In this document: in pieces, positions 1 through 64,000 of the stretch
Layout: each line of letters starts with the position of its first letter
How positions within the stretch are numbered: the first letter of the stretch is position 1
Virus record (IMG/VR): IMGVR_UViG_3300032213_001813
Location: 64,001 to 128,000 of that record
Strand: one strand, 5' to 3'
DNA length: 64,000 nt
Source: a virus
Notes under the pieces: generated by a model
What the model was told of the DNA's origin: nothing
What the model saw: only the letters and a program-made list of their open reading frames with translations
Databases searched by the model: none
Program-made: the position numbers and the translations under genes

Positions 1-2
1 TT

Positions 3-50
3 ACGGATGGAGATTATGTATCAAACTATTATCTTGTAGAGATTAAATAA
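3..50 (+). CDS. C-terminal fragment of an upstream gene, possibly the T4-like sliding clamp
   Basis: Frame 3 reads TDGDYVSNYYLVEIK*; resembles clamp C-termini and lies just upstream of clamp-loader genes. Confidence 0.35.
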   Translation, partial: TDGDYVSNYYLVEIK

Positions 51-51
51 G

Positions 52-231
52 ATGGCAAATCAGCACTATACTGTACTTGAAGAACCACAAATACTAATAG
101 ATGATTATCTTTATGTTTGTGAGGAATGGGATATGAACTTGAAAGAGTTCCTTGTAAAGAATGCTGGTAAAGAACTTTATATCTACGGACCATCAATAGT
201 AACTAATAAAATTGTAGCAATCGTAAAATAA
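52..231 (+). CDS. small hypothetical protein (59 aa)
   Basis: ATG 52 to TAA 231, MANQHYTVLEEPQ..., fills the gap between neighbouring genes; not in ORF track. Confidence 0.6.
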   Translation: MANQHYTVLEEPQILIDDYLYVCEEWDMNLKEFLVKNAGKELYIYGPSIVTNKIVAIVK

Positions 232-237
232 TATAAT

Positions 238-1452
238 ATGAGCTTTTGGGATAGTGAACCGGAGAAACCTGTATTTGACTTTGATAGAGAGAAGGCAAAT
301 CTAATAGAAAATATGGATTACCTACTTACTATGAGTGTGGAGGAACAAACTCTATACAAAAAATGGGTAGAATTACAGGGAGATACAATGATTAAGGATA
401 AATCTCTCATAGCTTCATATTACGATTCTCAATGGAAACCAACTGATATCAACAATAAGGAGCTAACGATAAAAGAAATTGAATCGTTAGACCCTTACGT
501 TGAGATTGTAGATGATAATCCAAAAGAATCTACTAAATGGGCACAAATCCGTAGGATGATTCACACAATGGATTTTACAGCAAACCCTGGCAGAAATGTT
601 AAGATTAATGTGAAAGATAGAGTGAGTGGAAAGTTGTTGGGACAGATTTCATTGGCATCTGATGTTACTTCAATGGGTGTTAGAGATAAATTCATTGGTT
701 GGAGTAAAGATAATAAATTTGTGGATGGTAAGTTAAACCATACTACAATCGCATCTACTATCGTATGTACACAACCATTAGGATATAATTTCTTAGGTGG
801 TAAGTTGGTTGCTATGATGACTACTGTTCCGGAGGTTAGAAATCATTGGAAAACAAAATATGGTCAAACTCTTATAGCAGTTGGTACAACATCACTTTAT
901 GGTATTCACTCACAATATAATGGTATTCCACTTTTTAAAACATTAGGAGAATCAGCTGGTAAGATTAGTTTGAAGCCAGAGGATAAGTTTTATGACCCGT
1001 GGCATCATTGGTTAAAGGAGAACAGAGCAGAATGGTATAAGCAAAATATATCAGATGAAAGAGCTCGTAATGGTGCTAATATGGGTTATGAAGCTAATGG
1101 ACCTGTAAGTGGTATTAAACAAAAGATATTAGGTCAAATCTTCAAAGAGTGTGGTATCAAAGCAAACGAATACCATCACGGATTTAAGAGGGGTGTATAT
1201 CTTGCTATGATGTATGAGAACGGAAGAGAGTTTTTATGTAAGCAAATTGAAGAGGATGCGTTGATATTAAAACCTAAATTTGAGCAAGGTATCGATTACA
1301 TTAACAAATGGTGGAAGAAGCATGCTATTAGTAGATACTCTAAGTTGTATGATGAAGGTAGAATTAAACCCGAACATTTATTCTATATTGAAGGTATCGG
1401 AATGGGTTGGGATGAATTCAAAGCAAAATATTTAAAAGAAGTAGGAAGATAA
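238..1452 (+). CDS. DUF4338 / Druantia DruA-like protein
   Basis: Motif TIASTIVCTQPLGYNFLGGKLVAMM and GTTSLYG typical of DUF4338. Confidence 0.65.
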   Translation: MSFWDSEPEKPVFDFDREKANLIENMDYLLTMSVEEQTLYKKWVELQGDTMIKDKSLIASYYDSQWKPTDINNKELTIKEIESLDPYVEIVDDNPKESTKWAQIRRMIHTMDFTANPGRNVKINVKDRVSGKLLGQISLASDVTSMGVRDKFIGWSKDNKFVDGKLNHTTIASTIVCTQPLGYNFLGGKLVAMMTTVPEVRNHWKTKYGQTLIAVGTTSLYGIHSQYNGIPLFKTLGESAGKISLKPEDKFYDPWHHWLKENRAEWYKQNISDERARNGANMGYEANGPVSGIKQKILGQIFKECGIKANEYHHGFKRGVYLAMMYENGREFLCKQIEEDALILKPKFEQGIDYINKWWKKHAISRYSKLYDEGRIKPEHLFYIEGIGMGWDEFKAKYLKEVGR

Positions 1453-1775
1453 TGGGAAAACAATTAGAGTTATTTGAGGATATTGAATATTCTCCAAAAC
1501 AATCAATCAATATAAAACAACCAAATAAATACGAAGAGTGTGAGTGGTGTTTTCAATTTGATGATAACCAACCACAAGTATTTGCATGGACTGATGAAAA
1601 TATGGGTGATGATGAACCACAAGTTCAATTCACTATATCTAATAATGAACATTCAAATATAACATTTACCCATAATGATGGGAAGGTGTTTAAGATATTT
1701 GCAAGAGAGATGACAGAGAAAGGTAGAGAAATGCAACAAAAACAAAAATTATTTACACATGAAAGTAAAAATTAA
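1452..1775 (+). CDS. hypothetical protein
   Basis: ORF track; TAATG coupling with upstream gene. Confidence 0.7.
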   Translation: MGKQLELFEDIEYSPKQSINIKQPNKYEECEWCFQFDDNQPQVFAWTDENMGDDEPQVQFTISNNEHSNITFTHNDGKVFKIFAREMTEKGREMQQKQKLFTHESKN

Positions 1776-2184
1776 AAAAGTACATCCTGATGCGGTAAAA
1801 CCAAAATACGCAAAAGAAAGTGATGCTGGGATGGATTTGGTAGCAACATCTATTATAGAAAATACATCATTTCAAATAACATATGGGTTGGGTATTGCAA
1901 TGGAGATACCTGATGGAATGGTTGGATTAGTTTTTCCTCGTTCATCTATACGAAACACCGAATTGATATTAAGTAATTCAGTTGGCGTTATTGATGCTGG
2001 ATATAGGGGAGAATTACAAGCAACTTTTAATAAGTTGAATGGGTTGGATTCTATTGCATATAATGTGGGAGATAGAATTGCACAAATAATAATCGTACCA
2101 CACCCAATTGTTCAGATTGTAGAGGTAGATGAATTAAGTGAAAGTAAGAGAGGTATCGGTGGATTTGGTAGTACAGGTAAATAA
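1759..2184 (+). CDS. dut: trimeric dUTPase
   Basis: Motifs AGMDL, PRSS, GVIDAGYRGE, RIAQ, RGIGGFGSTG. Confidence 0.97.
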   Translation: MKVKIKKVHPDAVKPKYAKESDAGMDLVATSIIENTSFQITYGLGIAMEIPDGMVGLVFPRSSIRNTELILSNSVGVIDAGYRGELQATFNKLNGLDSIAYNVGDRIAQIIIVPHPIVQIVEVDELSESKRGIGGFGSTGK

Positions 2185-2190
2185 AATAAT

Positions 2191-3135
2191 ATGTCTTTTA
2201 TAGAACAAACAAAAGAAAAAGTAAACAATAGCTTATGGGTAGAAAAATATCGCCCATCTAAGTTATCGGAGTATGTAGGTAATGACCACCTAAAAGCCAA
2301 AGTAGAAGGTTATTTAGAAAGTGGAGATGTACCACATTTGTTATTGTATGGTAGAGCTGGTACTGGTAAAACCACATTAGCAAAGTTAATCGTAAATTCA
2401 ATTGAATGTGATTATATGATTATCAACGCATCATCGGAGAACAACGTAGATACAGTCCGTAACAAAGTAACCAACTTTGCATCTTCTATGGGATTCAAAC
2501 CATTTAAGATTATCATTTTGGATGAGTTTGATTATATGACTCACAACGCACAGGCAATCTTGCGTAATTTAATGGAAACATTCTCAGCACACTGCCGATT
2601 CATTCTAACGTGTAACTATGTGGAGAAGGTAATTGAACCTATCCAAAGTAGATGCCAAACATTCCAAATCATCCCACCTACAAAGAAAGATGTGGCAATC
2701 CAAATCAGTAACATCTTAAAAGCTGAAGAGATTGAGTTTGATATTAAGGATTTAGTACCTATCATAGATGCTGCATATCCTGATATTCGTAAGGTTATCA
2801 ATACTTGCCAACTTAACTCTAACAAAGGAAAGTTGAAAGTAGATGTTCAGAATCTATTAGAAAACGATTACAAAATCAAAGTATTGGATATCTTAAAATC
2901 TAATGATGATAAGAGAAACAAATATATGAATGTGAGACAGGCATTAATTGATTCAAAGGTATCTGATTTTACGGAACTATACACTTTACTATATGATAAA
3001 GTGGAAGAATATGCTGGAGAAAATACCGCTAATGTAATTCTTTTATTAGGAGATGGTGCTTATAAATCAGCATTGGTAATTGATAAAGAAATAACTGCGG
3101 CAGCAACACTTATACAAATATTAAACGCAATTTAA
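2191..3135 (+). CDS. clamp loader AAA+ subunit (RFC small / T4 gp44-like)
   Basis: WVEKYRP, Walker A GRAGTGKT, Walker B IILDEFD, SRC motif. Confidence 0.95.
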   Translation: MSFIEQTKEKVNNSLWVEKYRPSKLSEYVGNDHLKAKVEGYLESGDVPHLLLYGRAGTGKTTLAKLIVNSIECDYMIINASSENNVDTVRNKVTNFASSMGFKPFKIIILDEFDYMTHNAQAILRNLMETFSAHCRFILTCNYVEKVIEPIQSRCQTFQIIPPTKKDVAIQISNILKAEEIEFDIKDLVPIIDAAYPDIRKVINTCQLNSNKGKLKVDVQNLLENDYKIKVLDILKSNDDKRNKYMNVRQALIDSKVSDFTELYTLLYDKVEEYAGENTANVILLLGDGAYKSALVIDKEITAAATLIQILNAI

Positions 3136-3136
3136 A

Positions 3137-3397
3137 ATGGCAGGAATTATAGGAGCAGATGGTAAAGCATTAACACCACAAGAAGATGCACCATTGGATT
3201 TAACAAAAACAAACCCAATCGAATGTAAAGGTTGTGGTGGTGAGGTTTTTGTACAAGGGTTTTCATTTCGTAAAACATCTAAATTATTGACAGGTGGTAC
3301 TGAAGATGAGGTTATTCCAATCGAAGTATTTTTATGTGGAGATTGTGGTGAGTTGTTAAATGAATTATTACCAAAAGGATTAAAGGTAGAAGAATAA
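3137..3397 (+). CDS. small Zn-ribbon protein
   Basis: CKGC...CGDC. Confidence 0.6.
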   Translation: MAGIIGADGKALTPQEDAPLDLTKTNPIECKGCGGEVFVQGFSFRKTSKLLTGGTEDEVIPIEVFLCGDCGELLNELLPKGLKVEE

Positions 3398-3846
3398 TGG
3401 CAAAAGGATTGTTTGATTACATTAAGGCAATTACTAATGAACAAGACCCTAACTTTTGGGATACATTGGATGAATCGGATAAAAAAGGATGGAGTACCTA
3501 TATGGTAATTCGTTATATGACAATGAATCCCCAATGGGTAGAGTTAATAGCTGATGTACAGCCATATCTTCAGGAAGCACCACCAAAAGCAGTTTATAAA
3601 GCATTGATTGGATTACTACCAAAGAGTAGAACTTTCTTAAAATATATGAAAGCAGCTTCTTCGGAGAAGTATGAGGATTGGTTGGTTAAGTTAGTAATGC
3701 GAAAGTACGAAGTATCTGATACGGAAGCGGAAGAGTATCTTAAAATACTATATTCAACCAAAACAGGCAAAGAGCATATAAAAGAGATTGCAGAAATGTA
3801 TGGAACTGACCCTAAAATTATAACAAAATTAAAATTAGGGATTTAG
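3397..3846 (+). CDS. clamp loader small subunit (T4 gp62-like)
   Basis: LFDYIKAI start, position after gp44-like gene, size 149 aa. Confidence 0.6.
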   Translation: MAKGLFDYIKAITNEQDPNFWDTLDESDKKGWSTYMVIRYMTMNPQWVELIADVQPYLQEAPPKAVYKALIGLLPKSRTFLKYMKAASSEKYEDWLVKLVMRKYEVSDTEAEEYLKILYSTKTGKEHIKEIAEMYGTDPKIITKLKLGI

Positions 3847-3877
3847 TAGGAATTATCAACATTTTTACATATCTTTG
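3847..3877 (+). promoter_or_regulatory. Bacteroidota-type housekeeping promoter
   Basis: TAGG upstream element and TATCTTTG (3870-3877) matching TAnnTTTG. Confidence 0.6.
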
Positions 3878-3893
3878 TATATAAATAAAAAAT

Positions 3894-4760
3894 ATGGCTA
3901 GAGTTAGTTTTTCTCAATATGGTATGTGGAGTTCTTGCCCACAACAATACAAATTGAATTACATAGACAAGTTAGGAGAGAGTTCATCTAACATTCACAC
4001 AATTTTCGGCAGCAGCATGCACGAAACAATCCAACACTACCTTTCGGTGATGTATGGTGTTTCTAAAAAGCAAGCAGATGAAATCAATGTGGATAAACTC
4101 TTATTGGAGAGAATGAGAGAAAACTACAAAGTAGAGGTAGAGAAGATGAGTGAGGGAACACCTTGTTCGCAGGAGGAGTTGGAAGAGTTTTTTGGTGATG
4201 GTAGACGTATTTTAGAATGGTTTATGAAACATATCGGAAAGTTCTACTCTAAATCAGGATATGAATTAGTTGGTATTGAGATTCCATTAAATAAAGAGAT
4301 TAAGAAGGGTGTACATTTCATTGGTTATATTGATATTGTATTAAAAGATATTGCGGAGAACGCAATCGTAATCATTGACTTAAAGACCTCTACAATGGGG
4401 TGGAATAAGTATCAAAAGGAAGATAGATTAAAGAACTCACAAATTCTATTATATAAGAAATACTATTCTGAATTGTTTAATATACCATTAACAAAAATCA
4501 GAGTAGAGTTCCAAATCATGCGTAGGAAACTTCCTGAAGATTCACCATATCCTGTCCCTCGTATTTCAAAACACATTCCACCAAATGGTTCTCCATCGGT
4601 AAACAAAGTGTATGATGAATTTATGAGTTTCATTGATATTGTGTTTGATGATGAAGGTAACTTTAGAGATATTCCGTATCCAAAAGTACCAGGCAACGCT
4701 AAAAAGAATTGCAAATGGTGTGAGTTCTCTGTTAGGGGATTGTGTGATGGTAAACCTTAA
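3894..4760 (+). CDS. PD-(D/E)XK nuclease, Cas4/AddB-like with Fe-S cysteines
   Basis: N-terminal SSCPQQY, GYIDIV, IIDLKTS, C-terminal CKWCEFSVRGLC. Confidence 0.85.
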   Translation: MARVSFSQYGMWSSCPQQYKLNYIDKLGESSSNIHTIFGSSMHETIQHYLSVMYGVSKKQADEINVDKLLLERMRENYKVEVEKMSEGTPCSQEELEEFFGDGRRILEWFMKHIGKFYSKSGYELVGIEIPLNKEIKKGVHFIGYIDIVLKDIAENAIVIIDLKTSTMGWNKYQKEDRLKNSQILLYKKYYSELFNIPLTKIRVEFQIMRRKLPEDSPYPVPRISKHIPPNGSPSVNKVYDEFMSFIDIVFDDEGNFRDIPYPKVPGNAKKNCKWCEFSVRGLCDGKP

Positions 4761-4791
4761 TCCATAATTTTTCGTTTTTTTAAAATGTTTA

Positions 4792-4799
4792 TATTTATA
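4792..4799 (+). promoter_or_regulatory. putative phage late-promoter motif TATTTATA
   Basis: Recurs 20-40 nt upstream of several operon starts. Confidence 0.4.
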
Positions 4800-4826
4800 T
4801 ATACAAATATATAAAACGAAATAACT

Positions 4827-5030
4827 ATGGGTCAAAATGAAAACACAAAACTGACAACCGTAAAAATTTTGAAAGATGTGTATTCAAGTTTCAAAAAAGT
4901 ATCATTTGATTCCGATGTAACACTACAAAAGCTAGTTAATAGAACTGTGGAAAGATATGTTAGAGATGATGATTTCAGAAACGAAATGAATGAGTACTTA
5001 CAACTTCAAATAAGCGGTTCACAATTTTAA
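4827..5030 (+). CDS. ribbon-helix-helix DNA-binding protein
   Basis: TTVKI strand followed by two helices, LQKLVNRTVERY. Confidence 0.65.
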   Translation: MGQNENTKLTTVKILKDVYSSFKKVSFDSDVTLQKLVNRTVERYVRDDDFRNEMNEYLQLQISGSQF

Positions 5031-5047
5031 AAATTATTAAATAAGTT

Positions 5048-6433
5048 ATGGCAAAAAAGAAAAAGATTTTATTACTATCCGATGACTTAAGAATGGCAAG
5101 TGGTATTGCTACAATGTCAAAAGAGTTAGTATTAGGAACGGTAGATAAATACGATTGGTTTCAGGTAGGAGCCGCAATCAATCACCCCGATGCTGGGAAA
5201 ATATTAGATGTAAGTGAAGATATTCGTAAAAACTATGGTGTAGCGGATGCCAATGTTAAGATTCTTCCTTGGAATGGTTATGGTAATGCGGATTTAATCC
5301 GTCAACTGATTAACACCGAACAACCCGATGCTATTCTACACTTTACTGACCCTCGTTATTGGACTTGGTTGTATGATATAGAGCATGAGATTAGACAGAA
5401 TGTTCCACTTTTATTCTACGCAATTTGGGATGATTTACCTGACCCATTATACAATCGTAACTTCTATGAAAGTTCAGATTGGATTGGTTGCATCTCTCGT
5501 CAAACTTATGGTATTATCAAACGTTTATCTGCATTAGATGATAAACCAACTTGGAAACCTAAAGCAGATTGGCAGGTAGGTTATGTACCACATGGTATTA
5601 ACTCAAACATTTACAAACCTGCGGATGTACCTGATGAGTTCCGTAATAAAATCTTAAAAGGTAAGGAGTACGATTTTGTATTATATTGGTCAAATCGTAA
5701 CATCAGAAGAAAACAACCAGCAGATGTAATCCATGCATTCAAAGTATTTTGTGATAAGATTGGTAAAGAGAAAGCTGAAAGGGTTTGTTTACTAATGCAT
5801 ACACAACCTGTGGATGAAAACGGAACTGATTTACCAGCAGTAGTTGATGCAATTGCACCTGAATACAACATTGTATTTTCAGATAGTAGATTATCGGTAG
5901 AAGAACTTAATCTTCTTTACAATATGGCAGATTGTACTATTAACATAGCAAACAACGAAGGATTCGGATTAGCAACTGCAGAATCGGTAGTAGCTGGAAC
6001 ACCAATCATTGTAAACGTAACTGGTGGATTGCAGGACCAATGTGGATTTAAATTAGATGGTAAATATCTAACGCATGAAGATTATATTAAGATTGGTTCA
6101 CTTCACCAATGGAGAGAGTGGGAAGGTAAGTTAGAGCATGGTGATTGGGCATATCCAATTTGGAGTAGAGCATTGGCATTAGCTGGTTCAGTACCAACTC
6201 CATACATTTGGGATGATAGAGTTGATAACTACGAAGTTGCGGAAGTAATTGAGAAAGTTTACAACACACCAAAACCTGAACGGAAAGCTGCCGGTTTAAG
6301 AGGTAGAGAAGAATTTTTAGGAAATATGGGATTATCTCATACAAATATGTGTGATACATTAGTAGAAGGTATAGAAACTACATTCGAAAATTGGAAACCA
6401 AGAGAAAGATTTGAAGTATTTAAAATTAAATAA
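5048..6433 (+). CDS. GT-B glycosyltransferase (GT4-like)
   Basis: NRNIRRKQ, NEGFGLATAE motif. Confidence 0.9.
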   Translation: MAKKKKILLLSDDLRMASGIATMSKELVLGTVDKYDWFQVGAAINHPDAGKILDVSEDIRKNYGVADANVKILPWNGYGNADLIRQLINTEQPDAILHFTDPRYWTWLYDIEHEIRQNVPLLFYAIWDDLPDPLYNRNFYESSDWIGCISRQTYGIIKRLSALDDKPTWKPKADWQVGYVPHGINSNIYKPADVPDEFRNKILKGKEYDFVLYWSNRNIRRKQPADVIHAFKVFCDKIGKEKAERVCLLMHTQPVDENGTDLPAVVDAIAPEYNIVFSDSRLSVEELNLLYNMADCTINIANNEGFGLATAESVVAGTPIIVNVTGGLQDQCGFKLDGKYLTHEDYIKIGSLHQWREWEGKLEHGDWAYPIWSRALALAGSVPTPYIWDDRVDNYEVAEVIEKVYNTPKPERKAAGLRGREEFLGNMGLSHTNMCDTLVEGIETTFENWKPRERFEVFKIK

Positions 6434-6436
6434 GTT

Positions 6437-7729
6437 ATGAACAAACCTACATTAGTATTTCAAGGACCTATATTCACTCGTAGTGGATATGGTGACCATT
6501 GTAGAGATTTAATGAAATCCCTACGAAAAATGGATAAATACGATATTAAAATTATACCTTTAAGATGGGGAAGTACTCCACAAAACCAAGTAGACCCATC
6601 AACTGAATTTGGAAAATGGATGTTAGAAAGAGTCATTGGTGAAATTGGTGATAAACCCGATGTATTCTTCCAAGTTTCAGTAGCAAATGAGTTTGAACCA
6701 AAGGGGCACTATAACATTGGTGTAACTGCTGGTGTTGAAACTACAATAGCACCAAAAGATTTTATCGATGGTATGAATAAGATGGATTTAATATTAGTTC
6801 CATCGGAGTTTACAAAGCAAGTTATGGCTGGTACTGTTTATCAGCATCAAGACCAAGCTTCTGGGCAGGTTGTTGGAGAGACTAGATTAACTAAACCTTG
6901 TGAAGTCCTTTTTGAAGGAGTTGATGTTGATGTGTTTTTAAATCCATTTGGTAAAGATGTATTGGCAAATGTAAAAGAGGATTTCAACTTCTTAATTGTA
7001 GGACATTGGTTAAAAGGAGATTTGGGACAGGATAGAAAAGATATTGGTATGGCAATTAAAACATTTGCTACCGTATTCCAATATCTACCAAAGGAGAAAC
7101 GACCAGGTCTTATTGTTAAAACATCGCACGCTGGGTTTAGTGTAATTGATAGAGAAGTAACTAGAGAAAAATTAGAAGCTGTATTAAAACCATTAGGAGA
7201 TAAGTGTCCATCTGTGTATCTATTACATGGAGATATGGAAGAAAGTGATATGGCTAATCTATACCATCATCCTAAAGTTAAAGCAATGATTTCATTTGCA
7301 AAAGGTGAAGGATATGGTAGACCTATGGCTGAATTTACTTTGACAGGAAAACCAATTATAGCAAGTGGTTGGAGTGGACAGGTAGATTTTTTACCAAAAG
7401 ATAATGCAGTTCTATTGGAAGGTTCTCTAACACAGGTACATGAATCAGCAGCTGACCAATTTTGTATGAAAGAATCACAATGGTTTAGTGTAAATTATAG
7501 TTTGGCTGCAAATAAAATATATGATGTATTTAACAAATATGATATTTATATAGAGAAATCCAAAGGGTTAAAAGATAATACTCTTAAAAACTTTACATTG
7601 GATAAAATGCATGAGAAGTTTACTCAAATTATGGATGGTAATGTGAAAGCAGCTCCAAAGGTTGTACCATTTAATCTTCCAAAATTAAACAAATCACCAA
7701 TGCAGATACCAAAATTAAATAAAGTGTAA
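6437..7729 (+). CDS. GT-B glycosyltransferase (GT4-like)
   Basis: RSGYGDH, GEGYGRPMAE motif. Confidence 0.88.
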   Translation: MNKPTLVFQGPIFTRSGYGDHCRDLMKSLRKMDKYDIKIIPLRWGSTPQNQVDPSTEFGKWMLERVIGEIGDKPDVFFQVSVANEFEPKGHYNIGVTAGVETTIAPKDFIDGMNKMDLILVPSEFTKQVMAGTVYQHQDQASGQVVGETRLTKPCEVLFEGVDVDVFLNPFGKDVLANVKEDFNFLIVGHWLKGDLGQDRKDIGMAIKTFATVFQYLPKEKRPGLIVKTSHAGFSVIDREVTREKLEAVLKPLGDKCPSVYLLHGDMEESDMANLYHHPKVKAMISFAKGEGYGRPMAEFTLTGKPIIASGWSGQVDFLPKDNAVLLEGSLTQVHESAADQFCMKESQWFSVNYSLAANKIYDVFNKYDIYIEKSKGLKDNTLKNFTLDKMHEKFTQIMDGNVKAAPKVVPFNLPKLNKSPMQIPKLNKV

Positions 7730-7730
7730 A

Positions 7731-8249
7731 ATGTCATATTCAAGACAGTATTTAAAATTTGTTGAAAGTGAATACAAAGTAGGTAAGGGAATGGTAAAAC
7801 CAAGAAATATCTATAAAATACAGTCTTACGAATATGCGGATGGTAGTACAAAAACACTAACAGGTCCAAATTCAAATTATATTTTTGTATTTGGTATTTT
7901 TAATAAAAAATTATTGGGAATAAAATTTACGGAAGTATCCCCTGATAGATTTAAAGTTTGGTTTAAGACTTTATTTAGAGGCGGCTTAACGGAAAGTGAT
8001 ATTGATAATGCTAAAGAGTTATCGGAATTAATTAAAAAAAGTGGACGAGATGGTAGTGAAATGTTCAGTTCTCATATAAAAGGAAAACCTATATATGAGG
8101 GAAAGATTGAAACTTATAGAACATATAATATTGAAAGTATAAAACAAATTAAAATTGTTAATCTTAATAAAGATTACATTAAATTAATAAATAATATAAC
8201 ACCAACTCCGTTGTCTGATAAACCCAACGAAGATACTAATACTAAATAA
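7731..8249 (+). CDS. hypothetical protein
   Basis: ORF track. Confidence 0.7.
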   Translation: MSYSRQYLKFVESEYKVGKGMVKPRNIYKIQSYEYADGSTKTLTGPNSNYIFVFGIFNKKLLGIKFTEVSPDRFKVWFKTLFRGGLTESDIDNAKELSELIKKSGRDGSEMFSSHIKGKPIYEGKIETYRTYNIESIKQIKIVNLNKDYIKLINNITPTPLSDKPNEDTNTK

Positions 8250-8311
8250 TTACTAATTTAAGGTTTGTTTATATTTATCTATATAAGAATTGATTTTTAT
8301 AGAATAACGAT

Positions 8312-9316
8312 ATGGCATTAGTTAAAAGATTAGAAAAAGGAGCTCCATTGACCGCTTTGGAAATGGATGATAACCTAGATTATTTATATGGATTAATAGG
8401 TGTTGGTACATCTGGTACTGGTGGTACATCTGGTACAACCGGTTCATCTGGTACAACCGGTAGTTCTGGAAAAGATGGTACTTCTGGTACATCCGGAACA
8501 AGCGGAACAAACGGAACTGCTGGAAGTGGTGGAACAAACGGAACTGCTGGGAGTGGTGGTACTTCTGGAACATCTGGAACATCTGGTGCAAACGGAATTA
8601 ATGGTACTAACTTTGGAACTGCTGGTACATCTGGGACGAGTGGTAGTAGTGGAACATCTGCGGTAGGTTCATCTGGTTCAGCAGGAACATCTGGTACTTC
8701 TGGGACATCTGGTTCATCGGGTTCATCTGGTGTATCTGGATTTAATGGATTACCCGGTTCGTCTGGTTCGTCCGGTTTAACTGGAACATCTGGTACATCT
8801 GGTGTAAATGGTGGAAGTGGCTCAAATGGCACATCTGGTACATCTGGTTTAAACGGAACATCTGGAAAGGATGGGAGTGGTACTTCTGGTTCGTCTGGTA
8901 TAAGTGGTACATCTGGGAATGGTACTAATGGAACAGCTGGTACGTCTGGTACATCTGGATTAAGTGGAACAAATGGTGTAGCCGCAGTAGCTTCAACAAG
9001 TGGTACTTCTGGTACATCTGGTATAGCCGTTGCCGGTTCAGCTGGTTCAAGTGGAGTATCTGGAACTTCTGGTTCATCTGGTAGTTCGGTTACAATAGCC
9101 GGTTCTCCAACAAATGATGGTATTGCAACTTATGATTCAACTGCAGGTACTATTTTAATTGAAAGCGGATTTTTATTTACCGATAGTGTACTTCAAATGC
9201 CAATAAGAACATCCAATCCAGCAATACCTGTAAATGGTATGATTATGGTATCTGGTAGTGGTGCTACTGCAAAACCATATTATTATAATGGTAGTGTATG
9301 GAACGCATTCTACTAA
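8312..9316 (+). CDS. Gly-Thr/Ser collagen-like virion fibre protein
   Basis: N-terminal KGAPLTALEMDDNL virion-protein motif; long G-x-x run with x mostly T/S; small C-terminal domain. Confidence 0.75.
   Translation: MALVKRLEKGAPLTALEMDDNLDYLYGLIGVGTSGTGGTSGTTGSSGTTGSSGKDGTSGTSGTSGTNGTAGSGGTNGTAGSGGTSGTSGTSGANGINGTNFGTAGTSGTSGSSGTSAVGSSGSAGTSGTSGTSGSSGSSGVSGFNGLPGSSGSSGLTGTSGTSGVNGGSGSNGTSGTSGLNGTSGKDGSGTSGSSGISGTSGNGTNGTAGTSGTSGLSGTNGVAAVASTSGTSGTSGIAVAGSAGSSGVSGTSGSSGSSVTIAGSPTNDGIATYDSTAGTILIESGFLFTDSVLQMPIRTSNPAIPVNGMIMVSGSGATAKPYYYNGSVWNAFY
8400..9090 (+). repeat. degenerate 9-nt tandem repeat (GGTACATCT-type) encoding GTS/GSS triplets
   Basis: Directly visible in the sequence. Confidence 0.9.
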
Positions 9317-9334
9317 AATAAAATAAATAAAAAT

Positions 9335-9372
9335 AAGATGGGTAATTTTGAAAAAAGTTACCCATTTTTTTA
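9335..9372 (+). terminator. intrinsic terminator after the collagen-like gene
   Basis: ATGGGTAA...TTACCCAT hairpin followed by T-run. Confidence 0.8.
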
Positions 9373-9426
9373 TGTTTTATTTAAAAACTTTATATTTATA
9401 TATACATATATAAAGAACGAAATATG

Positions 9427-9458
9427 TTTGGATAATTAAAAAATTATTCGTATCTTTG
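9427..9458 (+). promoter_or_regulatory. Bacteroidota-type promoter
   Basis: TTTG-N20-TATCTTTG. Confidence 0.8.
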
Positions 9459-9476
9459 TAAAATATAAAATAAGTT

Positions 9477-10109
9477 ATGATAAATATTACCTATGCGGTT
9501 ACGGTTTGTAATGAGTTGGAAGAAATTACAAAACTAATAAATTTCCTACATCCAAGAATCAAATCAGAGGATGAAATATTAATACAATATGATTCGGATT
9601 CAACTACTGATGCTGTAAAACAATATCTACTGATTATATCTCAATTACACAACACAAATATTAGGGTTATATCATACCCACTTAACAACGATTTTGCTGC
9701 ATTCAAAAATAACTTAAAGGATAATGCAAATGGAATATTCATTTTTCAAATTGATGCAGATGAAATTCCATCCGAATATTTGGTAGAAAACCTTTCGGAT
9801 TTCATAGAATACAATAAAGATGTAGACCTTTTCTTTGTTCCTCGTATTAATACTGTTAGTGGATTAACACCAACGCATGTTAAGAAATGGGGATGGAATG
9901 TATCTCAAAATGGTTGGGTAAATTTTCCTGACTATCAAACTAGAATATATCGTAGAACATCTGAAATTGAATGGGTTGGTAACGTACATGAAAGAATAGT
10001 TGGTTATAATACACTTTCAGTATTACCCGCTGAAGAGGATTATTGTCTATATCATCCTAAACAAATCGAAAGACAGGAAAGACAAAACGCATATTACGAT
10101 ACACTATGA
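9477..10109 (+). CDS. GT2 glycosyltransferase
   Basis: QIDADE DxD motif, PDYQTRIY, VHE. Confidence 0.85.
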   Translation: MINITYAVTVCNELEEITKLINFLHPRIKSEDEILIQYDSDSTTDAVKQYLLIISQLHNTNIRVISYPLNNDFAAFKNNLKDNANGIFIFQIDADEIPSEYLVENLSDFIEYNKDVDLFFVPRINTVSGLTPTHVKKWGWNVSQNGWVNFPDYQTRIYRRTSEIEWVGNVHERIVGYNTLSVLPAEEDYCLYHPKQIERQERQNAYYDTL

Positions 10110-11086
10110 GAATAGCATTCTTAACTGAAATGGGATTTGTTGGTAAAATTCCAGCCAATCACCCAAATATGAGAACGGAGTTTGCTTGGATGCATGCGTT
10201 AGATGCTGACCACTATAACATTAGAAATATTGAAAATGTTAGGGATTATGAGCATGTGTTTGTTATATTCCCAAAAGGTAAATTATTTTTAAGTGCAGAG
10301 GGTAGTACGATACAAAATGGAGTAAACCCAATTTCAGATTTATTACAATTTCCGTTAATACAAACTCTAAAACAAAACAACTCAAAGGTACATTATGTGC
10401 AAGAAGGACCTCATTGGTGGTGGAATGATTATGAAATTTCAGACCAAATTGGATTCTATAATATGTTATCCGAATGTGATAGTATATTTGCCCATAACGA
10501 ATCCGATGTTCCCTATTATAAGGGGTTATTTCCTACCAAAGAAGTACAAAGTATCTATTCACTAATGATAGATGATTACGTCAAAGATATAGTACCAACT
10601 AAAGAGGATAAAGTAATCATTGGAGGTAACTTTGCAAGATGGTATGGTGGGTTTGAAAGTTATATGGTAGCTCAAAAGTTTGATGTACCAATTTGGGTGC
10701 AAGATTCGCATGCTAAAAGAGAGAACGAAGAGTATATGGATGGATTAAATCATCTACCAAGACTTATATGGAATGATTGGATGAGGGAATTATCAACTTA
10801 CAAATATGCAGTACATCTAATGCCAACGGTAGCAGCTGGTACATTCTCACTTAATTGTGCATACTTTGGAATTCCTTGTATTGGTAACATAGAAGTTGAT
10901 ACCCAACGATTATGTCATTCAGTACTATCGATTGATGTTAAGAATATAGATAAGGCTAAATCAATGGCTGGTTTATTGGCAAAAGATAAAGATTTTTATA
11001 ATAGTTGTAGTAGTTTGGCAAAAAGAAACTATGAAGAAAACTATTCATTAAAAGTTTGGACAGAAAGAATAAAAAAACACTTATGA
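10106..11086 (+). CDS. GT-B glycosyltransferase-like protein
   Basis: C-terminal AGTFSLNCAYFGIPCIG donor-binding-like region; cluster context. Confidence 0.65.
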   Translation: MRIAFLTEMGFVGKIPANHPNMRTEFAWMHALDADHYNIRNIENVRDYEHVFVIFPKGKLFLSAEGSTIQNGVNPISDLLQFPLIQTLKQNNSKVHYVQEGPHWWWNDYEISDQIGFYNMLSECDSIFAHNESDVPYYKGLFPTKEVQSIYSLMIDDYVKDIVPTKEDKVIIGGNFARWYGGFESYMVAQKFDVPIWVQDSHAKRENEEYMDGLNHLPRLIWNDWMRELSTYKYAVHLMPTVAAGTFSLNCAYFGIPCIGNIEVDTQRLCHSVLSIDVKNIDKAKSMAGLLAKDKDFYNSCSSLAKRNYEENYSLKVWTERIKKHL

Positions 11087-11853
11087 TAACAGTTATATTA
11101 AATGGTTACAAAAGAGGGGAGAATCTAAATGAACAAATGGAAGCTCTCAAAAATCAAACACTACCACCCGATGAGATATTAGTATGGTATAACAATCCCG
11201 GTGATAATGATTTGATTAACTACGATATCGGTACGGAAGTTCCTGTTGCCTATTGTAATTACAACTTTGGAGTTTGGGCAAGATTTGGTTTTGCTATAAA
11301 TGCAAGAAATCCTTATGTATGTGTGTTTGATGATGATACCATTCCCGGTAAAAAATGGTTGGAGAATTGTATGAACACAATGAAAGAAGAGGAAGGATTG
11401 ATGGGAACTGTTGGATTATTATATCCAAATCCATTACCACCCGAACATTCATCTTACTACGAACACTACTTACGTTTTGGTTGGCCTGATTTGGGTAACA
11501 ATGATAAGAAAGTAGAAGTTGATTTAGTGGGGCATAGTTGGTTCTTTAAGAAAGAGTGGTTATCTCATTTCTTCAGAGAGTTACCTGACCCAAAATATAA
11601 TACTTGTGGTGAGGATATGCACTTTTCTTATATGCTACAAAAGTATGCTGGTATTAAAACATTTGTACCACCACACCCTCGTTCAGATATAGAATTATGG
11701 GGTAGCACTAAAGGTCCAACTTATGGGGGTGATGCTAACTCATTGTGGGAATCAAATCAAAGAAGTATAGATGGAATACCATTCAAAGAATTAATGAATG
11801 AGTATTTTCACAATCAACGTAAAAAAGGCTGGAAATTAGTAAATGAAAAATAA
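11083..11853 (+). CDS. GT2-like glycosyltransferase
   Basis: VFDDD motif, GEDM; start moved to ATGA overlap at 11083. Confidence 0.8.
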   Translation: MITVILNGYKRGENLNEQMEALKNQTLPPDEILVWYNNPGDNDLINYDIGTEVPVAYCNYNFGVWARFGFAINARNPYVCVFDDDTIPGKKWLENCMNTMKEEEGLMGTVGLLYPNPLPPEHSSYYEHYLRFGWPDLGNNDKKVEVDLVGHSWFFKKEWLSHFFRELPDPKYNTCGEDMHFSYMLQKYAGIKTFVPPHPRSDIELWGSTKGPTYGGDANSLWESNQRSIDGIPFKELMNEYFHNQRKKGWKLVNEK

Positions 11854-12841
11854 ACCAATTTTAATATGTTTTGGTACTAGACCCGAATGGTTAAAAGTAA
11901 AACCACTAATTGATTTGATGCATAAAAACGAATATCGTTTATTATTTACAGGTCAACATATGGACTTACTTAAAGATGTACAAGTAGATTATCGAATAAA
12001 GATATCCGATAATTCAAATCGTTTAGATAGTGTAGTAAGTGATTGCTTATTACAATTTCCAAACGGAGATTTTAAAGGTGTTTTGGTGCAAGGTGATACT
12101 GCATCTGCTTTTGCGTGTGCATTGGCAGCATTTAATAGAGAACTCAAAATTTATTATATGGAAGCTGGATTGCGAAGCCACAACTTAAAACACCCATATC
12201 CTGAAGAAGCATATCGTCAAATGATTGCACGGATTTCCGATGTAAACTTTGCACCAACCAAACGTTCAGAAATGAATCTAAGAGATGAAAGTGTGAATGG
12301 TGCAATTTATGTGACAGGAAATACGGTATTGGATAACTTAACTAAATATGAAGCACCAACATATGGTAAGAAGATATTAGTTACATTACATCGTAGAGAG
12401 AATCATCACATAATGAAGGAGTGGTTTGAAGAGATTGATAAGTTAGCAACTGAATATTCAGATTACGAATTTATCTTACCAATACATCCAAATCCAAATG
12501 TACAAAAGCACAAAAACTTACTTAAAAATGTAAGTGTAGTTGAACCATTATCGCATGATGAAACTATGAAAATATTAAGAGAGTGTAGTTTGGTAATAAG
12601 TGATAGTGGTGGGTTACAAGAGGAAGGTACATTCTTTAATAAAAAGGTTATTGTATGTAGATTAACTACCGAAAGACCGGAAGGAATTGAAACAGGTCAC
12701 TTACATTTATGTGCCGAACCAAATAAATTAGAGGTTTTATTTGGAAATTTGATAAAAAAACCTTATCTTTACACAACCTGTCCCTATGGTGATGGTAAAG
12801 CTGCACAAAAAATTAAAAAAATATTAGATGAAGAACTTTAG
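11843..12841 (+). CDS. wecB: UDP-N-acetylglucosamine 2-epimerase
   Basis: GTRPE, TGQH, QGDT, EAGLRS, HRREN, DSGGLQEE, RPEG, YGDG. Confidence 0.96.
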   Translation: MKNKPILICFGTRPEWLKVKPLIDLMHKNEYRLLFTGQHMDLLKDVQVDYRIKISDNSNRLDSVVSDCLLQFPNGDFKGVLVQGDTASAFACALAAFNRELKIYYMEAGLRSHNLKHPYPEEAYRQMIARISDVNFAPTKRSEMNLRDESVNGAIYVTGNTVLDNLTKYEAPTYGKKILVTLHRRENHHIMKEWFEEIDKLATEYSDYEFILPIHPNPNVQKHKNLLKNVSVVEPLSHDETMKILRECSLVISDSGGLQEEGTFFNKKVIVCRLTTERPEGIETGHLHLCAEPNKLEVLFGNLIKKPYLYTTCPYGDGKAAQKIKKILDEEL

Positions 12842-13604
12842 AGAGCATTTTTCCAAATTCACCGAAATGATAAGAAACGATGAGCATTTTGCTTTCGCTA
12901 GATATTCGGATGGTGAATTATATATTTTACAAAATAAAGAGCTGGTATTAGACTCAAATCTAATTCAGATTGGAGACCAAAAGCAAGGTGGAGTTTATCA
13001 AGCTCCTGATTTCAAACACTATGACCCAAAAGAACATGGATTCTATCAACAAAAGTTAGTAGAAGCATATCAGTATAGACAACCAAATTACTACAAAGGT
13101 ATTAGTTGTAGTTGTTGCGTTGGTAAAGAAGCATTTGATTGGCAGATTGATTTACATGGTGGAGATGATGAGAGTTTAAGTTGGGCAAATCTATGGGTAA
13201 ACGGAAACTATCCTCAATTTATATTTCAGACCCTACCTATTTTTTATAGTAAGAATGTGGTAATGGTATGTAATGAAAATGCTAACTTAGATAAACTACC
13301 ATTTGTTATAAAAGATTTCAGAGTTGGGTATAACGCAATGATTAACGATTATGGCAAGATTGAAGACATCAAAAGCTGGATAAGAGATAATAACATAAAA
13401 AACCACCTATTCTTATTTTCAGCTTCAACATTCTCAAATTTGGCAATCTATGAATTGTTCAAAGAATTTCCTGAAAACTCTTATGTTGATATTGGAACTT
13501 GTTTGACACCAATGATGGATATGCCAACTGAAAGAGGTTACTTACAAGCATTTTGGAATTATAGAGGTGGGCAGGATATTCAAAAAGTATGTGTATGGAA
13601 TTAG
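12828..13604 (+). CDS. GT-D fold (DUF1792-like) glycosyltransferase
   Basis: FARYSDGE resembles the RFGDGE motif; C-terminal DIG. Confidence 0.6.
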   Translation: MKNFREHFSKFTEMIRNDEHFAFARYSDGELYILQNKELVLDSNLIQIGDQKQGGVYQAPDFKHYDPKEHGFYQQKLVEAYQYRQPNYYKGISCSCCVGKEAFDWQIDLHGGDDESLSWANLWVNGNYPQFIFQTLPIFYSKNVVMVCNENANLDKLPFVIKDFRVGYNAMINDYGKIEDIKSWIRDNNIKNHLFLFSASTFSNLAIYELFKEFPENSYVDIGTCLTPMMDMPTERGYLQAFWNYRGGQDIQKVCVWN

Positions 13605-13975
13605 TAGATTGTACAAAAAAGTATTGGGAGTTTGTTAGAAATCTCCGTAATGATGAAAGAGTTAAGGATGGTTTTATTAAATCAACTTACATCACCGAAG
13701 ATATGCAGGAAGCGTATATGACTGTTCACTACAAATATTATAGAATCGCATTGATTGATAATGCACCTGTTGGATATATTGGTGTGATTGATGATGATAT
13801 TCGTATATGTGTACATCCTGCGTTCCAAAAAAGAGGAGTTGGAAAGTTTATGATTGAGGAAGGTATGAAAATATGGCCTAATGCGGAGGGCAAAGTTAAG
13901 TTAGGTAATGAAGCAAGTATGAATCTTTTTAAATCTTGTGGATTCAAAGAAGCATATGTAATATTCAAAAAATGA
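13589..13975 (+). CDS. GNAT acetyltransferase
   Basis: VHPAFQKRGVGK, N..S..LFKSCGF. Confidence 0.85.
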   Translation: MCMELVDCTKKYWEFVRNLRNDERVKDGFIKSTYITEDMQEAYMTVHYKYYRIALIDNAPVGYIGVIDDDIRICVHPAFQKRGVGKFMIEEGMKIWPNAEGKVKLGNEASMNLFKSCGFKEAYVIFKK

Positions 13976-14187
13976 TGACAAACTTAAAGAGTTCAATTAC
14001 AAAAAAAGGAAAATATGTTTCTCAAATACTACACTTTGTGGGAGGTGAGAAACGGACATTCAATAACGTAGATACAGAATCCATTAAGCAAGGACAGTTT
14101 ACTAAATTTGAAACAAAGGATGGTAGATTGGTAATGGTAAATGATAAAAATATACTTTGCATTGAAATAATTAAAGAAGAAGAATAA
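13972..14187 (+). CDS. hypothetical protein
   Basis: ATG at 13972 overlapping previous stop. Confidence 0.6.
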   Translation: MMTNLKSSITKKGKYVSQILHFVGGEKRTFNNVDTESIKQGQFTKFETKDGRLVMVNDKNILCIEIIKEEE

Positions 14188-14188
14188 T

Positions 14189-14815
14189 ATGTTACACAAT
14201 CCATATAAAGTAGTAAGAATGTTTGAGGAGGAAATAGCTGCATATACCGGCGCTCCTTACGCTATTTCAATTGATAGTTGTACTAATGCATTGTTTCTAA
14301 TGTGTAAGTACAATGAAGTTAAAGAAGTAACCATCCCATCCAAAACGTATCTATCAGTACCACAATCAATTATACACGCTGGTGGTGAAGTTATCTTTGA
14401 TAAGAGACCTGAAACGAATCATTGGGTAGGTGCATACCAATTAAAACCATATCCAATTTGGGATGCGGCTAAGAGATTAACAAAGGATATGTACATGCCC
14501 GGAACATTTATGGGATTATCATTTCACATCAAAAAGATTCTTCCAATTTGGAAAGGTGGTATGATTCTAACTGATAACGCTGACGCAGCTGATTGGTTTA
14601 AGAAAGCTCGTTACGAAGGTAGAAGTGAAAAATATTACAAAGAAGATGATATCACATTCAATGGTTGGAATATGTATATGACTCCACAACAGGCAGCACA
14701 TGGATTGGCAATGTTTCAAAACCTACCACTACATAATTCGGACCAGGGTGAATTAAATGGTTATAGAGATTTAACCGAATTTACTGTATTCAAAAATAAT
14801 AAAGTTATAGAATAA
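14189..14815 (+). CDS. short DegT/DnrJ-family sugar aminotransferase-like protein
   Basis: SCTNAL, WDAA, LSFHIKK..GGM; only 208 aa. Confidence 0.8.
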   Translation: MLHNPYKVVRMFEEEIAAYTGAPYAISIDSCTNALFLMCKYNEVKEVTIPSKTYLSVPQSIIHAGGEVIFDKRPETNHWVGAYQLKPYPIWDAAKRLTKDMYMPGTFMGLSFHIKKILPIWKGGMILTDNADAADWFKKARYEGRSEKYYKEDDITFNGWNMYMTPQQAAHGLAMFQNLPLHNSDQGELNGYRDLTEFTVFKNNKVIE

Positions 14816-15795
14816 TGAAGGTAGTTAAACACTTTGGTGGAGATGCACCCTATGGTATTATACCATATATACAAACAATATTTGATAAATTATCAGATGA
14901 AAACTCAAACGATTTATTCTTTAATGGAGTTCAGTTTATAGATGCCCCATATATGTTAGGTCAATATGAGGAAACTGGTAGAAGAGCATTATTAGCACAT
15001 TGGTCTCCTTGTGAGTTTTTAGTAACTCCAAATTATTACTATTTGGATGCATATGAACACTTTACTGAAGTATATTGTGTTTGTCCATTTACTTGTGATT
15101 TTATGAACAAATACTATGGTTACGAAAAGTTTATATACGTTCCATATCCATATACAAATCATACATTAAAATCATTTGGAGAATATGATTCAGTATCTTC
15201 TTGGTTTGGTTCTATAAATGGAGATGAGCATGCTGGGGCAATTGATGTTATTAGTAAATTTCCTTACAAATATATTACATCACAGCAAAATACTTGGTTA
15301 CATCATCCATATGAATATAACAAATGTACGCATGTTAATATTTCAACGGAAGATAAATTGAAAGAAGTAAGTAAGTGCAAAAGTTCACTTACATTTAATA
15401 AATTGTACAAATCACCCAATAGTCAATACAATCCTGGTATTGAGGGTAACAAACTTAAAATTTGGGAGCATAAATCGGAGGAGATATTACCTCAATTTAA
15501 AGTAAGAACACATGAAATTGCAACTTGTAAATCATTAATACTATGTAAAAAAGACCCTTGGAATTTGATTGAGGATTTTTACGAACCTGATAAGGATTTC
15601 ATCTACTTTGATAACTTATCAGAATTAGAAGACATTTTACATGATGTGGATACTAACTTTGAAAAATATGTACCAATAATAGAAAGTGCATATCAGACGG
15701 TACAAAAATATTCAGTAGAGAATTTTTTTGAATTCGTAAAAACAAAAGACAAAAACTTAATAAATTGGAAAAATAAAAATTATGGCATACTTTAA
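14815..15795 (+). CDS. GT-B glycosyltransferase-like (CgeB-type C-terminus)
   Basis: KVRTHEIATCK...FYEPDKDFIYF. Confidence 0.6.
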   Translation: MKVVKHFGGDAPYGIIPYIQTIFDKLSDENSNDLFFNGVQFIDAPYMLGQYEETGRRALLAHWSPCEFLVTPNYYYLDAYEHFTEVYCVCPFTCDFMNKYYGYEKFIYVPYPYTNHTLKSFGEYDSVSSWFGSINGDEHAGAIDVISKFPYKYITSQQNTWLHHPYEYNKCTHVNISTEDKLKEVSKCKSSLTFNKLYKSPNSQYNPGIEGNKLKIWEHKSEEILPQFKVRTHEIATCKSLILCKKDPWNLIEDFYEPDKDFIYFDNLSELEDILHDVDTNFEKYVPIIESAYQTVQKYSVENFFEFVKTKDKNLINWKNKNYGIL

Positions 15796-16789
15796 AGAAA
15801 AAAATGTATTAGTAACCGGCGGTACTGGACTTGTTGGTAGAGAATTAGTAGAACTATTGGTAAAAGATGGTGCAAAAGTTACATCAATATCATTGGATGA
15901 TAATAACTTTGAATCGGATTGGGATGTAAACTACATCAAAGGAGATATTAGAGATTTCCAAACTTGCGTAGATGTAGTTAAAGGACAACAATATGTATTC
16001 CACATTGCTGGTATCAAAGGTTCTCCTGTATTGGTAAAAGAATTACCTTATGTATTCTTTACTAACTTTATTCAAATGAACACATCTATGATTGCAGCTA
16101 TGAACGCATCTGAAGATATGGAGTGGGGATTGTACACATCAACGGTTGGAACTTATGGACCGGCTGATGTATTCTATGAAGATAAATTGTGGGACCAAAT
16201 GCCATCTCGTAATGATTGGTTCGCTGGTTGGTCAAAAAGAATGGGTGAGGTTATGATTGATGCATATCAACAACAAACTGGAAAGAGAAACATTTCAATT
16301 ATCAAACCTGTAAACATTTATGGTAAGTTTGATAACTTTGATTTAAGAACTTCAACTTTAATTCCATCATTGGTAAGAAAGATTTCAGAGGCAACTGATA
16401 CGGTTGATGTGTGGGGAACTGGGTTATCTAAAAGAGATATCATTCACGCTAGAGATGTTGCTAGAGCAGCAATGCATATGGTAGAACATAAAGTTGATTA
16501 TTCAGTAAACATTGGTAAAGGTGAAGGTATTACAATTAGAGAGGTTGTAGAAACTGCAATTAAAGTATCTGGAAAGAGTTTAGATGTTGTATTGGATTCT
16601 ACTAAACCAACTGGTGATGATGCTAGAGTTGCTAACATTGATAAATTAAATGGAACTGGTTTTGTTCCAACTGTATCATTGGAAGATGGGATTAGAGAAA
16701 CTTATGAATGGTATCAACAAAACAAAAATTACAATGGAAGATATGATGCTTTCCACACAAACGATTACACAAATAAAATAGAAGAATAA
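15782..16789 (+). CDS. NAD-dependent epimerase/reductase (extended SDR)
   Basis: GGTGLVG, PVNIYG. Confidence 0.9.
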   Translation: MAYFKEKNVLVTGGTGLVGRELVELLVKDGAKVTSISLDDNNFESDWDVNYIKGDIRDFQTCVDVVKGQQYVFHIAGIKGSPVLVKELPYVFFTNFIQMNTSMIAAMNASEDMEWGLYTSTVGTYGPADVFYEDKLWDQMPSRNDWFAGWSKRMGEVMIDAYQQQTGKRNISIIKPVNIYGKFDNFDLRTSTLIPSLVRKISEATDTVDVWGTGLSKRDIIHARDVARAAMHMVEHKVDYSVNIGKGEGITIREVVETAIKVSGKSLDVVLDSTKPTGDDARVANIDKLNGTGFVPTVSLEDGIRETYEWYQQNKNYNGRYDAFHTNDYTNKIEE

Positions 16790-17475
16790 TGGCATATTAC
16801 AATTGGTTTAATGAGTATTTTAAGGAGAAGCACAAAAACTCAACAACGGAAGAAATATTAGATGATGTATTTTTGATGTTAGAAAAAAGAGGTGGTGAAT
16901 ATTTGAAACACAACTATGAGAGTTATAAACAACTTTGGATTGACCCGCAAGAAGATATTGTGAATAGTAAACCACAAGTAATTCAGCAGATTAGAGAAGA
17001 GTTATATGATTTTCTTAAATTGTTAATTGAAAACAATGTTAAGAAGGTATTACAAATTGGATTGGGACACTTTGGTTCAACTCAATTTTGTTTAAGTTTG
17101 ATTTGTGATGAGATTGTTACTGTTGAGTATGATATTAAAAACATAGCAAATTACGCAAATAGAGAGTTATTATATAACCAAAACAAAGAGCATTTTATCT
17201 ATGGTGATTCTGCTGATGTTAATGTAATATCACAAGCTGCTAACTATGGTAGATTTGATGCAGTATTCATTGATGGTAATCATAGTTACGAATATGTTAA
17301 AAGTGATTACCAACACTATTCACCATTTGTAAAGCAAGGTGGTATTGTTGCATTTCACGATGCTTGTTTGGATGCAGATAGATATGGTACTCCAAAAGTT
17401 ATTTCAGAGTTACAAAGAGAGGTAACACTTATTAAACATTCAAACGAAGTTGGTATAGCTTATTACATTAATTAA
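16789..17475 (+). CDS. class I SAM methyltransferase (Methyltransf_24-like)
   Basis: LQIG, FIDGNHSYE, GGIVAFHD. Confidence 0.85.
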   Translation: MAYYNWFNEYFKEKHKNSTTEEILDDVFLMLEKRGGEYLKHNYESYKQLWIDPQEDIVNSKPQVIQQIREELYDFLKLLIENNVKKVLQIGLGHFGSTQFCLSLICDEIVTVEYDIKNIANYANRELLYNQNKEHFIYGDSADVNVISQAANYGRFDAVFIDGNHSYEYVKSDYQHYSPFVKQGGIVAFHDACLDADRYGTPKVISELQREVTLIKHSNEVGIAYYIN

Positions 17476-17476
17476 T

Positions 17477-18442
17477 ATGAAAAATTTACTAATATGTGGA
17501 GGTAGTGGGTTCATTGGGAGAAATTGCGTTGAGCATTTCTCCAAAGACCCAAACTATAAAATAACTGCTACTTATTTCTCCGAACAAAAATACGAACCAA
17601 TTGATGGTGTTGAATTTGTTAAGGTTGATTTAAGAGATGAAGCAGCTGTAAAAGAGTTGATGAAAGGTATGGATATTGTTATTCAGGCAGCAGCAACTAC
17701 AACTGGTGCAAAGGATGTAATCAACAGTCCATATTTGCATGTTACTGATAATGCGGTGATGAACTCTTGGATTTTTAGAGAAGCTGTATTAAATAAAGTA
17801 GAACATCTAATTTTCTTTAGTTGTACAGTTATGTATCAATCGAAAGATGTAGCTCAATCGGAAAATGATTGGTCAGCATCTGATAGAATCTATAAGAACT
17901 ATTTTGGAGTTGGTAATACTAAAGTATATTTGGAGAATATGTGTGATTTCTATTCTCAAATCGGAGATACTAAATTTACTGCAATCAGACACTCAAATGT
18001 ATTTGGACCATATGATAAGTATGATTTAGATAAATGCCATGTAGTACCTGCATTTGTTAATAAGATTATCAATTCTGAAAAAACATTAGAGGTGTGGGGT
18101 AATGGTGAAGCTAAGAGAGATGTTGTTTATATTGATGATTTAGTTGATATGGTTCAGAAAGTAATAGATAAGCAAGATAACAAATACGAACTATTCAATT
18201 GCGGTGTAGGTAGAGCATATTCAATTAGAGAATTGGCTGATGTATTGATGGAAGTTAATAATAAAGAATTGAAAATGCAATATGATGCATCTAAACCAAA
18301 CATACCAACAACTGTAATATTAGATTGCCAAAAAGCAAAAGATGTATTAGGTTGGACACCAACTACTTCAATTACTGATGGTATGCGGAAGACAAGTGAA
18401 TGGTATAAAGCAAATTACAAAGGAAGTACATTTATAAAATAA
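17477..18442 (+). CDS. NAD-dependent epimerase/reductase (GDP-fucose-synthase-like)
   Basis: GGSGFIG, YFGVGNTK, HSNVFGP, VWGNG. Confidence 0.9.
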   Translation: MKNLLICGGSGFIGRNCVEHFSKDPNYKITATYFSEQKYEPIDGVEFVKVDLRDEAAVKELMKGMDIVIQAAATTTGAKDVINSPYLHVTDNAVMNSWIFREAVLNKVEHLIFFSCTVMYQSKDVAQSENDWSASDRIYKNYFGVGNTKVYLENMCDFYSQIGDTKFTAIRHSNVFGPYDKYDLDKCHVVPAFVNKIINSEKTLEVWGNGEAKRDVVYIDDLVDMVQKVIDKQDNKYELFNCGVGRAYSIRELADVLMEVNNKELKMQYDASKPNIPTTVILDCQKAKDVLGWTPTTSITDGMRKTSEWYKANYKGSTFIK

Positions 18443-18446
18443 AATT

Positions 18447-19067
18447 ATGATAACGAATCATACAGAAAAAACACTTATTAAGTTTGAAGAGAGAGTATGT
18501 GATACTTTTATGAACAAAGAGATATTAGCTCCTGTTCACTTATATAGTGGTAATGAAAAACAAATGATTGATATATTTCAGAACATCAAAGAAGAAGATT
18601 GGCTTTTTTGTTCTTGGAGAAGTCATTATCAATGTTTACTAAAAGGAGTATCTGAAGAATTGTTGATGGATGAAATTAAAAAAGGACATTCAATCTCATT
18701 AAACTTCAAAGATTACAAAATATTCTCAACTGCAATTGTAACGGGAAATATTCCAATCGCAACTGGTGTTGCTTTATCTAACAAATTAAAAGATAATGGT
18801 GAGCATGTATATTGTTTTGTTGGAGATATGACATCTGAAACTGGATGTTTTTCTGAAAACTACAAATATGCATTGAACTACGATTTACCAATTACATTTG
18901 TGATAGAAGATAATAGTAAATCAGTATGTACGGATACTTTAAAAACGTGGAAGCAGGATAAACTTACATATGAATCTGAAAGTGGAACGGAGTTTGATAA
19001 AATTATTTATTACAAATACGAAAATAAATATCCTCACGCTGGAACTGGTGTAAGAATACAATTTTAA
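18447..19067 (+). CDS. TPP-dependent enzyme, E1-alpha-like subunit
   Basis: PVHL..GNE, WRSH, GDM...EDN TPP motif. Confidence 0.9.
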   Translation: MITNHTEKTLIKFEERVCDTFMNKEILAPVHLYSGNEKQMIDIFQNIKEEDWLFCSWRSHYQCLLKGVSEELLMDEIKKGHSISLNFKDYKIFSTAIVTGNIPIATGVALSNKLKDNGEHVYCFVGDMTSETGCFSENYKYALNYDLPITFVIEDNSKSVCTDTLKTWKQDKLTYESESGTEFDKIIYYKYENKYPHAGTGVRIQF

Positions 19068-19078
19068 AAATTAGAAAG

Positions 19079-19609
19079 ATGAAATATTTTGATGAATTAA
19101 AAAGGTCAATGGAGTGGTTAGGTGAACAACCGAATACTATTTTTTTAGGACAAGCGGTTGAATACGCTGGAACTGCAATGACTAATACATTAAAGGATGT
19201 GAATCCTAACAAATTAATGGAAATGCCTGTTACTGAAGATATGCAAATGGGTATTACTAATGGGTTATCTATAAGTGGTTATGTACCAATTTCAATATAT
19301 CCTAGATGGAACTTTTTGTTGTTAGCTGTAAATCAATTGGTTAATCATTTAGATAAACTACCATTGATATCGGATTACAATACAAAGGTAATCATTAGAA
19401 CGGGTATTGGTTCGGAAAGACCGTTACATCCACAATTTCAACACATAGGTGATTATACTGAAGCATTTCAAAAAATGTTACCTAATGTTGAAGTTATTAG
19501 ATTGGATGAACCTGAACAAATTTTTGAAGCATATCAAAAGGCTTATAATAGAACGGATGGTAAATCAACTATTTTGGTTGAGTGGGGAGATTTTTACAAC
19601 GAAAAATAA
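19079..19609 (+). CDS. TPP-dependent enzyme, E1-beta/transketolase pyrimidine-binding subunit
   Basis: MPVTEDMQMG, HPQFQH; lacks the C-terminal domain. Confidence 0.85.
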   Translation: MKYFDELKRSMEWLGEQPNTIFLGQAVEYAGTAMTNTLKDVNPNKLMEMPVTEDMQMGITNGLSISGYVPISIYPRWNFLLLAVNQLVNHLDKLPLISDYNTKVIIRTGIGSERPLHPQFQHIGDYTEAFQKMLPNVEVIRLDEPEQIFEAYQKAYNRTDGKSTILVEWGDFYNEK

Positions 19610-19612
19610 ATT

Positions 19613-20800
19613 ATGGAAAACAATTTTAAAATGCCTTTGATGACCGATAATATCTTTAGAGATGATATCAATAATCTAATAGAGTTTCTTCAACAAGACC
19701 CAATTCCAAGACTTACTAATGGTCCGAAGATTTTCGAATTTGAACAAAAATGGAATGAGTGGTTGGGTACAAAGTATAGTGTGATGGTAAATTCAGGAGC
19801 ATCTGCAAATGAATTAACTATGTTAGCATTAAGTTATATACATGGTAACGATGGAGAAATTATTGTACCACCATTGACTTGGATTTCTGATATATCATCT
19901 GTTGTATTTAGTGGATTCAAACCTGTGTTTTGTGATATCAATATGAAAAATCTTTCATTTGATATGGATAAGTTAATGGGTGTGATTACTGATAAAACAA
20001 AAGCAATATTTGTAACTCACGTTTTGGGATTAAATGCATTAACTGATGAGTTAATTGAATTATGTAATGAAAGGGGTATATTACTAATTGAAGATTGCTG
20101 TGAATCGCATGGAGCAACATTCAAAGGACAGAAAGTTGGTTCAATTGGATATGCTAGTAATTTTAGTTTTTACTTTGCACATCATATGAGTACTATTGAG
20201 GGTGGTATTATTAGTACAAATGATTACGAGTTTTATCAGATTCTTAGAGCATTACGTTCGCATGGAATGGCTAGGGAAATGAGTGATGAAACAATGAGAC
20301 AAAAGTATATTGATGATAACCCAATGTTATCCAAAGATTTTATTTTCATAACACCATCTCACAATTTTAGAACAACCGAAATAAATGCAGTATTGGGATT
20401 AAGTCAATTACCTAAGTTAGATATTCAAAATCTAAATCGTGTTAGGAATTTTAATCACTTTATTGGTAATATAGATTCTGATAAATTTATAACTGATTTG
20501 GATATCGAAGGACAATCCAATTACGCATTTATTTTGATTATGAAAGATAAATCATTTGAATTAAGAGATAAGATTGAAAATACTTTATCAGAGCATGGTA
20601 TTGAATTTAGAAGAGGATTATCTGGTGGTGGTAATCAATTATTACAACCATATATAAGAAAGAATTTTGATATCAATCACGTAGATTTTCCTAATATGGA
20701 ACATATACATAACTTTAGTTGGTATATTGGAAATCACCCACATTTAGAAATGGAAAAAATTGATTCATTGGTAAACCTATTAAACGAAACAGTAAAATAA
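19613..20800 (+). CDS. NDP-4-keto-6-deoxyhexose 3-dehydratase (ColD/DdhC-like, DegT fold)
   Basis: NSGASAN, EDCCE, SFYFAHHMSTIEGG with His at the position of the aminotransferase Lys. Confidence 0.8.
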   Translation: MENNFKMPLMTDNIFRDDINNLIEFLQQDPIPRLTNGPKIFEFEQKWNEWLGTKYSVMVNSGASANELTMLALSYIHGNDGEIIVPPLTWISDISSVVFSGFKPVFCDINMKNLSFDMDKLMGVITDKTKAIFVTHVLGLNALTDELIELCNERGILLIEDCCESHGATFKGQKVGSIGYASNFSFYFAHHMSTIEGGIISTNDYEFYQILRALRSHGMAREMSDETMRQKYIDDNPMLSKDFIFITPSHNFRTTEINAVLGLSQLPKLDIQNLNRVRNFNHFIGNIDSDKFITDLDIEGQSNYAFILIMKDKSFELRDKIENTLSEHGIEFRRGLSGGGNQLLQPYIRKNFDINHVDFPNMEHIHNFSWYIGNHPHLEMEKIDSLVNLLNETVK

Positions 20801-21660
20801 TGATAACTTTTCACAAATTAGGGGAATTGGGTAGGTTAGGTAATCAGTTATTTCAATATGCTGCATTAAAAGGATTGGGTTTACGGAACGGATATGAGGT
20901 AGTAATACCAAATCCACAAACAATGAATTGGCATGGGCAGACTTGTTTATTAGACCAATTTAACATTGAAGCTGGGTATTTGGATGACCAGAATATGTCC
21001 CAAATCCAATATATGTATTCAGAACCAAATTGGAATAAATATGACCCTACCTTTTTTGAAATACCCGATGGCAGTACAATCGAAGGTTTCTTTCAGAGTA
21101 CTTTTTATTTTGAAGGATTTGAAGAGCAAATTAAGAAAGAGCTAACGCCTAAATCGGAATTAGTTGAACAAAATAGAGAGTTCATAAATAAGATTAAATC
21201 TGAAAATGAAGGTTATGAAATAGTAAGTGTGCATGTTAGGAGAGGAGATAATATGACTAATGGTCAGACTGGTTTGATACAAGCATTTGAACCGGGTGGG
21301 ATGTATGAACAATACTTTAACAATGCTAAAAAAGTTTTTGATGGTAAGAATGTAAAGTTTTTAGTGTTTACTGGAGGACAGAGATTCAACGAAGATAATT
21401 CAACTGATGTAGAGTGGTGTAAAAACTTCTTCAAAGGAGATGAGTTTTTGTTTTCGGAAGGTCAGCCACAAATAGATGATTTTTGTAGAATTATGTTATG
21501 TGACCACAATATACTTTCGCACGCTAGTAGTTTTGGTTGGTGGGCAGCATATGTAAATCCAAATCCAAATAAAATAGTAGTAGCTCCTGAATACTACCAT
21601 CCAGATGAACCTGGTTTGAAAAGGGATAAGTTTTATCCAACGGAGTTTGTACAAGTTTAA
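20800..21660 (+). CDS. GT11 alpha-1,2-fucosyltransferase-like glycosyltransferase
   Basis: GRLGNQLFQYA, VHVRRGD, SSFGWWAAY. Confidence 0.93.
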   Translation: MITFHKLGELGRLGNQLFQYAALKGLGLRNGYEVVIPNPQTMNWHGQTCLLDQFNIEAGYLDDQNMSQIQYMYSEPNWNKYDPTFFEIPDGSTIEGFFQSTFYFEGFEEQIKKELTPKSELVEQNREFINKIKSENEGYEIVSVHVRRGDNMTNGQTGLIQAFEPGGMYEQYFNNAKKVFDGKNVKFLVFTGGQRFNEDNSTDVEWCKNFFKGDEFLFSEGQPQIDDFCRIMLCDHNILSHASSFGWWAAYVNPNPNKIVVAPEYYHPDEPGLKRDKFYPTEFVQV

Positions 21661-21671
21661 CAAAATAAATT

Positions 21672-22373
21672 ATGAATTTAATATTTGATATAGGTTACAA
21701 TGAAGGAGAATTTACTGAAGTTTGTTTTAGTAAATATCCAAACGCAAGTGTGATAGCGGTAGAAGCTAATCCAAATTTATGTAGTATGTTGAAAAGAGAA
21801 TTTTCGGTAAATTACAACTTTTTATTACTAAACAATTTAGTATCCAATGTTGTAGGTGAAGAAATTGATTTTTATATATCTCACGAATCAACCGGAGTAT
21901 CTACGGCATCTACCGAATTTATGAATAATTCCCGATTTACAAAGGGTAGTAAAAATGTAGGAGCTAATTCGGTAAATTGGGCACCTCCTGTTAAAATAGA
22001 ATCCATAACAATTGATTCTATGATTGAAACATATGGTATACCTGATTTAATTAAAATTGATGTTGAGGGGTATGAATATACTGTGTTAAGTGGATTAACT
22101 CAAAAAGCTAGTGATATTTGCTTTGAGTGGCATGAGGAAGAAAAGGATAGTTTATACAAAATATTAGACCATTTACAAAGTATAGGTTACACACAATTTG
22201 GTGTAATTGGGTGGTTTGATGAAGGTGATGTATTTCCAAAAGCAACATTTTCTGATAAGGGAGACCCTTATTTAGAATACCCAAAAAACTTCTATACTTT
22301 GGAAGAATTAGAATTAGATAAATTAATACAACCAGAAAGAAGAGTAAATTACGGAATGTTTTTTGCACGATAA
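21672..22373 (+). CDS. FkbM-family methyltransferase
   Basis: DIGYNEG, VEANP, KIDVEGYE. Confidence 0.9.
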   Translation: MNLIFDIGYNEGEFTEVCFSKYPNASVIAVEANPNLCSMLKREFSVNYNFLLLNNLVSNVVGEEIDFYISHESTGVSTASTEFMNNSRFTKGSKNVGANSVNWAPPVKIESITIDSMIETYGIPDLIKIDVEGYEYTVLSGLTQKASDICFEWHEEEKDSLYKILDHLQSIGYTQFGVIGWFDEGDVFPKATFSDKGDPYLEYPKNFYTLEELELDKLIQPERRVNYGMFFAR

Positions 22374-22386
22374 ATAAAAACAAATT

Positions 22387-23340
22387 ATGAATATAGAACA
22401 ATTTAAAAACAAAAAGATTTTAATTACTGGAGCAGGTGGGTTTGTTGGCAGTAATTTAGTTACTGAATTAAAAACTCAAGGATTTACAAACCTATTAACA
22501 CCAGCAACATCCGAACTTAATTTAATTAACCAATCGGAAGTTGAAAAATATTTTGAAGAAAATAAACCCGAAGTTGTATTACACATTGCTGGTTTGGTTG
22601 GTGGTATTGCGGCTAACAAAGCTAGACCAGGTGAGTTCTTCTACAACAATGCAATGGTTGGTATTAACATAACCCATTTTGCTTATAAATACGGAGCAGA
22701 AAAAGTGGTATCCTTAGCAGCGGGTTGTGGTTATCCAAAAGAAATACCCGTACCATTTTCGGAAGATGATTTTTGGAATGGATTACCTGATATGAATTCT
22801 TATGGATATTCATTGGCTAAGAAAAACTTAATAGTACAGGGTTGGGCATATAAACAACAATATGGATTTAATACAACGGTATTGATTCCTGCTAACTTAT
22901 ACGGACCTTATGATAACTTCCATTTAGAAAATTCGCATGTTGTACCAGCGTTGATTAGAAAGTTTTTGGCAGCTAAAGAATCCAACTCACCAACTGTTGA
23001 AGTTTGGGGAACTGGTAAAGCAACTAGAGAATTCCTTTTTGTAGATGATACGGTTAGAGCAATCATAGATGCTATGGCTTGTGATGAAGTAGGTCCTTTT
23101 AATTTGGGAACTGGTGTTGAGACATCTATCAAAGAATTAAACGAAACCATAGCTAAATTAATAGGTTATGAAGGTGAGATTGTTTGGGATACAACTAGAC
23201 CGGATGGACAACCTAAGAGATTCTATGATATGAGTAAATTTAAAGAAACATTTGGTTATGTACCATCAACTCCATTAGAGGATGGATTGAAAAAAACAAT
23301 TGATTGGTATTTGAACAATAAAGAAACCGCTAGATTATAA
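22387..23340 (+). CDS. fcl: GDP-L-fucose synthase / ColC-like epimerase-reductase
   Basis: GAGGFVG, AGLVGGI, YSLAK, PANLYGP, SHVVPAL, WGTG...REF. Confidence 0.9.
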   Translation: MNIEQFKNKKILITGAGGFVGSNLVTELKTQGFTNLLTPATSELNLINQSEVEKYFEENKPEVVLHIAGLVGGIAANKARPGEFFYNNAMVGINITHFAYKYGAEKVVSLAAGCGYPKEIPVPFSEDDFWNGLPDMNSYGYSLAKKNLIVQGWAYKQQYGFNTTVLIPANLYGPYDNFHLENSHVVPALIRKFLAAKESNSPTVEVWGTGKATREFLFVDDTVRAIIDAMACDEVGPFNLGTGVETSIKELNETIAKLIGYEGEIVWDTTRPDGQPKRFYDMSKFKETFGYVPSTPLEDGLKKTIDWYLNNKETARL

Positions 23341-24131
23341 TGAAAGAAATTAATTTAAAATATGAGATACCACAAAATGTAACCAAAGCTAGAATAGATG
23401 TGGGCATGTGTATGACATCCCCACATGCGGCTTTATGGTTTCATAAATATGATAATATATGTGTTATTGGTGTAGAACCAAATCCATATAATTACGAAAG
23501 ATTATTTGATGGTGAAAACGGAATAAATGATTACAAAGTGGTAGTAAACGAAAATGCAGTAAAAATAAATAATGAAACTGTATGTAATTATGTTGAAAAG
23601 GGTAATTACTTTTTTCCAATTGAAGCCGCAATTGATAATGTGGATGAGGTTTGTACAAAAACATTCTATTGTACATCAATGTTAAATACAGGATGTTCAT
23701 CTTTGCATAAACCAATAGATGGTTCAGCTGGATTGAATGGTGTTACTACTGAAAGTGAGGTTGATGTAAATGTTATTTCATTGAAAATGGTATTAGATAA
23801 TTTTCCTTGGGATAGAATACCTGCAATAGAATTATTAAAAACCGATACTCAATCAAACGATTTGAATGTAATCAAAAGTTGTAAAGAGTATTTAAGTAAA
23901 ATATGTTTTATACATTCTGAATATTATGCACATTCTTCATACGATGGTGAAAAATCACAAAATGAATGCTTTGTAGAGTTTGACAATTATATGAAAGAAA
24001 ATAATTTTAGATGTTATTATAATAGTGCTACTGATGCTAGTTATATAAACAACGATTTATTAGAATACATATTTGCAAACAGCGTACTCAATGATGTGTT
24101 TGAATTTCAAAATGGTTATAATTTTATATAA
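23340..24131 (+). CDS. FkbM-like methyltransferase
   Basis: GVEPNP, LKTDTQSND. Confidence 0.7.
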   Translation: MKEINLKYEIPQNVTKARIDVGMCMTSPHAALWFHKYDNICVIGVEPNPYNYERLFDGENGINDYKVVVNENAVKINNETVCNYVEKGNYFFPIEAAIDNVDEVCTKTFYCTSMLNTGCSSLHKPIDGSAGLNGVTTESEVDVNVISLKMVLDNFPWDRIPAIELLKTDTQSNDLNVIKSCKEYLSKICFIHSEYYAHSSYDGEKSQNECFVEFDNYMKENNFRCYYNSATDASYINNDLLEYIFANSVLNDVFEFQNGYNFI

Positions 24132-24134
24132 AAT

Positions 24135-25112
24135 ATGAAGAGAGTTTTAATTACAGGTGGAGCTGGTTTTATTGGTTCGCATCTTACAAAAAGATTAGTT
24201 AAAGAAGGTTACAATATTACGGTAATCGATAATTTGGAAAGAGGTAAGGCTGAATTTATATCAGATGTAATAAATGATATTAAATTTGTTCAAGCTGATT
24301 TAAGAGTTTGGGATGATGTAAAGGATTTGTTTTTAGATAAGGATATAATAATCCACTTAGCTTCTAAAGTTGGTGGTATTGGTACTTACTTATCTAAACC
24401 ATATGATGTGATGAACGCTAATATGGAAATGGACAGTAACGTATTAAGGGGTATCATTGAAAATAAAATCACTAAATACTTTTACGCATCATCAGCACAC
24501 ATTTATCCAAAGGAATTGCAAACGATAGCCGATTCTCCAATGATTAAAGAATCAGATGCATATCCAGCCAATCCAGAACTAACATATGGTTGGGCAAAGT
24601 TAATTGGTGAAAAGGCAATTGAATCTGCGGTAGTTGAGTATGATTGGATGAATGTAGCAATTGCAAGATTCATTGGTATCTACGGACCAAATCAAGATTT
24701 CCAATTAGAGACAGGTTCGGTTATTCCGGTGTTTTCACATAGAGGTGTGAAGTATCCCGAAGTACCATTTAGAATTTGGGGAACTGGAACTGAAACCCGT
24801 TCGTATTGTTTCATTGAAGATGCATTGGATTGTATTCAAAAAATGGTTGAAGCATTGGATACTAAGCAATTGGTTGGACCTTACAATGTTGGAAAGGGTG
24901 AGAGATGTACCATATCAGATATAGCAGAGACTGTTGTTGATATTAGTGGTAAATACATCCAAATAGAATACGATACAACAAAGAACACAGTAATTTGGGG
25001 ACAGTGGTGTGATTGTAGTTTAGTAAAAGAAGAGTTGGGATGGGAAGCAAAGACTTCGTTGAGAGAGGGATTGGAAGTAGTATATAACGATATAAAAAAT
25101 AGATTAGTATGA
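24135..25112 (+). CDS. NAD-dependent epimerase (GDP-mannose 3,5-epimerase-like)
   Basis: GGAGFIG, YASSAHIYP, YGWAK, IYGP. Confidence 0.85.
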   Translation: MKRVLITGGAGFIGSHLTKRLVKEGYNITVIDNLERGKAEFISDVINDIKFVQADLRVWDDVKDLFLDKDIIIHLASKVGGIGTYLSKPYDVMNANMEMDSNVLRGIIENKITKYFYASSAHIYPKELQTIADSPMIKESDAYPANPELTYGWAKLIGEKAIESAVVEYDWMNVAIARFIGIYGPNQDFQLETGSVIPVFSHRGVKYPEVPFRIWGTGTETRSYCFIEDALDCIQKMVEALDTKQLVGPYNVGKGERCTISDIAETVVDISGKYIQIEYDTTKNTVIWGQWCDCSLVKEELGWEAKTSLREGLEVVYNDIKNRLV

Positions 25113-26053
25113 GCAAAGAAAAAGTTTTAATTACCGGCGGTGCTGGGTATTTAGGTTCTACATTAACGGAGCACCTATTAAATGAAGGTTATTCAGTAAC
25201 GGTATTGGATAATCTATCTTACAAACAATTATCACTATTACACCTTTTCAAAAGAGAAGGTTTTAAATTTGAGATGGGTGATGTAAGAAACAAAGAATTA
25301 CTACAAAAGTTAGTAGGGGAGCATGATGTGATTATTCCATTAGCTGCAATCGTTGGAATGCCGGCATGTAAAGCAAACCCTGATTTGACAATAGCAGTAA
25401 ATTATCAGCAGGTAGTTGATGTGATTGAAGTCCTAAGAGATAACCAAAAGTTAATCTTACCAAATACTAATTCACAATATGGTTCATCTGATTCAATCAT
25501 TACCGAAGACTCACCATTTAATCCATTATCATTATACGCAGAAACAAAATGTAATGCGGAGAATGCTTTATTAGCAAATGGAAATGGTGTATCATTGAGA
25601 TTGGCAACGGTGTTTGGTGTATCACCTCGAATGAGACAGGATTTGTTGGTAAATGATTTCGTTTATAAAAGTGCAGTAGATGGTTACTTAGTGTTGTTTG
25701 AAGGACACTTTAAGAGAAACTACATTCACGTTCAGGACATAGCTAGAACATTCCAATTCATCATTGAGAATTATGATGCTTGTAAGGGCGAGGCATTCAA
25801 CGTAGGATTATCAACTGCTAACTTATCAAAGTTGGAATTGGCAGAAAAGATTAAATCACATATACCATCTTTGGTTATTAAGGAAGATGATTTCAAAGAA
25901 GATTTTGATAAAAGAAACTATATCGTATCAAATGATAAGTTAGAGAGTAGAGGTTGGAAACCTATTTACGATTTAGATTATGGTATCAAACAATTGTTAG
26001 AAGCATACAAAGTAATTATTAAATATAACAACAAAAACTTTACAAATTTATAA
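25109..26053 (+). CDS. NAD-dependent epimerase/dehydratase (SDR)
   Basis: GGAGYLG, YAETK, LRLATVFG. Confidence 0.9.
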   Translation: MSKEKVLITGGAGYLGSTLTEHLLNEGYSVTVLDNLSYKQLSLLHLFKREGFKFEMGDVRNKELLQKLVGEHDVIIPLAAIVGMPACKANPDLTIAVNYQQVVDVIEVLRDNQKLILPNTNSQYGSSDSIITEDSPFNPLSLYAETKCNAENALLANGNGVSLRLATVFGVSPRMRQDLLVNDFVYKSAVDGYLVLFEGHFKRNYIHVQDIARTFQFIIENYDACKGEAFNVGLSTANLSKLELAEKIKSHIPSLVIKEDDFKEDFDKRNYIVSNDKLESRGWKPIYDLDYGIKQLLEAYKVIIKYNNKNFTNL

Positions 26054-26054
26054 T

Positions 26055-26459
26055 ATGGAAGAGAGAAAATATTTACCAACATTAAGTGAATTGATTGATA
26101 GATTATCTATTGTTCAATTAAAAGAAGTATTCATTACAGACCACAAAGCAGAATATGCTGAAGAGATTGCAGCAATTGTGCATGATATTCAATTGTATTT
26201 GGATGAGAGTACGGAAGCTGTAACTGCCGAAACTATTAGAGCAGTTGTAGTTCTTTCACAAATGAACTTACATATTTGGCATAATGAATCCAACTATCGT
26301 AAAGGAATCAGAGATGGTAACAACTTGGAATTAACACATGGATTAAATGGTATTCGTAACGTAGCTAAGAACAAAATCCAAGAGGTGAATGGTGGTAGAA
26401 AAGATTACAAAATTGATTGCTTAGCAGCAGAATTTAAAGATTGGGAAATTAGTTGGTAA
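26055..26459 (+). CDS. hypothetical protein (DUF4254-like)
   Basis: LIDRLSI motif; often found in sugar clusters. Confidence 0.5.
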   Translation: MEERKYLPTLSELIDRLSIVQLKEVFITDHKAEYAEEIAAIVHDIQLYLDESTEAVTAETIRAVVVLSQMNLHIWHNESNYRKGIRDGNNLELTHGLNGIRNVAKNKIQEVNGGRKDYKIDCLAAEFKDWEISW

Positions 26460-26460
26460 T

Positions 26461-27213
26461 ATGAATATATTAGTTATAGGAGATAGTTGTATTGATGTTT
26501 ATGTTTATGGTAAAGCAGATAGACTTTGCCCTGAAGCACCCGTTCCTGTGTTTATCCCTAAAAGGGAGACACGGACGGGTGGTATGGCAGCTAATGTATT
26601 TGAAAACATAGAATCATTGGAAGTGGACGTTCATTTAGTTACCAATGAGAATCCGGTAACTAAAACCCGATATGTGGAAGAAAAGACAAATCACCAAATC
26701 ATACGAATAGATTCCGAAACATCCGCTATCCCAAGAATTAAAAATTTGGATAAGATTAAGTTTGAGGATTATGATGCAGTTATTATATCGGACTACAATA
26801 AAGGGTTATTAACATATGAAGATATTCAGTTCATTTGTAAATCACATCCATCGGTTTTCATAGATACTAAAAAGATTGTCAATGAATATATGTTAGATGC
26901 CAAATTCATTAAGATAAACGAATACGAATATGCAAACAACATAGCAGCTGGACAGTATTTCAAAGAGTTCTATGATAAGTTAATTGTAACTATGAGTGGA
27001 AAGGGATGTAAGTATATGGAAACCGAATACAATGTAGATGAGGTGGAGGTTAGAGATAATAGTGGAGCTGGTGATACATTCATATCAGGTTTAGTAGTTG
27101 AGTGGTGTAGGAGTGGTGATATTGGTAAAGCAATATTATACGCAAACGAATGTGCTACGATAGTGGTACAACACAAAGGAGTAACAAAAGTAGGAAATTA
27201 TATTAAGAAATGA
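26461..27213 (+). CDS. hldE: heptose-7-phosphate kinase (HldE/RfaE kinase domain, PfkB family)
   Basis: GDSCID.Y, PEAPVP, GMAANV, SDYNKG, GAGDT. Confidence 0.88.
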   Translation: MNILVIGDSCIDVYVYGKADRLCPEAPVPVFIPKRETRTGGMAANVFENIESLEVDVHLVTNENPVTKTRYVEEKTNHQIIRIDSETSAIPRIKNLDKIKFEDYDAVIISDYNKGLLTYEDIQFICKSHPSVFIDTKKIVNEYMLDAKFIKINEYEYANNIAAGQYFKEFYDKLIVTMSGKGCKYMETEYNVDEVEVRDNSGAGDTFISGLVVEWCRSGDIGKAILYANECATIVVQHKGVTKVGNYIKK

Positions 27214-28442
27214 CAAAGAACCAACCAATAAGTTTTATTATACCCTGCCGAAATAACTTACCTTATTTAAAGCAGGCAGTTAGTAGTATTGAAAAACACT
27301 ATGGAACATATCACCACATCATTATATTAGATGATGCATCAACCGATGGTACTTGGGAGTGGATAAACTCGTTAGAGGGAGAACACTATACAAAATATCG
27401 TAATGAATCATCAGATAGAGTTGGACATACAGTTTTATATGATGTTGGTATTAAATTGGCAACAACACCGATTGTTACAATTTTACATTCGGATATGGTA
27501 GTTACTGAAAACTATGTTGGTAATATGTTAAAGCACCTAAAACCGATGACGGTAGTGAGTGCTACTCGTATAGAACCACCACTACACCCACCGGGACCCG
27601 AAAAGTATGTAATGAACTTTGGATTGGAAGTTGATGAATTTTTTGCAAAAGAAGATGCATTTACACACTTTGTTGCTACATTGGAAACTCAAAATGAAGG
27701 GTTGGTAACATATGGTATATTTGCACCTTGGATGTTATACAAAGAAGATTTTACATCAATAGGTGGACATGATTTATTGTTTGCACCTATGGAGTTGGAA
27801 GATTCGGATATATTCAATAGAATGGATTTAGCTGAATATAAGTTGGTACAAAGTAGAGATGCATTTGTATATCATATGACTTGTAGAGGTAGTAGATTCA
27901 AAGATGGTATTGAAATTGAAAGAGAGATACCACTACCGGATGGAACAATTTGGTACAAACCCAAAGATTCGGTAGAATATACAAAATTAAGAGAGAATAA
28001 GTTCAGAGAGTGGTGGAGAAAATGGCATACAAATGTGTTGCACGATGATAATATGCTACCAATAGTACCAAATAGATATGATACTACGTTTGTAATTATA
28101 AATTGTACACCACAATTACTTTCTGTATTAGAACCTTGGTGTGATAGAATATATGTAGATTGTGAATATAATTCCTATATTGAAAGTGAAAGTAAAGAAA
28201 CTATGTTTGATATATCTAAAAAAGTTTATTCGGTAAATGATGAATTGTTTGGAGATGTGGTAGTTAAATTTGATGGTTCTAAATTAACGCAAGAACATTA
28301 TCAGCAATTTATTATGAATCTGCCATTTGTAATTCAACAAAACGATTCAGTTGGTACATTTGATTGGGATATATTTGAAATAGAGATATATAAATTAACA
28401 ACAAAAGATATGATTAAGCCATTCTTTAAAAACGTATTTTAA
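27210..28442 (+). CDS. GT2 glycosyltransferase
   Basis: IIPCRN, DDASTDG, LHSD, EDSD. Confidence 0.9.
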   Translation: MTKNQPISFIIPCRNNLPYLKQAVSSIEKHYGTYHHIIILDDASTDGTWEWINSLEGEHYTKYRNESSDRVGHTVLYDVGIKLATTPIVTILHSDMVVTENYVGNMLKHLKPMTVVSATRIEPPLHPPGPEKYVMNFGLEVDEFFAKEDAFTHFVATLETQNEGLVTYGIFAPWMLYKEDFTSIGGHDLLFAPMELEDSDIFNRMDLAEYKLVQSRDAFVYHMTCRGSRFKDGIEIEREIPLPDGTIWYKPKDSVEYTKLRENKFREWWRKWHTNVLHDDNMLPIVPNRYDTTFVIINCTPQLLSVLEPWCDRIYVDCEYNSYIESESKETMFDISKKVYSVNDELFGDVVVKFDGSKLTQEHYQQFIMNLPFVIQQNDSVGTFDWDIFEIEIYKLTTKDMIKPFFKNVF

Positions 28443-28443
28443 A

Positions 28444-29337
28444 ATGAAAAAAAGAACATTAGTTTGCATACACGTAATGCCATCCGAATTAGAGATGTTT
28501 GAACGATTTATGCAACAATATCATAAAGCATTTCAATATTTGGATGAGAACGATGATGTGACACTTAAAGTAACACTTAACTTAAATCCAGAACTAACTG
28601 ATTGGGATAACAGTGAATTTAAGCAAGGATATTTTGTTGCAAGATTTGGTGTATTATTCAATGGTGTTAAAAATATAAATGAGGTAATATTAGATACATC
28701 ATGTTGGGGAACTACACAACAAAAAAGAGAAAGTTATAAGTTAGATTATGACCAATTTATATTTGTGGATACTGATATTTTGATGCATGAGCATATGTTA
28801 AAATATCAATTAAATGTATCTTATCAATTGGATGGTATTTACATATTATCACCATCATTACCAAAATGGTGGGATGATAGTTGGGAGGATTTATGCCATT
28901 CTGATTACAAAGATAAGCCATATGGTTATGCTATGGATGATAAAGGGGTTGCTGATAACACATTGGTTCAAGAAATAAAAGCTGTAACTGCAAGAGAAAT
29001 CGCAACTATTAAATTTGGATGTGGTATGCATACTCTATACTCTAAATCATTTTGGGAATTGGTTGGTATACCTGAATCATTTAAAGGTTATGGACCTGAA
29101 GATACATACGGAATGGCGGCATCAACGGTAGGTAATAAGTTGGGAGCTGGTATTAGACAATTTGTGTTAGATGGGGTGTATATTACCGAAGATTATTTTA
29201 ATAGAACTCCATCATATTCGGATAAAATTAAACCAATTGATAAAAAGAAAGAGTTTTATGATGCCGCACATGAATTGGGACAGGAAGAGGTAAAGAAATT
29301 TGTAGCAAAACTTATCGAAAATCAATCGAATAATTAA
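28444..29337 (+). CDS. GT-A glycosyltransferase-like protein
   Basis: FVDTD DxD motif, GYGPED. Confidence 0.7.
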   Translation: MKKRTLVCIHVMPSELEMFERFMQQYHKAFQYLDENDDVTLKVTLNLNPELTDWDNSEFKQGYFVARFGVLFNGVKNINEVILDTSCWGTTQQKRESYKLDYDQFIFVDTDILMHEHMLKYQLNVSYQLDGIYILSPSLPKWWDDSWEDLCHSDYKDKPYGYAMDDKGVADNTLVQEIKAVTAREIATIKFGCGMHTLYSKSFWELVGIPESFKGYGPEDTYGMAASTVGNKLGAGIRQFVLDGVYITEDYFNRTPSYSDKIKPIDKKKEFYDAAHELGQEEVKKFVAKLIENQSNN

Positions 29338-29344
29338 ATTTTTA

Positions 29345-29352
29345 TATTTATA
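29345..29352 (+). promoter_or_regulatory. putative late-promoter motif TATTTATA
   Basis: 28 nt upstream of ATG 29380. Confidence 0.45.
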
Positions 29353-29379
29353 TCTATAAAATTAGGTAAAATAAGTAGA

Positions 29380-30846
29380 ATGGGACAAAAGATATCAGAA
29401 AAACAAATGAAGGAGGAAATCCGTTCAGTAGTTAGACAAAATATAAAAGAAGTAACTACAAATGATTGGCACTACAAAGCAATCATGTCAATATGGGATA
29501 AGGGTGGTTCATTCACTCGTAAAAAAATTGGAGCAGTAATATGTGCTGACCCAAAAGCAGATAGAAGAGATGTTGAAGATGCATTAAGAAACTCTGGATA
29601 TGATGAAGTTACCAATGTTACTGATAGATTAAGAATTGAAGGTGTGATTAAAGAAGAAGATTCAATTCCCGGTGGTTTAGCAAAAGGAATGACTCTTAAT
29701 GATATTGCAGAGAAGCACGGAATGAGTGTTGATATGTTAGTAGCAGAATTTAAGAAAGGTATCCAAACCGAAATGGAACACACAACGGATAGAGAGATGG
29801 CTAAGGAAATCACAATGGACCACCTATTCGAAGACCCACAATATTATACAAAGTTAGCAACGGTAGAGGAATATGTTGATGATAAAGGTGTAGAACACGT
29901 TGCAGCAGCATTACCACAAACTGAAGAAGAGCCAATCAAAGAAGGAGAAGATTCCGAAGAAACACTAAGAGGTTTGAAAGAAATGGCAATGGGTGATTTG
30001 GAAAGAATTGCCGATTATGCAAATATGATTTTGGAAAGAATGGGAGAAGGACAGAACTTAGATTCTTGGATGTATTCTCAAATCACATTAGCAGTAGACC
30101 AATTAAATTCAGTACACGATACAATGGATGGTACTGATGGTAAGAAAGAAGAAGTGAAGGAAGGTAAGATAAACGAACTAACTGGAAACGAAAGGCAAAT
30201 TAAAAACGGAAATCCTAATAATATATTTTATATATTCTATAAAGGGCAATTTGCAGCAGAATATTGGGCAATGAATCCCAGTAATTTGTTTAGAATATAT
30301 TGGGATAAATTCAAAGTAAGAAGACCAGCTGGTTCTCAATTCAAATTAAATCCAGAATTTATAATTGTCCCTAAAAAAGAGTATGATAATAGTACATCAA
30401 ATCGTTACGCAAAATTAAAACCATATGTAGATGAGTTTTGGGATAAATTACAAAACGAATCGGTAAACGAAAACTTAGATAACTATTCTAAAGATGCAAT
30501 AACTGATATGATTGTAAACCTTAGTAGATATGAGGGTAATGAGAAATTAATTGCAGATTTAAAAAAAATACTAAAACAAAGAAGTTTAGGTAAACTAAAA
30601 AAAGAACAATCGGTAAATGAAGGAACTGAATCTGATATCATAGCTCAAATCAAAAATATTGCAAAGACTCATCAAAACAATATAGTAATAGACCCGAAGA
30701 GTGGTAAGAAAATGAGAGTAGATGCATTTTCAGCATCCGCAATCGCAACGGTATATGATGCATTAAGTGATTCTAATAAAGAAAAGTTCTTAGCATCTGG
30801 GTTATTGGGAATGCAACAAATGGCAATGAAATTACTAAAAAAATAA
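29380..30846 (+). CDS. modular probable head-internal protein containing a DUF5661-like domain
   Basis: GIQTEMEH...MDHLFEDPQYYTKL; modules separated by IKE/VKE/INE/VNE. Confidence 0.6.
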   Translation: MGQKISEKQMKEEIRSVVRQNIKEVTTNDWHYKAIMSIWDKGGSFTRKKIGAVICADPKADRRDVEDALRNSGYDEVTNVTDRLRIEGVIKEEDSIPGGLAKGMTLNDIAEKHGMSVDMLVAEFKKGIQTEMEHTTDREMAKEITMDHLFEDPQYYTKLATVEEYVDDKGVEHVAAALPQTEEEPIKEGEDSEETLRGLKEMAMGDLERIADYANMILERMGEGQNLDSWMYSQITLAVDQLNSVHDTMDGTDGKKEEVKEGKINELTGNERQIKNGNPNNIFYIFYKGQFAAEYWAMNPSNLFRIYWDKFKVRRPAGSQFKLNPEFIIVPKKEYDNSTSNRYAKLKPYVDEFWDKLQNESVNENLDNYSKDAITDMIVNLSRYEGNEKLIADLKKILKQRSLGKLKKEQSVNEGTESDIIAQIKNIAKTHQNNIVIDPKSGKKMRVDAFSASAIATVYDALSDSNKEKFLASGLLGMQQMAMKLLKK

Positions 30847-31157
30847 TGGATAATAATATATACTCGGTATTAATTACAGCAATCACAGTCTTAGGTGGAG
30901 CATCGGCTTGGAGATTCTACGAAAGAAAAGCAGATAATAGACAAAAAGATGAAGATTTTATCAGACACGATTGTAGAGATAGAATTTCAAAGTTAGAAGC
31001 ATTATTATCATCATCATCAGCTGAAAAAGATGAACTTCGTAAAATGATTATTGAGATGACTGCACAGGTTGCAGAGTTGAGAGTTAAGGTTGAGTTCTTA
31101 ACTGCGGAGAATCAAAAGTTATCTAAGCCTGCTAGTAAAAAAATATTAAACGGTTAA
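30846..31157 (+). CDS. single-TM plus coiled-coil protein (holin-like)
   Basis: N-terminal hydrophobic helix, long heptad C-terminus. Confidence 0.45.
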   Translation: MDNNIYSVLITAITVLGGASAWRFYERKADNRQKDEDFIRHDCRDRISKLEALLSSSSAEKDELRKMIIEMTAQVAELRVKVEFLTAENQKLSKPASKKILNG

Positions 31158-31174
31158 AAATAATCGATAAAATA

Positions 31175-31206
31175 TTTGGTAATGTAAAATAAATTACTTA
31201 CCTTTA
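31175..31206 (+). promoter_or_regulatory. variant promoter TTTG-N20-TACCTTTA
   Basis: Same spacing as TAnnTTTG promoters, terminal A. Confidence 0.55.
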
Positions 31207-31210
31207 GTAT

Positions 31211-31744
31211 ATGATAAGTAGAACCCTATTTTTAGAAAGCAAGAAACTTCGAGTGTACGATTTTGATGATACTTTAGTATTTACAAACTCATTTATTTAC
31301 ATTACACACTCAAACGGAGGTAAATCCAAACTAACACCCGCACAATACGCAACTTATAATGCTAAGCCGGGTGATGTATATGACTTCTCTGATTTTGAGA
31401 AAGTTAAAAATCCAAAAATTATTAAGGGAGTATTTGAACTCCTAAAGAGAATGACTGAAAAGGATAGGGGTGATAGAGGTGTTTACATCTTAACCGCCCG
31501 AAGTGCTTACAAACCTGTCTACGATTTCATTCGCCAAAGTGGTATTAGAGGTGTTAATGTAATTGCATTGGGTGATAACAATCCTGAAAAGAAAGCAGAT
31601 TGGATAGAACAACAAATTAGAGATGAGGGATACGATGATGTGTTCTTTATCGATGATTCACTCAAAAACATTCATGCAGTACGAAACCGATTAAAGAAGT
31701 ATCCAAACGTAAAGCAAAAGATTCAGCACATAAAGCACGACTAG
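31211..31744 (+). CDS. HAD-superfamily phosphatase
   Basis: YDFDDTL motif I, LTAR motif II, FIDD motif IV. Confidence 0.85.
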   Translation: MISRTLFLESKKLRVYDFDDTLVFTNSFIYITHSNGGKSKLTPAQYATYNAKPGDVYDFSDFEKVKNPKIIKGVFELLKRMTEKDRGDRGVYILTARSAYKPVYDFIRQSGIRGVNVIALGDNNPEKKADWIEQQIRDEGYDDVFFIDDSLKNIHAVRNRLKKYPNVKQKIQHIKHD

Positions 31745-31764
31745 TAGTTAAATTAAAAAGTTTA

Positions 31765-31772
31765 TATTTATA
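31765..31772 (+). promoter_or_regulatory. putative late-promoter motif TATTTATA heading the MIKL cassette
   Basis: Motif immediately upstream of ATG 31787/31790. Confidence 0.45.
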
Positions 31773-31789
31773 TTATATAACCAAAGATG

Positions 31790-32080
31790 ATGATAAAATT
31801 AACTCAAATATTAACTGAAGCAACCGATTTCAAAGTATATCACAAATCTTATACGGAAGCAATCCAAACCGCTAAAGAATACGCTTTGAAAAAAGGGTAT
31901 ATGGTAGATGATGATGATTCCTTTAGAAAGATTGGAATGGGTCCTCGTAAACCATCTGAAGGTAAGAGTGTTAGAGTTTCGGTAGAGTTGACAAAAGGTG
32001 ATAAACCAACAAAAAAACAATTACACATTCAGGTATACGGAATGAAAAACGGATACGAACTTAACTGCTATATAAACTAA
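31790..32080 (+). CDS. MIKL-leader protein 1 (putative head-internal protein)
   Basis: Starts MIKLTQILTE. Confidence 0.65.
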   Translation: MIKLTQILTEATDFKVYHKSYTEAIQTAKEYALKKGYMVDDDDSFRKIGMGPRKPSEGKSVRVSVELTKGDKPTKKQLHIQVYGMKNGYELNCYIN

Positions 32081-32562
32081 TGATAAAATTAAAAAACTTA
32101 TTGAACGAATCTACCGAATCGGATAAAGCAAAGGATGTATATAATAAAGCTGTTGATATTCAAAAAGAAATAGATTCATTGGAAAAACAAAAAAACTCTC
32201 TTGTAAATCAATATACTGATTTGCGTAAAGGTTTATTAAATGCCGAATATGATACATTGATTTCTAATGCAAAAAAACTATATCCAAACGCAAAAAGTGT
32301 GAAAAAAGTTGGAGATGGGGTATTGGTTCAATTACCAAAAGGTGAATTTATTGAAAAACCATTTGATGTAGCAACTAAACTTTCATCCGAAACAGGAACT
32401 TCTTCATCGGTAAAAGTTGCAGGTAAATATGACATGGCTAAACCAGGTTCATATTCTGCTACTGTATTTAATGGGTTTTTTGCAGAGTTTAGTGTTCCAT
32501 ATATTAAATCGGTAACAAATTTACCAATATTTGATGCAAGATTTCCTAAAAATATAAACTAA
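32080..32562 (+). CDS. MIKL-leader protein 2
   Basis: Starts MIKLKNLLNE. Confidence 0.65.
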   Translation: MIKLKNLLNESTESDKAKDVYNKAVDIQKEIDSLEKQKNSLVNQYTDLRKGLLNAEYDTLISNAKKLYPNAKSVKKVGDGVLVQLPKGEFIEKPFDVATKLSSETGTSSSVKVAGKYDMAKPGSYSATVFNGFFAEFSVPYIKSVTNLPIFDARFPKNIN

Positions 32563-32831
32563 TGATAAAATTAACACAACTAAACGAAGCATCAGAAGTT
32601 CAATTAACTGATTTACAGCCAACGCAACAAAAGCAAGTTAAAGCGTTTGAACAATTGTTAGGTGGTAAAGTAGATTCTATATTCGATGGTATTCACGGAT
32701 TTATCGTAGAAATAAAAGTAAGTGGAGGACACGGACCTTATAGATTTGATGCGGATGATTTGAAAAAATTAATAGCATTAAAAATTCGTTGGGTAGAGGC
32801 AGATGGTGATTATATTTCAGTAGCATTCTAG
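32562..32831 (+). CDS. MIKL-leader protein 3
   Basis: Starts MIKLTQLNE. Confidence 0.65.
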   Translation: MIKLTQLNEASEVQLTDLQPTQQKQVKAFEQLLGGKVDSIFDGIHGFIVEIKVSGGHGPYRFDADDLKKLIALKIRWVEADGDYISVAF

Positions 32832-33367
32832 TGATAAAACTAAAATCCATATTGAGTGAAGACCTATTTGGAACATCTCTAAAAATGAAACCACACGAAG
32901 CCTTAATGGTTAAATCGGTGGTTTCTTTTATGATGGATAAGTATAATTTTACTGCAAAGATAATAATAAAGAAAAAGGATAAAGTGGGGATGATTGGTGA
33001 TATATCCTTAAACTCAAATTCGGTAGATGGGAATAAATTTTATTTACATTTCAATCCCAATCAATCCTATAAGAGAATTATCCAATCTATGATACACGAA
33101 TTAACTCACGTTAAGCAGGTATCCAAAAATGAGTTACTACCAAACAAAGATTATACTTCTATCTTATGGAAAGGTAAAGAGTATATAACAGCAAAGGATT
33201 ATGGTAAGTTAATGAAATCCGATATCCAAACATATATGAAACTGCCGTGGGAAGTTGAAGCAAACGGAAATATGAATAGTTTATATTCTACTTTTATTGG
33301 TTCTAAACATTGGAAAGAATTAAAAGGTAAAGATGATACAATGGATTATATAATTGATAATATTTAA
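32831..33367 (+). CDS. MIKL-leader protein 4, HExxH zinc metallopeptidase-like
   Basis: GTG start, MIKLKSILSE; IHELTHVKQ and PWEVEA. Confidence 0.7.
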   Translation: MIKLKSILSEDLFGTSLKMKPHEALMVKSVVSFMMDKYNFTAKIIIKKKDKVGMIGDISLNSNSVDGNKFYLHFNPNQSYKRIIQSMIHELTHVKQVSKNELLPNKDYTSILWKGKEYITAKDYGKLMKSDIQTYMKLPWEVEANGNMNSLYSTFIGSKHWKELKGKDDTMDYIIDNI

Positions 33368-33371
33368 TAGT

Positions 33372-33914
33372 ATGATAAAGTTAAAAGATTTACTTTTTGA
33401 AAGGGAGATTGATATTCCAAAAAACAAATGGACTCCTATAATGAGGTCAGAATTACCTGATTTCAAACAACAAATATACGATTTGATTTCAACTGCTTAT
33501 GCTCCCATAGGTGGACACTCAAATGTGAAAGATAAAGATGATTTGCCGGGTGAAGGTGATTTCTTCGATGTGATAGATGTAGATGGTGATGATGAGATAG
33601 ATGCAGCAACGGTAGCAAAACACAAATCAGCTGGTAAGAAGTTTGTGGCATTAGGACACGATGGTTCTTCGGCAGGTAAATCTGCAGCAGTAAATCATCA
33701 AGTAGATAAACTAAAAGGTAGTGGATACTTTGTAGAGGTATCTGGTAAGATGAAAGATATTCTAATGGGTAAGGGATTACAACCAGTTACCGATGAGAAG
33801 ACAGTTCGTAAGGCTCTACCTAACAAAGATATTAAGTGGAATGGTGATGGTACATACGATAGAAAGATTGGTGGTACTATACACACTAAAATGATGTTTG
33901 GAAAACCAAGATGA
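33372..33914 (+). CDS. MIKL-leader protein 5
   Basis: In-frame ATG 33372 gives MIKLKDLLFE; paralog of next gene. Confidence 0.65.
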   Translation: MIKLKDLLFEREIDIPKNKWTPIMRSELPDFKQQIYDLISTAYAPIGGHSNVKDKDDLPGEGDFFDVIDVDGDDEIDAATVAKHKSAGKKFVALGHDGSSAGKSAAVNHQVDKLKGSGYFVEVSGKMKDILMGKGLQPVTDEKTVRKALPNKDIKWNGDGTYDRKIGGTIHTKMMFGKPR

Positions 33915-34462
33915 TAAAGTTAGGTAACATAATGAACGAATTGGAAATCCCCTCCGGAAAATGGGTGGATATGAAAATGAGTGATATTGATGCATCTGGA
34001 ATGAAACTTATTTGGTCAATGTACAAAACTGCATACAAAGGACAGGGTTTGGACTTATCAGCAGGTAGTGCTAGTGAAATGCAATCAAAGTACAAAGCAA
34101 TTATGTTAATAGATGTGGATGATGATAAACAACCTGATGCATTCATTGTATATAAAATAACACCATTTGGTAAAAAAATAGCATTACTTGCAGCTAATAT
34201 AAAGAAGCAAGATGCTAAACGAGCAGTAGTTAAGAAATCAATAGAATTAGCAAAGACAAGTGGTTGGTACATTGAGGCAAGTGCAAAGATGGAAGATATA
34301 ATGAATTCCGCAAATGCACCTGTTGTGAGAGATGAAGAAAAGATACTTGCTATATTAGGAAACGAAAAGAAACCCGAATTTGTAGGTGATGGATACTACA
34401 CTCGTTCACTATCTAAAGTGGATAAACGTATCACAAAAAGAATCTACGGAAAACCAAAGTAA
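33911..34462 (+). CDS. MIKL-leader protein 6
   Basis: Starts MIKLGNIMNE; shares EIP..KW, IDVD.DD..DA, GKK, SG...E.S.KM.DI with protein 5. Confidence 0.65.
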   Translation: MIKLGNIMNELEIPSGKWVDMKMSDIDASGMKLIWSMYKTAYKGQGLDLSAGSASEMQSKYKAIMLIDVDDDKQPDAFIVYKITPFGKKIALLAANIKKQDAKRAVVKKSIELAKTSGWYIEASAKMEDIMNSANAPVVRDEEKILAILGNEKKPEFVGDGYYTRSLSKVDKRITKRIYGKPK

Positions 34463-34490
34463 TCCTAACACCTTTTTATTAAAACTCTTA

Positions 34491-34498
34491 TATTTATA
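34491..34498 (+). promoter_or_regulatory. putative late-promoter motif TATTTATA
   Basis: Upstream of the 1056-aa fibre gene. Confidence 0.45.
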
Positions 34499-34530
34499 TA
34501 GTGAAGAACTATACATAAGAATTTTATATA

Positions 34531-37500
34531 ATGGCGAATAAAAAAATAACCGAATTACCTTTAATCCATCGAGTATCTGGTTCAGTTGGGTATCTACCAG
34601 GTGATTTAAAATCCGTAATACCAATTGTTGTTGCTGGAACTACTACTCAAATGATAGCTGAGGACTTTAGTAAGTTTGTAAATGCATATAATGCACATAC
34701 TGGTTCAGCTGGTAACACATTCAAAGGACCTCAAACAATTCAATCAACTTTATCGGTAACACAAAATGCGTATGTTGGTGGTAATTTAGTTGTATCTGGT
34801 ACATTAACTGCGCAAGAATACTATTCAGAAATAACATCGGCATCCATAATTTATTCCGAAGGTTCGACTATATTTGGTAATACTTGGGATGATACTCATA
34901 CATTTACTGGTTCTATTATACTAAATGGTATATCTTTAAATAATCAAAGTAATAGAATAAATCAAGCAACTGCATCTTTGCAAGCATTTAGTGCTTCTCA
35001 AGATGATAGAAATTTTGTTTTAGGTATTGTAACTGGTTCAATAAATAGGGCAACCGCATCTTTACAAACATTTACCGCTTCTCAAGCTGATAGAAATTTT
35101 GTATTATCGATTGTAACTGGTTCAATAAATCAAGCAACTGCTTCAATACAAGCTCAAACTGCATCTTTATTACAATTTACCGCTTCTCAGGATAGTAGAA
35201 ATTTTACATTATCACAAGTAACTGGTTCATTTAACTATTTTTATCAAGCATCGGCATCTTTACAAACATTTACCGCATCACAAGCTGATAGGAATTTAGT
35301 ACTATCTACTGTAACTGGTTCAATAAATCAAGCAACTGCTTCAATACAATTACAAACCGCATCATTATTAGCATTTACTGCTTCGCAAGATGGTAGAAAC
35401 TTTACATTATCTCAAGTAACTGCTTCATTTAACTATTTTTATCAAGCAACTGCATCTTTGCAAGCATTTAGTTCTTCACAAGCTGATAGAAATTTGATAT
35501 TATCTACCGTAACTGGTTCGATAAATCAAGCAACCGCATCGATACAAACACAAACTGCATCATTATTGGCATTTACCGCTTCGCAAGATGGTAGAAATTT
35601 AACACTTTCAACTGTAACTGGTTCTCTTATAGGAATCACAAATGGTTTGATGGCATTTACTGCGGCATTGGATAATACATACGCAACTGATGCACAATTA
35701 TACCAATTATATCAGGCAACTCGTTCATTAGAATTACATAGTGGTTCAATGGTAGGTGTGACAAATGATTTGATGCAATATACAGCTTCTTTGAAGAATA
35801 GTACAATAGTATCTTCATCAACTCAAATATTTACTGGGTATGATTACGAAATTCACGTTAGTCAAGTAGACGGAAACGATACAACTGGTAATGGTGATTT
35901 ACTTACTCCGGTTGCAAGTATTACAAAGGCTTTACAAATTGTTTCTTCATCGTACTTATCAACTGATAGAAGAACGATTATTATACATCCCGGAACTTAT
36001 ACCGAAAGTCCAACCGTTACTTTAGCAAACACTTATATCTTTGCTTTGGGATTATTGGGAGCTAATACGGCAATTGCTGGAACTCTAACAATAAACGCAG
36101 CGTGTCGTGTTTCTGGTATAAAAATGACTAATTTAGTTGTAAACACTACATCACCTGTATATATCAATAACACAACAGTAGATACTCAAATGACGGTTAC
36201 TAATACCGGTTACTTAGAAACTACGGGTTGTTCTTTCCAATGTCCTAGTGGGGTAACGGTTAGTGGAGCAGCACCAGGTGTAGTATTTAATTCTACTACA
36301 TTATGGGGTCTTGTTGTAAATAACGCTTCGGCTGTTGTAGTAGTAAGAAATTCTCCGCAAGTGTTAGTTGCTACGGTAACTGCTGGAAATTTAGCACTAT
36401 CCAATACTTTATTATTTTCATCTACTCCTACTGGAAACGCAATTACTACAAGCGCTGGTTCGGTTGTAACCTTATCTAATTTAAATATTCTTGATAATAC
36501 TGGATTGGCGGTTGCTAGAGTAAGTCTTTCAGGCTTTTATTCAATTATTGATGTTGTATATGATAAACCAAATTCAACTTTAGTGGCTTTATCGGGAACT
36601 GGTGGCCCTCTTAACGCAATTGATTATTTCCAATACATAAACGCTGATAAATTTATTACGCAAGGTGGGACGGGTTATCAATTTCTAAAAGGAGATGGTT
36701 CTCTTGATTCTACAATGCCATCATCATTACAACAAACAACGGCATCATTAAATTTAACTACTGGTTCAATCAAAGGTGAGATAGCTGGTATAGAAGCATA
36801 TACATCATCGTTAAAAGCAGCAATAAGTGTAAGTGGTACTAATGTTCAAATTATTGGAGATTTGAATGTAAACAAATTAAACGTACAATATATATCATCT
36901 TCAGTATTAGTAACATCTGGTTCTAACATATTTGGTGACCAATCTACGGATAAGCATGAGTTTACTGGTTCGGTATATTTACAAAACTCTTTGATATTAG
37001 GTACTGAAGTATTGGGTAATGCTGGGTTGAATTCAGTTAGTAGTTCATTGATTGGTATTACAAATGGTTTGATGACATTGACAGCATCATTAAAATCACA
37101 ATCTATATTAAGTGGTAGTGGTTTAACAAATTATATTCCAATTTACAATGGTACTACCGCATTAAGTAGTAGTATAATATTCCAATCTACGGGAAGTATT
37201 GGAACGGGTGGTAAGGGTATTACTATTGGTAGTGATGTAGCAATGTATAAGTTTGCAGTAAATCCTATTGCTAATACATATTTTGGTATAGGGTACACCG
37301 ATACCGATAGTGTATTTATGACTGCAGTGGATAACACTTATTTACCAAAACCAATCGTTTATGCTGCATCATCTTACAAATGGTACGCCAACTCATTGAC
37401 AAGTACATACAATTTAACAATGGTTATCCAATCAGCATCACTAAATGTAGGATTTGGTGGTATTGAGAATCCATTACATAAAGTTGATATTAGTGGTAGT

Positions 37501-37701
37501 GCTAGAGTATCGAATGGAATGACGGTTAGTGGCTCATTATTAGCAAGTGGTTCATCTCACACAATACAAAATGGTTATGTAATACTTCAACAAGTTTCAC
37601 AAAGTTTGAATTTTGTAGATGATACGGCAGCAGCAGCTGGTGGTGTACCATTGGGTGGATTGTATAGAAATGGAAACTTCATAGTAATTAGAATAGTATA
37701 A
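34531..37701 (+). CDS. large tail-fibre/virion fibre protein
   Basis: MANKKITELP start, coiled-coil repeats, two G.FG....D.H.FTGS modules, beta-helix-like middle, C-terminal DDTAAAAGGVPLGGLYR motif. Confidence 0.75.
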   Translation: MANKKITELPLIHRVSGSVGYLPGDLKSVIPIVVAGTTTQMIAEDFSKFVNAYNAHTGSAGNTFKGPQTIQSTLSVTQNAYVGGNLVVSGTLTAQEYYSEITSASIIYSEGSTIFGNTWDDTHTFTGSIILNGISLNNQSNRINQATASLQAFSASQDDRNFVLGIVTGSINRATASLQTFTASQADRNFVLSIVTGSINQATASIQAQTASLLQFTASQDSRNFTLSQVTGSFNYFYQASASLQTFTASQADRNLVLSTVTGSINQATASIQLQTASLLAFTASQDGRNFTLSQVTASFNYFYQATASLQAFSSSQADRNLILSTVTGSINQATASIQTQTASLLAFTASQDGRNLTLSTVTGSLIGITNGLMAFTAALDNTYATDAQLYQLYQATRSLELHSGSMVGVTNDLMQYTASLKNSTIVSSSTQIFTGYDYEIHVSQVDGNDTTGNGDLLTPVASITKALQIVSSSYLSTDRRTIIIHPGTYTESPTVTLANTYIFALGLLGANTAIAGTLTINAACRVSGIKMTNLVVNTTSPVYINNTTVDTQMTVTNTGYLETTGCSFQCPSGVTVSGAAPGVVFNSTTLWGLVVNNASAVVVVRNSPQVLVATVTAGNLALSNTLLFSSTPTGNAITTSAGSVVTLSNLNILDNTGLAVARVSLSGFYSIIDVVYDKPNSTLVALSGTGGPLNAIDYFQYINADKFITQGGTGYQFLKGDGSLDSTMPSSLQQTTASLNLTTGSIKGEIAGIEAYTSSLKAAISVSGTNVQIIGDLNVNKLNVQYISSSVLVTSGSNIFGDQSTDKHEFTGSVYLQNSLILGTEVLGNAGLNSVSSSLIGITNGLMTLTASLKSQSILSGSGLTNYIPIYNGTTALSSSIIFQSTGSIGTGGKGITIGSDVAMYKFAVNPIANTYFGIGYTDTDSVFMTAVDNTYLPKPIVYAASSYKWYANSLTSTYNLTMVIQSASLNVGFGGIENPLHKVDISGSARVSNGMTVSGSLLASGSSHTIQNGYVILQQVSQSLNFVDDTAAAAGGVPLGGLYRNGNFIVIRIV
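34957..35625 (+). repeat. seven tandem repeats of 28/28/35/31/35/31/35 aa (198-nt higher-order unit)
   Basis: GTAACTGGTTC anchors at 35113, 35311, 35509. Confidence 0.9.
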
Positions 37702-37722
37702 AAACAATAAAATAATACGAAT

Positions 37723-38409
37723 ATGCCTTTAATATTATCAGGTTCAGTAGACATAAGTGGTTCAATGACCGCAACAACAATAATAGTATCCGCAGCAGGT
37801 GGAGGAGGGATGGTATCATCTTCACAACAAATACAAAACTATAATCTATTTGCGGTAACATCATCGGCAAATACATTCTATGGTAATCAAAGAATAACTG
37901 GTTCACTAAATGTAAGTGGAAGTTTAATAGTTGGTGGAACGGATGTTACGCATTATATTGGTGAATCATATGGAGGGGGAATTGTATTTTATGTATATGA
38001 TGGTGGTAAGCATGGGTTAATAGCAGCAACATCAGACCAATCTTCTGGAACAACTTGGTATAATGGTGGTTATGCAGCTGCAAATACGCCATTTGATGGT
38101 ATTAATGCTGGTATAAGAAATACTATAAGTATCACATCCGTTTATCAAACAGGAAGTTACGCTGCTGAAATATGTGCATTTTTTAATGGTGGAAATTTTG
38201 GTGATTGGTATTTACCAAGTAAATATGAGTTAAATTTACTATATCAACAAAAAACAATTGTAGGTGGATTTGCAAATGATTCTTATTGGAGTTCTACGGA
38301 GTTACATCCAAATAATGCTAGAGCATCAACTCAAGCATTTACAAATGGAGTTCAAAACAACCACGATAAAAGTTCTACATTCCCTGTCCGTGCCATCCGT
38401 GCTTTTTAA
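37723..38409 (+). CDS. DUF1566/Lcl (CLec-fold) protein, candidate DGR target
   Basis: GGGIVFYV..GKHGLIAA, DWYLPSKYEL, YWSSTE, terminal VRAIRAF. Confidence 0.8.
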   Translation: MPLILSGSVDISGSMTATTIIVSAAGGGGMVSSSQQIQNYNLFAVTSSANTFYGNQRITGSLNVSGSLIVGGTDVTHYIGESYGGGIVFYVYDGGKHGLIAATSDQSSGTTWYNGGYAAANTPFDGINAGIRNTISITSVYQTGSYAAEICAFFNGGNFGDWYLPSKYELNLLYQQKTIVGGFANDSYWSSTELHPNNARASTQAFTNGVQNNHDKSSTFPVRAIRAF

Positions 38410-38434
38410 TTATTGGAAAACAACTAATTAACCA

Positions 38435-40036
38435 ATGAAAGAATATAATGTTGCATTAAAAGCCGGAGTAGATTACGATGGATTTTGGGAAGATATGGAG
38501 ACCGAAAATGATGGACTCCTATACATTCCAAATCGTAAGGTAGAGTTTACAAATGAAAGACCTTCTTCTCTTCGTCAATGTTGGTATTTGCTGACAGATG
38601 AAGAAGCAGAATCACTAAGAGGAGATGAAAGAGTATTTTGTGTAGAGATACCACCCGAACATAGGGATGATATCGTAATGGGGTTTAGAGCAACTCAAAT
38701 CGCAGACTTTACCAAAACCACATCAGATAGTGGGGCATTTACCAATTGGGGTTTAATTCGTTCATCAAATACAACAAACGTTTATGGTACTGGTACAACT
38801 ACCGCATTAAACTACGATTACACATTGGATGGAACTGGTGTGGATGTGGTTATTCAGGATAGTGGATTACAAGTTGACCATCCCGAATTTACGGATGTCA
38901 ATAATAATACTAGAGTCCAACAACTAAATTGGGGTACATATAGTGGTGGGGCATTTACACAAAACGCAAATCATTATAGAGATTACGATGGACATGGAAC
39001 TCACGTAGCAGGTACTGCTTGTGGTAAAACATATGGTTGGGCAAAGGGAGCACAAATATATTCTCAAAAGTTAAGTGGATTAGAGGGAAGTGGTGATAGT
39101 GGTACTGGTATTAGTATTACTTACGCATTTGATGCTATTAAGACTTGGCATAGTTCTAAGGCGGGAGCTAGACCTACGGTGGTTAATATGAGTTGGGGAT
39201 ATGGTACATTTTACAATACCGTAACCTCATTAACTTATAGAGGTACAACATATTCGGATGCTAACACAACTGGAAACTCAAGTTATCGTTTAACTAATTA
39301 CGGATTATACCCATCTTCTGGTGCATATGGGGGATACACTTATGTTACCAATGTTAGAATAGGTTCGGTAGATACTGATATTGAAGAAATGATTGCGGCT
39401 GGAATTGTAGTTTGTATAGCAGCTGGTAATCGTTCTCATAAAATCGATGTTAGTGGTGGTTCAGATTATAATAACTATGTAAGTACCGACCAGGGTACTA
39501 AATACTACAATAGAGGTTCATCTCCTTATAGTGATAATGCATTTATGGTAGGTTCTATGGATAGTACTACATTTAGTGCAGAATTTGACCAAAAGGCAAC
39601 TTATTCCGAAACTGGACCAGGTGTTAATATTTGGGCACCTGGTACTGATATTATGAGTGCTACATCAAATACAAACGCATTTAGTGGACAGAATTATCAT
39701 TTGAACGCATCCTTTAAGCAAGTTAATATTAGTGGTACATCAATGGCATCACCGCAAGTAGCTGGAGTGGCTGCATTATATTTACAAAAATACCCAACAG
39801 CAACACCCTCATATACTAAATTGCAGTTACAATTGGCTACGGGTAATAAAATATACACTACGGGGGTGAGTATTGATTATTCGGATAGTAGAAGTTTATT
39901 AGGTTCATATCAATATGTATTATATAGTGCATTCCAAGCAGAATCATCAACTTCTCCATTGTATACTGTACAACCCGATTTGGTATTTGGAGGTACTAAC
40001 ATATCATTTGGTGGTGCTGGACTTAGTTTTGTATAG
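38435..40036 (+). CDS. S8 subtilisin-like serine protease
   Basis: Triad DSG / HGTHVAGT / GTSMASP; N-terminal prodomain. Confidence 0.95.
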   Translation: MKEYNVALKAGVDYDGFWEDMETENDGLLYIPNRKVEFTNERPSSLRQCWYLLTDEEAESLRGDERVFCVEIPPEHRDDIVMGFRATQIADFTKTTSDSGAFTNWGLIRSSNTTNVYGTGTTTALNYDYTLDGTGVDVVIQDSGLQVDHPEFTDVNNNTRVQQLNWGTYSGGAFTQNANHYRDYDGHGTHVAGTACGKTYGWAKGAQIYSQKLSGLEGSGDSGTGISITYAFDAIKTWHSSKAGARPTVVNMSWGYGTFYNTVTSLTYRGTTYSDANTTGNSSYRLTNYGLYPSSGAYGGYTYVTNVRIGSVDTDIEEMIAAGIVVCIAAGNRSHKIDVSGGSDYNNYVSTDQGTKYYNRGSSPYSDNAFMVGSMDSTTFSAEFDQKATYSETGPGVNIWAPGTDIMSATSNTNAFSGQNYHLNASFKQVNISGTSMASPQVAGVAALYLQKYPTATPSYTKLQLQLATGNKIYTTGVSIDYSDSRSLLGSYQYVLYSAFQAESSTSPLYTVQPDLVFGGTNISFGGAGLSFV

Positions 40037-40085
40037 AATAATTTAAAAAGAGAATACTTATAATTGTTATAAATAAAGACAAGTT

Positions 40086-40550
40086 ATGATATATTGGTTT
40101 ACGGGACAGTCTGGTGCAGGTAAAACTGTATTAGCTACTAAATTAAAAGAATTTCTTCAAACGGAAAAACGAAATTGGAGAAAGGATGTATTTCAAATCG
40201 ATGGTGATATTGTAAGAGAACTCACCAATAATCAAGACCAATCCGAAGTAGGGAATATCGAAAACATAAAGGATACACAACTAATAGCCGAATACATACA
40301 TAATTCAGGTTCAGATGTAGTTGTATCAATGGTAACTCCATACAAAGAATTAAGAGAAGGGTTTAAGGCACAAATCGGTGAAAGGATAGTAGAGATATAT
40401 GTGTACACTACAAAAAAGAAATTAGTACAATCCCCATCAGATTACGAAACGCCGGAGGAAAACTTCTTTGAAATCAATACAACATCAGATAACCCAACCC
40501 AATCATTTTCCAAGCTAATAAATTATCTAAAAGATATAGATAAATTGTAA
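40086..40550 (+). CDS. cysC: adenylyl-sulfate kinase-like protein (shortened)
   Basis: WFTGQSGAGKT, IDGDIVR, TPY; lid segment missing. Confidence 0.75.
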   Translation: MIYWFTGQSGAGKTVLATKLKEFLQTEKRNWRKDVFQIDGDIVRELTNNQDQSEVGNIENIKDTQLIAEYIHNSGSDVVVSMVTPYKELREGFKAQIGERIVEIYVYTTKKKLVQSPSDYETPEENFFEINTTSDNPTQSFSKLINYLKDIDKL

Positions 40551-40607
40551 GAAAAAATAAAAATGATATACTTATATAAAAGAATAAATTAGTATATCAA
40601 TTTAGTT

Positions 40608-41168
40608 ATGGAAGAAGAATTGGAGGATGATGGGTTTTCGAACTACAATCCAAAGAAAAAAAATCATTATTTTATACCAACCAATCGTAAGAGGGGTGTT
40701 GGTGCAAAACCACTATTAGAATCCGAAATCAAAGAGGTTCAAAAGAAAGCACGTTCCGCAATGGAAGCTGCTCGTTTCTTAGGTGTATCTTATAACACCT
40801 ATAAAAAATACGCAAGAATGTATGGGATATTTGATGTACTGAAGAATCCATCTGGGTATGGTATTCGTAAGGGAGTTGGTATGCCTGGTCATAACAATTT
40901 AGATGATATCCTAAGTGGTAAACATCCAAACTATCCTGTATGGAAATTAAAACGTAGAATTCTATCACATGGTTATATGTTGGAAAAGTGTAACAATTGT
41001 GGATTTGAAGAAAGAAGAGTAACAGACCACAAAGTTCCGCTTGTGTTGGATTTTTTAGATGGAAATAGGAAGAACTTCGAATATGACAATTTGCGTATGT
41101 TATGCTTCAACTGTTCGTTCTTAATCAACGGAAATCTTACAGGTCCTCGTAAAGATTATGACTATTAA
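40608..41168 (+). CDS. HTH plus degenerate HNH-fold protein
   Basis: AARFLGVSYNTYKK HTH; CNNC...LDFLDGN...NLRMLCFNCS with both HNH histidines replaced. Confidence 0.7.
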   Translation: MEEELEDDGFSNYNPKKKNHYFIPTNRKRGVGAKPLLESEIKEVQKKARSAMEAARFLGVSYNTYKKYARMYGIFDVLKNPSGYGIRKGVGMPGHNNLDDILSGKHPNYPVWKLKRRILSHGYMLEKCNNCGFEERRVTDHKVPLVLDFLDGNRKNFEYDNLRMLCFNCSFLINGNLTGPRKDYDY

Positions 41169-41200
41169 TTTGGAAATCTAAAATATTATTAGTATCTTTG
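41169..41200 (+). promoter_or_regulatory. Bacteroidota-type promoter
   Basis: TTTG-N20-TATCTTTG. Confidence 0.8.
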
Positions 41201-41220
41201 TAAATTATAAACCAAAAAGT

Positions 41221-41976
41221 ATGTTTTTAAAAAATCTATTTAAAAAGAAAAAGCTAAAGTTTACTGCCTATACTTATTTTGAATATTCGGAAAGAATGTA
41301 TCCAATTAAGATGGCAAAAAAACAAATGCCTGAATTGTTTTCAGCAACACCATTATATAATACAAACGTAACATCAACTTGTCCATATACAAAATTAACA
41401 AAAATACTTAGATTAGATAATAAAACAATAAGGCATTGTGATGGTATTTTGGACTTATGGGCAAATTCTATGGTAGTGGTTGCACCATTTGATTTGGCAA
41501 TTAATATTAAAGATAATAAAGTAGAATTTACAACAACATATCCATCGGCATTGCAGGTTGTACAGCATGACCCCGCTCAATACAATAAAATGTTTCCAAA
41601 CTATGTTAATTTGAAATTCTTATCATCTTGGAGAATGTTTTCAAATAAAAATGTAAATTGTATGTTCACCCCAGCATTCTATCATATGGATGAAAGTATT
41701 CGTGAAGATGTGATAATTGCACCAGGTACCATAAATTATAAACTTGGACCGGATATCAATATTAATATGTTTGTTAAGAAACAATTTCTACAAAAGGTAA
41801 TTCACATTAAAGCAGGAACTCCATTGGTTTATATAACACCAATGACAACCGAACCATTTGAATTGGAAACCAAATTAATACCTAAAGAAAATTGGGAAAG
41901 TAGACATAGTGGTTTCTTTTCATTTAAATCAAATTACAAACAACATAAAATAGAAGAACATAACGAAAATAAATAA
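41221..41976 (+). CDS. hypothetical protein, dUTPase-like/DUF6065-like fold, paralog A
   Basis: HCDGILDLW, PAFYH, IKAGTP. Confidence 0.55.
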   Translation: MFLKNLFKKKKLKFTAYTYFEYSERMYPIKMAKKQMPELFSATPLYNTNVTSTCPYTKLTKILRLDNKTIRHCDGILDLWANSMVVVAPFDLAINIKDNKVEFTTTYPSALQVVQHDPAQYNKMFPNYVNLKFLSSWRMFSNKNVNCMFTPAFYHMDESIREDVIIAPGTINYKLGPDININMFVKKQFLQKVIHIKAGTPLVYITPMTTEPFELETKLIPKENWESRHSGFFSFKSNYKQHKIEEHNENK

Positions 41977-41979
41977 AAT

Positions 41980-42747
41980 ATGTTTTTAAAAAATCTATTT
42001 AAAAAGAAAAAGTTAGAATTTACCGCATATACTTTCTTTGAATATGTACATAGATTGTATCCAATTGAAATGGCTAAACGTAAGATACCAAATTCATTTT
42101 CATCATTACCAAATTTTCATAGTGGTGCTGATAAAGTAACATGTCCATATACAAAATTAACAAAGGTTTGGAGAAATTTTAAAACAATTAAACATTGTGA
42201 TGGTATTTTAGATTTATGGTCAACTGCTATGATATTACCCGCACCATTTGATTTGGCAATTAATATTAAAGACAACAAAGTTACGTTTGAAACCGCACAA
42301 CCAAATGCATTATCGGTTGTTGTACACCAAGAGGCAATATATGGTGATATGTTTCCAAATTATGTGAATATGAAATTCATATCACCATATAGAATGTTTT
42401 CAAATAAGCACGTAAATTGTCTTTTAGTACCTGCATTTTATCATTTGGAAGATAATTTGAGGGAAGATTTAATAATACCAATGGGGGTTGTTAATTTTGC
42501 AATAGGACAGGAACTTAATATTAACTTTTTTGTTAAGAAGCAATTTCTACAAAAAGTAATTCATATTAAAGCAGGAACTCCAATGTATTATATTATACCA
42601 ATGACTGATGATGAATTTGATGTAAAATCAGAACTAATATCAAAAGAGGAATGGGATACTAAAAGTAGTTTTGCTTTTTCTTTCAAATCGCTTTACAAAA
42701 AATATAAGCAAGGAGAAAAAAGAAAAGCTAAAAATTTGGATAATTAA
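41980..42747 (+). CDS. hypothetical protein, paralog B
   Basis: Same motifs; identical first 11 aa. Confidence 0.55.
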   Translation: MFLKNLFKKKKLEFTAYTFFEYVHRLYPIEMAKRKIPNSFSSLPNFHSGADKVTCPYTKLTKVWRNFKTIKHCDGILDLWSTAMILPAPFDLAINIKDNKVTFETAQPNALSVVVHQEAIYGDMFPNYVNMKFISPYRMFSNKHVNCLLVPAFYHLEDNLREDLIIPMGVVNFAIGQELNINFFVKKQFLQKVIHIKAGTPMYYIIPMTDDEFDVKSELISKEEWDTKSSFAFSFKSLYKKYKQGEKRKAKNLDN

Positions 42748-42766
42748 AATATTATTCGTATATTTG
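42735..42766 (+). promoter_or_regulatory. Bacteroidota-type promoter
   Basis: TTTG-N20-TATATTTG. Confidence 0.8.
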
Positions 42767-42793
42767 TAACATTATAAACTAAAATAAATCAAT

Positions 42794-43006
42794 ATGAGCA
42801 AATTTTTTGAAGTAACAGTAGAAGTTGTAGTTGCCATGCAAAAGAATGGTAAGGAAAAGAAAAACAAAGAAATCTATTTAGTAGATGCACAATCCGTTAC
42901 TGAAGCAGAATCAAGAGTTGTACAAGACTTTACTGAAGCTGGTGTGCAAATTGAGTACAAAGTAAGTGGTGCAAAAGAAAGTAGAATCATTAGAGTTATT
43001 GAATAA
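42794..43006 (+). CDS. DUF4494-like protein
   Basis: FEV.V...GKEKK..E.YLVDA.SVTEAE. Confidence 0.7.
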   Translation: MSKFFEVTVEVVVAMQKNGKEKKNKEIYLVDAQSVTEAESRVVQDFTEAGVQIEYKVSGAKESRIIRVIE

Positions 43007-43263
43007 TGACGGTTGAAACTAAAATAGAAGAAACCAAAGAAGTAGTATTAAAGCGTGTACCGCCGGGGGATAGATGGTCTCCCGTTGGTTCACCATCTAC
43101 AACTTTGGAATCCCTAACGGATGCATTAGAATACCATTTTCAAAACAATGGAGAAACACAATTCTTTTTGGATGCTAGAAAAGGGACAGTTGAGATTATT
43201 AAAACGCAAGAAGTTAAGGTTGAGAAACCTGTAACTAAGTACTCCCTATATGGTGAGGAATAG
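43006..43263 (+). CDS. hypothetical protein
   Basis: ORF track; TAATG coupling. Confidence 0.7.
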   Translation: MTVETKIEETKEVVLKRVPPGDRWSPVGSPSTTLESLTDALEYHFQNNGETQFFLDARKGTVEIIKTQEVKVEKPVTKYSLYGEE

Positions 43264-43313
43264 TGTAAAAACAAAAACAATTATATTTATATTTAATAAA
43301 ACAAAAAACAATT

Positions 43314-43610
43314 ATGACAGGATTAATTATTGTAGTTGGGGTTATATTGGTAGCAGCATTGGTTACATATTTCCTAACTAAATCAGGCAAAATCAAAGAT
43401 GCGGATGGAAACGGAATTCCAGATGTAATCGAAGAAAAGGTAGAGGAAGTAGTAACGCAAACAAAAGCAAGAGCTAAGAGAGTTAAAGAAGAAGTTGCAG
43501 ATGTAGTAACTGCTACTAAAGAAGTTGTGAAGCAAGTAAAGGATGTTACTGATGCAGCTAAAGGAAAAGCTCCTATACGCAAAGGTAGAAAGCCATCTAC
43601 TAAAAAATAA
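43314..43610 (+). CDS. membrane-anchored protein with DxDxNG Ca-binding-like loop and basic tail
   Basis: N-terminal TM, DADGNGIPD, KGRKPSTKK. Confidence 0.65.
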   Translation: MTGLIIVVGVILVAALVTYFLTKSGKIKDADGNGIPDVIEEKVEEVVTQTKARAKRVKEEVADVVTATKEVVKQVKDVTDAAKGKAPIRKGRKPSTKK

Positions 43611-43803
43611 TAGAATGTTCGATAAACTTATTTTATTCGTCAAAATGTTACTAAATAGTAATCCTACAATTAAGGAAGCTAAAAAAACCATAGTAGTAAA
43701 GAAAAAGAAAAAGAAATAATATGTAAGCCTTTTAAGGCAAATATTATTTAATAAGTTATTTCAATAGGTTACGTTGTAAGTTTTATATAAAATGTAACAA
43801 CAA

Positions 43804-43938
43804 ATGGCAAAGGCTAAAAGTTCAGTTGGTAACAGCAACAAAAAAGTAACTTTCGGAAAGAGAGGAAAAGGTAAAGCAAAGAAATCATTTTCTAAGTACG
43901 AAGAGAAACCAAAGAAATACAGAGGACAAGGAAGATAA
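43804..43938 (+). CDS. small Lys-rich basic protein (44 aa)
   Basis: MAKAKSSVGNSNKKVTFGKRGKGKAKKSFSKYEEKPKKYRGQGR; not in ORF track. Confidence 0.65.
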   Translation: MAKAKSSVGNSNKKVTFGKRGKGKAKKSFSKYEEKPKKYRGQGR

Positions 43939-43949
43939 TACTTTTGAGT

Positions 43950-44108
43950 ATGAAGAATGAAAAGGCATATCTGAAAAAGATGATGTTTGATGAGATGGAG
44001 GAAGAAGAAAACCAACAACGTAAAACATCTAAAAGTAAAATGGGTAATAAACCCAAACCTATCTCAAAGAAACCACAACGAAAGGATAAGTGGGATAGTT
44101 TATCGTAA
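43950..44108 (+). CDS. small charged protein (52 aa)
   Basis: MKNEKAYLKKMMFDEMEEEE...; not in ORF track. Confidence 0.5.
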   Translation: MKNEKAYLKKMMFDEMEEEENQQRKTSKSKMGNKPKPISKKPQRKDKWDSLS

Positions 44109-44119
44109 AATAAGTAGTT

Positions 44120-44530
44120 ATGAAAAAATGGTTATGGAGGGCATTGGGCCTGTTATTTGTAGGTTGTGCTTACATCGGAGCAATAATTCCCGGTGTACCA
44201 ATGACTACATTCGTTATATTGGCTGCTTGGGCATTCGCTAAGAGTTCACCCGCATTGAATGAGTGGTTACACACACATCCAACATTCTCCCCACATTTAA
44301 TCCGCTGGGAAGAGAAGAGTATTTATCCAACAAAAGTAAAGTATATAATGTTGATTAGTTGTATTGTAAGTTATACAATCATACTATTCACTATAACCAA
44401 ACCAGCCGCATTAATTGGTATTTGGGTATTTATGTGCTTTTGGTTGGTATGGGCTTGGAGATTTCCCGGTTCGGAAGCAGAGTGGGAACGTAGAAAGAAA
44501 GCAGGACAAAAAATCGGTTGGTTGAAGTAA
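44120..44530 (+). CDS. ybaN: YbaN (DUF454) family membrane protein
   Basis: GAIIPGVPMTTFVILAAWAFAKSSP...WL..HP.F. Confidence 0.9.
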   Translation: MKKWLWRALGLLFVGCAYIGAIIPGVPMTTFVILAAWAFAKSSPALNEWLHTHPTFSPHLIRWEEKSIYPTKVKYIMLISCIVSYTIILFTITKPAALIGIWVFMCFWLVWAWRFPGSEAEWERRKKAGQKIGWLK

Positions 44531-44931
44531 TGAAAATACATCCACCACATAAAGTATATGTTAGTAAAAGTCCTATACATGGGTATGGGGTTTTTGCTAA
44601 CGAACGCATTTATGAGGGTGAGGTAATTGAAGAAACTCCACTATTGGATTTAGAAATATCACAGGGAGAATCCACTTCCCTAATGATTGATTATCGATTC
44701 AATTGGCCACAAGGTAGTGGTGGTAATTGGGAAAAGCAAGTTCTACCTTGGGGATATGGTTGTATATATAATCATTCCAATGAAGCAAACGCATTTTGGA
44801 GGTCTAATTTGGAAAAACAAACATTTGAATTTGTTGCCAATAGAGTGATAGATAAGGATGAAGAGATATGTACATACTATGGTGGTGTTTCATATTGGGA
44901 GGATGGTAGAACAAATACTGAAGTAAAATAA
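44530..44931 (+). CDS. SET-domain lysine methyltransferase
   Basis: SPIHGYGVFA, YNHS..AN, EEICTYYG. Confidence 0.92.
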   Translation: MKIHPPHKVYVSKSPIHGYGVFANERIYEGEVIEETPLLDLEISQGESTSLMIDYRFNWPQGSGGNWEKQVLPWGYGCIYNHSNEANAFWRSNLEKQTFEFVANRVIDKDEEICTYYGGVSYWEDGRTNTEVK

Positions 44932-44959
44932 AAAAAACCTATATTTAATTGAAAATATA

Positions 44960-45136
44960 ATGGCTAATAAAATGACTACAACAGAAAGAATCTCCGATAT
45001 TATTGCAATGTTGGAAGATGGAATTTCATTCGAAGACTGGGGGGCAATTGAGGGGGCTGTGAAGGAGTTAAATTTCTTATATGAGGAAATGGACTCATCT
45101 TTCCCTTTGGATAACTACGAAAACGAATTCGAATAA
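44960..45136 (+). CDS. small acidic protein (58 aa)
   Basis: ATG 44960 to TAA 45136; not in ORF track. Confidence 0.55.
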   Translation: MANKMTTTERISDIIAMLEDGISFEDWGAIEGAVKELNFLYEEMDSSFPLDNYENEFE

Positions 45137-45155
45137 AAATAAATATCACAAAAGA

Positions 45156-45187
45156 CTTGACTTTTTGATTGGAATTACATATCTTTA
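45156..45187 (+). promoter_or_regulatory. variant promoter CTTG-N20-TATCTTTA
   Basis: Followed by CTATGT. Confidence 0.65.
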
Positions 45188-45323
45188 CTATGTAATAAAA
45201 ATCAATATTGTCCTATGAATGACCAATCGGTAACTGACCAGCAAATTGAGGAGGCTGAAATCCTTAACACTTATTTACTACAATGCAATATTTTGGGATA
45301 TTAAAAAAATATTTCACAAAAAG

Positions 45324-45355
45324 CTTGTTTATATCAATTTTTTTTCGTAGTTTTA
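45324..45355 (+). promoter_or_regulatory. variant promoter CTTG-N20-TAGTTTTA
   Basis: Followed by CTATGT; upstream of the vWA gene. Confidence 0.65.
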
Positions 45356-45380
45356 CTATGTACTTAAAGATAACCCCATT

Positions 45381-47537
45381 ATGACTAAATACACTTCTTA
45401 CGGAAACTCTTCTTGGTGGTTGAAACCATTCACCACTACCTCTGAATTTGAAGATGAATTCTTATCCGAAAAAGAGATTGTTTCTAAAAACCTTTATAAG
45501 TTGGCAGCCAATCGTAGAGCGATTTCCAACTTCGTTTCCATTGTAACTGGTAAAAACATCCCCGTTCGTTTCTCCACTAAAGGTGATTCTTATACGGATG
45601 GTGAGACAGTTACCATTTCTTCTAAAATTACTGACCCTGCCGAATTTGATGTGGCAGTTGGTTTAGCATTGCATGAAGGTTCTCACATTAAGTTATCCAA
45701 CTTCAAAGCCTTACAAAATCTGGCAAATGAAATCAATAAGATTACCAATTATGGTGATTTAGATGATTTGGCTAAAACAAAAGATGTGACTACATTACGA
45801 ACTATCAAAGATATCCTTAACTGGGTAGAAGATAGACGTATTGACCAATTCATTTATAGTTCAGCTCCCGGTTATAGAGAGTATTATCGTTCAATGTATG
45901 ATAAGTACTTTAATGACCCTTTAATTGATAAAGGACTTCAATCAGAAACTCTTACTGAAGAGACAATTGATTCTTATATGTTCCGTTTGATTAACTTACA
46001 ATCCAAATACACAAAGTTGAACGGATTGAAAGCTCTTCCGGCAATCTCTAAGGTGGCTAACCTTAATAACATCTCTCGTTTGAAATCTACGGAAGATGCG
46101 TTGGTAGTTGCAGTTGATATCTTCAAATTGATTCTTAACGCTTTACCTGATGTAACTCCATCAAACTCACAAAGTGGTGATGATGGTGAAGGTGAGAGTG
46201 GTGAGGGGCAAGAAGGAGAAGGACAGGGTGGTTCTGAAGGTGACGGTTCTGAAGGTGATGGTAATGAGAACGGACAAACCCAAATGAGTGGTGATATGGA
46301 TGGTGATGGTGATGGTGATGGAATGGGTTCTGATATGGAAGCTGAAGGTAGTTCAAATGGAGGTTCTTATTCAGAATCAAAATCGAAAGAATCTAACTCA
46401 ACTGCATCTGGTTCTACTTCAAAATCTAAAGGTGGTACTCCTACTGAATTATCAGATAAGCAGAAGAAAATGCTTGAAAAGAAAATTCAAAAGCAGAAGG
46501 ATTTTATGAATGGTGATATTAAGAAAGCAACTGTTACTAAAACGGAGCAATCTACATTAGATACCATTGAGCAATCAGGCGCTGAAACCAAAGTGGTTGG
46601 ACAAGATGTGAAAAACCATTGGGGTGTAGTTCAAAAAGGTATTGAGTGTATCTTAGTTAAGAAAATGACTAGAGCATTGATGGAAACGGATGAATTCCCA
46701 CTTACAAATAGAATGTGGGATGCTGATTTACGTTCTTATAAATTACATAACTCTTACCAAACTGAAGTTGAGGAAGGGATTCGTTTGGGTACTGTTTTAG
46801 GTAAGAGATTACAAACTCGTTCTGAAAGTAGAGAAACAATCTTCAATCGCCAAAAGGTTGGTAGAATGGATAAACGAATGGTTTCTTCATTAGGATTCGG
46901 AAACGAAAACGTTTTCTTCACTAAAGAGATTGATGCTTACAAAAAAGCTAACCTACACATTTCGGTTGATGCTTCTGGTTCAATGCATGGTGATAAGTGG
47001 AGAAAAACTTTGACTAACGTAGTAGCATTGTGTAAAGCAGTGGATATGATTTCTAACCTTAACATTCAGGTTACATTCCGTACCACTTCTAACGCTGAAC
47101 TTCCTTATGTGGTTGTTGCTTACGATTCACGTGTTGATAAGTTTATGAAAGTTAAAACCTTATTCCCATCATTAACTGCCGGAGGTACTACTCCTGAAGG
47201 TTTGTGTTTTGAGGCTCTGATGAAAGAAATGGTTGCAACTGGAACTGATTCTGATTCTTACTTCTTAAACATTTCAGATGGTGAACCATACTTTGGTGGT
47301 CGTGGGATGGATTATTCGGGTCAGGCAGCAGCATCCCACACTAAAAAGATGGTGGATAAGATTGCCGGAATGGGAATCAAAGTTCTTTCTTACTTTGTGG
47401 CTGACCACAATATGGGAGAAGCATCTCAATCAGGCAGAATCTTTAGAAGTTGTTACGGGAAAGCCGCCAAATACATTAACGTTACCAATGTGGTAGAAGT
47501 AACAAAGACTATGAACGGATTGTTTATGGAAAAATAA
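45381..47537 (+). CDS. vWA (MIDAS) protein with N-terminal HExxH domain (CobT-like)
   Basis: ALHEGSH, acidic Gly-rich linker, DASGSM, GGTTP, ISDGEP. Confidence 0.88.
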   Translation: MTKYTSYGNSSWWLKPFTTTSEFEDEFLSEKEIVSKNLYKLAANRRAISNFVSIVTGKNIPVRFSTKGDSYTDGETVTISSKITDPAEFDVAVGLALHEGSHIKLSNFKALQNLANEINKITNYGDLDDLAKTKDVTTLRTIKDILNWVEDRRIDQFIYSSAPGYREYYRSMYDKYFNDPLIDKGLQSETLTEETIDSYMFRLINLQSKYTKLNGLKALPAISKVANLNNISRLKSTEDALVVAVDIFKLILNALPDVTPSNSQSGDDGEGESGEGQEGEGQGGSEGDGSEGDGNENGQTQMSGDMDGDGDGDGMGSDMEAEGSSNGGSYSESKSKESNSTASGSTSKSKGGTPTELSDKQKKMLEKKIQKQKDFMNGDIKKATVTKTEQSTLDTIEQSGAETKVVGQDVKNHWGVVQKGIECILVKKMTRALMETDEFPLTNRMWDADLRSYKLHNSYQTEVEEGIRLGTVLGKRLQTRSESRETIFNRQKVGRMDKRMVSSLGFGNENVFFTKEIDAYKKANLHISVDASGSMHGDKWRKTLTNVVALCKAVDMISNLNIQVTFRTTSNAELPYVVVAYDSRVDKFMKVKTLFPSLTAGGTTPEGLCFEALMKEMVATGTDSDSYFLNISDGEPYFGGRGMDYSGQAAASHTKKMVDKIAGMGIKVLSYFVADHNMGEASQSGRIFRSCYGKAAKYINVTNVVEVTKTMNGLFMEK

Positions 47538-47559
47538 TTAAAAAATAAATGGGGATTTG

Positions 47560-47591
47560 TTTGGAATTCTCATTTATTTTACCTATCTTTA
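47560..47591 (+). promoter_or_regulatory. variant promoter TTTG-N20-TATCTTTA, overlapping a hairpin
   Basis: Followed by TTATGT; AAATAAATG...CATTTATTT inverted repeat at about 47543-47579. Confidence 0.6.
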
Positions 47592-47636
47592 TTATGTGGT
47601 GCTGGAGTTAGTACCACTTCACTAAAACCCCCTATT

Positions 47637-47882
47637 ATGAGTTACATTAAGTTTGATAGACACGCTAATATGACTTCGGAAACCCGAAGAGAAATTATGG
47701 ACATCCTGAAAGAGGTTGATTTCAATACTGGATTTGACCTTATGAATATGTTGTACGGATTATTCGATGGCTACCTTTATGATGATTTACTTCCAGTAAC
47801 TCAAAACGCTGATTCTACACTTTACAATAGAGTAAAGGAGGTAGTTTCAACCATCAAAAAATATCCAAAAATAAATGGATAA
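47637..47882 (+). CDS. hypothetical protein
   Basis: ORF track. Confidence 0.7.
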   Translation: MSYIKFDRHANMTSETRREIMDILKEVDFNTGFDLMNMLYGLFDGYLYDDLLPVTQNADSTLYNRVKEVVSTIKKYPKING

Positions 47883-47885
47883 AAG

Positions 47886-47917
47886 CTTGACATTCTCAAT
47901 AATTTTACTTATCTTTA
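47886..47917 (+). promoter_or_regulatory. variant promoter CTTG-N20-TATCTTTA
   Basis: Upstream of the AAA gene. Confidence 0.65.
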
Positions 47918-47955
47918 ATATATAATTAAGAAACACACATTTAACCCCAATTGTT

Positions 47956-49146
47956 ATGAAATCTGAAAAATCCCCTCTTGTTTTCAAAGTACAAAAATTT
48001 GGTAACTCATTCAAAATGATTAATACCGCCGGTAAAAAGGTAGGTACATTAGGTGTAGGTACTGTAACTCGTAAGAACGCTTACGAAGCTGGTAAAGCTC
48101 TCCGCCAGGTTGTTGGTAAGGGAGGCAAAATCTCATATCGTTCTGTACCAATGAGTGAATACTCTAATTTAGTTGCTCCGTTAAAAACTAACGCGGAGGT
48201 TAATGTTGAGGTGAAAAAGACTCACGAAGATATTAAGAACTTCATCCACAACAAATCGGTGGAATTGAAGCCCGAATCAATCGTAATGACTGATTTGAAA
48301 TGGAAGTACCTTATTCGTTCCGCAGTTCGTGCGAAGAACATTATGATGACCGGACCTGCTGGTTGTGGTAAAACTATGGCCGCTAAGGCTTTGGTTAAGG
48401 GATTAAATCGTCCTGATTACTACTTTAACTTAGGAGCTACGCAGGATGCTAGAGCAACCTTAATTGGTAACACTCACTTCGATTCTAAGAAGGGTACGTT
48501 CTTCTCCGATTCGGCATTCGTTAAAGCAATCAAAACCGAAAATGCGGTTATCTTATTAGATGAGTTAAGTAGAGCACACCCTGATGCTTGGAATATCTTA
48601 ATGACAGTGTTAGACCAGGGCCAACGTTACTTACGTTTGGATGAGGCGGAAGGTTCTCCAATCGTTAATGTGGCTGAAGGTGTAACTTTCATCGCTACCG
48701 CCAACATTGGTACTGAATATACATCAACGCGTGTTATGGACCGTGCCATCTTAGACCGATTCACAATCATCGAAATGGATGTTTTGAATCAGGAGCAGGA
48801 ATTCGGATTATTAAAGTATATGTATCCAGAAGTTTCCGATGAAGACTTGACAGCTGTGGCTGAAATCGCTCACCACACACGTGAGATTTCTAAAGGTGAG
48901 ACGGGTAAATTAACTAATATGATTTCCACTCGTGCTAGTGTGGAGTTCGCTGGGTTGATTTATGATGGTTTCAATTTGTTCGAAGCAGCTGAGATTTCGG
49001 TTTTCCCATTCTTCTCTACGGATGGTGGTGTGGATTCTGAAAGAACTTATATTACTCAATTAGTTCAGAAGTATGTGAAGGATGATAAAGCTGATGAGGC
49101 GTTATTCTCTGAACCAACCGATGATTCTGAAAGCATTGTTTGGTAA
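47956..49146 (+). CDS. MoxR/CbbQ/CobS-like AAA+ ATPase
   Basis: GPAGCGKT, LLDELSR, ATANIG.EY, DRAILDRF. Confidence 0.92.
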   Translation: MKSEKSPLVFKVQKFGNSFKMINTAGKKVGTLGVGTVTRKNAYEAGKALRQVVGKGGKISYRSVPMSEYSNLVAPLKTNAEVNVEVKKTHEDIKNFIHNKSVELKPESIVMTDLKWKYLIRSAVRAKNIMMTGPAGCGKTMAAKALVKGLNRPDYYFNLGATQDARATLIGNTHFDSKKGTFFSDSAFVKAIKTENAVILLDELSRAHPDAWNILMTVLDQGQRYLRLDEAEGSPIVNVAEGVTFIATANIGTEYTSTRVMDRAILDRFTIIEMDVLNQEQEFGLLKYMYPEVSDEDLTAVAEIAHHTREISKGETGKLTNMISTRASVEFAGLIYDGFNLFEAAEISVFPFFSTDGGVDSERTYITQLVQKYVKDDKADEALFSEPTDDSESIVW

Positions 49147-49172
49147 TGGTTGGGGGGTTAGCCATACCAAAC

Positions 49173-49205
49173 AGGTGGGGGGTTCATTCCTCCCACCTTT
49201 CTTAT
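49173..49205 (+). terminator. intrinsic terminator
   Basis: AGGTGGG...CCCACCT hairpin plus T-rich tail. Confidence 0.8.
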
Positions 49206-49329
49206 TAACCCAAAATATTAAAAAATTATGAAAGAAATTAAAACACCATTAGTACTTTTTATAGTTGGATTCGCTTTATGCTTTTTGGTATTGCACTGTG
49301 CAACTATGTAATATAAATCTAAATAAAAT

Positions 49330-49956
49330 ATGTTAAGTAAAGCAAACGAAAATCAGATAGTAACTCCCGAAGAAAAGGAAACGATGTTGTTTAACGCATC
49401 TCATTACTATGGTGAGTTTCTAAAAGCATTAGGTTTTGATTACACCAAAGACCCACAAACGATTGATACTCCAAAGAGAGTAGCAAAGGCTTGGGTTGAT
49501 GATTTGGTTAGAGGTAGTATGAGTGAAGCACCATCAATTACCACATTCCCAAATGAGGACAGTTATGATGGTATTGTAATCCAAACAGGCATTAAGGTAA
49601 ACTCTATGTGTGCCCATCACAACTTACCATTTTATGGATACGCAGCAATCGCTTATATTCCAAAGAGTAAGGTGATTGGGTTATCTAAATTAAATCGTAT
49701 CGTAGATTGGTTCTCTCGTAGACCTCAAATGCAGGAATCACTTACTGCACAAATCCACAAATTCGTAACTGATAAGTTAGAGTGCGATGATGTGGCAGTT
49801 TCAATTAGTGGGCATCACCTATGTTGTGGTATGAGAGGTATCCAACACCCAGATTCAATGATGACAACAAATAAATTCAGCGGAGCATTCTTAGAAAAGA
49901 ACAACTTAGTTAGAGAAGAGTTTATGCACGCTATCACTAAAAACAATTTAAGTTAA
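49330..49956 (+). CDS. folE: GTP cyclohydrolase I
   Basis: TPKRVAK, SMCAHHNLPF, GLSKLNR, RRPQMQE, HLCCGMRG. Confidence 0.96.
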   Translation: MLSKANENQIVTPEEKETMLFNASHYYGEFLKALGFDYTKDPQTIDTPKRVAKAWVDDLVRGSMSEAPSITTFPNEDSYDGIVIQTGIKVNSMCAHHNLPFYGYAAIAYIPKSKVIGLSKLNRIVDWFSRRPQMQESLTAQIHKFVTDKLECDDVAVSISGHHLCCGMRGIQHPDSMMTTNKFSGAFLEKNNLVREEFMHAITKNNLS

Positions 49957-50084
49957 TGGCAAAGCAAGATGAATGGATGGAGAAGTTAGTTAAGAACTAC
50001 ATCCTACCAGAACAAAAAGAAAAGGAAGCTCCTAAGAAAATGCTAACGGAGGCTCAAAAGAAAATCATTTCCAGCAAATCGTAG
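49956..50084 (+). CDS. small hypothetical protein (42 aa)
   Basis: TAATG coupling with folE. Confidence 0.45.
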   Translation: MAKQDEWMEKLVKNYILPEQKEKEAPKKMLTEAQKKIISSKS

Positions 50085-50112
50085 GAATTACGGAATCTTT
50101 TTTGTATATTTG
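50082..50112 (+). promoter_or_regulatory. Bacteroidota-type promoter
   Basis: TAGG upstream element and TATATTTG. Confidence 0.6.
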
Positions 50113-50141
50113 TAAAACATAAAATCATAAAATCATAAACA

Positions 50142-50525
50142 ATGAAACTAAGAGGTTTAGGTAGAGCAACTTATTCTAAAGACAAGGTTAAACAATTACG
50201 GAAAAACCGAATGTCTTTGAAAGCAAAAGATTCCAATGTGCAGGATATGTACATTCGTAAAGTTGGTGAGTTACGGGCAGCTGGACATATGGTTGTTAAG
50301 GGGTTTCGGAAACTTATCAAATCAGAACACAATGAACTTGCATTTGATAAAGGTAAAATTTACGAAACACAATTATCATTTCAAACTCTTCAAAAGAATG
50401 GGTTGGGTGATGCACCACATATCGAAGGATACTTGGAATCGGCATCAGATGCGGATAATAGACCTTATAGATTGAAAGGTTGGTTTAATGAAGATGGTTC
50501 AGTTAGAATTGAAATCGTACAATAA
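50142..50525 (+). CDS. hypothetical protein
   Basis: ORF track. Confidence 0.7.
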   Translation: MKLRGLGRATYSKDKVKQLRKNRMSLKAKDSNVQDMYIRKVGELRAAGHMVVKGFRKLIKSEHNELAFDKGKIYETQLSFQTLQKNGLGDAPHIEGYLESASDADNRPYRLKGWFNEDGSVRIEIVQ

Positions 50526-51016
50526 TGGGATATAACAAATATAGATGGTACACAAAGGGTAGACCTAATAAGCCATTAAATGAAGATGCTCCTCTATTAC
50601 TTAAAATCCGTAACGGAGACTTTGAGTATTCGTATATGTTTAAGGAGGCTGAAGATACCAAAGCTGAAGCACAACGAACGTATGACCTAACATATAAGAA
50701 CTATAAAGGAACGGATGAAAAGAACCGCATTTACGAAGCATTGGAGGCGGGAAGAATGAAGAGAATTAAAGCCGTAAAGTTGATGCTGGAAGCAGGTTCG
50801 CAGGAGCAGAAAATCCTATGGAAATTGCAGGGTGAACTGAAGAAAGAATTCGAAAAGGATTTGTGGGAGAAGGCAATGGAGAGAAAAAGAGGAAAAGGTA
50901 CAACCGAAGATATTTATTGGTGGTACAAAACACAGGTCAAAGAAGTGATGACCAAAAGTGAGATGGCAATCAAACTTAAACGAGCTTCAACAAAAGGACT
51001 CGAACGCTTATTTTAA
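50525..51016 (+). CDS. hypothetical protein
   Basis: ORF track; TAATG coupling. Confidence 0.7.
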   Translation: MGYNKYRWYTKGRPNKPLNEDAPLLLKIRNGDFEYSYMFKEAEDTKAEAQRTYDLTYKNYKGTDEKNRIYEALEAGRMKRIKAVKLMLEAGSQEQKILWKLQGELKKEFEKDLWEKAMERKRGKGTTEDIYWWYKTQVKEVMTKSEMAIKLKRASTKGLERLF

Positions 51017-51043
51017 TTATTTATTAACCAAACCAAAACAACA

Positions 51044-51319
51044 ATGGAAATTGTAAAAAGTAGATACGGCTTAGACCGTTCAATTCAAAGAGTGGACTTT
51101 CAAAGGTTGAGAGTTATGGGTGAATCACAAATGGTACGTCAATCCAAAGGTAGGGATGGGAGTACAACTCTCTTTGATTTCGAAGGAGGACCTTGCTACA
51201 CTGTTGGTGGTAAGTTACACTTTGAGAAAATGAATTGGAAGATTGTGGGTATCAAACCATACCAAAATTCCAACGAAGGTTTATATGAGTGTATTTTAAG
51301 TGTACTACCTATTTATTAA
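51044..51319 (+). CDS. hypothetical protein
   Basis: ORF track. Confidence 0.7.
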   Translation: MEIVKSRYGLDRSIQRVDFQRLRVMGESQMVRQSKGRDGSTTLFDFEGGPCYTVGGKLHFEKMNWKIVGIKPYQNSNEGLYECILSVLPIY

Positions 51320-51322
51320 TAT

Positions 51323-51691
51323 ATGGAGGATGAAGAACGCCAGGTAATGGAGTTAAGTATCCCCTCTTCGGAGGTGGAAAGTTTTATGAAGGACAATCGT
51401 GCTTTAATGGTTGCCGAAACGCTTTCTGCTTCCGAAGAACTAATTTACAAAGATTTGGATAGTATAGAAGTTATCCGAATCAATATCATACAACCGAGAG
51501 GTAGGACGGTATTAGATTGTAAGTTAAAAAAAGAAGATGTAACGGATGGAGTTGAAAAGTTGATGGAATGGGCATTGGAAAACGAAGAATACGAAATGTG
51601 CCATCGAATCAAATTATTAACCGAATACATTAATAGACCCAAAGAAGATGTTCGAAGAAAGACAAGAGGAAGACCTAAGAAGGCTAAATGA
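51323..51691 (+). CDS. hypothetical protein with UVR-like C-terminal motif
   Basis: ALENEEYEMCHRIK. Confidence 0.6.
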   Translation: MEDEERQVMELSIPSSEVESFMKDNRALMVAETLSASEELIYKDLDSIEVIRINIIQPRGRTVLDCKLKKEDVTDGVEKLMEWALENEEYEMCHRIKLLTEYINRPKEDVRRKTRGRPKKAK

Positions 51692-52033
51692 TTTGATTCT
51701 TTCACAATCCATTCAGCACGAAGCAACACCATCAAATAAGAAAATGTTCAATCCCCAAACAGGTGAATTAACACTATGGGTTGATAATGGTAGAGGTGGT
51801 GCAAAGTTCGCATCTATAAACCTATTCGGAGATTAACGAACGAATCCCTTTGGGGGATGAGTCGAAAGGAAAAAATTTTTGATAGTACTATATTTATATG
51901 TACAAGCTACACAAGCTATTCCGTTTTGGGGTGGGGGTTGGTTGATAGATATGAAAATATTAATGATAAAGATATATGCCGGAATCCTAACATTTGGGAT
52001 GGGTATGTATGAATACTACAAAAATTTTAGATA

Positions 52034-52339
52034 ATGGAAAAAGTAACCGATTACTTAATGCCGTTTATAATGGCAGGATTGATGTTCATCGTAGTATGGC
52101 AGGATGGAAAACGTAACGAACGATTGAAGAGGTTAGAATCGACTCACACCCATAAGCAAGTTGATTCCCTACAAACTCTTTTAGATAATACCAAAGTGGA
52201 ATGGATGAATGATAAAATGGATTTAGATAAATATAAAGCCGCAAGAGAGAAGTTTAGAGAGTACAATCCCCTTGCCGCACAAGAGTATGAGAATATATAT
52301 AACTCCATAGAAACCCAATGGAAAACCGAAGCGGAATGA
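52034..52339 (+). CDS. single-TM coiled-coil protein
   Basis: ORF track, N-terminal hydrophobic helix. Confidence 0.6.
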   Translation: MEKVTDYLMPFIMAGLMFIVVWQDGKRNERLKRLESTHTHKQVDSLQTLLDNTKVEWMNDKMDLDKYKAAREKFREYNPLAAQEYENIYNSIETQWKTEAE

Positions 52340-52974
52340 TGAACTTTAAAGATTTAGTAGAAGTGGAAGGATATTATTCCGTACAACAATTAGAACCACT
52401 ACCTTACGAATACGATGCCTTAGAACCAATCATCGATGAGGAGACAATGAGGGAACACCACACAAAGCATCTGAAGAAATATGTGGAAACCTACAACTCT
52501 CTAATCGATGGAACTCCGGCATCCCAACGTACCTTAGAAGAAGTTCTTTCTGATATACGTTCATATGGAGATGGAATCCGAAATAATGGAGGTGGGATAT
52601 GGAATCACAATTTTTTCTTTAGGTTATTGACTCCTAACAAAAAAACACCCAATGGAAACCTATCTCTTTCGATTGGTAAAAAGTGGGGTAGTATGGAATC
52701 CTTTATCGAAAAGTTTAAAGAATCAGGTCTAAAAAGATTTGGTTCGGGTTGGGTTTGGTTAGTAAAGGATAGTGGGGGAGAGTTATCCATAATAACAACT
52801 CAAAATCAGGACAATCCACTAATGTTTCCAAATAACCAATACATACCAATTATAGGATGTGATTTGTGGGAGCATTCGTATTACCTAAAGCATAAGAGTA
52901 ATAGGGGCGGGTGGATAGATTCATTCTTTGAGTGTTTGAATTGGGATGAAGCCCAAAAAAATTACGAAGGATGA
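52336..52974 (+). CDS. sodA: Fe/Mn superoxide dismutase
   Basis: LPYEYDALEP, HHTKH, NHNFF, FGSGW, DLWEHSYY; GGG and NQD suggest Mn/cambialistic type. Confidence 0.93.
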   Translation: MMNFKDLVEVEGYYSVQQLEPLPYEYDALEPIIDEETMREHHTKHLKKYVETYNSLIDGTPASQRTLEEVLSDIRSYGDGIRNNGGGIWNHNFFFRLLTPNKKTPNGNLSLSIGKKWGSMESFIEKFKESGLKRFGSGWVWLVKDSGGELSIITTQNQDNPLMFPNNQYIPIIGCDLWEHSYYLKHKSNRGGWIDSFFECLNWDEAQKNYEG

Positions 52975-53171
52975 GAAAGTTATTCAAATGGTTATTGATT
53001 AAGGGTGTAGTTGGAACGTTGGTTCTACTCCTATCGATATCGGTTGTAGTATCTCTAATATGTTGGTTTCTATTGTGGCCATTTGTGTATATGGTTAGGT
53101 TAATTTTTGTTAATATAGATAGAAATGGGGATTTCATCTCAAAAAGGGATTGGAATGATTGGATTGCCTAA
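52971..53171 (+). CDS. small membrane protein
   Basis: Hydrophobic ORF. Confidence 0.55.
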   Translation: MRKLFKWLLIKGVVGTLVLLLSISVVVSLICWFLLWPFVYMVRLIFVNIDRNGDFISKRDWNDWIA

Positions 53172-53209
53172 ATGGGGTAATAGTTATTATTAAACTAAAC
53201 AAAATAATT

Positions 53210-53581
53210 ATGAAAGGATTAATTTTAACAATCGGGTTATTGATGAGTATTGGGGGGTATGCTCAAACGACAGGATTTCCAACAACAGCAGATAAGTGGG
53301 TTGCACCCATACAATCAAACCAAATTAATAGGGAAGTGGAAGTTCTCCGTAGAGGACAAAGACCTGAAATTCTTCCGAACCAACGTCATTTGGATGAGAT
53401 TAATCGTAATCAAAATATTATAATACTTATGGTTAATGAAAATCAAATCAGAAACTTTAACCGTTGGAGAATATGGCACAGACTAAAAGAGAGAAGAAGA
53501 TTTCGAATCGTAAGAAGATGGCAAAAAGAACACGAAGAGAACAACACAAAGCCGGAATTTTTAAGAAGAAGACATAGATAA
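53210..53581 (+). CDS. secreted Arg-rich hypothetical protein
   Basis: Signal-peptide-like MKGLILTIGLLMSIGGYAQ. Confidence 0.55.
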   Translation: MKGLILTIGLLMSIGGYAQTTGFPTTADKWVAPIQSNQINREVEVLRRGQRPEILPNQRHLDEINRNQNIIILMVNENQIRNFNRWRIWHRLKERRRFRIVRRWQKEHEENNTKPEFLRRRHR

Positions 53582-53601
53582 CCAAAACCTTGCATGCCGT
53601 G

Positions 53602-53646
53602 CGTAAGACCTTCTAATAATAACCAAAAATTAGGAGGTTTTTTATT
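53602..53646 (+). terminator. intrinsic terminator
   Basis: ACCTTCTAAT...ATTAGGAGGT plus T-run. Confidence 0.75.
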
Positions 53647-53676
53647 TGGAAAAGTGAAAATAATTTTGTATATTTG
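53645..53676 (+). promoter_or_regulatory. Bacteroidota-type promoter
   Basis: TTTG-N20-TATATTTG. Confidence 0.8.
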
Positions 53677-53949
53677 TATATGATTTTTGAAGAACAATTG
53701 GTATTAGAAGCTCAAATATATGGTGTACTATCTTTGGTACTCATAGGTGTGATGCTTTGGATGGTAATTGCTGAAAAACGAAAATACGATAAGACAAATG
53801 GAAAACGGAAAAAGTAAGTTCGATAGGGATAATACCTTAATTTGGGTTCTGATAGGTTTATTGATTTGTATAACTATTCAGATGGTTGGTGTAATGCATT
53901 TAAAAGAGGATATTAAAGAAAAAGAAGCAATAATCAAAAAGTTACAAAA

Positions 53950-54540
53950 ATGAAAATAACCCTTATAATCCTTTTGTGTGTGATTCTATTGATAATGGGA
54001 TTCGTACAAAAAGAAGAGAGAATCCTATTCGTTGGTGATTCTTTAACCGCATATAATGGTGGGTGGCAACATCAAGTTGGTAGAATGAGACAAATAAAGT
54101 ATGATAACATCGCAAAGGGTGGGAAACGTACTAAATGGATGTTGAACCAATTAAAACAATATTCACATAAAGTAGGTAGATATACAAAGGTAATCATATA
54201 TGGTGGTATCAATGATTCATTTAGTAGTGTTAAAGAAGATGATACGATAGAGAACATTCAAAAGATGGTGGATATTGTAAGGGAGATGGGAGCTGAACCT
54301 ATTGTGGTAGTTGGATACAATCCACAAAGAGTGATACAAGCAACATCATATCCATCTGAAATTGAAACTAAATCCCGTAATCGATACATTGAATTACAAA
54401 AGAGAATCGTAACTGATATAAAAAGATGTACTATAATTCCTATGGAAAATGGAATTGGTAGAACTGATTCAGATGATGGAATACACTTAAAGGATAGTGG
54501 TCATAGAAAGTTTGCAAATTGGATATTAGAAAATTTATAA
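53950..54540 (+). CDS. SGNH/GDSL hydrolase
   Basis: GDSLT, GGIND, DGIH. Confidence 0.92.
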   Translation: MKITLIILLCVILLIMGFVQKEERILFVGDSLTAYNGGWQHQVGRMRQIKYDNIAKGGKRTKWMLNQLKQYSHKVGRYTKVIIYGGINDSFSSVKEDDTIENIQKMVDIVREMGAEPIVVVGYNPQRVIQATSYPSEIETKSRNRYIELQKRIVTDIKRCTIIPMENGIGRTDSDDGIHLKDSGHRKFANWILENL

Positions 54541-54543
54541 AAC

Positions 54544-55791
54544 ATGTCAAAACAAAGAATTAAGCTTAAAAGTGCGGAAGAACTCAAAGCAGTATTGGGT
54601 GAGGAATTGTATAGAGAAGTTGCTGATGCAATTGATGAAACTCGTACTACCAAGAATAAACCTGAATATAAAAGATATCAAGACCCCGCATCATCATCTA
54701 TTGTAACTCAATATTATAGATTATCGGATACGGATGATTTTCCATATGGTACATACATTCATCAAAAGACGGGTGAGTTGATATCACAACATTTCAGAGT
54801 AGGTGATGGGTTGACTATAACTCAAACTGCAATGCAGGGGTGGGTATCTAAAAGTAAGTTTACCAAACTACATACAAAAGATTATGTTACCAAAGGTGAA
54901 TTCTTTTCTACTTTAGTGTATGAGATGGAATCTGAAGGTGGTGTTTTACTTCTAACAGTTCAAGACTATTTGGTAGATTTTCCAAAGAACAAAGCAAAGA
55001 TTGGTAAGAACGAAATATATGTTTCCCTAACAGGTAACATTGCTGAAAGTATATACAAAGAGGTAACGGATTCAATTGTTGCTCTAACTACATCAAAGAA
55101 GCAGGAAGCAAATAATGTGGCATTAGTAATCCAAACACAAAGAGGATACGATACACAAACGTTTGAGTTACCAAAGCAGAAGTTAGATATTGATTTGAAC
55201 TATGGTAAGGATTTCAAACCGGTCCACGAAAAGATTATCAAACAACTAAATGAACCAAATGGTAAAGGATTGGTTCTATTGCATGGAGTGCCGGGTGGAG
55301 GTAAGACCCATTACTTAAAGTATTTGGCATCAAAGATTAAAGATAAGCAGGTCCTTTTCATTCCACCATACCTAGCCGATTTTATTACATCGCCGGAGAT
55401 GACACCATTTCTAATCCAAAATAGTAATTCGGTTCTCTTCATTGAGGATGCGGAGAATGTAATTACTGATAGAAATATACATGGTTCAAATGGTGTATCT
55501 AATATTCTAAACATTACCGATGGTATCCTATCTGATATCTTAAAGATTCAGGTAGTTGCTACCTTTAATATGGATAAGGCAAAGATTGATTCAGCCCTAT
55601 TAAGAAAGGGTAGATTGATTGCCGAACATAAGTTTGATGCCCTACCTATGGATGATGCCAATGCGTTATTAAAACATTTAGGTAAGGAAGAGAACGCAAC
55701 AAAAGAAATGACACTAACTGAAATCTACAATGTGGATGAGGAAGAATTTAAAAGTGAAGATGGTAAACCAAAGATTGGATTTGGACGATGA
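54544..55791 (+). CDS. AAA+ ATPase (BCS1-like)
   Basis: GVPGGGKT, FIEDAE, LLRKGR. Confidence 0.9.
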   Translation: MSKQRIKLKSAEELKAVLGEELYREVADAIDETRTTKNKPEYKRYQDPASSSIVTQYYRLSDTDDFPYGTYIHQKTGELISQHFRVGDGLTITQTAMQGWVSKSKFTKLHTKDYVTKGEFFSTLVYEMESEGGVLLLTVQDYLVDFPKNKAKIGKNEIYVSLTGNIAESIYKEVTDSIVALTTSKKQEANNVALVIQTQRGYDTQTFELPKQKLDIDLNYGKDFKPVHEKIIKQLNEPNGKGLVLLHGVPGGGKTHYLKYLASKIKDKQVLFIPPYLADFITSPEMTPFLIQNSNSVLFIEDAENVITDRNIHGSNGVSNILNITDGILSDILKIQVVATFNMDKAKIDSALLRKGRLIAEHKFDALPMDDANALLKHLGKEENATKEMTLTEIYNVDEEEFKSEDGKPKIGFGR

Positions 55792-56549
55792 ACAAAGATA
55801 AGATAATGATAATGGTTACGGGAACTATGATATCCCCTTACGATGAGAATTGGAAGGAGTGTTATAGGACTTGGATTCCGGAGTTAAAGAAGTTAGGGTA
55901 TCATATATTAATTGCAATTGGTAAACCTGATTTGGAAACTGAATGGAAGTTAGATGGCGATTTCATTTACTTTAGAGCTGAAGATACAAAGATGGGGTTG
56001 TATGATAAATCAATTCGTTTACCTATCAAATGGATTTTGGAAGAAACTGATTATGAATACTACTTTAGAATCGATTCAGACTCATTTGTTGCGCCCATTA
56101 GGTTTGATAGAATGATGCATCACAACTTCCAAGACTATGGTAAGATAGATTATATGGGATGTATTCATCCTTTTGATGGTTGGAATCCCCATAGATTTCT
56201 ACGAAGATTATTTTCACCAAACGTTGGATATATAGCAAGTGGGTGTGGATATATGGTATCAAGGGATTCTATGAAACTTGCATTAGATAAGATGCGAATC
56301 GTAGAAGACCCATTGGATTATCGAATTGATGATTGGGTATTGGGTAGAGCAATGTGGGAGAACGGTGTAGAGATGTTGCATGATTCAAGGATACTATTTG
56401 AATCTAAACATAAAGAGTTAGTAAGAGACCCAAATGGTATAGGTATACCTGATATAGCAGACCCTCAATCACATCTAGCTCTTCAACATTATATGAATGG
56501 GCATATGGATGAAGCTATGATAACATTGGGATATAAAGATAGAATATGA
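55788..56549 (+). CDS. GT-A glycosyltransferase (GT31-like)
   Basis: YFRIDSDSF, ASGCGYMVS, DDWVLG. Confidence 0.7.
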   Translation: MNKDKIMIMVTGTMISPYDENWKECYRTWIPELKKLGYHILIAIGKPDLETEWKLDGDFIYFRAEDTKMGLYDKSIRLPIKWILEETDYEYYFRIDSDSFVAPIRFDRMMHHNFQDYGKIDYMGCIHPFDGWNPHRFLRRLFSPNVGYIASGCGYMVSRDSMKLALDKMRIVEDPLDYRIDDWVLGRAMWENGVEMLHDSRILFESKHKELVRDPNGIGIPDIADPQSHLALQHYMNGHMDEAMITLGYKDRI

Positions 56550-56884
56550 GTTTAATATATGGAGTATTGTGGGCATTTTTGGGACAGTTATTTTCTTTTA
56601 TGCAAATGCAGGGTGGTATTAAGTATGGTTGGTATGATAAGTACCCAATTATTTTAATACTTTCATCAGTACCATCAACTTGGTTTTATATGAAATCAGT
56701 TCAACATTTGGTGGATGCATTTAATGGAGAATTATGGCCATCCCGATTGATTGGATTTGGTGTAGGTATAATTGTATTTGTTACTTTGAGTATAATACTA
56801 TTTAAAGAACCACTTACAGCAAAGACTTTAGTTTGCTTACTATTAGCAAGTATGATTTTAACAATTCAAATATTTTGGAAATGA
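56546..56884 (+). CDS. multi-pass membrane protein (DMT/SMR-like)
   Basis: Four hydrophobic helices, LFKEPLT. Confidence 0.55.
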   Translation: MSLIYGVLWAFLGQLFSFMQMQGGIKYGWYDKYPIILILSSVPSTWFYMKSVQHLVDAFNGELWPSRLIGFGVGIIVFVTLSIILFKEPLTAKTLVCLLLASMILTIQIFWK

Positions 56885-57018
56885 TGGAAACGATAACAGT
56901 AGTTTTATGTGTAGTATTAATGGCATTTCCTGTTAGTATATTATGGCTGGCGGGCATTGAACATATGAAAAAGAATCATCCTGATTATAAAGGTGAAGAT
57001 TTTTTGGATGAGGAATAA
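56881..57018 (+). CDS. small membrane protein
   Basis: ATGA overlap, TM helix, YKGEDF tail. Confidence 0.5.
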   Translation: MMETITVVLCVVLMAFPVSILWLAGIEHMKKNHPDYKGEDFLDEE

Positions 57019-57108
57019 AAGTTATATGTATTTATGTGTTAATAACTTTTGGAATTTTTATATTTATATTAGTAGTAGCATTAGTAATACTGATGTTCTG
57101 GCTATTCG

Positions 57109-57504
57109 ATGATTAAAAAACAATTTATGCTAAAACCAATACACAAATTAAACGGAGGAAGAGGGGCTACACTCTGTCATACTTGTAGCCGAATTATTAG
57201 TGAAGGACTTACGGGTCAACTTTATTGTGAAGAGCATGGTGGGGAAAAGTGGAAATACTATTTGGAAAGACATGATGGTGTGAAACATAGAGGTAATAGA
57301 GTACAATGGATTGAGTGGAGGGAGAATGGACAGTATAAAGATGAATTCAAAGAACCAGCAATAGGTAGAAGTTTACTAATAGATTTTGCACATGGTGGGT
57401 ACACTTGGATGACAACTGTTGTAACTGAAATCATTGAGGAAACTGCGGATGAGATTCATTTCAAAACTCAAAATAGTGAGTACACACTTAAAATATACAA
57501 ATAA
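57109..57504 (+). CDS. hypothetical protein with Zn-finger-like N-terminus
   Basis: CHTC...CEEH. Confidence 0.65.
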   Translation: MIKKQFMLKPIHKLNGGRGATLCHTCSRIISEGLTGQLYCEEHGGEKWKYYLERHDGVKHRGNRVQWIEWRENGQYKDEFKEPAIGRSLLIDFAHGGYTWMTTVVTEIIEETADEIHFKTQNSEYTLKIYK

Positions 57505-57646
57505 TGTTAAACCAATTGTTATACCTTATAATTGGATTGGCTGTGATAGTTCCAATTCCATTTGGTATTATGTGGGTGGCAATTAAATGGGCAGATATGA
57601 ATGAAAGTGGAATGGGTTATAAAGGAAGATATAAAAAGAAAGAAAA

Positions 57647-57880
57647 ATGAGTAACGTATCATACAGAATTAAAGTAACAACTGAATTTGATGGTAGTGTT
57701 TGGTACACACCACAAAGTAAGACCGGATTTTTCGGATGTTGGAAAGAAGATTTCGATGGAGATGGAGTAACTGCATCCTATCTAACTGAAGAGGAAGCAA
57801 TAGCTGAAATCGAAGAGTGGAAGTTGATTGCTAAAGCTAGAGCGCATAAAGCAGAAACCCACTACATTAGTGTAGACTAA
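57647..57880 (+). CDS. hypothetical protein
   Basis: ORF track. Confidence 0.65.
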   Translation: MSNVSYRIKVTTEFDGSVWYTPQSKTGFFGCWKEDFDGDGVTASYLTEEEAIAEIEEWKLIAKARAHKAETHYISVD

Positions 57881-57890
57881 CTTAAAAATA

Positions 57891-58841
57891 ATGAAGGTTA
57901 CAATTGTTGTAAGAACATATAATAGACCAGAGTTCCTAAAGGAAGCATTGGCATCAATCCATCTACAAACCCATACTGATTGGGAAGTACTGATATTTGA
58001 TGATGGTGCAACTAATATGAACTTTGATGCTTATAGGCATTTCAAATCTATGAACCCCGATAAGAGGATACTATATCTTACATCATATCAATCCTATGAT
58101 TTGTTCGGTGATTCTTGGTTGATGGCACCCGATTTGGCAAAGGGTGAGTTGATGGTAAGATTGGATGATGATGATATACTTGCAGAAGATTCATTGGAAT
58201 ACCTATCTAACTTATACCATACAAACCAAGAGTTGGAGTTTTCATATGGTTCAGCTATTCTATTTGGGGAAGGTGGATTAAATAGATTGGTAGAAACAAT
58301 AGCACCAACCGAATGCCAACCATCAAGAGATGATTGGGCAGCATATACAATACCAAACAATCATCCTTGGGATAAACCTTGGGCATTCTATAAAGATTTT
58401 CATCCATATCCAAAACAATGGACATCCTTAATACATTGTGCTAAATCAAACATAATGTGTATCTATCATACCTATGTAATGAGAACTGAATCGGTTAGAA
58501 GAGTGAAAGATAAAATCACAGTAACTTCTAACTTTGTAGATGATTTGGAGTTCTTAGGTAGTTTAGATTATTTAGGATTAGGACATGCATCTCTAAAACG
58601 TATTTTAACATATGTAAGAGAGCACGAAGCTGGTAGAGTTAGTGATAATGGTAAAGAGGTATTAGGAACTACTATGTTCAATGAGCACTTCAGAGTTAGA
58701 GATAAGGTAGACCATTTAAGAAGTTCTGGATTCTTCTCAAAGGTAATACCATTAGTAACTGATGGCAACTTTAATGTTGGAGTTACGGATGAGTTAAGAG
58801 AAGAATTTGATATTTATTATAATAAAATAAAAGCGTTATGA
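57891..58841 (+). CDS. GT2 glycosyltransferase
   Basis: RTYNRPEFL, FDDG, RLDDDD. Confidence 0.9.
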   Translation: MKVTIVVRTYNRPEFLKEALASIHLQTHTDWEVLIFDDGATNMNFDAYRHFKSMNPDKRILYLTSYQSYDLFGDSWLMAPDLAKGELMVRLDDDDILAEDSLEYLSNLYHTNQELEFSYGSAILFGEGGLNRLVETIAPTECQPSRDDWAAYTIPNNHPWDKPWAFYKDFHPYPKQWTSLIHCAKSNIMCIYHTYVMRTESVRRVKDKITVTSNFVDDLEFLGSLDYLGLGHASLKRILTYVREHEAGRVSDNGKEVLGTTMFNEHFRVRDKVDHLRSSGFFSKVIPLVTDGNFNVGVTDELREEFDIYYNKIKAL

Positions 58842-59347
58842 ATATTACCAATGTAAATCATATTGTTGGTGAGAGGTTAGTGATGTTTGGGGTAGAGATG
58901 GATTTTGGAGATGTTATCCAACAGGCTGATACTGAATTTGAATTCAATCTATGTGATAAGTTTGACCATAAACCCCTATTTAGAATTATTATAAATACGA
59001 AAGTTTGGAAAATGTTGGTTGAGGATATAAATAATAAATACCAAAGTACCGAAATCATAACTAAAAAAGATATAAGTAGCATACCAATTTTTATTGAAAC
59101 AATTAGGAATACTATATTAGGACAACCTTTTACAGATTCTTATTTTAATTTATTAGGAGCAATACAAAATGCTAAAAAAATGGGAGTGGGGATTACTAAA
59201 GTAGTTAATACCGCACCAACTGCATCTTTTTCACATTTAAGTGGTTCGTTGGGACAACCTATAAACCCAAACAAAAAAAGATTTCTATCCAAAGCAACGG
59301 CAAAGATGCCTGTTACAATGAGTGTAGTTGATGATGAACTATGGTAA
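58838..59347 (+). CDS. hypothetical protein
   Basis: ORF track. Confidence 0.65.
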   Translation: MNITNVNHIVGERLVMFGVEMDFGDVIQQADTEFEFNLCDKFDHKPLFRIIINTKVWKMLVEDINNKYQSTEIITKKDISSIPIFIETIRNTILGQPFTDSYFNLLGAIQNAKKMGVGITKVVNTAPTASFSHLSGSLGQPINPNKKRFLSKATAKMPVTMSVVDDELW

Positions 59348-59583
59348 TTACAATTGATACCGATGAATTAGAATCGGAATTTGTTGAAAGTTGGAAGATG
59401 GGATTCATTAGAGACCCACACATAGATTACGCAACCAATTGTATCCATGCCTGGTTTGAAAATAAAGAGGTGATACTATACCGATTTAAAAGTTGTGGAT
59501 GGATAAATGATAATAGAGAGAATACCTATGATATATCAGCCGGACGTGCTGGTATAATGATTAAAATAACTAAAACAATATAA
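59341..59583 (+). CDS. hypothetical protein
   Basis: ORF track. Confidence 0.6.
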   Translation: MVITIDTDELESEFVESWKMGFIRDPHIDYATNCIHAWFENKEVILYRFKSCGWINDNRENTYDISAGRAGIMIKITKTI

Positions 59584-59585
59584 AT

Positions 59586-60101
59586 ATGTTACCATTAAAA
59601 GAAGCAATAGCAGAAAAACATTCATTGGCAGAAAAGATGCCATTTAATCAAAAGATGTTTAGAGGTGAGTTAAATAACGAAGAGTATGTAAACTATTTAA
59701 CACAACAATACGCAATTTTCAATACATTAGAAAAGAATCCACTACCACATCCATCTTTGAATAGAAAGGATTTAGTTGAAGCAGATATTGATGAATTGGT
59801 AGGTGAGGATTTCATTACTCCATTACTATTGGGTACTGCTCAATATTGTGATTACCTAAATACATTAACGGTAGAAGAACAACAACCACATATATATCTT
59901 AACTACCTAGCTATTATGTTTGGTGGGCAGATGATGAAGGAGAAAACGCCGGGTAGTGGTAGAATGTATGAGTTTGAGGATATGAGAGAGGCAGCGGGGA
60001 GTATTAGAGCAATCCAAAAAGATGAGTGGGCTGATGAAGCAAACAAAGCATTGGATTATAACATAGATATATTAGATGAACTACACCGAATATTTGGATG
60101 A
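59586..60101 (+). CDS. ho1: heme oxygenase (biliverdin-producing)
   Basis: LKE....H..AE proximal His, Y...Y..F..LE, HIY..Y....FGGQ. Confidence 0.85.
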   Translation: MLPLKEAIAEKHSLAEKMPFNQKMFRGELNNEEYVNYLTQQYAIFNTLEKNPLPHPSLNRKDLVEADIDELVGEDFITPLLLGTAQYCDYLNTLTVEEQQPHIYLNYLAIMFGGQMMKEKTPGSGRMYEFEDMREAAGSIRAIQKDEWADEANKALDYNIDILDELHRIFG

Positions 60102-60717
60102 GTTAGCAGATAGGTTCTTATCCGTAATGAAACACTCACCTAATTGTAAAGTACTACCTACGGAAGATTTTGGGTGGGTGAATCATCGTTTTGAATCTGA
60201 TGTGTATAGAATGGCACACGTTGAAAGATATGGTGATAGGGCAATTGAGGTACTACACGTTACCACATTCCCACACCCAACATCACCAGAACCTATATAC
60301 GGATTTGATGTCATAACTACTAAATCAGGTGTAACTGGTGTTTATATGGATTTATCACCCGGCATTAAGGAATATAACTTTGATGAAGGTATAGATTTTA
60401 ATGGGAGAAAACCACTACCGCAATGGGCAACTGTCTTTTCGGATAAATTTATTATGATTAAACCCGAATCGGATAGTGAGTTTATTAGGTTTTGTAGTTG
60501 GTCCTTAGAAAAGTACAAATCGTTTTTGAAAGATGGGTTATATTTAAAAGAAGAGGCGAGTGATATTAATAAAGTTATTGATATCCAAAATCGTTATTGT
60601 GAAGTTCAAGCATCAAATCCTCGTACCTTTGGAGCATTGAAAGCAAAAATAGGAGAGGAAAGAGCAAGATACTTTATGGAAAAAATATTATTCCCTAAAA
60701 TAGAAAACAATAATTAG
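60076..60717 (+). CDS. pcyA: ferredoxin-dependent bilin reductase (PcyA-like)
   Basis: AHVE, VLH...FP, PIYGFD, DLSP, LPQWA.VFS, QNRYC....NP.T. Confidence 0.85.
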   Translation: MNYTEYLDELADRFLSVMKHSPNCKVLPTEDFGWVNHRFESDVYRMAHVERYGDRAIEVLHVTTFPHPTSPEPIYGFDVITTKSGVTGVYMDLSPGIKEYNFDEGIDFNGRKPLPQWATVFSDKFIMIKPESDSEFIRFCSWSLEKYKSFLKDGLYLKEEASDINKVIDIQNRYCEVQASNPRTFGALKAKIGEERARYFMEKILFPKIENNN

Positions 60718-60725
60718 ATTACAAT

Positions 60726-61277
60726 ATGAACAAAGTACCATTAGGAGAAAAAACTTATTGCTACGAAGAATTTATAACAAAAGAACAGCAAGACGAACTA
60801 TATAGTTGGGTATTTAATAGTTTTCCTTGGATGAATTTTGCCAATCCTTGCAACGATGAAGAAGACCAGATGGATAATTCGGTTAGACATTTTGCTAGGA
60901 TAGATTTACTACCAACAATACCACCACTATTTTGGGATGTACATGATAAGATAGTAGAGTTAGAAGGTATAAATCCCGTTATAGAAGCACCCCAGAATGG
61001 ACATTGGGTTGGGTTAACTGGTAAAGAAGCTAGAGTAGAACCACATACTGATTGGAACGGAGAAGAGGAAGGGTGGTATTGTAGAAGATATAATTTATTA
61101 GTATCACTGCCAACGGAAGGTGGGCAACCATTGTACGGAGATGAGGTACTGAATGTAAAAGAAAGAATGTTATGGAGGTGTGATGCTGGTTTAGTTGAGC
61201 ATTCATCCATACCAAACGAAGGTAATAGATTAAGAGCTAATATTTCATTTGGTTTCTTAATTCCTGTTGAAAAGTAA
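60726..61277 (+). CDS. 2OG-Fe(II) oxygenase
   Basis: HTD...H...R facial-triad pattern. Confidence 0.8.
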   Translation: MNKVPLGEKTYCYEEFITKEQQDELYSWVFNSFPWMNFANPCNDEEDQMDNSVRHFARIDLLPTIPPLFWDVHDKIVELEGINPVIEAPQNGHWVGLTGKEARVEPHTDWNGEEEGWYCRRYNLLVSLPTEGGQPLYGDEVLNVKERMLWRCDAGLVEHSSIPNEGNRLRANISFGFLIPVEK

Positions 61278-61318
61278 AAAAGGTTATATATATATGTATA
61301 GTTAAACAATAAACAATT

Positions 61319-61777
61319 ATGAAAAAATTAATGTTATTGTTTGTAATGTTATTCGGAATGAGTATCGTTGCAAACGCACAAGAGTGGTTTATTACCGCTA
61401 CCCGTAAGGGTGGACCATCGGATGGTTATATTACCGGTGGATATATGAAAAAAGGTTGGGGTTTCTTCGCTGGACTTCCTTATACTGAAATTAAAGACCA
61501 AAACTCAAGCGGAATTGTACTTCCTCCGGGAGTAAACACTTCAACTGGAACAATCTCTTCCAATATGAAGTTTGGTGTTTTAAGACAATTGAAAGAAGAT
61601 AAGGCAATTGTAGGATTTGGTATCCAACCAACCGCAGGTGGAAACAAACCGAATGCATTTTTAATGTACAACCCATTAAGACCAGGTAGCACACTTAATT
61701 TGTGGACAATTGGTAACTTAGTAGGTAGTGATTTCACATTAGGATTGGGTTTATCTTACAAAATAGGAAAGAAGTAA
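61319..61777 (+). CDS. secreted / outer-membrane beta-barrel-like protein
   Basis: Signal peptide ending ANAQ, alternating strands, terminal GLGLSYKI. Confidence 0.6.
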   Translation: MKKLMLLFVMLFGMSIVANAQEWFITATRKGGPSDGYITGGYMKKGWGFFAGLPYTEIKDQNSSGIVLPPGVNTSTGTISSNMKFGVLRQLKEDKAIVGFGIQPTAGGNKPNAFLMYNPLRPGSTLNLWTIGNLVGSDFTLGLGLSYKIGKK

Positions 61778-61794
61778 AAAAAGATTAAGAAACG

Positions 61795-61826
61795 TTTGGA
61801 TTTATCAAAAAGATTTCGTATCTTTG
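61795..61826 (+). promoter_or_regulatory. Bacteroidota-type promoter for tRNA-Met
   Basis: TTTG-N20-TATCTTTG. Confidence 0.8.
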
Positions 61827-61862
61827 TAAACGATAAAGAAAAACGTTTCTTTTTTTATACAT

Positions 61863-61934
61863 CGCGGGGAGGTTGTTGGTCACCCACCGGTCTCATAAGC
61901 CAGGTTTACGGCAGTTCGATTCTGTCCCCCGTTA
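61863..61934 (+). tRNA. tRNA-Met(CAT), initiator-like
   Basis: CGCGGGG acceptor with 1:72 mismatch, loop CTCATAA, TTCGATT T-loop; no encoded CCA. Confidence 0.8.
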
Positions 61935-61965
61935 CTAAAAAATATTTTGAAAATAATTTACAAAA

Positions 61966-62000
61966 TATTAGGAAATACGAAAAAAGTTTCGTATCTTTGA
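61966..62000 (+). repeat. 35-bp promoter repeat, copy 1
   Basis: TATTAGGAAATACGAAAAAAGTTTCGTATCTTTGA; contains TTAG-N20-TATCTTTG. Confidence 0.9.
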
Positions 62001-62013
62001 AAAACAAATTAGG

Positions 62014-62095
62014 AAATGGTTGAAGCCAACATCTAATAAAACCGAATGTGTGAAGTCCAACCATAAGTGGTAAACTATAAAGCCGGATACCATTT
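62014..62095 (+). ncRNA. candidate small structured RNA (82 nt)
   Basis: Own promoter; closed by AAATGGT/ACCATTT; internal ACAT/ATGT, GTCC/GGAT and ACCA-TAAG-TGGT helices. Confidence 0.45.
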
Positions 62096-62122
62096 ACTAA
62101 TTTGAAAAAATAATTAAGAAAT

Positions 62123-62157
62123 TATTAGGAAATACGAAAAAAGTTTCGTATCTTTGA
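62123..62157 (+). repeat. 35-bp promoter repeat, copy 2
   Basis: Identical to 61966-62000. Confidence 0.9.
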
Positions 62158-62174
62158 TAAACAATAAAGAAAAA

Positions 62175-62185
62175 GTTCTTTGAAA
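62175..62185 (+). promoter_or_regulatory. boxA-like antitermination site
   Basis: GTTCTTTGAAA just after the promoter. Confidence 0.55.
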
Positions 62186-62189
62186 GATA

Positions 62190-63035
62190 TTAGAGTACAT
62201 AGTGAACTTGTTTCACATAGTATTCAATCGGCCGCTTATGGTCGTGAAATAAACTACGAAAGTAGGATAAAGTGAATCATTTGGTTAAGTGGTTTGCGGC
62301 TTTGTAAGGAGCTTGAGTAGGCAAGTGGAATATCATTTCACCTTTAGTATTGAGGGTAACACTGTAAAGAGGGTGGTGAGATGACTGGGCTAATGTAGAT
62401 AGTTCGGTTGAGGTAGGGATATCAATAAGAATAATCCATAGAGTTATTGTAAGAAGTAAGGACTTAATCTCTCCTTATCATTGCGTGATTCAATATTAGA
62501 GTAATCTTAAAACCGAAAGGTAAGATAAAGTACAGGTGGTGCTGTTATTATCCTTACTCTTCACCTACCAAGGTAGGAGTTATGAAGATGACTTGAAATA
62601 TGGTGTTAGGGATAACACATCGAGTAGTTCAGTATTTCCTCGTTCAAAAGGTGGGGAAGCTGATGGGTGGACCACTACTTGAATAAATCTACAACCAAAA
62701 CTCAATTTGCTATATGGTGCAAACTTAAACAAAAAGAGCAAAAGTGTCCATCAGTTACGAACGAAAGGTGCGTACATAGTAGGGAGTTGTTCCTTGCCAC
62801 AAACATCCGCAAGATGAATGTGATTCTTTTGAAAAATTTCTAACACCGCAAGTGTGAGTTTGCTCGGCAGAGTAGAAGAAACGGATTAGGGAGAGAGTAG
62901 TTTGTAACTTTATGAGTGGTTGGCATTACTAACCCGCATTGAATCGGTACTACTCAAAAGGTAGTGGAAACGAAACTAAAACATAAGGTTTCTAAAGCTG
63001 GTTCGCTTACGTGAGTATTCTCATCCGTAACCACT
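62190..63035 (+). ncRNA. large structured ncRNA, GOLLD-like
   Basis: About 840 nt without ORF, GC-elevated, many GNRA-capped hairpins, flanked by tRNAs; boundaries approximate. Confidence 0.65.
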
Positions 63036-63039
63036 AAAA

Positions 63040-63109
63040 GCGGTATTAGTGTAAAGGTAGCACGCTCTGCATCCGTAGAGAAGTTGGGGTTCGATTCCTT
63101 AGTTCCGCT
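63040..63109 (+). tRNA. tRNA-Gly-like, degenerate anticodon loop (possible pseudo-tRNA)
   Basis: GCGG acceptor, U73, D and T arms present; loop CATCCG is only 6 nt. Confidence 0.55.
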
Positions 63110-63114
63110 CACAA

Positions 63115-63185
63115 GCGGTGGAAGTGTTACGGTAGCACATTGGCCGTCCAGGTCGAAGGAGGTGGTTCAATTCCATCCCACCGCT
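63115..63185 (+). tRNA. tRNA-Gly(TCC) with G33
   Basis: GCGGTGG/CCACCGC, U73, loop CGTCCAG. Confidence 0.7.
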
Positions 63186-63316
63186 CTACAACGTGAGTTG
63201 TTTTCATATCTTGATTTTTATTACATTGTGAAGTGGGAGATTTCGGTCTCCCATAACACTAAAGATGTGGAATAACCGAAAAAACAAATAGTACATACTT
63301 ATATAAAAGAAATAGA

Positions 63317-63451
63317 ATGAAAACTCTTAACCTACATACACCCAATTATCAACCGGCAACGAATATGTTGTGGGCTGGGATTAGTGTGTGTGATTTTAAT
63401 TCGAAGAGAATTGAACTAAAGTTAAGGGTACAAAATGTAGAAGTGGAATAA
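63317..63451 (+). CDS. 44-aa leader-like peptide
   Basis: MKTLNLHTPNYQPATNMLWAGISVCDFNSKRIELKLRVQNVEVE; preceded by TACTTATA, followed by terminator. Confidence 0.45.
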   Translation: MKTLNLHTPNYQPATNMLWAGISVCDFNSKRIELKLRVQNVEVE

Positions 63452-63476
63452 CCAAACTACATATAAAGGTTAAAAG

Positions 63477-63519
63477 ACCCCTAACTGAAATCAAAATCGG
63501 TTAGGGGTTTTTTGTTTTT
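63477..63519 (+). terminator. intrinsic terminator before the tRNA array
   Basis: ACCCCTAACTGA/TCGGTTAGGGGT hairpin plus long T tail. Confidence 0.85.
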
Positions 63520-63521
63520 AA

Positions 63522-63593
63522 GGGGTGGTAGCTCAGAGGCAGAGCAGATGACTGTTAATCATCAGGTCGAGATATCGTAATTCTCCCTCCCCT
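63522..63593 (+). tRNA. tRNA-Asn(GTT), atypical T-loop
   Basis: Loop CTGTTAA; T-loop ATCGTAA. Confidence 0.8.
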
Positions 63594-63600
63594 CAATATA

Positions 63601-63612
63601 GTTCTTTGACAT
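63601..63612 (+). promoter_or_regulatory. boxA-like antitermination site
   Basis: GTTCTTTGACAT. Confidence 0.6.
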
Positions 63613-63624
63613 CGTGGTAAAAAT

Positions 63625-63697
63625 AGTGGGTTAGCTCAATTGGCAGAGCGCCGTCTTTACATGGCGGATGTTGGGGGTTCAAATCCCTCACTCACTA
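63625..63697 (+). tRNA. tRNA-Val(TAC)
   Basis: Full cloverleaf, loop TTTACAT. Confidence 0.9.
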
Positions 63698-63705
63698 CAT
63701 TAAAT

Positions 63706-63778
63706 GCTCTTGTAGACAAAAGGTAAAGTCATCGGTCTTAGACACCGAGTTTTATAGGTTCGAATCCTATCAGGAGTA
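63706..63778 (+). tRNA. tRNA-Leu(TAG) with short variable loop
   Basis: Loop CTTAGAC, 5-nt variable region, A73. Confidence 0.8.
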
Positions 63779-63816
63779 CAGGTAGTTCCCGATGCTACAT
63801 ATCAAAATCGGAATAG

Positions 63817-63890
63817 GGAGTGGTGGCAGATGAGGTTCATTGCGTTGGACTGAAAATCCAGAGGAACAGGTTCGATACCTGTCCGCTCCA
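63817..63890 (+). tRNA. tRNA-Phe(GAA)
   Basis: Loop CTGAAAA, TTCGATA T-loop. Confidence 0.88.
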
Positions 63891-63895
63891 CTAAC

Positions 63896-63968
63896 GAACT
63901 CGTAGCTCAATTGGTAGAGCACTACACTTTTAATGTAGGGGTTTTGGGTTCGATTCCCAACGGGTTCA
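63896..63968 (+). tRNA. tRNA-Lys(TTT)
   Basis: Canonical cloverleaf, loop CTTTTAA. Confidence 0.93.
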
Positions 63969-63974
63969 CAATAT

Positions 63975-64000
63975 AGGGTGGTATATCAATGGTTAGATTA
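63975..64000 (+). tRNA. 5' part of another tRNA, truncated by the window edge
   Basis: AGGGTGGTATATCAATGGTTAGA acceptor plus D-arm-like start. Confidence 0.5.

Follow-up and report, generated by a model that had tools for sequence, protein, structure and literature searches.

A complete GOLLD RNA gene of the env-38 type at the head of a phage tRNA array

GOLLD RNAs have been described from a prophage of Lactobacillus brevis and from tRNA arrays of Mycobacterium (Weinberg et al. 2009; PMC6582537), and the mycobacterial copy is detectably expressed (PMC6582537). Another GOLLD RNA, env-38 (JCVI_SCAF_1096627009515/1239-410), forms a 14-mer nanocage with D7 symmetry, according to its cryo-EM structure (Kretsch et al. 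2025; PMC12286853). The 3' domain of env-38 makes up the ring of this cage and the 5' domain makes up the cap, while the disordered linker occupies the interior of the cage (PMC12286853). GOLLD has been reported to assemble into cages, to be thermostable, and to be expressed during lysis, and it has been proposed to encapsulate tRNAs, ribosomes, or other cargo (PMC12286853). ROOL (RF03087), which forms an 8-mer nanocage, is likewise a large phage RNA that occurs near tRNA islands and builds its cage from RNA only (PMC12286853).

Here we describe a GOLLD gene from a phage genome, the IMG/VR virus record IMGVR_UViG_3300032213_001813 (188,016 bp; estimated to be 97% complete). We analyzed bases 64001-128000 of this record, a stretch of 64,000 nucleotides that we call the window, and positions are those of the window unless they are marked as genome positions. 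All of the large ORFs in the window are on the plus strand, and several of them match phage families (a tail protein and glycosyltransferases). A first-pass annotation, which was made from the letters of the sequence, had proposed that 62190-63035 encodes a large structured RNA between tRNA genes, and had suggested GOLLD because of its size and context. We conclude that the stretch encodes a complete GOLLD RNA of the two-domain type seen in env-38, with these parts:

62228-63027, plus strand: conserved GOLLD RNA, 800 nt (Rfam match for the 3' half; collinearity with relatives and env-38 for the 5' half)
62228-62619, plus strand: GOLLD 5' domain (collinear with env-38 from ATGGCCGC onward; covarying helices)
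62620-63027, plus strand: GOLLD 3' domain, the half that is conserved in all GOLLDs (RF02032)
62683-62745, plus strand: variable A-rich linker within the 3' domain (unpaired and weakly conserved in both the Rfam alignment and the alignment of relatives)

We hold this explanation with high overall confidence (roughly 0.9); the leader and processing layout, the cage, and the role in translation that are proposed below are less certain.

When we compared the whole window to Rfam 15, the GOLLD model (RF02032) matched 62620-63027 on the plus strand with a score of 288.7 bits (E = 1.8e-81; the gathering score is 150 bits). The alignment covers positions 1-416 of the 416 in the model and is not truncated. 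The guess from size and context was thus borne out by the kind of covariance model search that the annotation had recommended, and its fallback, a new class of large non-coding RNA should the Rfam models fail, became moot. However, the Rfam model represents the 3' half of GOLLD only, so the 5' 390 nt required a separate test. These unmatched nucleotides are also all that could be said for a novel type of large structured RNA that is unrelated to GOLLD. But the score of the 3' half is almost double the GOLLD cut-off, and the 5' half can be aligned, base for base, to its counterpart in env-38 and also to two megaphage GOLLDs that pass the Rfam model. We therefore consider a new class to be extremely improbable. 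The Rfam match, the covariation among relatives, and the collinearity with env-38 together imply a full-length GOLLD of the env-38 type.

The stretch might instead have been a ROOL, an intron, a fragment of rRNA, or a coding region in disguise. ROOL in particular is similar in size and also lies near phage tRNA arrays (PMC12286853), but its sequence and fold are unrelated to those of the RNA in the window. The ROOL model, which the annotation had also recommended as a check, had no match in the scan of the window or anywhere else in the 188-kb record (the run on the whole record was weaker, and its controls were silent too). Intron or rRNA matches, which the annotation had named as findings that would count against its proposal, were absent from the scan of the window, and from 61700-63600 even at E values of up to 5, and a permissive Rfam scan of this same region added nothing except for tRNAs. 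As for coding, the annotation had reported that there was no long ORF, and indeed the longest ORF that touches 62190-63035 has just 58 codons' worth of protein (58 aa); furthermore, substitutions among the relatives preserve base pairs and not codons. There is hardly any chance that one of these readings is correct. The GC content of the GOLLD region is raised (0.37-0.42, versus 0.28-0.32 immediately upstream), as the annotation had noted.

We identified relatives of this RNA in several ways. A BLAST search of deposited phages revealed this RNA in two megaphages, the Mahaphages LR756502 (642 kb) and LR745206 (634 kb) (Al-Shayeb et al. 2020; PMC7162821). The similarity begins at about position 62230, within the 5' half, and both copies pass the RF02032 model (275 and 287 bits, respectively). 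They have the same type of 5' domain and also adjoin tRNAs, but they are only 61% identical to the copy in the window, and they have an extra hairpin past the helix with the ACCA loop. A first scan of IMG/VR with a 14-mer (CAGGTGGTGCTGTT) found at least 120 stretches, most of which were chance matches, and nhmmer kept 15 true GOLLD loci. Together with a second IMG/VR scan, likewise filtered by nhmmer, this gave 32 loci with the RNA, and 28 of these loci hold distinct full-length copies. The relatives' copies are 61-99% identical to the one in the window; an independent contig of 207 kb carries a copy with 98.9% identity. We also looked for the exact env-38 motif in all of the loci that we fetched, and did not find it, so none of these loci is env-38.

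We took the sequence of env-38 from Supplementary Table 4 of the cryo-EM study (PMC12286853) and aligned it to the window copy by eye. The two RNAs are collinear over their full length, from the first natural bases of env-38 (ATGGCCGC, at 62228) to its last bases (GTATTCTCAGCCT, at 63027). Both RNAs begin with (A/U)NGGCCGC and end with GUAUUCUCANCC, and both lie downstream of a tRNA-Met-type gene. They share the motifs AAAUAAA..GAAA..GGAUAAAGUG, GAGGGUAAC, and CAAUAAGAAUAAC in the 5' domain, as well as the entire 3' domain. The copy in the window is about 30 nt shorter than env-38, and it lacks a GAAA-capped hairpin of the GGGGAAACCCC type that is present in env-38 and in two of the relatives; the site of this extra hairpin is L11a of the published structure (PMC12286853).

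The 5' domain is also supported by comparison across relatives. In an alignment of 15 sequences, RNAalifold predicted 110 base pairs in 18 helices, and 68 of these pairs showed compensatory changes. The predicted partners can pair in 96.9% of cells, versus 37-42% if the 3' side of each helix is displaced by 1-3 columns, and none of 500 shuffles reached the observed pairing. The 800-nt RNA therefore has a structured 5' domain, with 18 covarying helices, ahead of the conserved 3' domain. The single-sequence fold was modestly more stable than shuffled sequences (z = -2.99); the Rfam match and the covariation are far stronger evidence that the structure is not due to chance.

These comparisons also bear on whether the stretch might be a non-functional relic that is derived from GOLLD. 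Decay of the island is conceivable, as the initiator-tRNA look-alike upstream of the RNA and the two Gly-like tRNAs downstream of it (both described below) appear to be degenerate. But all of the helices of both domains are intact, the Rfam alignment is untruncated, a nearly identical copy is present on an independent contig (see above), and distant relatives (61-87% identical) retain the pairs by compensatory change. A relic is very unlikely, and we view this copy as an ordinary further member of the known GOLLD family.

Comparing the relatives also clarified the hairpins that the first-pass annotation had listed, all of which are found at the places it gave. CTAC-GAAA-GTAG is at 62254-62265, CATC-CGCAA-GATG is at 62804-62816, ACAC-CGCAA-GTGT is at 62843-62855, and the TCAAAAG loops are at 62644-62650 and 62954-62960. 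Two of the hairpins had to be redrawn. For the second in its list, the inner ACC-GAAA-GGT is at 62512-62521, but the outer ATCTTA/TAAGAT stem is not conserved in relatives; instead, the bases of this outer stem form a long-range pairing (62505-62508 with 62585-62588). Similarly, the third, CCTAC-CAAG-GTAGG (62564-62577), is present in the sequence, but the comparison favors an ACCA loop in NNNU-ACCA-ANNN (62563-62574) over the proposed CAAG loop.

To identify contacts beyond the nested helices, we searched 29 distinct sequences for stacked compensating pairs and retained only compensatory stacks. (An unfiltered all-against-all scan for covariation was dominated by clade structure.) This search identified four long-range pairings that are kept in 99-100% of cases, with covariation. 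These are given here along with a hairpin whose loop could pair with itself:

62395-62400 with 62687-62692, plus strand: loop GUAGAU of the 5' domain with AUCUAC at the start of the linker; 98.8% paired, versus 23-43% if slid
62666-62672 with 62746-62752, plus strand: GGUGGAC with GUCCAUC; 100% paired, versus 15-50% if slid; 6 of the 7 pairs are compensatory
62738-62739 with 62809-62810, plus strand: GC at the end of the linker with GC; paired in 29 of 29 sequences, versus 3-59% if slid
62767-62772 with 62935-62940, plus strand: GGUGCG with CGCAUU; 99.4% paired, versus 17-44% if slid
62843-62855, plus strand: hairpin ACAC-CGCAA-GUGU, with a self-complementary GC in its loop

The linker joins the first hairpin of the 3' domain to the rest of that domain, and three of these pairings involve it. 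At the start of the linker, the two sides of the pairing with the 5' domain switch together among relatives (GUAGAU/AUCUAC, GUGGGU/AUCCAC, GCAGGU/AUCUGC, and ACCGGU/AUCGGU). GGUGGAC is located within the bulge of the hairpin that opens the 3' domain, and its pairing closes the linker. At the end of the linker, the partner of 62738-62739 lies in the loop of the hairpin CAUC-CGCAA-GAUG (62804-62816). The types of base pairs in this contact are CG/GC/AU at one pair and GC/UA at the other, and the loop and partner haplotypes are CGCAA:GC, CCCAA:GG, CUCAA:GA, and CGAAA:UC. Going by the text of the cryo-EM study, this contact probably corresponds to L20-J13/15 (bridge B7), which had been predicted by covariation and is actually a bridge between subunits (PMC12286853).

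The fourth pairing, GGUGCG/CGCAUU, spans the long-range helix of the 3' domain and so makes a pseudoknot. Pair 62771-62936 is CG in 9 sequences, AU in 8, and UA in 12, and pair 62772-62935 is GC in 15 and CG in 14. The hairpin at 62843-62855 is probably L21a, whose symmetric kissing contact (bridge B8) switches between GC and CG (PMC12286853). Its loop is CGCAA in 22 relatives, GUCGA in 3, CGCAG in 3, and CGCGA in 1, and the CGCAA and GUCGA forms display the published GC/CG switch. Covariation is thus seen at both kinds of published contact, the L20-linker contact and the palindromic dinucleotide of L21a, if our matching of the published names to these loops is correct. Some relatives have non-palindromic or otherwise different loops at the contact sites. 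We also considered a partner for the variable loop AGUUGU (62785-62790) at 62296-62301, which is 96% paired, and rejected it because it relies on an invariant G and shows no covariation.

Cage formation was demonstrated only for env-38 (PMC12286853), and the loops that make contacts between subunits of env-38 are kept in the window copy. These kept and covarying contacts support an assembly like that of env-38, short of proving it, while the missing GAAA-capped hairpin and the differing contact loops of some relatives count against it. By homology, it is likely that fourteen copies of this RNA assemble through loop-loop contacts, and without any protein, into a hollow cage like that of env-38. 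Some GOLLDs of the L. brevis and Mycobacterium type are described as holding a tRNA or pseudo-tRNA in the linker, but ARAGORN did not find any tRNA within the linker of the window copy. The L. brevis and Mycobacterium GOLLDs belong to the same Rfam family, have tRNA clusters as neighbors, and are associated with phages or mobile elements; their hosts belong to other phyla, and their 5' regions have been described as less conserved than the 3' regions.

We now turn to the sequences that flank the RNA. Immediately upstream of the conserved RNA are these features:

61863-61934: degenerate initiator-tRNA look-alike (Rfam, 17 bits; no ARAGORN call)
62107-62173, plus strand: third copy of a 67-nt promoter-bearing repeat (three direct copies, 66-88% alike)
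62149-62156, plus strand: -7 box of the Bacteroidota type, TATCTTTG, within the third repeat copy
62160-62227, plus strand: promoter-proximal leader, outside of the conserved RNA
62175-62183, plus strand: boxA-like element GTTCTTTGA in the leader, 18 bases after the third -7 box
62193-62225, plus strand: leader hairpin GAGUAC...GUAUUC with the inner stem GUGAA/UUCAC (single-sequence fold)

The annotation had placed the RNA between tRNA genes. This is correct for the downstream side, where tRNAs begin at 63040, but on the upstream side the element at 61863-61934 is just a degenerate look-alike of a tRNA. It corresponds to a tRNA upstream of GOLLD in the relatives that has the hallmarks of an initiator: a C1xA72 mismatch and a GGG/CCC anticodon stem. 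This initiator-type tRNA is the nearest upstream RNA gene to be called in 18 loci, and a tmRNA is the nearest in six more. The phage's own tmRNA is at genome positions 37460-37839 (100 bits). Between the initiator-tRNA look-alike and GOLLD, we also observed an uncatalogued RNA of about 100 nt, which had no match in Rfam at E values of up to 10.

The copies of the 67-nt repeat begin at 61777, 61950, and 62107. Each copy contains TTTCGTATCTTTG, and each lies ahead of one RNA gene. TTTCGTATCTTTG fits TAnnTTTG, the -7 box consensus of Bacteroidota promoters. A box of this kind (TTTCGTATMTTTR) is also present upstream of GOLLD in five of the relatives, while sites that resemble sigma-70 promoters are scarce in 61700-64000 (1 found versus 6 expected). 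Judging from the position of the third box, transcription of GOLLD would start at around 62160-62165.

The boxA-like element in the leader belongs to a motif, GTTCTTTRA, that is widespread at these loci. In 31 relatives, it lies no more than about 150 nt ahead of the GOLLD core, and one relative lacks it (two other relatives do not have a recognizable start of the core and could not be scanned). The Mahaphage LR756502 differs in that it has no GTTCTTTRA within 200 nt upstream. Across 306.7 kb of oriented loci, the motif occurs 73 times on the strand of GOLLD and 12 times on the other strand. Most of the copies on the GOLLD strand (60 of 73) are directly upstream of a stable RNA: 31 are ahead of GOLLD, 27 are ahead of a tRNA, and 2 are ahead of a tmRNA. 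In the phage itself, the three non-coding copies on the plus strand are before GOLLD, before the tmRNA (at genome position 37446, or 14 nt ahead of it), and between tRNA-Asn and tRNA-Val, where the gap measures 30 nt.

The published consensus sequences for boxA include GYTCTTTAANA (PMC5725501) and TGTTCTTTAACA (PMC2666751). Many copies of the motif fit one or the other, and relatives carry GTTCTTTAAAA or GTTCTTTAACA, both of which fit GYTCTTTAANA; these consensus sequences are from Proteobacteria and might not be those of the host. The motif thus resembles boxA both in its sequence, relative to a proteobacterial consensus, and in its position in the 5' leader of stable RNAs. We did not find a boxA of Bacteroidetes in the literature, nor any mention of GOLLD together with boxA or antitermination, so the boxA-like leader of GOLLD is apparently absent from the searchable literature. 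In two draft genomes of Bacillota, whose 16S genes are outside of the assemblies, a locus with two copies of GTTCTTTGA does not contain any Rfam family.

At rRNA operons, the Nus complex keeps transcription from terminating too early, and it is thought to act as a folding chaperone (PMC10250234). We favor, with modest confidence, the view that GTTCTTTRA is a boxA that loads the antitermination complex of the host. A rival view is that the stable-RNA genes of the phage share the motif as a promoter element of the phage's own kind, or as a signal for RNA processing. The motif ends in TTTG like the -7 box of Bacteroidota, it is only 20 nt from the GOLLD core in some relatives, and the copy before the tmRNA starts 5 nt after a -7 box. 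On the other hand, most of the loci have a separate and canonical TAnnTTTG box that is 18-22 nt upstream of the motif, the gap of 30 nt between tRNA-Asn and tRNA-Val is too small for a promoter, and many copies match the published GYTCTTTAANA exactly (PMC5725501). We consider the rival view to be rather unlikely, and we discuss the motif as a putative boxA below.

The leader hairpin is outside of the conserved GOLLD core and is absent from the construct that was used for env-38. A similar leader hairpin that is flanked by ACATAGT is present in eight relatives from the nearest subclade, and it is possibly a processing site.

Downstream of GOLLD there are 23 tRNA-type genes (genome positions 127040-132505). 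The features closest to GOLLD are:

63040-63110, plus strand: Gly-tRNA-like gene 1 (ARAGORN; Rfam tRNA, 33.3 bits)
63115-63186, plus strand: Gly-tRNA-like gene 2 (ARAGORN; Rfam tRNA, 42.4 bits)
63471-63519, plus strand: terminator-like hairpin (63471-63514; 18-pair stem, of which 6 are GC) and a T run behind it

The first Gly-tRNA-like gene begins just 12 nt past the 3' end of GOLLD. GOLLD RNAs are encoded by phages or prophages, usually next to tRNA genes, and this copy fits that description. Including the window, eight loci have a Gly-like tRNA within about 20 nt of the end of GOLLD, and other tRNAs adjoin GOLLD in two more of the relatives. Because a Gly-tRNA-like gene adjoins the end of GOLLD in these eight loci, we propose that RNase P probably trims the 3' end of GOLLD at this gene. 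The hairpin at 63471-63519 is the first site of its kind downstream of GOLLD, and tRNA-Asn starts directly after it, at 63522. This hairpin is a strong one and may end the transcript ahead of the main tRNA array.

Based on these features, we suggest a tentative model for how the RNA is made, each step of which seems somewhat better than an even bet. GOLLD would be transcribed from the Bacteroidota-type promoter, through the boxA-like element and the leader hairpin. Transcription would continue into the two Gly-tRNA-like genes, and cleavage by RNase P at the first of these would define the 3' end of GOLLD. Because the layout of promoter, boxA-like motif, leader, long RNA, and tRNAs matches that of an rRNA operon, the Nus complex of the host would probably be loaded and would help this long RNA to be completed and folded. 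The resemblance to an rRNA leader comes from the promoter and from the boxA-like motif, which also precedes the tmRNA and tRNAs. GOLLD shares with rRNA operons the order of elements, a motif that resembles boxA, and tRNAs downstream; the likeness is one of layout alone. We found no helix between leader and trailer sequences around GOLLD.

As to the host, the tmRNA tags of some relatives end in NYALAA or NYAIAA, which are typical endings in Bacteroidota. The megaphage relatives are also predicted to infect Bacteroidetes (PMC7162821). From these two observations, we infer that the host of this phage is probably a member of the Bacteroidota. An exact scan of 185,579 representative species genomes for a 19-base motif from the 5' domain yielded 5 matches, all due to chance, and no GOLLD, so this search, which was limited to exact matches, did not identify a host with a prophage.

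What might the RNA do? GOLLD sits in an island that contains only RNAs of translation, and by guilt by association, we tentatively suggest that it could be a scaffold or container that acts on tRNA-like RNAs or on ribosomes as the phage takes over translation. This neighborhood fits the published proposals of tRNA or ribosome cargo. A more specific idea, which we consider unlikely as a whole, is that GOLLD is one unit of a conserved island of stable RNAs, that the machinery for antitermination of the host's rRNA makes and folds the cage, and that the cage serves its neighbors. The order of this island would be tmRNA, initiator-type tRNA, the RNA of about 100 nt, GOLLD, the non-decoding Gly-tRNA look-alikes, and the tRNA array, with its units headed by the boxA-like signal, and the cage might hold or deliver tRNA-shaped RNAs during the takeover of translation. 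Both the synteny of the island and the boxA-like motif are conserved.

As a family assignment, our result is a minor one, as GOLLD has been known since 2009 and has a cryo-EM structure. But env-38, which serves as the family's structural reference and came from an anonymous marine scaffold, can now be linked to clear relatives on at least 32 contigs of phages that carry Bacteroidota-type promoters. Among them are contigs that measure 100-290 kb and two megaphages larger than 630 kb, and these relatives indicate which hosts could be used for functional tests. The conserved layout of promoter, boxA-like motif, GOLLD, and adjoining tRNA-like gene offers a handle on how the RNA is produced. And the wider order of tmRNA, initiator tRNA, small RNA, GOLLD, and tRNA array argues that its function lies with the RNAs of translation.

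Between a degenerate look-alike of an initiator tRNA and GOLLD, the large phage RNA (RF02032), we found an uncatalogued RNA of about 100 nt. The features that we describe around GOLLD, and a tmRNA elsewhere in the genome, are:

61863-61934, + strand: degenerate look-alike of an initiator tRNA (anticodon CAU)
62005-62104, + strand: uncatalogued RNA of ~100 nt, with a covarying stem, a near-invariant core and its own promoter copy
63040-63186, + strand: two Gly-tRNA-like genes, immediately downstream of GOLLD, whose anticodon loops are unusual
63187-63470, + strand: 285-nt spacer, from the Gly-like tRNAs to a terminator-like hairpin
63601-63609, + strand: second boxA-like motif, GTTCTTTGA, in the gap that separates tRNA-Asn from tRNA-Val
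Genome 37446-37839, beyond the window: phage-encoded tmRNA (Rfam, 100 bits) with an upstream motif

The ~100-nt RNA is closed by a long covarying stem (CAAAUUAG with CUAAUUUG, and AAAUGGU with ACCAUUU), which encloses a near-invariant core: UGAAGCCAACAWCUAAUAAAACCGAWUGUGUGA, followed by a variable hairpin and then by AAAGCCGGA. A search against Rfam gave no match for it at E values up to 10. An exact match to a 23-mer from this RNA (GAAGCCAACANCTAATAAAACCG) is present at 32 loci in IMG/VR, and at 19 of these, GOLLD lies on the same strand, 150-600 nt downstream. GOLLD was not seen at the remaining 13 loci. Several T4-like contigs have the 23-mer immediately before a RecA/UvsX-like gene.

The initiator-tRNA look-alike also has its own copy of the predicted promoter (one of three 67-nt direct repeats). 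Its acceptor stem and T arm are good and its D arm and anticodon stem are broken; it scores 17 bits with Rfam's tRNA model, and ARAGORN made no tRNA call at this site. At the equivalent site, relatives (other loci that carry GOLLD) have an intact tRNA with the hallmarks of an initiator: its anticodon stem is GGG/CCC, and its acceptor end has the C1xA72 mismatch.

In some relatives (L124, L125, L135, L140, L141, L143, L151 and L053, and also L076), a covarying hairpin around a conserved loop, ATAGGTGATGAAAGATACTCGGT, follows the promoter and is just upstream of the boxA-like motif of the GOLLD leader. Its position is similar to that of boxB. The leader of the window's GOLLD does not have this hairpin.

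On the 3' side, a Gly-like tRNA adjoins the end of GOLLD at 8 loci, and ARAGORN missed 3 of the 8; for one of the two genes in the window, it reports a 2-base anticodon, 'tc'. The spacer that follows contains AGAWGTGGAATAACCRAA twice (at 63263 and 63439) and an ATG-initiated ORF of 44 amino acids (63317-63451). Shortly downstream of the terminator-like hairpin, the second boxA-like motif occupies part of a 30-nt gap.

A boxA-like motif also precedes the phage tmRNA, whose tag ends in ...DYAVAA: the order is TATATTTG, five bases, boxA-like GTTCTTTAA and then the tmRNA. In several relatives, the tmRNA is immediately upstream of the cassette of initiator tRNA, small RNA and GOLLD.
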